DNA of 38,080 nucleotides from positions 1-38,080 of the IMG/VR virus record IMGVR_UViG_3300020020_000100; one strand, 5' to 3'. Under the pieces are notes generated by a model, which was not told the DNA's origin, did no database searches, and saw nothing but the letters and a program-made list of their open reading frames with translations. This DNA comes from a virus (lineage: Duplodnaviria > Caudoviricetes). The position numbers and the translations under genes are program-made. Shown one piece after another: positions 1 to 38,080 of the stretch. The first letter of the stretch is position 1. Every line of letters starts with the position of its first letter.

Positions 1-356
1 ATGCCGCCGCTATCCAGATAGTTCTGGAACAGCGAGCCGTCACCAATCGTATAGCCAGCGCCGACGACATCGTTGCCGAGCGTGACCTTGCCGTCGCCAT
101 TCGAGAAGGCGCTGATGCCGTCGATGTTACCGGCGTTCTTGTACCAGTTATAACCGAAGCCATCCAACTGCTGCGGCTGGTTTGCGCCGCAGATCAGGCA
201 GGGCTGGTTCTGTGGCTGGTTGCCGCCAGGTACTGTCGGGCTGAGGGTCAGATTGCCTGCGTTGCTCGTGTCCCAATCCAAGCCGCCAAGCGTGACGGCG
301 TTGGCACTCGTACTCATCAGCAGGGCGAGGGCTGCTGCCCCTAGAAACTTTTTCAT
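1..356 (-). CDS. Secreted protein with Sec signal peptide, possibly PEP-CTERM/VPLPA-CTERM type (3' end beyond window)
   Basis: Not in ORF track because there is no stop in the window. Hand translation from ATG 356: MKKFLGAAALALLMSTSANA-VTLGGLDWDTSNAGNLTLSPTVPGGNQPQNQPCLICGANQPQQLDGFGYNWYKNAGNIDGISAFSNGDG... Classic signal peptide (KK, hydrophobic core, ANA), purine-rich RBS upstream, open to the window edge. The sorting signal is not visible. Confidence 0.75.
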   Translation of the reverse strand, partial: MKKFLGAAALALLMSTSANAVTLGGLDWDTSNAGNLTLSPTVPGGNQPQNQPCLICGANQPQQLDGFGYNWYKNAGNIDGISAFSNGDGKVTLGNDVVGAGYTIGDGSLFQNYLDSGG

Positions 357-410
357 GGCATTCCCCTATTTTGGGCCAAGCGCCCAGCACTTTGTAACAC
401 GAATTGCCCG

Positions 411-605
411 TCATGCATCCGCCTTGGCGCGGGCCTTCATGGCCTCGATGACCTTGCGCTTGGTCGCCTCGCGCGGCTCCCGGCCTGATCGAAGGTCCGA
501 GACAAAGCACGGATCACCCGCCATCTCGCGCCCGAAGGTCGTCGGCGACCAGCCTCGATCACGTAGGAACTGCTCTACACGGTTTTTGAACATTGTCAGG
601 GTCAT
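411..605 (-). CDS. Cro-like helix-turn-helix regulator
   Basis: 64 aa. FLRDRGWSPTTFGREMAGDPCFVSDLRSGREP matches small Cro/XRE-like proteins of alphaproteobacterial phages. First gene of the leftward arm. Confidence 0.75.
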   Translation of the reverse strand: MTLTMFKNRVEQFLRDRGWSPTTFGREMAGDPCFVSDLRSGREPREATKRKVIEAMKARAKADA

Positions 606-610
606 GCGCT

Positions 611-639
611 TAGGTAGACGCCTACGCTTTTTTTGTCAA
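611..639 (-). promoter_or_regulatory. Leftward sigma70-type promoter, likely giving a leaderless cro mRNA
   Basis: TTGACA (639-634), 17 nt, TACCTA (616-611); ATG lies 5 nt further on with no SD. Confidence 0.55.
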
Positions 640-655
640 TGTGCGAAAATATCTG

Positions 656-684
656 TTGACGGCATGTCAGACATATCCTACATG
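656..684 (+). promoter_or_regulatory. Rightward sigma70-type early promoter with palindromic operator candidate
   Basis: TTGACG (656-661), 17 nt, TACATG (679-684). The spacer contains the palindrome ATGTC-A-GACAT (664-674). Confidence 0.55.
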
Positions 685-710
685 GAAATCACCAACCAAG
701 GAGATTTCAC

Positions 711-962
711 ATGGCGATCTACGGCGAAGAGACAGGCGAGTTGTACCAGTGGTACGTTGAGGACTGCGAGCGGCAGCAGGACGCCATCGAGGCTGGCGGC
801 CCCCGTTCCGACCATCGCAGCCTGCGCGACCCGTTCGACGTTGAGGTGATCGAAGAGCCCCTCACATGGACACTGGAAGAGCAGCGTCAGGGCTACGCGG
901 AATGGAAGAGTGCCTTCGGCGCACTCCTTGCATCGGTCCGCGCCCAGAAGGCTCAATCCTAA
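711..962 (+). CDS. Hypothetical early protein (83 aa, acidic)
   Basis: Strong SD AAGGAG upstream; first gene after the rightward promoter. Confidence 0.7.
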   Translation: MAIYGEETGELYQWYVEDCERQQDAIEAGGPRSDHRSLRDPFDVEVIEEPLTWTLEEQRQGYAEWKSAFGALLASVRAQKAQS

Positions 963-963
963 A

Positions 964-1011
964 GATCGAAACCCTTCGGGGTCTAGCGGTGAGGCCGCTA
1001 CTGAAGAGATC
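964..1011 (+). ncRNA. Hammerhead ribozyme, type II
   Basis: GATC-GAAA-CCC-TTCG-GG-GTC-TAGCGG-TGAGG-CCGCTA-CTGAAGA-GATC. It has both core strands (GAAA, CUGANGA), a GUC cleavage triplet (981-983), stem III with a UUCG loop, a 6-bp stem I and an open stem II GATC/GATC. Fully intergenic. Confidence 0.9.
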
Positions 1012-1028
1012 AACCAAGGAAAACGAAC

Positions 1029-1157
1029 ATGAAGAAACTGATTTTCGCACTCACAGCCCTGACCGTTCTGGGCAGCGCCACAGCCTACGCCGCCAACTGC
1101 ACCACCCGCTGCAACTGGGTGTTCAAGACGTGGACGTGCACCGAGACTTGCTACTGA
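1029..1157 (+). CDS. Small exported cysteine-rich peptide (42-aa precursor)
   Basis: Below the ORF-track size cut-off. MKKLIFALTALTVLGSATAYA-ANCTTRCNWVFKTWTCTETCY*. SD AAGGA, signal peptide ending AYA, mature part with CxxxC...CxxxC. Confidence 0.85.
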   Translation: MKKLIFALTALTVLGSATAYAANCTTRCNWVFKTWTCTETCY

Positions 1158-1173
1158 TCAAATGGGGAAGAAG

Positions 1174-1210
1174 GGGATGCGGACCAAGGGTCCAACTTGG
1201 CTCGCATCCC
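1174..1210 (+). other. Intergenic stem-loop (processing or termination site candidate)
   Basis: GGGATGCG...CGCATCCC outer stem with inner CCAAG/CTTGG; no strong U-tract. Confidence 0.4.
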
Positions 1211-1245
1211 ACTCACTTCGCTTTCAACCAAGAAAGACGACCATT

Positions 1246-1539
1246 ATGCAGCACATACACGTCGCCAGCAAGTCATACCGTCCCGGCCAGGAGGCCGGCT
1301 ATGTCGTGCTGGTCGACGGCCGATATTACAAGGTCAACGCGACGACGCTGGACTATCTCCGCGCCGGCCGCACGCCAGCTTGGTGTGGGCTGGAGCCCTA
1401 CACGAACGAGGAGGAACGCGAAGAGCGCGATCCCGATCAGGAGCGCCAGGAGCGCGAAGAAGACCGCGCGGACCAGGAATACGAGGCGCGCAGGGATGAA
1501 GAACTGGAATGGGAAAGAGACAGGGAGCAGGACCGATGA
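1246..1539 (+). CDS. Hypothetical early protein with highly charged E/R/D-rich C-terminus
   Basis: In frame with ORF 1162..1539; start moved to ATG 1246, after the hairpin. ATGA overlap with the next gene. Confidence 0.7.
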   Translation: MQHIHVASKSYRPGQEAGYVVLVDGRYYKVNATTLDYLRAGRTPAWCGLEPYTNEEEREERDPDQERQEREEDRADQEYEARRDEELEWERDREQDR

Positions 1540-1766
1540 GCGACTATAGCAAGCTCGAGGCTGAGGCCAACCGCCTCGCGCAGGAACTCGACCTTCGGCA
1601 GAGCGAACTCCGCCGCGCGCGCGCCGCTCTGGAGGAATGCCTCGAGTATTTCCAGGAGCGCTATGACGGCGAAACCTTCTCAGACGGCACAGTCAGCCGC
1701 AATGCCGAAATGCGGCTCGGCCAGATGGTCGAGGAAGCGCTCGGCCGCGGTGGTCGCTATGGATGA
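1536..1766 (+). CDS. Hypothetical coiled-coil protein
   Basis: ATGA coupling, SD GGAG, helical heptad pattern. Confidence 0.7.
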   Translation: MSDYSKLEAEANRLAQELDLRQSELRRARAALEECLEYFQERYDGETFSDGTVSRNAEMRLGQMVEEALGRGGRYG

Positions 1767-1953
1767 CCTCTCTGCTGCCGTCAGCGCCGACAATGAATAC
1801 CGCGCCCGCAGCGCCATCCGCGCCCTGCTCGATGAGCACGCTGTGCCTTCGGAGCCTGACAGTTACCTGGCCGTCCAACTGAAACTCTCGCTGTGGCTGG
1901 AAGAAGAATACAAGCGTTTCTGGAGCGTCAACCCGAAGGATAATACCCCATGA
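1759..1953 (+). CDS. Hypothetical protein (64 aa)
   Basis: MDDLSAAVSADNEYRARS...; overlaps both neighbours in operon fashion. Confidence 0.6.
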   Translation: MDDLSAAVSADNEYRARSAIRALLDEHAVPSEPDSYLAVQLKLSLWLEEEYKRFWSVNPKDNTP

Positions 1954-2693
1954 GTGAGAACACAAAGTACTGGGATCTTCTGGCCCGCACAGATCCAAAG
2001 CACACGAAACAATTCACGCGCGGCGGCGGTTTCAAGGGAACGGCCATCAAACCGATATGGTCTTACAAGCGCATGACCGAGGAGTTCGGCCCGTGCGGCG
2101 CGGGCTGGGGCGTCTGGGCGCCAAAGTTCGAGATTGTGCCCGCAGGTGAGGAAATCCTCGTCTTTTGCACAGTGACTGTCTGGTATCTCATCCCCGACGA
2201 CGAGGAAGTAAAAGAAGTCATGGGGGTCGGCGGCGACAAGGTTCTGGGCAAGAACAAGTTCGGCCTATCGACCGATGATGAGGCATTCAAGAAGGCGTTT
2301 ACGGACGCGATCACGAATGCCTTGAAGATGATCGGCGTCGGCGCTGACGTTCACATGGGCATGTTTGAGGACAACAAACACGTTCGCGAGATGGAGCAAG
2401 AGTTTGCTCCAGACCAGCCGCACAAATCATCCGCCTCCCTGAAGCGCGAAAGCTCATGGCCGCAGTTCGCCCCGGAACTCGCCGAGGTGTCGAACGAGGT
2501 CCAGTTGCAAAACTTCATTGCCGCCTGGCGCAAGATCGCCATCGACGAGGCTTGGAATCTGTCGTTCAAGGAAACCGCAAAAGACCTCATTGACGGCAAG
2601 CGGGCCGAACTGGCCGCCAAGGTGGCGCCCGACGACGACACCTTCCCCGGCGACAAGCCGAACGCCTACGAGGGCGCTTTCCGGGCCGGCTGA
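1950..2693 (+). CDS. Rad52/Sak-family single-strand annealing recombinase
   Basis: MTEEFGPCGAGWG and DDEAFKKAFTDAITNALKMIGVGADVHMG resemble the Rad52/22 fold signature; adjacent to ninB. Confidence 0.75.
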   Translation: MSENTKYWDLLARTDPKHTKQFTRGGGFKGTAIKPIWSYKRMTEEFGPCGAGWGVWAPKFEIVPAGEEILVFCTVTVWYLIPDDEEVKEVMGVGGDKVLGKNKFGLSTDDEAFKKAFTDAITNALKMIGVGADVHMGMFEDNKHVREMEQEFAPDQPHKSSASLKRESSWPQFAPELAEVSNEVQLQNFIAAWRKIAIDEAWNLSFKETAKDLIDGKRAELAAKVAPDDDTFPGDKPNAYEGAFRAG

Positions 2694-3082
2694 TGTGCGC
2701 GCAGTACGTGAGATTAGTCGGCGCCTCCCAGCGGGCGCTCGCCAAGGCGCTGATTGATCGGGCGCCGCTGAACTCGATGGTGAAGATCAGCGAGGAAAAG
2801 CGCTCGCTGGATGCCAATGCGGCCATGTGGGCAGCCCTCTCCGACATTTCGCGCGCAAAGCCGGACGGCCGGATGCATGTTCCAGAGGTTTGGAAGTCTC
2901 TGTTCCTCCATGCGGCAGGTCATGCTGTTCAGTTCGAGGAAGGCTTGGACGGCAGACCGTTTCCTGTGGGATTCAGTTCGTCTCGGCTTTCAAAGCAGCA
3001 GATGAGCGATTTGCTCGACTTCATATTTGCATGGGGCACCGAGCGCGGCGTCGTATTCACAGACAACAGGGATGCACGATGA
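2693..3082 (+). CDS. ninB: NinB/Orf-family recombination mediator
   Basis: KRSLDANAAMWAALSDISR ... WKSLF ... SSSRLSKQQMSDLLDFIFAWGTERGV are typical NinB motifs. Confidence 0.85.
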   Translation: MCAQYVRLVGASQRALAKALIDRAPLNSMVKISEEKRSLDANAAMWAALSDISRAKPDGRMHVPEVWKSLFLHAAGHAVQFEEGLDGRPFPVGFSSSRLSKQQMSDLLDFIFAWGTERGVVFTDNRDAR

Positions 3083-3429
3083 TGGCCGAGGACGACGAAC
3101 TGGACGATCTTTTCGCGCTGCACCGGACGGAGATTGTCCGGCTCAAGGCTGACCTCGCCGAAGCGCGGGCGCAGATCGCGTTCAAGGACAAGGAGCTTGC
3201 AGCGGCATCCGATATGACTGCCGAGGCACACCGAAAAGCGGTCGAGTTCAAGGCGCAGATCGCGGCAAAGGATGCGGCGCTGCGGCCTTTCGCTGATGAC
3301 GCGGCGCGGCTGCGCAACTACCCCGACGACTACCCATACAGCCTGCCGACCACGCCTATCACTGTGGGTGACTTACGACGGGCCTTTGCCGCACTCGCCG
3401 CGCCAGCACGGAGACGGAGTGATGGCTGA
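3079..3429 (+). CDS. Small coiled-coil protein, array member 1
   Basis: ATGA overlap with ninB; contains LKADLAEARAQIA and AQIAAKDAAL. Confidence 0.7.
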   Translation: MMAEDDELDDLFALHRTEIVRLKADLAEARAQIAFKDKELAAASDMTAEAHRKAVEFKAQIAAKDAALRPFADDAARLRNYPDDYPYSLPTTPITVGDLRRAFAALAAPARRRSDG

Positions 3430-3658
3430 TCCGCTGGAACTGCAAGGGGACATCGCCAAACTACACAATCAGATTGATGATCTTCAAGCCGACCTCGCCG
3501 AGGCGCGGGCGCAGATCGCCACTAAGGATGCGGCGCTGAGGATGACGCGCGTCTATGTCCAGCGAGCTGTCAATCAGTTCTACAACACCGAAGCTGCGCA
3601 GGAAGACCTAGCCGCAATAGACGCAGCTCTCGCCACGCCAGCACGGGAGGCGGAGTGA
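3422..3658 (+). CDS. Small coiled-coil protein, array member 2
   Basis: SD GGAG; contains LQADLAEARAQIATKDAAL. Confidence 0.7.
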   Translation: MADPLELQGDIAKLHNQIDDLQADLAEARAQIATKDAALRMTRVYVQRAVNQFYNTEAAQEDLAAIDAALATPAREAE

Positions 3659-3882
3659 TGGCCCGCGAGTGGGAACGCAACCAGATGACGCCTGAAAGCA
3701 TAGGGCGCTTGCAAGCCGACCTCACCGAGGCGCGGGCGCAGATCGCGGCCAAGGACGCGGCGCTGGTGCGACTGTACAGGCGTCTGCAAAAGGCAAATCG
3801 CGGTGGGCCGGTCGTCGTTTCCTACGATCCCGAACTCACCGAGGTGCAGGCGGCCCTCGCCGCGGCAAAGGAGACGGAGTGA
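3655..3882 (+). CDS. Small coiled-coil protein, array member 3
   Basis: GTGATG coupling; contains LQADLTEARAQIAAKDAAL. Confidence 0.7.
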   Translation: MMAREWERNQMTPESIGRLQADLTEARAQIAAKDAALVRLYRRLQKANRGGPVVVSYDPELTEVQAALAAAKETE

Positions 3883-4061
3883 TGGGCCGCTACGAAAACC
3901 TCATGGACCTTAACGTAGTCGGGCGCACCACCAAGATGATGCGGGTGGTTGACGCTAAGGGCTATCACCTGCGCTGGATCGAGGTGCCCGTCGATGAAAA
4001 AACCGCCGCGCTCAGGGAGGGCACGGCGGCTGAAAAGGACGATAGCAAGTCAGGAGGATAA
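3879..4061 (+). CDS. Hypothetical protein (60 aa), last array member
   Basis: Starts in the third copy of the junction repeat and ends at the RBS of gcrA. Confidence 0.6.
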   Translation: MMGRYENLMDLNVVGRTTKMMRVVDAKGYHLRWIEVPVDEKTAALREGTAAEKDDSKSGG

Positions 4062-4062
4062 C

Positions 4063-4515
4063 ATGGCGCTTTTGAAGGACGATGCAATGGGGAAGCCCAC
4101 CCAGGACGAAATAGACCAGATCGAGAAACTGCTGCTCACCCGCCAGCACAGCGCCAAGGCGATTGCCGATATGCTGGGCCGCACCCGCAACTCAATCGTC
4201 GGCATAATCTGGCGGACCCCGCACCTGCACGCGATCGGGCTTCCCGGCTCTGTGCCGGCACCGTTGGCGAAGGGGGCCGAAAAGCGCTACGCCACCGCTG
4301 AGCGCCGCCTGCGCTGGGCTCCACAGCGCGTAGGGGATCATCCGCGGCCGCTGACGCTGGTCCGGCTACAGCCGAGCCATTGCAAGTATCCCTTGTCCGG
4401 CGAGGGGGCGGACATGCTGTTCTGCGGCGCTGCGCGAACCCCGGAAAGCAGCTATTGCGCCAAGCATAGGGCGCTCTGCGTCACACAAACCCGCCGGCTG
4501 ACTGTCGCCGGATAG
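4063..4515 (+). CDS. gcrA: GcrA-family transcriptional regulator
   Basis: SAKAIADMLGRTRNSIVGIIWR N-terminal HTH and C-terminal LTLVRLQPSHCKYPL...FCGA...SYCAKH; SD AGGAGG. Confidence 0.85.
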   Translation: MALLKDDAMGKPTQDEIDQIEKLLLTRQHSAKAIADMLGRTRNSIVGIIWRTPHLHAIGLPGSVPAPLAKGAEKRYATAERRLRWAPQRVGDHPRPLTLVRLQPSHCKYPLSGEGADMLFCGAARTPESSYCAKHRALCVTQTRRLTVAG

Positions 4516-4536
4516 TCGCCGGATAGTCGCCGGATA
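4504..4536 (+). repeat. 3 x 11-bp perfect tandem repeat GTCGCCGGATA
   Basis: Read directly; spans the gcrA stop codon. Confidence 0.9.
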
Positions 4537-4553
4537 ACGAAAAGGAAACGAAA

Positions 4554-4934
4554 GTGGACACGACAGACTTCGAAAAAGAGATTGAAAAGGCCATGCAGGA
4601 GAAACCGATTGCTCCCTTCAAGCCGCGCATTGATGCCAACGCAAAGCCCGCACAGCAGGTATCCCTGGCAGAACAATGGGGGCTGAGTGAGAAAATCAGA
4701 CAAGAGCTTAGGGATCGACTTCGTAAGGAAAAAGCAAAAATCCTTACCGACCACGATACGCAATGGTTGGCGCTGCGTCATACCTATGAAGAGCGCATCA
4801 GCGACACCATTGCCGACATGCGGGCCGAACTGGCCGCTGAACAACGGCGACTCATAGAAGCCTACCAAGAGAAAACGAGAGAATTGGATCTGTTGTCCAA
4901 AAGGATCGAGGACGACGGTTATGGCTCATTGTAA
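4554..4934 (+). CDS. Hypothetical coiled-coil protein
   Basis: GTG start with SD AAGGA; charged helical sequence. Confidence 0.7.
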   Translation: MDTTDFEKEIEKAMQEKPIAPFKPRIDANAKPAQQVSLAEQWGLSEKIRQELRDRLRKEKAKILTDHDTQWLALRHTYEERISDTIADMRAELAAEQRRLIEAYQEKTRELDLLSKRIEDDGYGSL

Positions 4935-5361
4935 AATCGTCGGGTGCTTCCGCCCGATGATCGCGAAAGGCTTCTGCGATAACCACTGGCGCAGGCAGCG
5001 CTTGTACGGAGATCCCTTTGCGGGGCAGACAGGGTACGATGAAATCCCCAATTTCTTCGCCCGCCTCCTCTCCTCGTCGCCGTCAGACGAGTGCATCATT
5101 TGGCCTTTTGCGATCGATACAACGAATGGCTACGGCACCATCGGACCAAAAAAGTACGGGACCAAATACGCTCACATTTACGTCTGTGAAAAGGTCCATG
5201 GACCAAAGCCGACATCGAGAAGCATAGTCTGCCACGCCCCAATCATCTGCAACCAAAAGGCATGCGTTAACCCGAGTCATATCCGCTGGGGCACACGACG
5301 TGAAAACGCCTTGGACATGTTCCTCGACCGCAAACACGCAGCGGGAGAGACACATGGCTAG
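4921..5361 (+). CDS. HNH homing-type endonuclease with N-terminal Cys/His finger
   Basis: CKIVGC...GFCDNHWRR..LYGDP, CIIWP, AHIYVCE, CNQKACVNPSHIRWGTRREN. Confidence 0.85.
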   Translation: MAHCKIVGCFRPMIAKGFCDNHWRRQRLYGDPFAGQTGYDEIPNFFARLLSSSPSDECIIWPFAIDTTNGYGTIGPKKYGTKYAHIYVCEKVHGPKPTSRSIVCHAPIICNQKACVNPSHIRWGTRRENALDMFLDRKHAAGETHG

Positions 5362-5752
5362 AAGCGTTCCTGAGTGGGTCGGTGCGACCCATGACACCAA
5401 GATTCCCCCACGGGTCCGACAGCGTGTCTATGACGACCACGATGGATGCTGCGACATCTGCGGCGTCCACATGGGCGGCAAAAAGTGGGAGATTGACCAC
5501 ACCGTTGCGCTGAGCGGCGGCGGTCGCCACGCCGAGCGAAACCTGGTGCCGATCTGCATTCCCTGCCACAAGATCAAAACCGGGGACGATGTTTACAAGA
5601 AGGGTAAGATCGCCGCCATAAGGGCCGCCCACACGGGCGTCAAGCGCCCTACAGGCGATCTGAAGGGCAGGGGCTTCGATAAGGTAGCCCCGAAGGAGAA
5701 AACCCCTCAGCGGCCCTCCCTGCCGCCGCGATCACTCTATGCCAAGAAGTAG
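5354..5752 (+). CDS. HNH endonuclease
   Basis: CDICG...WEIDHTVALSGGGRHAERNLVPICIPCHKIKT; start ATG 5354 with SD GGAG. Confidence 0.9.
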   Translation: MARSVPEWVGATHDTKIPPRVRQRVYDDHDGCCDICGVHMGGKKWEIDHTVALSGGGRHAERNLVPICIPCHKIKTGDDVYKKGKIAAIRAAHTGVKRPTGDLKGRGFDKVAPKEKTPQRPSLPPRSLYAKK

Positions 5753-5753
5753 A

Positions 5754-6035
5754 TCACGGCTTTTGGCCCTTCATGAACTGGTCAACGACGCGCTCAAGCC
5801 GGGCAAGCCCACCCTCAATCTTCTGCTCCAAGACAGTGATGCGATTGTCGAACTTATTCATGCGGTCCACGGTATATTCGGCCCCGCGCGTCTCCATGAT
5901 GTAGACCCGCGTTTCCAGCTTCACCATGTAGGCAAGGATCGACGCCCCCGCAGCACCGAATGCGAGCATCTGCCCGACCAGAAAAACCACCAGCGTCGAG
6001 TTCTCGCGCACCCAACTGGTCGGCTCACTGACCAC
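5754..6035 (-). CDS. Membrane protein, holin-like (one TM segment plus coiled coil)
   Basis: Hydrophobic stretch LVVFLVGQMLAFGAAGASILAYMV then coiled coil; last gene of the late arm, near the endolysin. Confidence 0.55.
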   Translation of the reverse strand: MVSEPTSWVRENSTLVVFLVGQMLAFGAAGASILAYMVKLETRVYIMETRGAEYTVDRMNKFDNRITVLEQKIEGGLARLERVVDQFMKGQKP

Positions 6036-6044
6036 CGCACTAGG

Positions 6045-6476
6045 TCAATCGCCGACAGTGGAGGCGAAGCCCCACGCGGTGACTGTGTTGTGCAGCCCGC
6101 CGGGCCCGGACGCAGGGCAGGTGATGGTGACAGGCGTATTCACATCGGTGGCAGGCAGCGGCGGAATGAAGGTCAGCACGAGCGGCTGGTTGATCTTCGT
6201 CGGGCCTTCCTCGAAGCCATAGATGAACGTTCTCGGCCCGCTCTCGAGGCCGGTAATCCTCACCTCGACCACATTGGCGACGTCGGCCCCGGAGCCGGTC
6301 ACGATCACGCCGCACAGATAGACTGCGGTATCGTCGTCGCCGTTCAGAGTCACCTTGGCCTCGCTGTCGGCCTCGTTCTGTGATGACATGCCGAGCGGCC
6401 GCACACCGAGATAGGGCTGCGCCAGAGTCGTTTTGCCGACCGTGATTTGTCCGGCTTCGGTGGGTGCGGTTGCCAT
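6045..6476 (-). CDS. Hypothetical beta-rich protein (possible virion protein)
   Basis: SD AAGGAG; 143 aa, rich in T/G/V. Confidence 0.65.
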   Translation of the reverse strand: MATAPTEAGQITVGKTTLAQPYLGVRPLGMSSQNEADSEAKVTLNGDDDTAVYLCGVIVTGSGADVANVVEVRITGLESGPRTFIYGFEEGPTKINQPLVLTFIPPLPATDVNTPVTITCPASGPGGLHNTVTAWGFASTVGD

Positions 6477-6488
6477 GTGAAATCTCCT

Positions 6489-7178
6489 TTAGACGATCTG
6501 GACGTCGTCGAGCAAAGTTGCGACGTGGAGGCGAAGCAGATTACCGCAGGCGGTGGCCCCGTAGATAGCCGGGTCCCAGGCAAGCCGCGTGAAATCCCAT
6601 TTGCCAGACTGGTCGATGTCGAGGTTGGCCTCAACCTCGGCATGGCTCAGGACGGTCTCGGGCGACACGTCGATCTGGTAAAAGGCGCATAGCTGCGCAA
6701 TGCCGCGGCACATGCCGTCCCACTGCGCGCGGGTCATCGGATAGGAGCCCGCATAGAACGGATTTTCCACCGCCCCGGCCATGCAGGCGACACTGACGCC
6801 GATCGACCCCGTGTTGCAATTTTTTGTGTGAGCCGCATAGACGCCGTCGGCGCTGCTTTCGTTGGCTGTGACCTTGTGGTCGCCCCGCACCGCATCGCCG
6901 TCGCCGCTCCAGACAAAATGATAGTGCTCCTTGTCGGTGCTCGACACGTTGTAGGAGCCGGCGGTCCAGTGGGCGATGATCCGCACCATCTTGTCCGAGG
7001 GCGGCAGCCAGTCCATCGGCAGTTCGTGCGGATAGGGATCGGGCGGCGCGGCCGCATCATACAGCGAGGCGAGCGAAGCCTCGAGCGTCTTCGGCCCGAA
7101 GTCGCCGTCAGCCGCGACGTTGAAGCCCGCCTTGTTGAGGGCGTGCTGCCATTCCTTGACCTGTGGGTCGTTAGCCAT
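6489..7178 (-). CDS. Endolysin: peptidoglycan-binding domain plus N-acetylmuramoyl-L-alanine amidase (Amidase_2)
   Basis: VKEWQHALNKAG...ADGDFGPKT (PG binding); IIAHWTA, HYHF, AHTKNCNTGSIGV, VLSHAEV, GKWD (zinc amidase). Confidence 0.9.
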   Translation of the reverse strand: MANDPQVKEWQHALNKAGFNVAADGDFGPKTLEASLASLYDAAAPPDPYPHELPMDWLPPSDKMVRIIAHWTAGSYNVSSTDKEHYHFVWSGDGDAVRGDHKVTANESSADGVYAAHTKNCNTGSIGVSVACMAGAVENPFYAGSYPMTRAQWDGMCRGIAQLCAFYQIDVSPETVLSHAEVEANLDIDQSGKWDFTRLAWDPAIYGATACGNLLRLHVATLLDDVQIV

Positions 7179-7374
7179 GGGGCGCCACGTCGCTGTGCTT
7201 GCCGTTGGTCTTGTGCGGCTGCTTGATGTCCGGCTCCGCCGGCTGCTTGTCCAGTTCGGCGGCTGCGGCGTCCTCCTGAAACTCGGCGATCTGCGCCTTG
7301 AGCATCAGGATTTGCACCTGAAGGTCGCCGATGAACAGGCGGAGGTCGCGTTCGATGCGGTCTTGTGCGGTCAT
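7171..7374 (-). CDS. Small coiled-coil protein following the tail fibre
   Basis: ATGA coupling to the fibre gene; IGDLQVQILMLKAQIAE. Confidence 0.65.
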   Translation of the reverse strand: MTAQDRIERDLRLFIGDLQVQILMLKAQIAEFQEDAAAAELDKQPAEPDIKQPHKTNGKHSDVAPHG

Positions 7375-9326
7375 GAGAAGAAGCCCATTGCTTTGAGGTC
7401 GGTAATCATGGCCATGACGACGCCGGCCAATTCTCCAGTCGTAACAGTACTGGTGGCGTAGGTCGTGCGCTTAATGGAGCCGGTCGGCACGGCGAGGGCG
7501 CCGCGCGCCGCGCCGGTCTCGCCAAACACGCCAAGCGTGGTGGTTGTCACCCGAAGCGAGCCAATGAAAGAGCCTGTGCCGTTAGGGCGCAGGTAGACGG
7601 TTCCGCCGGTTCCCGACGCCAGGGTCGTATCGCCGGTCGGTGTCTGGAAATAGCCGGTGCCGGAAATGACGTTGCCGGTAATCGACAGGGTGCCAGTCGC
7701 ACCCAGCGTCATCTCGCCGGCAGTGGAGCCGCTGGCCACGGGACGGAAGGTCATCAGTGTGCCGGAGGCGTCGTTGCCCCAGATGGAAGACGTCGCGCCG
7801 GAAATGAAGGAATTGGAGGAAATGAGGTAGCCGGACCCGCCGGAAATGGTGCCGGCTACGGTGAGATTTCCAGCCGACGACAGCGTCATCATGCCCGTCG
7901 ACGAGCCGGGCCCCTGGGGGCGGAAGTTGATCGTCCCAGTCGCCGAAGTGCTGAGGTTGAGCGTGGCGACTAAACTGGAGAAAATGCCGTTGCCGCTATA
8001 CGTGCCGGCATCCGACTGCACGTTGCCGGACGCGTTGACGATAAACTCTCCGACTGCCGAAAGACTGCCGTTAGGGCGTAGCTTGATGGTTCCGGCCCCG
8101 TTGGTGGACAGGTAGGCGTTGGTGGTCAGGCTGCCAAAAACGCCGGACCCAGACACCACGTTGGCGTCCGCCTGGACGTTGCCGGATGGATTGACGACGA
8201 ACTGCCCGGCGGTGGACCCGATGCCGTTTGGCCTGAGCGTAATCGTTCCCGCGCCGGTCGTGGCGAGACGGGCTCCAGCGACCGAGGAAATGAGGTCGCT
8301 CTGGAACGTCAACGGGCTATACAGTATCGACATGGTGGGACCGAGCAGAAGCGCTGCGGTCGGCGACCCGGCGGTCATGGTGCGGAAGACCAGCGAACCA
8401 TCCTCGCTGCCTCCCGTAACATCGGTAATGACAGCATAAATCGAGGCGTACAGGGTCGAATTGTTGCCGTTGTTGCGGCCATAGAAGCGAATGTCGGTCA
8501 GCCAGTCGCCGTCCGCCGGGCTCAGGCTGTTCCGCATAAAGTTAAGGTTCGGCCCGGAATCCAGCGAGGCGTCGGTGCTGGCCAGTGTCAGGTCGCCATT
8601 GACGGTCGGGGATGAATTGAAGATCGGCGCGACGTTGAATGTGGCCGCCCCGCTGAATGTTGCATCACCGAGCACGCCGAGATTGTGGTGAACGGTGGTA
8701 TGGCCGTTGGCGAGCGTCAGGGTCGGCGTCAGCACAGCGGTGCCGACCGCCCCGTTCATGGTCACGAACTTAAGCGAACCGCCCTCCTGGTTGTTGACGG
8801 GGTCCGTTATGCCGGCCTGGATGTAGGCATAGGTGGTGACTCCCGTCGGGCCAGTGCTGTTGCGGCCGCGAAAGCCGACGAAGCCGAGCAAATCCTCTTC
8901 CGCTGGCGTTGAGCTGATCCGATCAAGGATAAACTGCGGGTCAGCTGCGGCGCCGCCGTCCGTACTGACCAACTTGAACTGCTGATCCGTCATCGTCGCC
9001 AACGATGCCTTGAGCGCCGAGACCAGCCAGCGCTTGTTCTTGCCGGCATCGGGCGCCACGCTGTCGATAATAACGACGCTGTCGGTATCGACCACGGTTG
9101 CCTTGGTGGCCGCCGTGGCAAGGTCCGTCGCGCCGATCGCGCCCAGATTGAGGCGCGCCTGTGTGGCCGTCGTCGCCCCGGTGCCGCCCGCCGTGATCGG
9201 GCGCGGGTTGTTGGCGTCGAGCACCCAGTCCTGTTGCTGGGCGTTGTAGGGGGCCGACTGGATGGTGGTGTTGGGAACGGCGAGCGTCCCCGACAGCAAC
9301 TGCATGACTCCGCCAACTCTGGGCAT
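7371..9326 (-). CDS. Tail fibre protein
   Basis: N-terminus MPR...AVPNTTIQSAPYN...RPITAGGTGATTATQARLNLG is typical of alphaproteobacterial podophage fibres; G/T/S-rich internal repeats. Confidence 0.8.
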   Translation of the reverse strand: MPRVGGVMQLLSGTLAVPNTTIQSAPYNAQQQDWVLDANNPRPITAGGTGATTATQARLNLGAIGATDLATAATKATVVDTDSVVIIDSVAPDAGKNKRWLVSALKASLATMTDQQFKLVSTDGGAAADPQFILDRISSTPAEEDLLGFVGFRGRNSTGPTGVTTYAYIQAGITDPVNNQEGGSLKFVTMNGAVGTAVLTPTLTLANGHTTVHHNLGVLGDATFSGAATFNVAPIFNSSPTVNGDLTLASTDASLDSGPNLNFMRNSLSPADGDWLTDIRFYGRNNGNNSTLYASIYAVITDVTGGSEDGSLVFRTMTAGSPTAALLLGPTMSILYSPLTFQSDLISSVAGARLATTGAGTITLRPNGIGSTAGQFVVNPSGNVQADANVVSGSGVFGSLTTNAYLSTNGAGTIKLRPNGSLSAVGEFIVNASGNVQSDAGTYSGNGIFSSLVATLNLSTSATGTINFRPQGPGSSTGMMTLSSAGNLTVAGTISGGSGYLISSNSFISGATSSIWGNDASGTLMTFRPVASGSTAGEMTLGATGTLSITGNVISGTGYFQTPTGDTTLASGTGGTVYLRPNGTGSFIGSLRVTTTTLGVFGETGAARGALAVPTGSIKRTTYATSTVTTGELAGVVMAMITDLKAMGFFS

Positions 9327-9332
9327 TGAAGA

Positions 9333-11063
9333 TTACCTTTCCGCTGGCTGGTTGTATTGTTGGTTCATGCCGCTCATGAGGGCGCGGCGCACCGCATCCT
9401 GCTTGGATTTGGCCATTTTCTGGATCGCGTTTTCGATCTGCGGAGCAGGCACGCCGCCGCGCGCCACCGTGTCCAGGAACTCGTTGACGCTCTTCTTGGC
9501 GAGGTGCTCGCCGTACTTGCCGGCGGCATAGCCACCGACTCCAGCCGCCGCCTGCAACCCCAGACCAGGAAGGCCGAGGAAGAAAGCATTTGGCCCGAGT
9601 GCTGCCACACCAGCCATGGCATTGAGTTTTCCACCTGCGAATGGGTTCAGGGCGCTCAGATTGTGCATGACACGTTGAGGCCCCGTGTATGCCGCCGCCT
9701 TAGCCGCCGCCGCCTTTTCCACAGCGGTATAGCCGCGGCCCCAGTTCAGGAACGGGTCATTGATCTTGGCAAGTTGCTTCTTGGCGGACCTTACCGTTGT
9801 GTCTGTGATGTTGCTTTCGGACTGTCCTGTCGCCCTCTTGAGAAGTTTCTGGGCCGTATCCAGCTTGAAGCCGCGATGAGCAACCTCGCGCGCCGCCTTC
9901 AGCGCCTTGGCGCCAACTTCAGTATCAACCCCGGCTATAAAGTTGGGGTCCGCGCCCTCGATCAAATCATCGATATGCTTGACGAGTTCGGAAACAGCCG
10001 TGTTGTTGGTCTTCGCGTTAGGAGCCATCGCCCCCTGGTAGGCATTGCCCGCCATTTTGCGTATCTCATCCAGCCCTTTCAGTGTGAGATTTTGGCCCTG
10101 CCTCTCCCTGATTTTCCGCAAGACTGCTGCCGCACCTGTTTGCAGTTCGGAATCGTATTGCGTAAAAGTTGCCTCTGCATCATCAAGGATCTTCTTCATG
10201 CCCTCTGGCTTGATGATGACGCCGGCCTTCTCTGCAATGTCATACAAGCCCTTTTTGACAGAGTTGATCTTCTGGAGCGTGGGCGCCACCTCTTTGGGAT
10301 TGAACATCCCCGCGACCTTGCTGACGCCGCCCGTGACAAGATCGGCAACCGGCTTGGCCGCAGCCCCGAAAAGGCCACCGTACAGGGCGCCCTGCCCCAT
10401 GTCCTGGCCTTCACCGTGCGCCGTGGCGGCTCCCTGCGCGGCTCCCTCGCCCACTGCAAGGCCCGTCCGCAGCGCATAATCAACGGCCTTTCTCGCCTTT
10501 GAGGCATTGGGCGCCACAGTTGTGAGTGCGTTAATCACATTGGGCGAAACCACGCCTTTGGCGAGACCTTTGGCGACCGTGCCAACGCCCTTGGCCGCAG
10601 CACCGCCGGTGCCGATCGAGCCGAGGATTTCCGCCCCCGTTCCAGCCCAGCCCTGACGCGCGCGGGCGTCCTCTGTCTGCCGGTTGAGCGTGGCCAGTTC
10701 CTTTTCGTAGTCGGTGCCGAGGAATTTCGAGCGCGCGCCCGCAGCCAATTCATCGAGGTTGCCGAATGTGGCGCCGTTAGCAATCAGGCCGGGGAGATCC
10801 ACCAGCGTCGTTGCCGCCCGCTTCCAGCCCGGCATCGCGTCGTATTCATTGACGGCGCGCTGGTTGGCGGCGCCCGGTGCGGCGGCGGCCATCCCGGCCT
10901 TGGGGTCTTGCGTCATTGCCGACAGTTGGCTGAGGTTGCTCTGCATCTGCGGCGAAGGAGCCGGTCCCGTGTGCGCGGCCAGAGCGCTTTCCATCTCCTC
11001 CTGCGGAGTGCCGTCAGGGAAGTTGACTACAGAACCGTCCGGAAGGTTGACTTGAATAGTCAT
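9333..11063 (-). CDS. Internal virion/DNA ejection protein
   Basis: VNLPDGSVVNFPDGTP N-terminus, ANGATFGNLDELAAG, Ala/Gly-rich helical sequence; position in the ejection cluster. Confidence 0.7.
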   Translation of the reverse strand: MTIQVNLPDGSVVNFPDGTPQEEMESALAAHTGPAPSPQMQSNLSQLSAMTQDPKAGMAAAAPGAANQRAVNEYDAMPGWKRAATTLVDLPGLIANGATFGNLDELAAGARSKFLGTDYEKELATLNRQTEDARARQGWAGTGAEILGSIGTGGAAAKGVGTVAKGLAKGVVSPNVINALTTVAPNASKARKAVDYALRTGLAVGEGAAQGAATAHGEGQDMGQGALYGGLFGAAAKPVADLVTGGVSKVAGMFNPKEVAPTLQKINSVKKGLYDIAEKAGVIIKPEGMKKILDDAEATFTQYDSELQTGAAAVLRKIRERQGQNLTLKGLDEIRKMAGNAYQGAMAPNAKTNNTAVSELVKHIDDLIEGADPNFIAGVDTEVGAKALKAAREVAHRGFKLDTAQKLLKRATGQSESNITDTTVRSAKKQLAKINDPFLNWGRGYTAVEKAAAAKAAAYTGPQRVMHNLSALNPFAGGKLNAMAGVAALGPNAFFLGLPGLGLQAAAGVGGYAAGKYGEHLAKKSVNEFLDTVARGGVPAPQIENAIQKMAKSKQDAVRRALMSGMNQQYNQPAER

Positions 11064-13681
11064 TGACGTAGCACCATCCCTTTTCCCGGAACGTAATCGA
11101 ACACTTGTCCGGTGCTGCCGCCGCCTGCCGGTGCTGCGGGCTGCTTCTCTGCACGCCTTTGCAGGGCCGCGATATCGTTCTCTTTCTGTCTTAGGAATGC
11201 CTCAAGAGCGGCATGTTTTTTGGACGGCGCCACGTCTGCATCGCCGAGCGTAGCCTGCAAGCGCAAGCCTTCAGCGTCCGTAAACTGAGTGCCGAATGTC
11301 TCCTTCAAGAGCGGCAGGATTTGGTTGCTGACCATGACGTTATACTTGCTGCGCGCCACCGAGGCTTCGCGCGGCTCCGCGCCCGTTTGCTCCCTGATAG
11401 TATCCCATAGCTGTCCGGCTTGCGTGTAGGTCGCTGCATCCGCAAGTTTTCCCAACTCGTCAACAGTCTCACGAACGCCCGGCATTTTGCTGGTGATGCT
11501 GTCGAGTTCGGAAGCGACGGTCGCCTCCGTCTTGCCTTCCTCCGTGCCCGCAGCAGTTGCCGCAGCCGCCTCACGGTTCTGGATTGGCGTGCGCGAAATC
11601 ACATTGCCAGCCTGATCAACAAGGATTTCCTCAGTCTTGGTGGTTATGACCTCGGTCGGTGGAGCGACGGTCGTCCCTTCAGGTAACTGGATCTCCTTGA
11701 ACGTCCCCTTGTTGCCGTAAATGCCGTAGGCGGTTTTGCCGCCCGGTTTGTTGATGAGGATCGGATTGCCGAAAAAGGTTTCCTCCCCGCCCGGTTCCTC
11801 TGCGGTATCGCGTTTCAGTTTGTCGATCTGAGCGCGCGTTAGCTCCTGACCGAGTAGTGCTTCGGGAGTGTTCGCCTTGCGGCGCTCGTCCTCAAGCGCA
11901 TATTCGCGGGTCAGCATCGCCGTCGCCATGCGCTTTTGCTCGTCGGAAGCGTACGGGCTGGCAAGAATGGTCATCAGCTTGCCGATCTTATCCTGCGGGC
12001 CACCGCCGCCTCGCTGGCCTGGTGCTGCCGGGGCCGGAGGAAATTGACCGCCACCGCCGCCGACCTGCCGATTGGCGCCGCCACCGCCGGCCTGGGCCTG
12101 TTGAGGCACACCGAAACCAGCGGCAGCGGGCGTTCCCGGCGCGGGAGGAGCCGCCGGAAAGACGTTGGCCCCGAAGGGCTTCAGTTGCTGCGCTGCCAAC
12201 AGGCCACGCGCATTTTCAGCCGGTGTCGATTGGGTGACATTGCCCGGTTTGAACTGCGCTGCCTTGTCGCCGAGGATCATATCGGTGAAGGGGTCCACCT
12301 GCTGCCGGGCAACAGGAATGGGAGGCTGCGCGGGGGTCGGAGCGAACTGCTGCTGCGGCGCTGTCTCAGTGCCAGCCATGGATTGACCAGTATTGACCGG
12401 AATCCAGTCCTGCGGCGCATTGGGGTCGCCTATGCCACCGCCGACCTGCGCATATTGGTACGTCTTGCCGTCCTGGCCCCGTGCGATCGCGCCGGGACGC
12501 GCGCCAGGCGGCAGCCCATGCCCTGCTGTTGTGGGTGGCGCCGTGCCGAGTCGGGGCCCAGTAGGGTCGGGGCCGACCGGCGGGCGCATGGACTGCGGCG
12601 CTCCCATAGCCTGCGGATTGAACAGCGGCGACGGAACAGGAGGCGTTGGCTGTCGTGGAGGGGCTGGCATTGGCTGGGGTGGCATAGGCAGCCCAGGACC
12701 CACCGGCTGCGGCATCGGACCATCCATGCCAGGAACCAGCGGCAGCGGATACCTGCCCATCGGCTTCGGATTGAACAGCGCCGCGGCAATCGGGGATGGC
12801 GGGGAAGCGCCACCCGCACCTCCACCGTCATCCACCCTAACGCCGCCCATCATGGCAGGCGTCATGCGCCTGCGGTCATCCAAGGGGCTAGGCGCTGCCG
12901 GCGGAGGAGTCTGGATCTCAGGAGCAAAGCGGGCCGGATTGGGTTGCGCCTGCAGGAACGAGTCCCCCGCACCGCCGCCCGCCTGTGCGTTGGAGCCGCC
13001 GCCGCCCAAACTATTCATAAAGCGTCGGCCATAGTCGCCCACTGACGTGCCGAGAACGTCCTTGCGTCCCGGCTTGTTGACTCCGCCGGGACCGCCAAGC
13101 CACGCCCGCGCCGCCCCCTCCGGGCCGTATTGCTTCACATAGGAGCCGAACTTGGCATCAAAGATCGCATCTTGGATTCCCTCATCGGCAAGGAACTCCT
13201 CCGGCGAAACCTCGCGACCCAGAGCCTCACGGCTCCACGGGCCGATATTGCTTTCCATGATCTGATATTTGCCGAGTGCGCGACCCATCTTCGGATGACG
13301 CGGGCCGATTGCCCTATAGTTGCCGCTGCTCTCGAGCCCCGCGATCCCCGACCGATAATCATCGTTTCCAACACCGCCTGCCAGCGCGTCCGAACCGCCC
13401 TCAGTGGAAATGTCGCCGACGCCACCGCCACCCCCGCCGAACATATCCCACAGTTTGCTCTGCTCGCCGGTCAGGAACTCCTGGCCCTCGCCAATGCGGC
13501 CCTTTTCCACCCGCGCGGAAATGCCCTTGCCGAGGTCCGCCAGCACGCTGCCCCAGCCCTCGTATTTGCTTTGGCCAATGTCGCCAAGCAGCGCCTTCAC
13601 CTGCTCGCGGGCGCGGTCGAGCTCCTCCTGCGTTTTGTATTTCGTACCCGCGCCGAAGATGAAGGACGGTATGCTTGCCAT
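11060..13681 (-). CDS. Ejection protein with lysozyme-like/lytic transglycosylase domain
   Basis: IAGLESSGNY...ALGKYQIM...AARAWLGG (approx. aa 110-220), a long Pro-rich linker and a helical C-terminus. Confidence 0.75.
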   Translation of the reverse strand: MASIPSFIFGAGTKYKTQEELDRAREQVKALLGDIGQSKYEGWGSVLADLGKGISARVEKGRIGEGQEFLTGEQSKLWDMFGGGGGGVGDISTEGGSDALAGGVGNDDYRSGIAGLESSGNYRAIGPRHPKMGRALGKYQIMESNIGPWSREALGREVSPEEFLADEGIQDAIFDAKFGSYVKQYGPEGAARAWLGGPGGVNKPGRKDVLGTSVGDYGRRFMNSLGGGGSNAQAGGGAGDSFLQAQPNPARFAPEIQTPPPAAPSPLDDRRRMTPAMMGGVRVDDGGGAGGASPPSPIAAALFNPKPMGRYPLPLVPGMDGPMPQPVGPGLPMPPQPMPAPPRQPTPPVPSPLFNPQAMGAPQSMRPPVGPDPTGPRLGTAPPTTAGHGLPPGARPGAIARGQDGKTYQYAQVGGGIGDPNAPQDWIPVNTGQSMAGTETAPQQQFAPTPAQPPIPVARQQVDPFTDMILGDKAAQFKPGNVTQSTPAENARGLLAAQQLKPFGANVFPAAPPAPGTPAAAGFGVPQQAQAGGGGANRQVGGGGGQFPPAPAAPGQRGGGGPQDKIGKLMTILASPYASDEQKRMATAMLTREYALEDERRKANTPEALLGQELTRAQIDKLKRDTAEEPGGEETFFGNPILINKPGGKTAYGIYGNKGTFKEIQLPEGTTVAPPTEVITTKTEEILVDQAGNVISRTPIQNREAAAATAAGTEEGKTEATVASELDSITSKMPGVRETVDELGKLADAATYTQAGQLWDTIREQTGAEPREASVARSKYNVMVSNQILPLLKETFGTQFTDAEGLRLQATLGDADVAPSKKHAALEAFLRQKENDIAALQRRAEKQPAAPAGGGSTGQVFDYVPGKGMVLRQ

Positions 13682-13699
13682 GACGGTCGTTCCCTCAAA

Positions 13700-14134
13700 T
13701 CAGCGGTGACCGCCCGGCGGCACGCGATTGTTGAAGTTGTAGAGGCGGGCCGCCGCCTCTGGATTGAGATTCCTTCCGGGGCCGCCGAAGAACGCCGCGC
13801 TGCTCAGTTCCTGCATTGACGGAGCGCCAACCGCCCCTGCAGCGGCCGCAGGAGCAGGGGCCGGGCCGACCGGCGGCGGCACATAGTTAAAGCCGGGAGC
13901 GCCCTGTAGGGAGGCGTTGGCTTGCGCCATCTGCTGCCCCTGCGTCTGACCGCCGCCAAACATCCCGCCGGCCATTTCCGGCGCGGCAGCCCCCTGATTG
14001 CCCCAGCGCAGCATCGGATTGGCCATGATGCCAGCCCCGAGACTCTGCCCGAGGCCCGACCAGCCGGAACCGCCGCCGCCCGCGAGAGCCTGCGCGATCT
14101 GCGCGCGCTTTTGTGCCCATGAGGGTGTCGGCAT
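13700..14134 (-). CDS. Small Gly/Ala/Gln-rich putative ejection protein
   Basis: TGATG coupling; low-complexity composition matching neighbours. Confidence 0.6.
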   Translation of the reverse strand: MPTPSWAQKRAQIAQALAGGGGSGWSGLGQSLGAGIMANPMLRWGNQGAAAPEMAGGMFGGGQTQGQQMAQANASLQGAPGFNYVPPPVGPAPAPAAAAGAVGAPSMQELSSAAFFGGPGRNLNPEAAARLYNFNNRVPPGGHR

Positions 14135-15759
14135 CAGGTTTGTCCTTCCATGAACAGTTTGCCGTAATCGACCATCAGCATGCCGTCAGCGCGCCGCAGA
14201 ACGGCATCAGGACGCGTTTGCATGACTTCCTGCGCCATCACACCGACATGACGCCCGACGCCGTCTGCGGGGTCTCTGTAGTCGAACTCGTAGACGGTGT
14301 GGCCGTGCGCTATGCCGACCGGAACGATGTTTTCCTTCAGGCGGATATCCGAGGCGGCGATGATCGAGGAGAACAGGCTGCCGGCGCCGCCGATCAGGCT
14401 GTTGCTGTTGGCCGACGCTGCGTTGTAGCCGGTCATCTTGTTGTCAAAGTTGTTCTGATACAGACCGGCCCAGTCGATATTCGGCAGCGACGGCATGTTG
14501 GCCCCGGCATAGTTCGGCTGCTGAACCTGGCCGCCCGACATCAGCGCGGTGATTTCGTTGATCGGCTGAGAACGCGCCTGGTAGAGTTCCTCCAGCGCGT
14601 TGCCGCGTTCGGTGTTCTGTAGGCCGAACAACGACGATTGCGCATTGAACCCCTGGTCCTGCAGCGTGTTGTTGCCCGCCGTTTGCCGATAGGCATTGTC
14701 GGCCATCTGCTGGGTGTTGGAATTGAACAGCCCGGCCCGGCCCATCAGTTCGTCGTACCGCTGCCTCGTCGCGTCGTTGCTGAACGCCGCACTCGCCGCA
14801 TTCTGTCCAAAGCGCTGCGCCTGCGCATCGTTGGCGAATGTGCCGCGCGACAGGTCCTGGCCGAAGTTCTGCGCCTGCCCCGCCTGACCGAACAGCCCGC
14901 GCTGGTATTGCTGCCCAAAATCCTGTGCATTCGCCGCATTGTGGAAATTGCCAGCCCCCAGCGCCATGTCGAACATCCGCTGTTGCTCGGTGCCGGCATT
15001 CAGGATCGCGCCAAACCGCGCATCGTTGGCCTGCCGACTCGCCTGATCGGCCGCCCGGTTATAGGCTTCCGAACCCGGCTGCAGGCCCTGATTGACCAGT
15101 TGCTGCTCGAGCGTTTTGCGACTCTGCGCCAGTTGCGGATTCATCCGCGCCATCAGCGCAGCCTGGTATTTGTCTCTGTCCTTGCTGAAATCGTTGGCGC
15201 CCGGAACGTCGTATTGAATCTTGCTGCCGGTCTGCCCGAACGTCGTGGCGGCTCTGGTGTTGTTGTTGATCTTGCCCTGAATGTCGCCCGCATTGGCAAT
15301 GTTCTGGGTGATCGGACCGCTGTTGCCGATCGAGGTCTGCAGCTTCGGACCCGCCCCGAACTCCGTGTATTTCGGCAGGTTGATGTTGGCCGTACTGCCC
15401 GCCTTCGGCAGGTTGGAATAATCGATCGGCTTCGAAATGACGTTGCCGACCTGGTCGATCATCGTGCCGGCCAGCGCATTGGCGCCGAGCCGGTTGGCCG
15501 AGCCGGAGTTGTAAATGGCCTGTTCCTGCGGCGAATAGCTCTGGTAGGTCGAATAAGTCGGGACGCTGATGGTCTTGCCTTGGTTTTCATCCCAGATTTG
15601 CTGGGTGCCCGTCTGCTTACGGATGACATTGCCCTGCGGCGTGTATTCGTTGATGTTCTGCAGCGCGGCGTTGGCCGCCGCCGTGGTGACATTGCCGGAC
15701 GTCTGGGCGGCTCCCTGCTTTTGAGGGTCGGGGGCGGCGGGCATGTCAGGCGCACACAT
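14134..15759 (-). CDS. Virion/ejection protein with C-terminal peptidase S74-like intramolecular chaperone domain
   Basis: Q/N/A-rich body; C-terminal SDIRLKENI...VYEFDY...GVMAQEV...PDAV...VDYGKL. Confidence 0.8.
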   Translation of the reverse strand: MCAPDMPAAPDPQKQGAAQTSGNVTTAAANAALQNINEYTPQGNVIRKQTGTQQIWDENQGKTISVPTYSTYQSYSPQEQAIYNSGSANRLGANALAGTMIDQVGNVISKPIDYSNLPKAGSTANINLPKYTEFGAGPKLQTSIGNSGPITQNIANAGDIQGKINNNTRAATTFGQTGSKIQYDVPGANDFSKDRDKYQAALMARMNPQLAQSRKTLEQQLVNQGLQPGSEAYNRAADQASRQANDARFGAILNAGTEQQRMFDMALGAGNFHNAANAQDFGQQYQRGLFGQAGQAQNFGQDLSRGTFANDAQAQRFGQNAASAAFSNDATRQRYDELMGRAGLFNSNTQQMADNAYRQTAGNNTLQDQGFNAQSSLFGLQNTERGNALEELYQARSQPINEITALMSGGQVQQPNYAGANMPSLPNIDWAGLYQNNFDNKMTGYNAASANSNSLIGGAGSLFSSIIAASDIRLKENIVPVGIAHGHTVYEFDYRDPADGVGRHVGVMAQEVMQTRPDAVLRRADGMLMVDYGKLFMEGQT

Positions 15760-15768
15760 AGGTCTCTC

Positions 15769-16242
15769 CTAGAACGTCAGGATCATGGTTTCGGCCACCG
15801 GGCGAAACCCCATCCGCTGCCAGATTTTGCCGACCCGAAGGTCGGTCACGGGCTGTATGGCAAAGCGCTTGGCGCCCTTCGCCTTCATGGTGTCGAGAAT
15901 AAACCGGACCAGCCGCCGACCGACGCCGTTGCGGTGGTCTGCCTTGATGTAAACGGTATCCTCGCGGGCGTACGGCTCGCTGTTATGCATATCGGTTTGC
16001 AAATAAACGTTCGAATACCCGACGGCCTCGCCCTCTTCCGTCCTGACCACGAACGTAAACAGATAGCCCGCCTGCGCAGCCTGCCGATACACGTCCAGCC
16101 GCGGCTTGTACTCGCCGATCGGTATTCCCTGCCCCGCCAATCGGGAGCGCATTTCTTCATAATGGAGTTTCGCCAGCGGCTCGCAGTCCTTCAGCGCCGC
16201 GTCGAACGGCTCGATCCCGATCGTATAGTGATGTTGGCTCAT
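15769..16242 (-). CDS. GNAT-family acetyltransferase-fold protein
   Basis: Start ATG 16242 (ATGA overlap); VYIKADHRNGVGRRLV acetyl-CoA motif A and IWQRMGF motif B. Confidence 0.8.
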   Translation of the reverse strand: MSQHHYTIGIEPFDAALKDCEPLAKLHYEEMRSRLAGQGIPIGEYKPRLDVYRQAAQAGYLFTFVVRTEEGEAVGYSNVYLQTDMHNSEPYAREDTVYIKADHRNGVGRRLVRFILDTMKAKGAKRFAIQPVTDLRVGKIWQRMGFRPVAETMILTF

Positions 16243-17858
16243 GCCGAGGACTCCCCGGCCGCCACCTGAAGCACGCCCATGTCGATGTCCATCTGCAGCG
16301 GCGTCGAACCGCCCGACGTCACCACGCAGCCGAGCGCCAGCATGTCGCCGGTCGCCCGCACGTTCTGCCGCCGCTCGATCTTTGTGGTGGTGATGCCCTG
16401 GTCCCAGATTGCCTCGTCCCACTTGCCGATGTCCCACGCCGAGGCAATCAGGTCCGCCAGGGTCGCGTCGGGGCCCTCCGGGTCCGTTATGTCGCCATTG
16501 GCGCGGGCAAACAGCCGCACGAACGGATTGACCTGGCCCTGAAAATACATGTGCGCCAGCGTCGCCTGCATCCGCTTGCCAAAGCCGCCGACAGGCATGA
16601 AATGGCTGAGATACATCGCCTTGAACGGCATGCCATCGTCAGCCCCGGAGGCGTTGGCCTGCCAAATGACGCCATTGCCGTCGCCGAAATACAGCGAGCC
16701 CTGGATGGTCGAGTAGGCCCGCGCGCTCCAGCCGGTAATCAGGCTCCACTTGCCCGTCTGCACGTTCAACACATAGGTGGAGTCGGGAGCCACCGTGGTG
16801 AACGGGAAGGTGATCACGGCCAGCGTCTTTTCATCCCACGGCGTAATCGACCAGCCATACGGCATCGCCTCGGCGATCCGGCGCCAGTCATGCTCGATCG
16901 GCCGTGAAATGGCGGCCAGATCGACGGTGTCGCGGTCGCGCTGAAAGACCTGGCTCAAGGGAATGAGACCAGACACCGTACAGATCAGGATATCACCGCC
17001 GGCGCGCAGGAACGCGTTCTTGCCGAGCGGCTTGGCGATCGAATAAACGCCCTTCAGGGACCACGTCGCTGCATCGTCTGGGCCATCGCCCTGATAGACC
17101 GCAATCTCGCCTTCGGTGCTCATGAAACAGCACAGCATGCTGAGGCCGTCGCCGCTTTCCAGTGACCAGGAAAACCCGGTCAGGAGCCCGCCGCCCTGCT
17201 TCATCACGCCGCCGAGCGGAAACACCGTCGCCGCGCCGCCGATCGCGTTGACGCCGAGATAGTAGGCATCGAACGTGCCGGACTTAATCAAAAACTGCCG
17301 CTGCTTGAACAGGAACGCCGCGCCTATATTAGCGCTCGTCGTACCATCCGAGAATGTAATGGCCGGCGTCGTGACCCATGTCGATCCATCATAAATCTGT
17401 CGAGCATCGGTGCCGTTAAAGGCGCACAGGAACGAGCCGCCGGTTGTCGTGTGCTGGAACACCATGAACTCGCCGCTGTTCAGGGCGCTGACGGCCTTTG
17501 GCGTCGTGGCGGGTGGGGCCGGCGGGCTGGAGATGTTATAAATGGCGTTGGCCGTCGCCGCGAACATCTTGTGATTGGCCCCGAATCGATAGGTAAACAT
17601 CGAGGCGATCGGCAGCGGGTCGACCAGAATGGCCCTTCTGACCGAGCCGCCCCTGATCCGCAATCCGGTCAGCGTCGGAACCCAGTTGGTGGCGATCGAG
17701 GCCGACGCCTGGCTGGCTTCCGCCAGGCTGATCGACGTCACCAGTCCGTTGAGCGGGGCCGGATAGACAATCGGCTGTGACGGCGTCGATGTCGGTTCCG
17801 GCAACTTGCCGCGGTTGGTGGATTGCGTGCGCCATGGGCGAACTGCAGCGACCGGCAT
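16239..17858 (-). CDS. Tail nozzle/stabilisation protein (P22 gp10/T7 gp12-like)
   Basis: About 540 aa, beta-rich; PAPLNGL, NWVP...LRIRGG, WDIGKWDEAIW; follows the adaptors. Start placed at ATG 17858 (TGATG coupling). Confidence 0.7.
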   Translation of the reverse strand: MPVAAVRPWRTQSTNRGKLPEPTSTPSQPIVYPAPLNGLVTSISLAEASQASASIATNWVPTLTGLRIRGGSVRRAILVDPLPIASMFTYRFGANHKMFAATANAIYNISSPPAPPATTPKAVSALNSGEFMVFQHTTTGGSFLCAFNGTDARQIYDGSTWVTTPAITFSDGTTSANIGAAFLFKQRQFLIKSGTFDAYYLGVNAIGGAATVFPLGGVMKQGGGLLTGFSWSLESGDGLSMLCCFMSTEGEIAVYQGDGPDDAATWSLKGVYSIAKPLGKNAFLRAGGDILICTVSGLIPLSQVFQRDRDTVDLAAISRPIEHDWRRIAEAMPYGWSITPWDEKTLAVITFPFTTVAPDSTYVLNVQTGKWSLITGWSARAYSTIQGSLYFGDGNGVIWQANASGADDGMPFKAMYLSHFMPVGGFGKRMQATLAHMYFQGQVNPFVRLFARANGDITDPEGPDATLADLIASAWDIGKWDEAIWDQGITTTKIERRQNVRATGDMLALGCVVTSGGSTPLQMDIDMGVLQVAAGESSA

Positions 17859-18463
17859 CAGGCAATCCCCCGATCCGCCTTGATTTCCGACTGCAGCATG
17901 GCCTCGAACTCGGACAAATCGTCGGTGTAATCGAGTCCCTTCTGCCGCTTCCACCGCCACACCATGTTTTTCACGAGCAAATCCTCGGTGAAGACCGGAG
18001 TGTCGTCGTCGCTCTCGAAAACAGCGGTGTAATCACTGCCGCTGATCTTGGCGACGAAGTGCCCGGACACATAGTTCAGCGTCGCCCCCTCCGCCGCCGA
18101 GGTCGGCACCACGTCGATCGTTCCCTCCGAGCGGTAATAGTAGGGGTGCGCCGAGCCGATATACTTCATCACCTCCCACTCGCCGCTGTTGAGCACCGGA
18201 CGCACAAACACTCCCAGCGCCGTGATAATCAGGGAGCCGGGAACGGGCCGGTGATAATCCTCCGGCAGCGTGTACGGCACCCCGGCAATGGTCGCCTGCT
18301 TCAGCAGCCGGTTCCAGTCGACCCGGTGGGCGATTTCCTCGCCGGCCTGCTGGGCGAGCGTCAGCATCGTTTGCGCGGCGGAGTCCGCCGAGCCCGCCAC
18401 CGATGAAAAGCGGTCGAGCGAGACAAGGTCAGCCACTTCATTCGTTGCGGTAATCAGGCTCAT
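17858..18463 (-). CDS. Head-tail adaptor (tail tubular A-like)
   Basis: MSLIT...GEEIAHRVDWNRL...YTLPEDY...WRWKRQKGLDY; start ATG 18463 by ATGA overlap. Confidence 0.7.
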   Translation of the reverse strand: MSLITATNEVADLVSLDRFSSVAGSADSAAQTMLTLAQQAGEEIAHRVDWNRLLKQATIAGVPYTLPEDYHRPVPGSLIITALGVFVRPVLNSGEWEVMKYIGSAHPYYYRSEGTIDVVPTSAAEGATLNYVSGHFVAKISGSDYTAVFESDDDTPVFTEDLLVKNMVWRWKRQKGLDYTDDLSEFEAMLQSEIKADRGIA

Positions 18464-19053
18464 GGGGTTAAATCCCTGTTGACGACACGGGCGCGGCCCC
18501 AGCGGGCGTTTTCGTCGTTCAGCATGACTGTCGAAATAGCCGAGTCCCGCATCGACTCCGCCGCCTTCGCCATCTCGGCGTTCTTGGCCCAAATGCCGAC
18601 CTCGACCGCCAGCGCGTACAAGTAGACGTTGTAATCGAGGTCCAGCAGCCAGTTGGTCGGGTTCATCAGGCTGAGCGGCGGGATTTTGGCATAATAGGTC
18701 ACGGTCAGATCACCGCTCCACGGCGAACCGAGGCTGGTAATCATGCCGTTGCTGATGACAAAGTTGGTCTGCCGGATATCCCCGGCAACATAGGCGCGCG
18801 CCTCGAGGAAATCCGCCGGCAATCTTGCCTCACCGTCGACCACCGGCAGCGCGACCGTCGTTTCTTGGTAGCTGGTGCGCAGGTTGCGGTTCAACTTGGC
18901 TTCCGCCAGGCGGAGAAACAGCGGGAAGACAGCGGCGATGTCGCTGCGTCCGGTATATTCGCCGACGTCCGTCAGCAATTCTGCGTAGGTCGTATCGGAG
19001 AGATGCGTCGGAAGAGGGGGGCCTGTGACCGGCGGGCCAGTTTCAATGGTCAT
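18460..19053 (-). CDS. Phage adaptor-type virion protein
   Basis: TYAELL...LAEAKLNRNLR...LPADFLE...YYAKIPPLS...TNWLL...YLYA. Confidence 0.7.
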   Translation of the reverse strand: MTIETGPPVTGPPLPTHLSDTTYAELLTDVGEYTGRSDIAAVFPLFLRLAEAKLNRNLRTSYQETTVALPVVDGEARLPADFLEARAYVAGDIRQTNFVISNGMITSLGSPWSGDLTVTYYAKIPPLSLMNPTNWLLDLDYNVYLYALAVEVGIWAKNAEMAKAAESMRDSAISTVMLNDENARWGRARVVNRDLTP

Positions 19054-22000
19054 ACCCATACACTCCCGTTCCAGACCTTGACTGGCTTAAGCGCCCAGAC
19101 GCTACCTGTCCACACCTTCACCGGCTTGTCGGCCCAGTCAGCGCCTGTCCAGACACTCATACCAGAGATTACCGTCGGCGTCGTCGTCGTGACCGTTACA
19201 ACACCCACCTCGGCGGCGGCGGCAACGCCGAGTGCCGTAACGTTGGCCTTGCCGCTGACGCCCGCCGCGCCGACCTCCGCGGTTGCCGCCACGGAGGCGG
19301 GCTGGACGGAAACCGAGCCGCCGGCGCTGACCGAAACACCGCCCAGCGCTGACGCAGCGCTGACGCCGGTTAGCGTGATGTTGGCCTTGCCGCTGACCGT
19401 GACGGTTCCAACGGCAGACCCCGCCGCCACGCCGGTCGGCGTGACCGAGACATCGCCACTCGCTTCCCATGGGAAGTAATGCTCCCTCAGCGTCCAGTCG
19501 ATATAGTCCTGGTGCGCGCCGGCCTTGATCGGCGTCTGCGTGTTGGCGGTCGAGGTCGATTTCAGCGCGTACTGCGTCGTTAGGTCGGTGACGTTCTCCC
19601 GGTTCTGCGGGTCGACGAAGTTGGCGGCGTAGGCGGCTTCCAGATAATCGAAGTTCTTGTCGTAGACGGTCGGCGTTCGGGCGATTGCCCCCGCTCCGAT
19701 GACATCAGGCCCCATCCGGTTAGAGACGTTGTACTTGGCCTCAATGCCGTCTGGATTGCCGAAGTAGATCGCGCCGACGACGATGGCGTCGGGGTCTTCG
19801 ACGGCGGTGTTGTTGTAAACGACCGTATTGCCCCAACTGCCCAGAGAGATCAGGTTGGCGAAGCCACCGAGTACGATGAGGTTTCCAGCGACCACACTGT
19901 CGCGAATGGTGTGTATCGCCATCAACGCCTGATCGCCGGTAGCGGTATGCGACATGCTCACATTGTAAGTGCCTGTCGTGCCTGTCCCCGTCCCAAACGT
20001 CGTAATCGTCGTTCCCGGCAGCACGCCGGGTCCGTAAAGCGCCATGCCAACCGAGAGCGGAGGCTGCGGCGGGTTCGGAGGCTTGATCTGGGTGACGGTC
20101 AGCACCGTGCCGCTGATCGAACCAATCGAAATGATGCAAGGGTCTGCGCCGCCGAACGGCCCCTGTGCGCCAGGCCCCAGCAGCGGGTTGACGAAGGGTT
20201 CGGGAAAATCGCCAATCTGGAACTGATTGCAAACTATGCGAATATTGGTGGCGGACCAGGAATACCTGTGGAACTGCAGGCAGTCGGGATGCAGGCCGGA
20301 GCCCGGATGGCCAGCGGTCTGGTTGAGGCCGCGAGCGTTGGTCCAGTGGTTCCACGCGATGGTGTAGTTGGCCCCGTTCGACGGGAAGATCAACATCCCG
20401 TCCGCGTACCAGCGCTCTATGGTGTTGCCAATGATGTAGACGTTGCCGTTGCCCACGGGGGGAGCGCTGTTAAGGCCGGCTTCAAGGGCCTGTATGCCGG
20501 TGCCGACATCGTGGATGTGGTTGTCCTGTATCCACACCTTGCCCGCCGAGGTCAGGATGCCGGAATAAACCTGCAGCTCCGTGGCCAGGGCGTGATTGGG
20601 TTCGCTGGAGATGTCGCAGTTGTCGATGGCGCAACTGTGCGCGCTGTTATCGATGGCGAGCGCCGACGACGTATATGTCGCGCCGGTCACGGCAACGAGC
20701 GGCATGTAGACAAGCTTCAGATTGTGAAAGCGGAGGTACTGGGCTGGCCCGCTTGGCTGATTGCCGAGAACCCTGATCTTGGCAATGACCGGCAGCGCCC
20801 CGGCGTGCGGCGTGATCTTGATGAAGGTGCCGGTATCGAGGTCATAGCCCTTGTCGGGATGGTCAACATCCTTCAGCGATGGCGCAACCCACGTTCCGCC
20901 GGGAGTTGTAGCGCGGTAGCAGGCGAGAGTTTGTGCCGAGTTATAAACCGCATCTCCGGTGCGCAGCAGGACAGTGTTGCCGAAGGCAATGGTCGTGGCC
21001 TTGAGCGCAAGCTCCATCTGCGCGTGGTCGATGACCGAATAGGAGGTGGCGAGGTCGTTGCCGTCTGCGTCGGTGCCGCTCGACTTGATGGTGACATCGA
21101 TGACGCCGAGCGTCGTCGTGCAGCGCAGCACCGCGCCGTGGCTGGCCGCAGGCGTGCTGCTCGCGCGCCGCAGCCTGCCGCTGGTGACGCCCCAGTTCGT
21201 TCCGGTGCCGGAGATGACACTATCGACACTGACGAAATCGACCTGCGCCCCAGTGATGTCTCTTGCTTTGGCTCCGCCGGCGCTGGCAAGCGTCTTGCCG
21301 CCGAACTCGATGGTCTGGTTGGCAATGCCGGCGCCTGCCGTGACGGAAACCGTGCCGACCGCCGCGCCCGCAGCAACGCCGGCTGGCGTGACGGTGACGC
21401 CCGCCACTCCAGCCGCGGCGAACGAAGCGGCGACGAGCGCCTTGTTGCCCGACGTTATCTCGGACAGCGTCAGGTTGCGGGTTTCCGCGACGCTGTTGTT
21501 GATATGGCCGAAATTGACGACTGAAGCCGCTTCCAGCACGGCATTGTAATCGGTGACGACTGCGTCCGGCGATCCCGGCCAGGTCACGGTGGTGAGGGCT
21601 GTCGCAGCGGGTTGCGAGCCAACATAAACAACGTGCCCGCCCGCCTCGACGGTCAGCGGCACGATGCTGTCGACGGTCGAGAAGTCAGTGTCGCTGCCGA
21701 AATTAACGGCGGCGCCGGTGGTTGCGTAATCGACCCACACGGTGGCCGCGCAGCGCGTAGCCGTGCCGGGAACCGTGACCACCACATTGGCCGTCGTCAG
21801 TCCGGCGAGCGCCGTTGCCGCCGTCGAGAGCGTCCAGAGCGAGGCATAGGTATTGGACGCCACGAGCGTCGCCGCAACCCCGCCGACCGTGACGGCGCTG
21901 GCATTGACGGTCGGCGTATAGACGCCGATGTGCAGCCGGCGGTGGGCGTGGTCGGTGCCGATGTCCTTCGCCGTGAAGGTGTAGGAGAGGGCGTTGACGT

Positions 22001-25000
22001 CGCTGGTGTTGGTCCACAGATAGGCAAAATCGGGCGCAGCGCCTGGAATGCTGACCGTGACAGCGCCGACCGCGGAGGCAGCGCTCACACCCGTTGGCGT
22101 GATGTCGACAAACTGCTTGGCGGCGACCGTGACCGTGCCGACGGCGGTTGCGGCCGATTGGCCGATGGGAGCAGCCGATATGCCGCCCCCCGCTGCAACG
22201 GACACACCACCGACCGCCGCCGGAGCGGCTACGCCCGTGACCGTGACGTTCGCCTTGCCGACGACTGTTGGCGTGCCGACCGTCGTGGTGGCCGCCACGC
22301 CCGTCGTTGTAACGGCGGCATTGCCCGTTGCTGTGGCTGTGCCGACCGCACTCCCCGCACTGACGCCCGTCGCCGCAACGGTGGCTTTCCCCGTAACTGT
22401 GGCCGCGCCAACCGCAGACCCTGCCGCTACGCCCGTGACTGCAAAACTGACGGGAGCATCCCACGCGGTAAAGCCGGACGGCGCGGCCAGGATGAAATCC
22501 GGCCCGGTGCGCAGCGAAATCGTCTGGCCGCTGTCCAGCCACGCCGCGAGGCGGTTATCCGTCAACGTGCCGGGATACCCGTTGCCGCCCGTGCCGGCGG
22601 CGGGATCGCCGGAGGGTATCCACGTCTTGTCGTTGACGCGAAACCATATTTTGCGGGCCGTGAGGTCGGCGGCGATCCCGATGACATCGCCGGGCTGCCA
22701 CGTCCAACCGGGATCGGATGCGGAACTGGTACCGTCCAGATAACCCTCTGGGGCAAAGAGGAGGTAGGGGCTATAGTCGTTGACGTCGACGAGGCCGAGC
22801 AGCGGCGCGTCGCCGACCCCGTCCGTATAGCCGACTTGCCAGAACTCGGCGTAGAACTTGCCGCTGTTGTGGGCGGCCTTGCTGTAGCTCTCCGACCCGC
22901 TGCCTATAGCGGTTGTCGTGGTGTTGCCGTTGCTCAGCGTCCGGTTGGCCCCGGTGGTGGCGTCCCACATTCCGCTCGCCACCGAGGCGGACGTGCCGTA
23001 GGCGAAGGGCGCGCCGACCTCAGCCCCTGCGGTGACGCTGGCGGGAGTAACCGATATGCCGCCGCCCGCCGAGGCGGAGACGCCGCCGAGCGCCGCAGGG
23101 GCTGTTACGCCGGTTAGCGTGACGTTGGCCTTGCCGACGATGGAGACCGTCCCGGCAGCCGTGGCGGCAGCCACACCCGTTGGCGTAACGATAACCTGGC
23201 CGACGACCGTCGGCGTGCCGAGCGCAGACCCAGCCGCCACGCCGGTTAACGTGACGTTGGCCTTGCCAGCGACCGAAACCGAGCCAAGCGCCGTAGCCGA
23301 CGCTACGCCCGTCGCATCGATTGTGACGTTGGTCTTGCCGACAGCCGCAACAGTGCCCAGCGCCGAGGCGGCGGAAACGCCGATAGCCTCGAACGAAACG
23401 CCGCCCGCAGTGGCGACGCCCGGCGCGCCAACATCCGTGCCCGCAGTGACGCCCGCAACCGTGACATTGGCCTTGCCGCTGACCGTGGCTGCGCCGACCG
23501 CCGCGGCGGCTGCCTGGCCGGTCGTCGTGACGCCAACACCCTGCCCGGTGGCGACAGTGCCGAGCGCCGCTCCAGCAGCAACGCCGGTCGCGGTGACATT
23601 GGCCTTGCCGGTTGCCGTGGCCGTGCCGACCGCGCTGCCTGCTGCCTGGCCGGTAGCAGCGAATGAAATGTTGGCAACTGTGGCAACCGTGACTGTGCCG
23701 ACCGCGCTGCCTGCACTGACGCCCGTTGCTGCTACTGAAACACCACCACCAGCCGAAGCAATCCTGAACGCGCCGGCGACCAGCACATGACCGGCGCTGA
23801 CCGAGGCTGTGACCGACACATTGCCCGTCGCGCCCGCCGTCGCCTTGACCGCATCGAAAATAGCGAGCGAGCCATCCGCGCCGCTTGTGTTGAGGCTGTC
23901 GGCGCGCTCGATCCATGCCGTTGAACTCGGCGCGGTGGTGGTGTTGGTCGCGCCGGAGGCCGTTATCGGGACACCCGGCGACCACGCTGTAAAGCCGGAA
24001 GGAACAGACTGCGTGAACTCCGCCGTTAGTGTGCGGAGCGTTACCGCCGTGGTGGCAAAGTCAAAAATCGACCATAGAGCATGGTCGGTGTTGGCGGCAG
24101 CCGACGCATCGAAGCCGCCCGTGTTGGTTGCCGGATCATGCCCCGCTGTATTGTTCCAGTTGCCGGCATTCCTGCGAAACCAGATCCTCTCAGCGCCCGT
24201 GTCCCAGGCGAGAGAAATCACATCGCCGATAGCAATTGCAGCGCCGAATGAGCCGACATTCACGCCGATTACCCAAATGGCGCCCGTGTCACTGACTCTG
24301 CACGTTAATGAGTAGGAGCTCAGTGCATTCGTCAGTGGTGAAACACCGAGACTGCTTGGAATACTGCCGCCACCGAGTAGGAACTCGGCGTAATATTTAC
24401 CGGCTGTTCCATTCGTCTTCGCTACAATCGATCGAATGCCCTGAGAGGACCCCGAAGAATATGTCGCTGTTTTGTCGGCATTGGACAGCGTGAGTCCCGC
24501 CGCCTTGTCGCTACTGCTCCAATACACAGGCAGTGCATTGGTAAAGCCGGACCATGCCGCCTCCTGCCCGCCGGCCAACATGACGACAATCAGGTTGTCG
24601 GCCTCTGTTGTGGTCATGCCGGCGACGTTGACCGCCGTGGTGGCTGTCGGCGTAGTGACCGACCCGGCATTGGCCAGCACCGATGACGTGGCGTTGCCGC
24701 GATAGGCGACAATCTGGCCAATCGACTGCGACGGCGCGACGGGGTGCGTAAAGGTAAGCGCCGGGGCCGACGCGCCGCGCACGATATAGGCCATCACGCC
24801 GGTCGGCAGCGCGCTGGACGTGGTGAGGGTATTGTTGTTGTTCTGGCCGCTGACCAGCGTCCAGCCCGACGCCAGGGTCATCGGGGTCGTCGAGGCAATG
24901 CGGGTCGAGAACGTTGCGATCAGCAGATCGCCGGCCGCCACGCCCGCCGGTTCGGTTAGCGTGTGGCCGGTGGTCGCGACAACGACAGGCGTCGAGACGC

Positions 25001-25019
25001 CAACAATCGACCAGGCCAT
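19050..25019 (-). CDS. Giant multidomain fibre/adhesin (1989 aa) with two SPRY-like domains and a beta-helix (depolymerase-like) region
   Basis: About 20-aa TGV(A/S)A.SAVG.V.V repeats; two LSN...GK(Y/F)YAEF...GDVI..A.D....IWFR.N domains; IDNCDI/IQDNHIHD/IIGNTIE/IAWNHW/VAGNLI beta-helix ladder; C-terminal KPVKVW.G..W repeats. Confidence 0.75.
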   Translation of the reverse strand: MAWSIVGVSTPVVVATTGHTLTEPAGVAAGDLLIATFSTRIASTTPMTLASGWTLVSGQNNNNTLTTSSALPTGVMAYIVRGASAPALTFTHPVAPSQSIGQIVAYRGNATSSVLANAGSVTTPTATTAVNVAGMTTTEADNLIVVMLAGGQEAAWSGFTNALPVYWSSSDKAAGLTLSNADKTATYSSGSSQGIRSIVAKTNGTAGKYYAEFLLGGGSIPSSLGVSPLTNALSSYSLTCRVSDTGAIWVIGVNVGSFGAAIAIGDVISLAWDTGAERIWFRRNAGNWNNTAGHDPATNTGGFDASAAANTDHALWSIFDFATTAVTLRTLTAEFTQSVPSGFTAWSPGVPITASGATNTTTAPSSTAWIERADSLNTSGADGSLAIFDAVKATAGATGNVSVTASVSAGHVLVAGAFRIASAGGGVSVAATGVSAGSAVGTVTVATVANISFAATGQAAGSAVGTATATGKANVTATGVAAGAALGTVATGQGVGVTTTGQAAAAAVGAATVSGKANVTVAGVTAGTDVGAPGVATAGGVSFEAIGVSAASALGTVAAVGKTNVTIDATGVASATALGSVSVAGKANVTLTGVAAGSALGTPTVVGQVIVTPTGVAAATAAGTVSIVGKANVTLTGVTAPAALGGVSASAGGGISVTPASVTAGAEVGAPFAYGTSASVASGMWDATTGANRTLSNGNTTTTAIGSGSESYSKAAHNSGKFYAEFWQVGYTDGVGDAPLLGLVDVNDYSPYLLFAPEGYLDGTSSASDPGWTWQPGDVIGIAADLTARKIWFRVNDKTWIPSGDPAAGTGGNGYPGTLTDNRLAAWLDSGQTISLRTGPDFILAAPSGFTAWDAPVSFAVTGVAAGSAVGAATVTGKATVAATGVSAGSAVGTATATGNAAVTTTGVAATTTVGTPTVVGKANVTVTGVAAPAAVGGVSVAAGGGISAAPIGQSAATAVGTVTVAAKQFVDITPTGVSAASAVGAVTVSIPGAAPDFAYLWTNTSDVNALSYTFTAKDIGTDHAHRRLHIGVYTPTVNASAVTVGGVAATLVASNTYASLWTLSTAATALAGLTTANVVVTVPGTATRCAATVWVDYATTGAAVNFGSDTDFSTVDSIVPLTVEAGGHVVYVGSQPAATALTTVTWPGSPDAVVTDYNAVLEAASVVNFGHINNSVAETRNLTLSEITSGNKALVAASFAAAGVAGVTVTPAGVAAGAAVGTVSVTAGAGIANQTIEFGGKTLASAGGAKARDITGAQVDFVSVDSVISGTGTNWGVTSGRLRRASSTPAASHGAVLRCTTTLGVIDVTIKSSGTDADGNDLATSYSVIDHAQMELALKATTIAFGNTVLLRTGDAVYNSAQTLACYRATTPGGTWVAPSLKDVDHPDKGYDLDTGTFIKITPHAGALPVIAKIRVLGNQPSGPAQYLRFHNLKLVYMPLVAVTGATYTSSALAIDNSAHSCAIDNCDISSEPNHALATELQVYSGILTSAGKVWIQDNHIHDVGTGIQALEAGLNSAPPVGNGNVYIIGNTIERWYADGMLIFPSNGANYTIAWNHWTNARGLNQTAGHPGSGLHPDCLQFHRYSWSATNIRIVCNQFQIGDFPEPFVNPLLGPGAQGPFGGADPCIISIGSISGTVLTVTQIKPPNPPQPPLSVGMALYGPGVLPGTTITTFGTGTGTTGTYNVSMSHTATGDQALMAIHTIRDSVVAGNLIVLGGFANLISLGSWGNTVVYNNTAVEDPDAIVVGAIYFGNPDGIEAKYNVSNRMGPDVIGAGAIARTPTVYDKNFDYLEAAYAANFVDPQNRENVTDLTTQYALKSTSTANTQTPIKAGAHQDYIDWTLREHYFPWEASGDVSVTPTGVAAGSAVGTVTVSGKANITLTGVSAASALGGVSVSAGGSVSVQPASVAATAEVGAAGVSGKANVTALGVAAAAEVGVVTVTTTTPTVISGMSVWTGADWADKPVKVWTGSVWALKPVKVWNGSVWV

Positions 25020-25030
25020 TTAGGCAGCCT

Positions 25031-25465
25031 TCAGGTGATGCGGATAATCGCGTTGCCGCCGGTCTGTGCGGGCAGGGTGATGGTGAAATCGCCGGCGCTG
25101 GAGGTCTTGTCGCCGCCGAAATCCAGAATGCAGACGGCCTTGTTGCCATCGGTCGTGTTGTAGATCATGGCGCTGCGGGCGGTAAAGGTGCTCGCCGTCC
25201 AGGTAATCGGCGAACTGAACGAAACGCAGCCCTGGTTGCCGTTCAGCACCGGGGTGACGTTGGTCAGCACCTTGGCCGCATAGGCGGTGCCGGACGTCGA
25301 CACCTCGCCGACGATGCCGCTATAGTTGGTCAGCGTCGACGGGGTGTTGGTCGAGGCCGAGGTCATCAGCGCCATCGAGAACGAGTCGGTCGCAACCGTA
25401 AAGTTATGGGTGCCGATCAGCACCTCTTGCTTGAAGGTATCGCAAATGCCTGCTGTGGCTGCCAT
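25031..25465 (-). CDS. Conserved phage structural protein (fibre-associated)
   Basis: FKQEVLIGTHNF...TARSAMIYN...AVCILDFGGDKTS..GDFTI...AIIRI is a pattern I recall upstream of such fibre genes; SD AAGGAG. Confidence 0.7.
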   Translation of the reverse strand: MAATAGICDTFKQEVLIGTHNFTVATDSFSMALMTSASTNTPSTLTNYSGIVGEVSTSGTAYAAKVLTNVTPVLNGNQGCVSFSSPITWTASTFTARSAMIYNTTDGNKAVCILDFGGDKTSSAGDFTITLPAQTGGNAIIRIT

Positions 25466-25470
25466 GGTCT

Positions 25471-25773
25471 TTACTCCTTGCTGGCAAGGACAAGCGCGGC
25501 TGCTTCGTGCATGCCGGCCTGCCTCAGTTGGTAGATCAGGGTGGTGTGGTTGGACTGGATGGCCTGCCGGATGCCGGCGTCCAGCACGCCTTTGACATTC
25601 TCGCGATAGGCGCGCGCCTGCTCGCGAATGCCGGGCGGGGCAGTGTCCGAGATGTAGAGGATATGGCGAGTGATTTCGTCAACGTAGAACTCGACCGGCA
25701 GCCCCCGATTGGTCGTGGTTTGGACCTTTACTCTGCCCAGCCCGAAGCCGGATGATTGTCCATTCAGACTCAT
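25471..25773 (-). CDS. Conserved hypothetical phage protein
   Basis: VQTTTNRG...ISDTAPPGIREQARAY; tightly packed with neighbours. Confidence 0.7.
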   Translation of the reverse strand: MSLNGQSSGFGLGRVKVQTTTNRGLPVEFYVDEITRHILYISDTAPPGIREQARAYRENVKGVLDAGIRQAIQSNHTTLIYQLRQAGMHEAAALVLASKE

Positions 25774-25985
25774 GTCGTGTCGATCCAGACGTCGTTGATG
25801 GCGGGGCTTAGGGGTTCTTCGCTGCCGACCGTCAGGCGCACCGAGCCCTTGACGTTGCCGGCCGTCGTGACGGGCAACACGGCCCCGAACAAGGAGGCTG
25901 GGGACAGGGAGACATCATCGCGCGATGCCGCCTCGGCCTCCGCCTTGGTGGCTGTGGGGAGAACGTGAGTATGAAACTGGACGAT
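25770..25985 (-). CDS. Small fibre-motif protein with non-canonical (ATC) start
   Basis: Not in ORF track. Frame reads (I)VQFHTHVLPTATKAEAEAASRDDVSLSPASLFGAVLPVTTAGNVKGSVRLTVGSEEPLSPAINDVWIDTT*. It fills the gap exactly and its stop overlaps the next ATG (ATGA). Confidence 0.65.
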   Translation of the reverse strand: MVQFHTHVLPTATKAEAEAASRDDVSLSPASLFGAVLPVTTAGNVKGSVRLTVGSEEPLSPAINDVWIDTT

Positions 25986-25986
25986 A

Positions 25987-26313
25987 TCACACCTTCCCCG
26001 GCTTGGTTCTCCAGCCGCGATTGTTCGGATCGTTCAGCCAGTTCGAAATCCACTTTTTGTCGCGCTGCTGGTTGGCTTCCTCGAAGCCGGAGGCATGCAG
26101 GATGTTATGCGGCACACTCGCCACCTTGTGCCAATCGCCCTTCCAGCCCCGATCGGCAGCGTTATACTCCGCCTTGTTGGCTTCCAGCGTCTTCGCGACC
26201 TCGAAATCAATTCGGAAAATGTCCTTGCCATCCTGGTGCACATGCCAGATGGAGCGGCCCATTTCCGGGTCGTAATCCACCAGCGTAAAGTCGCCATCGC
26301 GGATTTCGGACAT
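25987..26313 (-). CDS. Conserved hypothetical head-region protein
   Basis: LEANKAEYN...WKGDWHKVASVP...WLNDPNNRGWRT; TGATG coupling. Confidence 0.75.
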   Translation of the reverse strand: MSEIRDGDFTLVDYDPEMGRSIWHVHQDGKDIFRIDFEVAKTLEANKAEYNAADRGWKGDWHKVASVPHNILHASGFEEANQQRDKKWISNWLNDPNNRGWRTKPGKV

Positions 26314-26816
26314 CAGGCGTTGCCCATCACGGTTCGCAAGGGGTCCGCCCGCTCGGCCTTCCGTTCGCTGAGCAGCATCAGGGCCGTATCCATGTCGAGA
26401 TAAAGGGTGGCCCCGGCCTTAAAGCGGGCCTCCGGTATGATTTCGACGCCGACCCGATCGACCTGCGGCGGCGGCACGATCGCCAGTTCGCTTGGAACCT
26501 GCGGATTGTCCACCACCTGCTGCGGCGACGGCCAGTAATCGTGCGTCAGCTTGATGACCACCAGTTGCTCCTTCGGCCGCGGCGTCAGGCCGACCTTGGC
26601 CCTCCGGCGGCTTTCCATTTCCGCCAGCACGAGGCGGCGCTGATGGTCGATATTGGCCGCCTCGACCTCCTCGTCCGTCATGGCGAGCGCGCGCCGCTTT
26701 AGAAAGTCGGCAATTTCAGCGTCGGTCGGCTCGCGGGATTCCGGTGGATCGAGGTTCGGCGTCGGGCCGACCAGGACCGGCGTTTCTGTGGCTTTTGACT
26801 TGTCATTTGCGGGCAT
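26313..26816 (-). CDS. Head accessory protein (paralogue of 26940-27428)
   Basis: Start ATG 26816 with SD AAGGA; C-terminus GATLYLDMDTALMLLSERKAERADP. Confidence 0.7.
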   Translation of the reverse strand: MPANDKSKATETPVLVGPTPNLDPPESREPTDAEIADFLKRRALAMTDEEVEAANIDHQRRLVLAEMESRRRAKVGLTPRPKEQLVVIKLTHDYWPSPQQVVDNPQVPSELAIVPPPQVDRVGVEIIPEARFKAGATLYLDMDTALMLLSERKAERADPLRTVMGNA

Positions 26817-26830
26817 AACAACATTCCTTG

Positions 26831-26911
26831 TGCGGGGATTGGGGGCGCGGGAAAGAGTGCTGAGGCGGTTCAGGGACATTCATCCCCAGCACTCTTTTAA
26901 CCCGCCCCGCA
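26831..26911 (-). other. Long intergenic RNA hairpin
   Basis: Perfect 11-bp inverted repeat AAAGAGTGCTG/CAGCACTCTTT extended by GC-rich outer stems (TGCGGGG/CCCCGCA). Confidence 0.6.
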
Positions 26912-26939
26912 GCGGGCATCACGGCAAGTGGCGGTGGAC

Positions 26940-27428
26940 CTACTTGCCGGATTTCGCGGTCGTGAGGGCGTCTTCCCTCTTCAGACCTGGGTCTTCTGTC
27001 TTCGGCGGGTCGGACCGCTCCGCCCGGCGCTCGTCGAGCAACTTAATTGCCTCGTTCGGCGGCAGGTTCAGTTCCTCGCCATGCCCATGCAGCAGGCCCT
27101 GGCCATCGCGCCAGTCCATCAGCAGCTTAACCTTGGTCAGCTTCTCCGGCTCGCCCTTGATTACCGAGCGCGCCGTCGAGGTCGTCGTCGTCTTGGTCTC
27201 CGTGGTGTCTTCGACCAGGCCGACCGGATTGCGGTTGATGCCGACTGTGGAGAAGGGGTCATATTCCGCCGCCTTCCTCATAAGCTCGACGGCCTGCGCA
27301 TGGGCTTCGTTAGGATCGCGCGGCGACGGCGCCGCTTCCTTGCCGGCGGTGGCTTCCCGCTCGGCGATTTCCGTTGAGGTCAGTTCGCGAACTGCCCCGA
27401 CCGTTACTGTGGTTGTATCTTTGGCCAT
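26940..27428 (-). CDS. Head accessory protein
   Basis: SD GGAG; first gene after the MCP; C-terminus GEELNLPPNEAIKLLDERRAERSDP. Confidence 0.7.
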   Translation of the reverse strand: MAKDTTTVTVGAVRELTSTEIAEREATAGKEAAPSPRDPNEAHAQAVELMRKAAEYDPFSTVGINRNPVGLVEDTTETKTTTTSTARSVIKGEPEKLTKVKLLMDWRDGQGLLHGHGEELNLPPNEAIKLLDERRAERSDPPKTEDPGLKREDALTTAKSGK

Positions 27429-27455
27429 AGCCATATCTCCAAAAGGGGTGAAGGG

Positions 27456-27504
27456 ATGGGTTGAACCCATAAAAGCTATGGGTTGAACCTGATGGGTTGA
27501 ACCC
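27456..27504. repeat. Three copies of the palindromic unit ATGGGTTGAACC(C)
   Basis: Copies at 27456-27470 (ATGGGTT-G-AACCCAT), 27478-27489 and 27492-27504, immediately after the MCP stop codon. Confidence 0.85.
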
Positions 27505-28497
27505 TTACGTGGACGCGGTCAGGCCGAAGATGTCGGCGACCACACCATGCGCGGCTTCGTTGTCGACCTTCAGGCAGCCCTCGCCGATAATCACGGTCTT
27601 GCGGGCGTCGCCCGTCACCGCCACGTCCGGCACCTTGTGGATCTTGCGCAGCCATTCCCAGGACATCATATCGGGATCGATGAAAAAGGCCCGACGCGCC
27701 ACCGCGGCGGACACCGCCATGACGCGGTTCGGCTTGACCGTGATGGTGCCATACGGCCCCTCATAGACGTCGGCGTTGCTGATCAGCGTCTTGGTGCCCG
27801 ACTTGTCGGCATTGTAGCGAAACGCCGCCACGGCCGGGTCTGACATGAACGACACAAACACGCTCTTGATGTAAGGCGACACCACGAGGCTGCGCACATC
27901 GGCGCCGGCCGAGTAGGCAGCACCCGCCACGGCATCCATCAGCGCCTTGGTGAAGGCCCGCAGCGTGCCGGGGGTCTCCGCAACCGTAAAGCCGGTGCCG
28001 ACGCTGTAGCCGCCATTGACGCCCGGTGAGTTGCGGCTGACGTTGGTGGTCAGCCAGGACGGCAGGCCGCCAGAGACGCGCGCCGCGCCGGACAGCGAGG
28101 CGACGTTGCTCACGATCGAGAACTCGACGTCCTTGCGGATTTCGATGCCCTTCTTAATGATGTTGCGCTTGGTTTTTTCGGCGTCGCCGGCGTTCTTGAT
28201 GGCTTCCTGGGTTTCGGAGACGATGAAGTCCTTGCGGAAAATCTGCGTGTAATTGCCGACCCGGACGACCGGCGTGACGGCCCCGAATGTAAATTCGTCG
28301 CCTTCCGTCTGAACATTGGCGCCCGGCGCGGTCAGTGTGTCGATGGCCCACTCAGGATGGGTCGAGTCGATCGAGCCCTTGCCGATCATCGAATAAATGG
28401 GGGTGTCCTCGGGGGTGATCCACTTGACCACATTGTCGAGGCTCTCGCGGTTAGCCTTTGCGGATGTCGAGATGAACGTGTTGCCTACGGCGGGCAT
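27505..28497 (-). CDS. Major capsid protein (DUF5309/SU10-like)
   Basis: NRESL...ITPEDTP...HPEWAIDTL...GNYTQIFRK...VSETQ...EIRKDVE...TGDARK..IIGE; 330 aa; SD AAGGAG. Confidence 0.9.
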   Translation of the reverse strand: MPAVGNTFISTSAKANRESLDNVVKWITPEDTPIYSMIGKGSIDSTHPEWAIDTLTAPGANVQTEGDEFTFGAVTPVVRVGNYTQIFRKDFIVSETQEAIKNAGDAEKTKRNIIKKGIEIRKDVEFSIVSNVASLSGAARVSGGLPSWLTTNVSRNSPGVNGGYSVGTGFTVAETPGTLRAFTKALMDAVAGAAYSAGADVRSLVVSPYIKSVFVSFMSDPAVAAFRYNADKSGTKTLISNADVYEGPYGTITVKPNRVMAVSAAVARRAFFIDPDMMSWEWLRKIHKVPDVAVTGDARKTVIIGEGCLKVDNEAAHGVVADIFGLTAST

Positions 28498-28553
28498 ATG
28501 CCTCGCTCCTTCGATTGGAGGTCATCGAAGGGTCAGTCAGGGATTACAAACCG

Positions 28554-29573
28554 TCAAAAATCGATATCGACGGCCAGTGCATCCTTGATCGACCCCGACT
28601 TGACCAATCGGGCCACGCGTTCTTTCTGCTTTCTAAACCGCTGCTCGCCGGGCTTTTGCGCGCGCCGCTCCACGGGCTGGGCTGGCGGCACGTTCTGGAC
28701 CTTCTTCAATGCCGTCTTGGCCCGGCTTTTCGCCACCAGGCCATCGAAGGCAAACAGGCCCATCAGGTAGAACCTGGAGTCCATGTTGCTGTTGATTTCC
28801 TGGTCATTGAAGCCGAGATGCTTGGCGGCCGCGCGGGCCTTGGCATTGAGTTCATCACGCTTTTTCGGGTCTCCAAGCTCAGGCATGTAGGCGACAAGGG
28901 CGTCATTTTCCGCCTTGTATTTCTCGGCCCGCTGTTCGGCGGTGAGTTGTCCTTCAGCCTGTTTGGCTTGCTTGCCCATCGCTGTGATGGAGGCCAGTTG
29001 CTCCATGGCCGCTTCATGCATGGCTTTCGCCTGATGATAAGACGCCACGACGTTCGGATCGGAAGAGAAAAGCAGGGAACGATCGGGCTCATCCGGCAGG
29101 TGCTGCGCCAGATGATCCACCAGCGCGTCAAACACGCCGTTGACCTGATTGGATTGCGCAATCACCGACCGGCGGGCCTCGCCCACCTCAGCCGTTTTCA
29201 TGCGATAATCGCGCTCGCGCAGATTGCCGTCGACCAGTTCCTTGACGGTTGACTGGGTGCCATCTGGGAGGGTTACGAGGGCCTGCAGGTCGCTCGGCTC
29301 CAAAACACGCGGTTTGGGTTGGCCGTCGTCGTCCTTATCGTCGGGGTCTTCGTCTTCCGAGTCATCGTCCGGAGTGTCTTCGTCGTCATCCGGATCGTTC
29401 GGGCCGTCTTGATCGTCAACCTCGGTTTCTTCCTCGTCGTCCGGGCTGGCCGACTCGTCATCGGCTCCGTCCAACGTATCATCGAAATCCAGGGCGGCAG
29501 CCTGCTCAAGAGACAGGCCCCCTTCGTAGGTGTTTGAAGCTCCATTTGGGGATGGGCTGGCTTCGGTAGGCAT
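28554..29573 (-). CDS. Capsid scaffolding protein
   Basis: Very acidic N-terminus, TVKELVDGNLRERDYRMKT, coiled coil, C-terminal KSGSIKDA; directly upstream of the MCP. Confidence 0.85.
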   Translation of the reverse strand: MPTEASPSPNGASNTYEGGLSLEQAAALDFDDTLDGADDESASPDDEEETEVDDQDGPNDPDDDEDTPDDDSEDEDPDDKDDDGQPKPRVLEPSDLQALVTLPDGTQSTVKELVDGNLRERDYRMKTAEVGEARRSVIAQSNQVNGVFDALVDHLAQHLPDEPDRSLLFSSDPNVVASYHQAKAMHEAAMEQLASITAMGKQAKQAEGQLTAEQRAEKYKAENDALVAYMPELGDPKKRDELNAKARAAAKHLGFNDQEINSNMDSRFYLMGLFAFDGLVAKSRAKTALKKVQNVPPAQPVERRAQKPGEQRFRKQKERVARLVKSGSIKDALAVDIDF

Positions 29574-29603
29574 TAAGGCGTGTTCCTATTCTCGTTTGGC
29601 GCT

Positions 29604-29849
29604 CTATGCGGGCGCTCTCGAAGAGGGTCGCTCCTCACGAGTACCACTGTTGGCCGCGATTTCCAAGGCGTCTCTGAGCCGTCGTATGGCCCGCACGTTG
29701 GCTAAAGCCTCATTGCGGAAATCATGCGCCCCCGGAACCGCCATGACGGCCGCATCGACCTCGTTGCGCTCCATTTCGGCGAGCAGCTCAGTGACCAGCC
29801 TGTCGTGCAGCATGGTCCGCGCCGCAGCCTGCTTTTCGGTCGGCTCCAT
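29604..29849 (-). CDS. Small conserved head-module protein
   Basis: 81 aa, helical; TGATG coupling; usual position between portal and scaffold. Confidence 0.7.
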   Translation of the reverse strand: MEPTEKQAAARTMLHDRLVTELLAEMERNEVDAAVMAVPGAHDFRNEALANVRAIRRLRDALEIAANSGTREERPSSRAPA

Positions 29850-31567
29850 CAGGATTGTCCTCCGCCCTGCTGGGCCTGTAGCTGGTCGGCCATCTGCTGG
29901 GTGATGAGGCCCGCGCCGAGCGCGCCCGCAATGCCATACTTTTTCACGATGTCGATGATTTCATCGCTGAACACGACATAGTTGCGCGAGCCTTGCGTAC
30001 CGTCTCCACCGCGTGAGCCAGCGTCTAGGTACTTGATGCCGGGAATGCCCTTCTCGCGCATCGCTTCGGTGAACTTTGTCGAGTTCCCCTTGCCGAGTTC
30101 GTTGATGAAGCGTCCAACGTCAGCCTTGTACTCATAGCCGCCCTCCTTGGTAGGAGCAGCCAAGAAGCGGTCGTCGTAATAGCCGCTGGTTCCAGGGGGA
30201 GGCAGTAGGCCAAGCAACGCATCCTTTGCGGCTGGCTGCTCACTCAGCGGCTTATCCCAATCGAGGAACGCGTCAGGATCGGCGTTGATGTTGACTTCGT
30301 ACATGTGGCCGCCATGCTTCAGATCGAGGCCACGCTCCTCCATGCGCTGAAGCGACAGTTTCTGGTCATTGAGGCTCGACCACAGATCGAAGTTGCCCTT
30401 CTCCTGCGCCAACCGCATGCCGTTTTCTAGATCGGCTCGAACCTTGGCAGCGGCCTCAGCGGCGGTAGCCTGCTCACTCCCCGTCACCGTTTGCGCCTTG
30501 GCCCAACTGCTCAGCCTCGCGGCAACTGTAGCGTCGGCATCGGTTTTGTTGAAAATGCCCAGCCCCGTTGTCGGAGTGATCTCTTCACCGCCCGCCAACA
30601 CCTTTGGGCGGTCTGCCAACTTGTTGCGATAGTCCTTCGCCACGCCTTCGTTCTCGGCGAAGTACAGCCCATGCCCATACGCCTGTGCGCCCTCGCCTGT
30701 GCCGATCTTGGAAAGGTCGAACCGCTCAAAATCATGCGGCGTGCCGTGATAGGCCCTGATTTGCTTCTGCGCTGCCTTGACGGCAGGGACGATTGACGCG
30801 TTCTTCGGATCGAGAACCATCATCTCCTGATGGGCATATCCCGCGGGCGAATAATCCAGCACCACGCCGTCATGGCCGCGCTCCCTCAATGCTTCGGAAA
30901 TAGCAGCCGCATCAGCGGCCTTCGGCAATCCGAGTTCCGCCTTGACCAATTCCGACTTGTCGGTCCTCCAGTCAGGCATGCTCAACTGAAGCGGATTGGA
31001 AAGCCCGACATCGGCCTCATATTGGTGCGGATACCCTTCCGCCACCCTGCGGTCGGTGGACAGGTAAATGCCCTGCCCCAGTTGCCCCGCATCTGTCGCG
31101 GTCCCCATCTTCGATGGGTCGAACTCGGTCAGGCCGGGAACCTTGGAGCCGTGATAGCCACGGATAGCCTTCTGCGCTGCCTTGACGGCAGGGACAAGCT
31201 CGTCAGCCGCCTTGCCGGGGAGCAACGACATGGCGAGCATGCGCGGATCGCCGCCCTGCAGCGTGTTGCCAATCTCCGTGCCGATGTCAAAAGCCTCCTG
31301 CGGCACATTCACGAAGTCGGACAGATTAGTCACCTTCTCGGCCATGTTCGAGGCCGCCCGCTCCGAAGGCGCAATGGCTCCGAACAAGGACTCCAGCCCG
31401 CTCCTGACCCAGCCGCGCGGCCCCTCTGTGGGCGACGCCGTCACCACGTCCTGCGGCATGTAGGCGGGGTCCACGCCGGCATGGAACGGCTCCAGAGCGC
31501 TCATGGCCGGCGACGGCGCGCCGTAGCCAAAGCCGAGCAGTTCACGCAGGCGGCGCGGATCAGCCAT
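29849..31567 (-). CDS. Protein with two tandem ADP-ribosyltransferase-like (ART-PolyVal-type) domains
   Basis: Domain 1: YHGS...EFD...LGQGIYLS...AEGY...NPL...GHDGV...HQEMMV. Domain 2: YHGT...RFD...GHGLYFAE...AKDY...GIPGIKY...RNYVVF. Coupled to the portal gene (TAATG). Confidence 0.7.
   Translation of the reverse strand: MADPRRLRELLGFGYGAPSPAMSALEPFHAGVDPAYMPQDVVTASPTEGPRGWVRSGLESLFGAIAPSERAASNMAEKVTNLSDFVNVPQEAFDIGTEIGNTLQGGDPRMLAMSLLPGKAADELVPAVKAAQKAIRGYHGSKVPGLTEFDPSKMGTATDAGQLGQGIYLSTDRRVAEGYPHQYEADVGLSNPLQLSMPDWRTDKSELVKAELGLPKAADAAAISEALRERGHDGVVLDYSPAGYAHQEMMVLDPKNASIVPAVKAAQKQIRAYHGTPHDFERFDLSKIGTGEGAQAYGHGLYFAENEGVAKDYRNKLADRPKVLAGGEEITPTTGLGIFNKTDADATVAARLSSWAKAQTVTGSEQATAAEAAAKVRADLENGMRLAQEKGNFDLWSSLNDQKLSLQRMEERGLDLKHGGHMYEVNINADPDAFLDWDKPLSEQPAAKDALLGLLPPPGTSGYYDDRFLAAPTKEGGYEYKADVGRFINELGKGNSTKFTEAMREKGIPGIKYLDAGSRGGDGTQGSRNYVVFSDEIIDIVKKYGIAGALGAGLITQQMADQLQAQQGGGQS
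30764..31195 (-). repeat. 27-bp perfect direct repeat bounding ART domain 1
   Basis: CTTCTGCGCTGCCTTGACGGCAGGGAC at 30764-30790 and 31169-31195 (405 bp apart, 135 codons), encoding VPAVKAAQK. Confidence 0.9.
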
Positions 31568-33942
31568 TACTGAAACGCCCCCCGATCCTCTTGCTGTTCG
31601 GCGTCCTTGTCCTTCATGAACAATTCCTGGGAATAGTCCTCGACCCGGCGGCGATCGTCGATTTCAGCCTGGCGCTCGCGGGCCTGCTCCTCTATCCGCA
31701 TTTCGATGTGCTTCAAGGCAATCTCGTGGGCGAACTCCATCTGCAGTTTCTCGCGCTCCCAGGCCATTTTCTGCTCCTCGATGGCCTGCTCCTTCTGCAG
31801 TTCGGCGAGCTTCACCTGCAAGTCAGCCTGCATCTGCTCGCGCTCGACCGCCGCCTCGCGCTGAATGCGCGCCTGCTCCAGCGTCGCCTCCTTCTGCATC
31901 TCCATCTGCATTTTCTGGGCGTCGGACTGGCTCTTTTGGCCCTGAACGGCCAGGTTTCCCTCGCTCTTGACCTTCTCGACCGCAATGGCGCCCTCCGCCT
32001 GCAGCCGGGCCGCCTTCTCCATCGGATCTTCCTTGGCCGCCTTCTGCTGCTTGCGCTCGGCCAGCTTCTGTTCGTCCGGCTTCGTGAAGTAGGACGTCAC
32101 ACTGGGCAGCCCCGTCGCCTGGACCGCCTTACTGACTCCGTTCCAGACGTTTTCCGGGGTCACGAACGGGTTGTCGTCAGCCCCCAGCGCGGTGAGGAAC
32201 TTCTCCTGCAGGGTCAGCACGAAGCCGATCGCCGCCATGTCGCGCTCCCGCGTCCCTGCTCCAAGGCCCGTATTGACCTTGCAGCCCATCTCGCCGTTCC
32301 AGTTGCGCGGATCGAACGTCACCCAGCGATCCGTCAGCCACACCGTGCGCGGCTTGTCCTGATGCTGGACAATGAGCTTCAACAAACCCTTGAACATCTT
32401 TTCGAGCCCGCCGCGGGCCACCGTGCGGACCATCTGCTCGGTCTGCCCGATGCCGGACTGCTCGATCATCGCGCTCGCCTTGGCGGTCATGTTCTGCAGC
32501 GCGTCCGGGGCCAAGCCCGACGAGGCGTCGCTGACGCCTGTGCGGTCCTCCAGCATGGCGTCGAAATAGGGGAGCATGTTGAAGGCGTCTTGCGTCATGT
32601 TCGGCACCGTCAAATAGCTAACTGCGGTGCGCGCGTCGGTCCCCGCCTTGGCAATGATCGGCTCACCGAACTTGCGGTTGTAGAAGGCGTCCGGGTTCTT
32701 GATCGAGCCCTCGACATAGATCGGCGTCTGGTTGTTCTGGCTGTAGATGTTGTCCATGACGCTGCGGATCAGCACCGACTTGATCTGCTGGATGTCGGCG
32801 GCGTCGTCAGTGACCGACTGGCCCTCCAACTGGTGCGGCCGGCGCTCGATCTTCACGTCGGCAAGCGGGGCGTCGTCCCACATTTCGTTCTCGAGGATGT
32901 TCTCCTCAGTGAGCGCCCCGGCAATGACAATGCGCCTCAGTTCCGCAATGCCGTCGTCGTCGTAGTCAACCCGCACATAGAGGTCGTAGTAGTCGATTTC
33001 CTCAGTGCCGGGCGAATAGGTCTTGCCGTCCTCGAGATTGCGGCGCCGCGTCTGTTCCGCCTGCTCCTGCTCGTCCTGGTCGTCGGACAGCGGCAGGTCC
33101 ATCACCATGTCATAGTCGTAGCCCATGGCGACGAGGTCCGAGCGCGTCACCTTCTCGACTGTGCCCACCAGCTGCGCCGTCTCGATGGTCAGCGCGTCGG
33201 GGTGGATCAGGATGTTCTCGCGCGGATAGCAGGCCAGCCTGACCTGGCGCACCTTGCGCATGATCTTGACCTTCACATCGCGGAGTTTTTCCGGGATCAT
33301 GGTCGGCATGCCGGTCATGGGATCAACGCCCTGAACCTGCGCCTCGTATTCGGTATGCTCCAGCGCCTCGACCTCGTCCGGCTCCATCAGCTTGGTGAAG
33401 GCTTGCTGATCAAGGCCGGTATAGCGCTTCTCGCCAACCTTGACCTTTTCCTCGAACCACCACTTCAGGAAGCCGTTGCGCTGCAGGGCGGCGTCGTGCA
33501 TGGCGTCGTAGATGGCGTCGTAGCCGCTGGTTTCGGGCAGGATCACGTCGTTGACATACGTTGTCGCCTGCTCGTGATATTCCTCGTCGCCCTCTTTGGT
33601 CGGGATGTATTCCACGACTTTGTCGTTGCCTAAGATCGTGCGGACGAGGGCCGGCATGACTTTTTTGATGACGGCGCGGAGGTCTTTGCTGATGACCTTG
33701 GAGCGGTTTTCATCGGCGGGTGTGTCCGGCATTTTGCCGTCGAAATATTCCTGGGCTCTTTCTCTCGTTTTGAGGGTTCCGCCGTCGGTGTCGTCATCCC
33801 TCGCCACCTCGCTTTCGCGGACGAGCTCACTGACCAGTGCCGCCAGGTCGGAGTCCGACATTTCCTCGGTCTGGCTGCCTGCCCCCTTGCCGCCGGCGTG
33901 CGGGTCGATGGAGCCGAGGCGGGGCTTATAGCTTCGGGCCAT
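31567..33942 (-). CDS. Portal protein (podovirus type, long C-terminal barrel)
   Basis: 791 aa after TerL; RERAQEYFDG...NRSKVIS...DAALQRNGFLKWW...TGVSDASSGL; Q/E/K coiled-coil tail. Confidence 0.9.
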   Translation of the reverse strand: MARSYKPRLGSIDPHAGGKGAGSQTEEMSDSDLAALVSELVRESEVARDDDTDGGTLKTRERAQEYFDGKMPDTPADENRSKVISKDLRAVIKKVMPALVRTILGNDKVVEYIPTKEGDEEYHEQATTYVNDVILPETSGYDAIYDAMHDAALQRNGFLKWWFEEKVKVGEKRYTGLDQQAFTKLMEPDEVEALEHTEYEAQVQGVDPMTGMPTMIPEKLRDVKVKIMRKVRQVRLACYPRENILIHPDALTIETAQLVGTVEKVTRSDLVAMGYDYDMVMDLPLSDDQDEQEQAEQTRRRNLEDGKTYSPGTEEIDYYDLYVRVDYDDDGIAELRRIVIAGALTEENILENEMWDDAPLADVKIERRPHQLEGQSVTDDAADIQQIKSVLIRSVMDNIYSQNNQTPIYVEGSIKNPDAFYNRKFGEPIIAKAGTDARTAVSYLTVPNMTQDAFNMLPYFDAMLEDRTGVSDASSGLAPDALQNMTAKASAMIEQSGIGQTEQMVRTVARGGLEKMFKGLLKLIVQHQDKPRTVWLTDRWVTFDPRNWNGEMGCKVNTGLGAGTRERDMAAIGFVLTLQEKFLTALGADDNPFVTPENVWNGVSKAVQATGLPSVTSYFTKPDEQKLAERKQQKAAKEDPMEKAARLQAEGAIAVEKVKSEGNLAVQGQKSQSDAQKMQMEMQKEATLEQARIQREAAVEREQMQADLQVKLAELQKEQAIEEQKMAWEREKLQMEFAHEIALKHIEMRIEEQARERQAEIDDRRRVEDYSQELFMKDKDAEQQEDRGAFQ

Positions 33943-34081
33943 GATCGGCTTCCTTCATGATTTCGTTCAAGCGCTCAGTGAGCATGCGCTGCAGGTCTTT
34001 GTTATGCTCGACAGCCTGCAATATCGTTCGATCCAGAATGGCCTTGGTGAAGGGTACAGACTTGCGCTTGGGGTCAGCCAT
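33926..34081 (-). CDS. Hypothetical protein (51 aa)
   Basis: Not in ORF track. MADPKRKSVPFTKAILDRTILQAVEHNKDLQRMLTERLNEIMKEADHGPKL*; SD GGAG; fills the gap before the portal gene. Confidence 0.6.
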   Translation of the reverse strand: MADPKRKSVPFTKAILDRTILQAVEHNKDLQRMLTERLNEIMKEADHGPKL

Positions 34082-34304
34082 GAGTGGCTCCCTTCCTCGG
34101 GCGTTTGGACTTCAGGTGATCGAGCGCGGCGCGCAGGTGGGCTCGGGAGGCGGGCTCGGTGGGCTCCAGCACGATGCCGATCGAGTACAGCACCCAGCGC
34201 AGGTCCTTGAAGGATCGGCAGCCGAGCTTTTCCAGCTTGGTGTAGAGCGCATCCATGTCGTCGAGCGCGATCGCCTCGGTGTCGATGATGCGCTTGTCCG
34301 TCAT
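34074..34304 (-). CDS. Hypothetical protein (76 aa)
   Basis: Starts directly after the TerL stop codon. Confidence 0.6.
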   Translation of the reverse strand: MTDKRIIDTEAIALDDMDALYTKLEKLGCRSFKDLRWVLYSIGIVLEPTEPASRAHLRAALDHLKSKRPRKGATHG

Positions 34305-35714
34305 CTAGATGATCTTCGGGGGGTTGTACTTGATCACCGTCGAGCGCTCCACATCGGCGAACCTGAGCATCATTAGCGCGTAGCGGGAGGCGCTGATAGT
34401 ATCGTCGCGCTCTTTCACCACTTTTCCGTCTTTGCGGTGATACATTCGGCGCTCCTCGAGCCATGTCCCGCATGTGCTGAAAACTTTCCACCGAGAAGTT
34501 CTCATTCTGTCGAGCATATCCATCAAGCCGGCCTCGACGCTGTTGGAGCCGTCCTCGAAGGTTGCTTTGATGGGCACGAAGGACAGCCCCTGCTGGCGAT
34601 ACTGGGCGGCCAGGTTCTCTCCTGCCGCGGTGTCGTTCAGTCCGTCGTGGGGCCACGCCCAGGGCAGCCATAGGCCCCATGCCTTGAGGGCGGCTGCGTG
34701 AAAGACAGGGGTTTGCTCGCGTTGGCGGTAATCTGCTGTGAGGTATACGACATCATTATCGCGATCCCATGCCAGACGTGCCCCAGCGGTGGGATGGTCC
34801 CAGCCAAAGTCAATGCCGCCGATCTGAGGCCAATGACGGGGGATGGGGGTTGGGTCACAGATGATGTTCTCCTCTAGAACCGGAAAGATAAGGCCGGAGC
34901 CGAGCGTCGGAATGCCGAGCGTCCGGGCCTCGCGCTCGTGCGCTGGGTAACTGTCGATAACGCGCTGGCGCTCCTGCGGGGTGTAGTGCAGGGCGTCGGC
35001 GATGGTCATGGTCACGCGGGCGCGGTCGGGGCTTTCCTCCAGGAAGAAGCGGGCGACGACGGCCGACATGCCCTTCAGCGGGGTGAAGGTCTGATAGACG
35101 ATGCCGTTGGTGGCGTTGGTTCTGGTTATGCCCTCGAAGTAGACGTCTTCGGGGGGCTCTTCGTCGAACCAGACGACATGCACTGTGTTGGCCTGCCATT
35201 TGGAGCGGCCCTGATCGTAAGACTTCAGGTAGAGCGTGCTTTGGCCACCACTGCCATGACGGACGGTGACAGTATCAAGGGCGTTTGAAACGCCCATCCG
35301 TCGAGTCCGTGCGACAATAGCACTTGCTGGGATAAAGCCGGTCCCCCAGTTCTCCTCCTGATCGGGAGGGCCGACGAGTAGTCGCTGGACGCCGTCGCGA
35401 GTAAGCTCCGCGCTTTCTGACCCCGCAATTGCAATGATGGGATGATCGAAGCGTCGACCTTGCCACCATGGCGGATAGGCGCCGGTGAGGTGCATGGAGA
35501 GTTCCGCGGCTCCGGCGACTGTCTTGCCAAGCTGGTTGCCGGCGACGAACAGGCGTTCGCGGACCTGGAGGGCGTGGAACTCGAGTTGCTTGGGATAAGG
35601 CTCATACTGGGACAGGCGGTTAATTGATCGAATCCGCGCTACCAGCGCCTCGTTGGTCGAGATGAGCCTGTCGAGCCTGTCTAAGCTCATCGAGGACAGC
35701 GAGGAGTTCATCAA
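34305..35714 (-). CDS. terL: Terminase large subunit
   Basis: YPKQLEFH, Walker A AGNQLGKT, Walker B VVWFDEEP, TFTP coupling motif, nuclease GIDFGWDHP and DDTISASRY. Confidence 0.95.
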   Translation of the reverse strand: MMNSSLSSMSLDRLDRLISTNEALVARIRSINRLSQYEPYPKQLEFHALQVRERLFVAGNQLGKTVAGAAELSMHLTGAYPPWWQGRRFDHPIIAIAGSESAELTRDGVQRLLVGPPDQEENWGTGFIPASAIVARTRRMGVSNALDTVTVRHGSGGQSTLYLKSYDQGRSKWQANTVHVVWFDEEPPEDVYFEGITRTNATNGIVYQTFTPLKGMSAVVARFFLEESPDRARVTMTIADALHYTPQERQRVIDSYPAHEREARTLGIPTLGSGLIFPVLEENIICDPTPIPRHWPQIGGIDFGWDHPTAGARLAWDRDNDVVYLTADYRQREQTPVFHAAALKAWGLWLPWAWPHDGLNDTAAGENLAAQYRQQGLSFVPIKATFEDGSNSVEAGLMDMLDRMRTSRWKVFSTCGTWLEERRMYHRKDGKVVKERDDTISASRYALMMLRFADVERSTVIKYNPPKII

Positions 35715-35970
35715 GGTTGGCGTCCTCCAGTCCTTCGGTGACGTTGGCGCTCATGGTGATAGGCTTACCGTAGGCGCGGTCAAGGAGAGAGTTGGCTGCG
35801 ACGATGGCGATCCTGTCGTCTGGATTGCTCAGCGCCTTGGTGAGTATCTCGACGCATTTGCCGGCCTGTTCCTTAGCGAGGGCGGCGATGCCTTTGGGGC
35901 GGCCGGTTGGATTACCGGACTGTCCTGCCTTCCACGGGATGAGGCCGCGTTGCTGTTCCTTTGTTGTCAC
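35620..35970 (-). CDS. terS: Terminase small subunit (DUF5681-like motif); start uncertain
   Basis: WKAGQSGNPTGRPKG and LLDRAYGKP motifs; overlaps the terL start. GTG 35970 chosen because the upstream extension looks non-coding. Confidence 0.75.
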   Translation of the reverse strand: MTTKEQQRGLIPWKAGQSGNPTGRPKGIAALAKEQAGKCVEILTKALSNPDDRIAIVAANSLLDRAYGKPITMSANVTEGLEDANLDELLAVLDELRQARQAHLDQRGAGSADSIN

Positions 35971-36142
35971 GCTGTAACCACTGTCGGGAACCTGTAGGAC
36001 TTTGCCTGTCTGAGAACGTGACGCGCTGCAAGCCTGAAGCCGTCCCTCAACGCCACTTTTCACCTGAGGGGGTGAAGGCAAGCAGCCTCGACTGCGGATT
36101 GCAAGCGGACATCGCGCCACGTCCGTTGGCCTAAGCATATCA

Positions 36143-36171
36143 AGGTTAGCACTGGTTAGCGATATCGTCAA
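36143..36171 (-). promoter_or_regulatory. Candidate promoter for the packaging/structural operon
   Basis: TTGACG (36171-36166), 17 nt ending TGC, TAACCT (36148-36143); extended -10 TG present; followed by about 170 nt of leader. Confidence 0.5.
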
Positions 36172-36422
36172 AGAACTGTTTTGTGGGGCTGGTTGTATGG
36201 GCATTCGCGGATTTCGCGTTCGCGCAGGGCTTCCTCGAGCAACTGATCGAGGGCCTGCCATGCCTCGCGCTCGCTGTCGCAGGGGCCGATGGTCGGGGAG
36301 CCGCGGAGCGTCACCCACCAGTTGTCTCCTGAAGGGTGCTGCCGGACGTCGTAGTCGGTGAGCCTGTAGCGATTCTCCGTAAGTTCGCGTCGAAGTTTCG
36401 CGGGATCGGCTTTGGTTGGCAT
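36168..36422 (-). CDS. Hypothetical protein (84 aa)
   Basis: Starts right after the upstream stop; IGPCDSEREAWQAL. Confidence 0.65.
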   Translation of the reverse strand: MPTKADPAKLRRELTENRYRLTDYDVRQHPSGDNWWVTLRGSPTIGPCDSEREAWQALDQLLEEALREREIRECPYNQPHKTVL

Positions 36423-36635
36423 CTAGAGCACCGTTTTGTGGGCCGGGTGGGTTTGCAGGGGCACGCCGCGGTGGTGGGCGTCGCCGGCGTCCTCGGCTTC
36501 GCTGGCGACATTGGCGGCTTCGTACATCAGGCAGAGCGCGCAGACGTCGAAGCGCAGCGCAATTGTGAAGCAGGCTTCGGTGAGGGCTTCGACGGCCTTG
36601 CCAATGCGGGTTTCTTCTTCGTCATCGGTGGTCAT
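36423..36635 (-). CDS. Hypothetical protein (70 aa, CxxC)
   Basis: SD AGGAG before ATG 36635. Confidence 0.65.
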   Translation of the reverse strand: MTTDDEEETRIGKAVEALTEACFTIALRFDVCALCLMYEAANVASEAEDAGDAHHRGVPLQTHPAHKTVL

Positions 36636-36825
36636 ATTGATCTCCTGAGAGTCGAATGTGCTCCTCGACGCACTGGCGGACGCGGACATAGTATTCCCGT
36701 TTGATGTCTACGCGCTGCGCTGTCATGGCGGCATAGAAGACGGCGAGGAGGTGGTGGGCCTCGGCGTCGTTTGCGAACTTGCGCTCAAGGAGATCCATCG
36801 GATGGGTGCGTTCGTGGCTGCTCAT
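36622..36825 (-). CDS. Hypothetical protein (67 aa)
   Basis: SD GGAGG; ATGA coupling at 36822-36825. Confidence 0.6.
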   Translation of the reverse strand: MSSHERTHPMDLLERKFANDAEAHHLLAVFYAAMTAQRVDIKREYYVRVRQCVEEHIRLSGDQYDHR

Positions 36826-36932
36826 TGGATGGCCTCCGGCGGCACGAGGATGAGGATCAGCAGGACGATCACGGCGAAGGTGAAGAAGACGCCGATGAAG
36901 AACAGGGCGAAGGGTTTGGGGCGGAGGCTCAT
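36822..36932 (-). CDS. Single-pass membrane peptide (36 aa)
   Basis: Not in ORF track. MSLRPKPFALFFIGVFFTFAVIVLLILILVPPEAIQ*; ATGA overlaps at both ends. Confidence 0.65.
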   Translation of the reverse strand: MSLRPKPFALFFIGVFFTFAVIVLLILILVPPEAIQ

Positions 36933-37138
36933 GGAAGCGACTCGTTCTGCCCCGCCTCTGCGTCCGGCACGGTGATGAAGCGGCGCGGAGGCTGCTCATC
37001 GGACTGCACGCTGGCGGCAGCCTTGCGGATGTCCCTGAGGGCGGTGGTCATGACGGCTGCGGTCTTGCGTATCCCGCAGGCATTGTCGAGCGCGGCCATA
37101 TAGCCGCGATGCCACGCGACGAACTCTTGCGGTGTCAT
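36929..37138 (-). CDS. Hypothetical protein (69 aa)
   Basis: MTPQEFVAWHRGYM N-terminus; ATGA coupling. Confidence 0.65.
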   Translation of the reverse strand: MTPQEFVAWHRGYMAALDNACGIRKTAAVMTTALRDIRKAAASVQSDEQPPRRFITVPDAEAGQNESLP

Positions 37139-37341
37139 AGGCGTAGTCCCTCGAGAAAGGCCCGGTCGCAGTGCAGCAGGTAGAGGCAGGCGAGCAGCGT
37201 TCTATGGTCGGCTCCGCGGGCCTTGAGCCGGACCATCGAGTTGGCGCTGATGTGGAGCAGGCGGGCGGCTTCGGCGTCGGATTTGGCGCGGCGGGCCCGC
37301 TTCATCTTGGTGAGCCACAGTTCGATTTGAGCCGGGCTCAT
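37135..37341 (-). CDS. Small HTH-like DNA-binding protein
   Basis: MSPAQIELW...SDAEAARLLHISANSMVRLK...LLAC resembles small XRE-type HTH proteins. Confidence 0.55.
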   Translation of the reverse strand: MSPAQIELWLTKMKRARRAKSDAEAARLLHISANSMVRLKARGADHRTLLACLYLLHCDRAFLEGLRL

Positions 37342-37346
37342 ATCGA
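37322..37346. promoter_or_regulatory. 25-bp near-perfect palindrome, operator candidate
   Basis: TCGATTTGAGCC-G-GGCTCATATCGA, 11 of 12 pairs match; overlaps the HTH start codon and lies upstream of the divergent membrane gene. Confidence 0.5.
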
Positions 37347-37393
37347 GCGTCTTGTTTCGTGCTAATGATGGGCCCCCGAAGGAGGGCATGCCC

Positions 37394-37609
37394 ATGGTTT
37401 CCGCGCTGTTCACGCTGCTGATATACGCCATTGTTTTCGGTCTCGTGTATTGGCTGTTCGATTACCTGGTGGCGACGCTGCCGATCCCCGATCCGCCGGC
37501 TCGGTTTATTCGCATTGCGCTGGTGGTAGTGTTTACGCTGGTCATCATTGCGCTGCTGCTCGGGATGGTCGGGGTGGCGCCGGGGCTGGATCTTCCGCGG
37601 CTGCACTAG
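37394..37609 (+). CDS. Two-TM small membrane protein (Thivi_2564-like)
   Basis: SD GGAGG; LLIYAIVFGLVYWL...LPIPDPPARFIRIALVVVFTLVIIALLL; the only + strand gene in the right arm. Confidence 0.75.
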   Translation: MVSALFTLLIYAIVFGLVYWLFDYLVATLPIPDPPARFIRIALVVVFTLVIIALLLGMVGVAPGLDLPRLH

Positions 37610-37869
37610 AGCGCCTGCTGGTTGAGCTTGATGGCGAGCGCCTCGATCTCTTCGTAAACTGTGCGCACATTGTCGGTACTGGTTTTCCAGGCCTCAGAGG
37701 CGGCGTAGAACGTCTTGGCGCTGTGACCGCTATTCGGATGCAGCCGAGGCTCCAATCGCGCCATACGGCGCTCTACCTCGCGCAGAAGGTCCATCAGTTC
37801 GATAGTGTGCTGCAGAAGCTCGGCCGCCTTGGCCTTGCCGAGGTTCGGGGCGATGAGGGTCTGGCTCAT
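37606..37869 (-). CDS. Hypothetical helical protein (87 aa)
   Basis: SD AGGAG; ATGA coupling. Confidence 0.65.
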   Translation of the reverse strand: MSQTLIAPNLGKAKAAELLQHTIELMDLLREVERRMARLEPRLHPNSGHSAKTFYAASEAWKTSTDNVRTVYEEIEALAIKLNQQAL

Positions 37870-38080
37870 GAGTTGTGCTTCTCCTGCCAGTCGAAGAGGT
37901 CCAGCCAGTAGGACACCTCGGGGAGCAGGCGGTCGAGTTCATCCTCGCCGACGTGGCTGAGGACGCGGACGCGCGAGCGCAGGGAGTGGTGAGGGGCGGG
38001 ATGGGCGCGGATGTAGGTGGCGAGCTCGTGGGCGTGTTCCTCGCGCTCTTTCTGGTCGTCGTCGTAGAGATTCTCTTGTT
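37866..38080 (-). CDS. Hypothetical protein, 5' end beyond window
   Basis: Open frame ...QENLYDDDQKEREEHAHELATYIRAHP...WLDLFDWQEKHNS* ending in an ATGA overlap. Confidence 0.6.
   Translation of the reverse strand, partial: QENLYDDDQKEREEHAHELATYIRAHPAPHHSLRSRVRVLSHVGEDELDRLLPEVSYWLDLFDWQEKHNS

Follow-up and report, generated by a model that had tools for sequence, protein, structure and literature searches.

The window, the whole stretch of 38,080 nt analysed here, is an entire virus record with an estimated completeness of 91%. Its minus strand was found to contain terminase, portal, scaffold, capsid and DNA-ejection genes, and an operon on the plus strand contains exonuclease, NinB, GcrA and HNH genes; from the GcrA gene we infer an alphaproteobacterial host. 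The gene described here (1029–1157, plus strand) encodes a small four-cysteine peptide and is the second gene of this operon, which diverges from an HTH gene (411–605, minus strand), and the virion genes begin several kb from it. Besides, a minus-strand ORF at 3–356 with a signal-like start encodes an exported-type protein that runs off the end of the record; it showed no Pfam or PHROG match and is reminiscent of PEP-CTERM-type surface proteins. Another minus-strand ORF (29849–31567), located between the portal and scaffold genes, showed ART-PolyVal ADP-ribosyltransferase and endolysin-like domains, and its product is predicted to be a polyvalent-type protein.

The small, Cro-like HTH gene matched a transcriptional regulator family (phrog_4779, E 5e-4) and has an orthologue in the same place in a related locus, L488. 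The region between this gene and the early operon (605–711) is a divergent control region without a CI gene. Neither an integrase nor a CI-type repressor was found among the 49 window ORFs scanned in this 91% complete record, and the phage is possibly lytic with a lambdoid layout. A -35-like hexamer, TTGACG (656–661, plus strand), is kept in L488 and likely marks a rightward early promoter; a leftward TTGACA can also be read from 639, and the window contains no full promoter according to a strict sigma-70 scan. TTGAC[AGT] was present within 130 nt upstream in 7 of 16 four-cysteine loci of the peptide family described below, compared to about 0.09 expected per locus. Repeat searches showed, on the plus strand, a first CAACCAAGGA repeat (693–702) that contains the ribosome binding site of an 83-amino-acid ORF (711–962), a second CAACCAAGGA repeat (1011–1020) that contains the Shine-Dalgarno sequence of the peptide, and a third repeat, CAACCAAG (1225–1234), which precedes the following early gene, whose ATG is at 1246. 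The 83-amino-acid ORF showed no match in the scans, could not be assigned to a family and is missing from L488. A long bulged RNA hairpin (1174–1210, plus strand; z -5.3 for 1158–1245) follows the stop codon of the peptide and was retained in the L488 alignment with changed inner pairs (z -3.5); it is a possible RNase III or pause site.

The peptide gene is translated into 42 amino acids followed by a stop codon (MKKLIFALTALTVLGSATAYAANCTTRCNWVFKTWTCTETCY), and a Shine-Dalgarno sequence, AAGGA (1016–1020), lies 8 nt upstream of its ATG. Judged from sequence features in the usual Sec layout, residues 1–21 (1029–1091) form a predicted signal peptide with an MKK start, an 11-residue stretch (residues 4–14) with a mean Kyte-Doolittle value of 2.63 and an A-Y-A motif ending at residue 21; signal-like starts of this kind occur throughout the family. 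Cleavage after A21 would give a mature peptide of 21 residues, ANCTTRCNWVFKTWTCTETCY (1092–1157 including the stop codon), cleavage after residue 19 or 22 being a conceivable alternative. The cysteines are spaced as C24-x3-C28-x8-C37-x3-C41, and the side-chain net charge is +1. The first-pass annotation had described a signal peptide followed by a four-cysteine peptide of little net charge with a symmetric CxxxC-x8-CxxxC arrangement around WVFKTW, and these sequence features were confirmed. An ORF with this cysteine pattern occurs once in the window; it was found in 4 of 500 dinucleotide shuffles and, in combination with a signal-like start, in none of the 500. Homologues keep the signal and all four cysteines. 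A chance ORF was rejected, and the ORF is a real gene; its GC3 of 0.83 is similar to that of two neighbours (0.77). It had been expected that gene callers would miss this ORF, but the exact protein is already present in a predicted-protein collection (in a cluster of three) and in the ESM Atlas, and those listed relatives that bear a name are annotated as hypothetical. A lipoprotein was rejected: the A-A-N-C sequence at C24 does not fit the lipobox, and a match to LPAM_1 was sub-threshold and spans residues 1–14 only.

Comparison with L488 showed that part of the upstream region is an insert of about 350 nt carrying the 83-amino-acid ORF and a hammerhead ribozyme. L488 aligned to window positions 409–664 (211 of 256 identical) and resumed at 1011 (139 of 148 identical). 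It contains neither the 83-amino-acid ORF nor the ribozyme, and the peptide gene is the first gene after the HTH/promoter region. The second CAACCAAGGA repeat forms the right edge of the insert; this edge repeat, CAACCAAGG, has another copy before the 83-amino-acid ORF. Within the peptide gene, L488 differs from the window by four synonymous codons and one signal-peptide change. Besides, one low-depth contig from run X1 joined 661 to 1011 through 35 other letters, and one contig in X2, a run of the same sample, which may be the source of the window, departs from the window at 1009. Thus, relatives without the insert have the peptide as their first early gene, and a ribozyme cut after C983 would restore a near-leading position in the window, with a 45-nt leader.

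The ribozyme (964–1011, plus strand), absent from the first-pass annotation, was identified as a compact type II hammerhead by its fold, a pairing descriptor, a model score and covariation in relatives, and it ends 17 nt before the peptide ATG. It folds as a three-way junction with GAAA, GUC and CUGAAGA in type II order, consisting of stem II (964–967/1008–1011), GAAA (968–971), stem III with a UUCG loop (972–981), GUC (981–983), stem I (984–989/995–1000) and CUGAAGA (1001–1007). Stem I and stem III are both closed and stem II is open, and the type II core motifs CUGANGA, GAAA and NUH are all present; self-cleavage is predicted after C983. The descriptor matched the window only at this site and matched none of 1000 shuffles. 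A model built from 30 copies in other phages gave the window 63.6 bits, a score that is not fully independent because the pattern used to recruit the training loci was derived from the window. RF02276, the Rfam Hammerhead_II model, did not match in the window at the gathering score or at E ≤ 10; three copies in a related locus, L129, passed it. A longer hammerhead in locus L519, which the 30-copy model missed, was detected by the descriptor.

A tight hammerhead pattern was found at 80 viral loci, all of which (80/80) satisfied the pairing descriptor; a loose pattern returned mostly noise. Most of the 80 are followed by a small gene at a distance of about 20 nt, and some form arrays with one ribozyme per gene. 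The six stem I positions are paired in each of the 67 distinct copies (66 relatives and the window), and in an alignment of 30 rows 450 of 450 cells were paired, with compensatory change in 8 of 15 pairs. No consistent complementary run was found for a pseudoknot between loop I and the 3′ tail in the 67 copies. A loop I U (67/67) and an A after stem II (64/67) suggest a single U-A tertiary contact; an extract of PMC6155905 mentions a conserved reverse Hoogsteen pair. The viral loci L122–L201 carry compact type II hammerheads with a GAUC stem II, a 6-bp stem I and the invariant loop U, and one-per-gene arrays were observed in, e.g., L129, L192, L195 and L200; Rfam detects only some copies of this family.

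Perreault et al. (2011, PMC3088659, in the sections available) described type II hammerheads in prophages as flanking single small genes of varying identity and suggested that they split long transcripts into gene-length mRNAs. The window ribozyme has the topology and core of these RF02276 elements, but differs in its 6-bp stem I with a 5-nt loop, GAUC stem II and 3-bp stem III, in being a single copy, in scoring below the Rfam listing limits and in showing no clear loop-tail pseudoknot. The ribozyme type is thus already known, and the window contains a compact variant. A hammerhead was found to precede the peptide in only 1 of 107 family loci and in 2 of the 16 other four-cysteine loci examined (L454 and L519). 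A role as fixed partner of the peptide family was rejected on the count of 1 in 107, and the ribozyme is an accessory expression device, separate from the function of the peptide.

By its sequence, the peptide is a member of a widespread unnamed family, defined here as the CTTxC-loop-CTxTC exported phage peptides. Members are short, have a signal-like start and a C-x3-C-loop-C-x3-C-x-stop layout, and are mostly located in early phage operons; the window peptide shows the signal-like N-terminus, the C-x3-C-loop-C-x3-C core and a stop codon within 1–3 residues. Two forms were found, a four-cysteine hairpin and a six-cysteine three-strand form (CxxxT..G..CTTCC..CTTTCx), the former corresponding to the latter without its first strand. 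In L329 (1447–1566) and L425, a four-cysteine member matches the six-cysteine L367 minus the segment between two CTT repeats; this could be a natural deletion, and a route by which the forms interconvert, or an assembly artefact.

The first-pass annotation had treated the peptide as a one-off and had proposed a homologue search for conserved cysteine spacing with a variable loop. This search revealed a large family, with more than 100 relatives keeping the export-type signal and the cysteines while the loops vary. A single-sequence word search with the query matched only a 98%-identical twin, and a codon pattern for the query's cysteine spacing gave one look-alike in seven loci. A variable-loop Cys/Thr DNA pattern, which contained no signal-peptide requirement, matched 119 viral and 31 genome loci; 110 of 151 pattern matches were short in-frame ORFs with an ATG 14–45 codons upstream (81 distinct), and 79 of the 81, judged by eye, consisted of a signal peptide and a Cys/Thr core. 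A profile from 15 four-cysteine sequences matched 209 proteins. Among the 120 of these matches that were listed, 119 were four-cysteine peptides ending one residue past the last cysteine, with loops of 4 (70 peptides), 5 (1), 8 (27) or 9–11 (21) residues. An exhaustive phmmer search with the query gave seven matches, including six short aromatic-loop relatives, from which a profile was built that listed 19 proteins; in the alignment of this subfamily (18 members) only M1, K2 and the four cysteines are invariant. A loose W..W DNA pattern gave no convincing gene in at least 81 open-frame matches. Against a profile of 96 other cores, built without the query, the mature core of the query scored 24.5 bits, a value reached by none of 1000 random and 26 of 1000 shuffled decoys with fixed cysteines; the profile that had collected these 96 cores contained the query or its twin in 2 of its 15 rows.

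An independent near relative, L482, has the mature sequence YNCTTRCHWVFNQWTCNETCY; over the last 22 codons it differs from the window by five non-synonymous and two synonymous changes that spare the cysteines and tryptophans, and it is located near an integrase. L454 and L519 share the same signal type and an upstream hammerhead, and differ in their loops (YGNT versus YWIGNQQY). Alignment of the aromatic and six-cysteine groups with hhalign gave a probability of 90, which rests largely on the signal peptide. The six-cysteine form was strongly conserved over differing phage neighbourhoods. In PHROG, Pfam, NCBIfam and PADLOC no family entry was found, each weak match involving at most two members, and the ESM Atlas gave unnamed clusters only (0.83–0.84 for the query, 0.93–0.94 for a six-cysteine member); PagK (0.77 in the ESM Atlas) was a weak lead and was rejected as a relative. 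In tblastn searches against GenBank phages, the query and one four-cysteine member gave no match, and one six-cysteine member matched two uncultured records annotated as hypothetical; no isolated model phage carrying the family was thus found. No description of the family was found among the papers listed in literature searches, although small-protein catalogues may include it in their supplements. The family is seemingly undescribed, and it probably works like known periplasmic phage effectors.

AlphaFold2 predicted strands at residues 24–31 and 34–41 with a two-residue turn between them, in a register that pairs C24 with C41, C28 with C37 and W30 with W35. The confidence was modest (mean pLDDT 67, pTM 0.30), with higher pLDDT in the mature part. 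The hairpin and register proposed in the first-pass annotation were borne out by this model; the nested disulphides that would staple it (C24–C41 and C28–C37) are predicted from the register. The six-cysteine form was modelled as a three-strand meander (pLDDT 76). The PDB showed no sequence match and no significant fold match, as expected for a hairpin too small for fold searches to be informative.

To characterize the six-cysteine neighbourhoods, 55 neighbour ORFs were scanned, picked from 109 after near-duplicates and doubtful frames had been dropped. Replication or recombination genes accounted for 21, HTH genes for two and terminase or endolysin genes for four, and none of the 55 was a tail gene. 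The peptide operon of L513 is convergent with a DNA ejection gene, and similar large convergent ORFs, for which PHROG gave no match, are present in L501, L505, L509 and L510. Members with Gly-rich loops were found as single copies in bacterial chromosomes (4 of 151 genomes of one sampled family, 47 candidates being scored per genome). These chromosomal copies are in non-phage settings, and the scaffold thus also has non-phage uses. An alphaproteobacterial Gly-loop member in L455 (2504–2647, minus strand) lies downstream of a CtrA-like response regulator and converges with cheR, and those in L523 and L524, also on alphaproteobacterial chromosomes, lie beside DUF2158 and a transporter-like ORF. 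Upstream of the peptide, L509, L510, L513 and L501 share a GC-rich motif about 60 nt before the start; it is a possible H-type pseudoknot immediately ahead of the ribosome binding site and showed no match in Rfam. L521 and L522 have GC-rich, apparently structured leaders 140 nt upstream of the start of aromatic-loop members; these leaders match neither the hammerhead descriptor nor Rfam.

With its early position, predicted export, putatively cysteine-locked scaffold and exchangeable loop, the peptide is best read as an envelope-protein binder. Our leading interpretation, which we hold tentatively, is that of an immediate-early periplasmic binder of a host envelope protein that would block superinfection; of the functions suggested in the first-pass annotation, those most in keeping with the early position are superinfection exclusion and inhibition of an envelope protein. 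The peptide would be made at the very start of infection, exported by Sec, cleaved after A21 and oxidized in the periplasm to a two-disulphide β-hairpin. The ribozyme cut after C983 would free its message from the 83-amino-acid ORF, leaving the 45-nt leader protected by stem I. By analogy, the hairpin may then bind an envelope protein through its aromatic loop (W30, V31, F32 and W35) or a free strand edge, so that later phages would be unable to adsorb or to eject their DNA; the Thr/Cys core would serve as scaffold and the exchangeable loop as specificity element. The target protein, the binding by the loop and the exclusion outcome are proposed by analogy only. This interpretation is consistent with the invariant cysteines and variable loop, the hairpin model, the early-operon position, the loop exchange on one scaffold in L454 and L519, and the replication, recombination or HTH genes that make up 23 of the 55 six-cysteine neighbours.

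Known early periplasmic phage proteins of a similar size class serve exclusion, as described in extracts of PMC7677548 and PMC9586334. T4 Spackle (gp61.3) is there described as an early, soluble periplasmic protein with a signal peptide that acts in superinfection exclusion (PMC7677548), and the peptide resembles it in being the product of an early phage gene with a predicted signal peptide and a predicted periplasmic location. However, Spackle, a binder of the gp5 tail lysozyme, has 105 amino acids with the signal included, whereas the mature peptide has 21 residues and is predicted to be all-β; similarity between Spackle and the family was found over signal residues 1–22 only (E 1.7), the mature part being unmatched. 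T5 Llp is an exclusion lipoprotein that is small, periplasmic and disulphide-bearing; Llp and Cor are early products that block envelope proteins, and Llp and Cor-like genes adjoin a receptor-binding or tail-tip gene (PMC9586334, in the part available). The peptide is likewise small, early and predicted to be periplasmic with disulphides, but Llp and Cor are lipidated and longer, whereas the peptide has no lipobox, an even number of cysteines and no tail-gene neighbour.

Several observations argue against exclusion. No tail gene was found in the 55 six-cysteine neighbours, unlike for Llp/Cor-like genes, and in the window the virion genes are several kb distant. The conservation of the six-cysteine form is more in line with a general function or a conserved host target than with phage-specific exclusion, and Gly-rich-loop copies occur in non-phage chromosomal settings. 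Besides, the model confidence is modest, the changes in L482 are five non-synonymous versus two synonymous, and 26 of 1000 shuffles reached the score of the query core.

The lack of tail-gene linkage, the six-cysteine conservation and the chromosomal copies raise the alternative of a conserved host target, which we consider somewhat unlikely. Here, the hairpin would mimic the C-terminal strand of an outer-membrane protein or a PDZ ligand, inhibit a periplasmic machine or stress sensor (presumably of the BamA, LptA or DegS/DegP/Prc type) and damp envelope defence. The last residue is aromatic in 97 of the 118 listed four-cysteine matches and in 14 of 18 members of the aromatic subfamily, an aromatic end is kept in extended tails (SEW, TMY, TAY, NAY and SAY), and 93 of the 118 listed matches end in [STN]-x-[FWY]; conservation across differing phages is strong, and chromosomal copies exist. 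However, the four-cysteine count is biased by the collecting profile, only 30 of 63 six-cysteine forms have an aromatic end, and in Gly-loop members the last residue is often S, R or N. β-signals are characterized by hydrophobic alternation, but the terminal strand face of the peptide bears Thr instead. A broader possibility, rather more speculative, is that these peptides represent an extensive, overlooked library, encoded by tailed phages of Gram-negative bacteria, of disulphide-stapled hairpins with swappable loops, in some lineages freed as single-gene messages by their ribozyme, that reach the periplasm in the first minutes of infection and inhibit conserved envelope machines (such as BamA, the Lpt bridge or PDZ stress proteases).

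A Spackle- or antiholin-like activity, in which the peptide would bind, in the periplasm, either the holin or a muralytic or ejection protein from the virions of incoming related phages, is unlikely. Virion proteins of this phage do have endolysin-like domains, and the L513 operon converges on an ejection gene, as those of L501, L505, L509 and L510 do on similar large ORFs. Such convergence may only mark the meeting of early and late units, though; linkage to an ejection gene is absent in the window and in most six-cysteine loci, and a conserved peptide is not expected to follow diverse virion enzymes.

It is quite improbable that the four or six cysteines bind Cu or Zn or serve as a thiol sink. 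CxxxC pairs, and six-cysteine forms with CC and frequent His, would suit this role, but the even cysteine numbers, the exact cross-strand symmetry in the model and the oxidizing destination favour disulphides, and no named neighbour is a metal-handling gene. Self-assembly of Thr-rich hairpins into sheets or fibrils that act physically in the periplasm or after lysis appears slightly less probable again. Thr occupies the positions C1+1, C1+2 and C3+1 in 110, 112 and 114 of the 119 listed peptides, and the charge is near-neutral; however, the high Thr content is partly a product of the search pattern, and the aromatic subfamily keeps the cysteines without a Thr ladder.

The first-pass annotation had also offered a diffusible phage signal, which we regard as very improbable. 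Like arbitrium AimP, the peptide is small, phage-encoded and of secreted type, but AimP belongs to a Bacillus system with the AimR receptor adjacent (PMC11323111, as far as the extract describes it), whereas PHROG and Pfam scans of the neighbours found no receptor-named gene and no constant receptor gene adjoining the peptide. The early location beside an HTH gene would suit a signal; on the other hand, AimP_fam was touched by only 1 of 29 six-cysteine members (E 0.034), and the scanned ORFs of the 91% complete record include neither an integrase nor CI. In addition, porins should not let a folded peptide of about 2.5 kDa through the outer membrane.

The least probable alternative by our estimate is a membrane-active antimicrobial released at lysis, since the CxxxC-x4-CxxxC spacing of tachyplesin in 70 of the 119 listed peptides and the predicted two-disulphide hairpin are set against a charge of +1 in the query, -1 to +1 in the subfamily and 0 in 57 of the 119, and no sequence match in the PDB. 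β-hairpin antimicrobials depend on overall cationic charge, according to the available part of PMC13001179. The peptide is similar to tachyplesin, polyphemusin and protegrin in having 17–21 residues and a hairpin with two disulphides, predicted in our case. However, the tachyplesin group is animal, cationic, amidated and membrane-disrupting, whereas the family is near neutral, Thr-rich and of phage or bacterial origin, and no sequence link between them was found.

Periplasmic phage effectors are poorly catalogued, and this one looks common, very small and built as a fixed scaffold whose loop varies. Should it block an envelope machine or the entry of phages, exclusion or host-takeover factors would gain a new structural class, and the family would provide ready-made, macrocycle-like leads of 21–30 residues against Gram-negative envelope targets; the peptide is accessible to chemical synthesis, which makes the question directly testable. 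If the library interpretation is true, these peptides would be natural phage counterparts of hairpin-mimetic antibiotics. The compact hammerhead family, partly missed by Rfam, marks early phage genes cleanly and permits a test of the old proposal that early transcripts are divided into gene-length messages by phage ribozymes.
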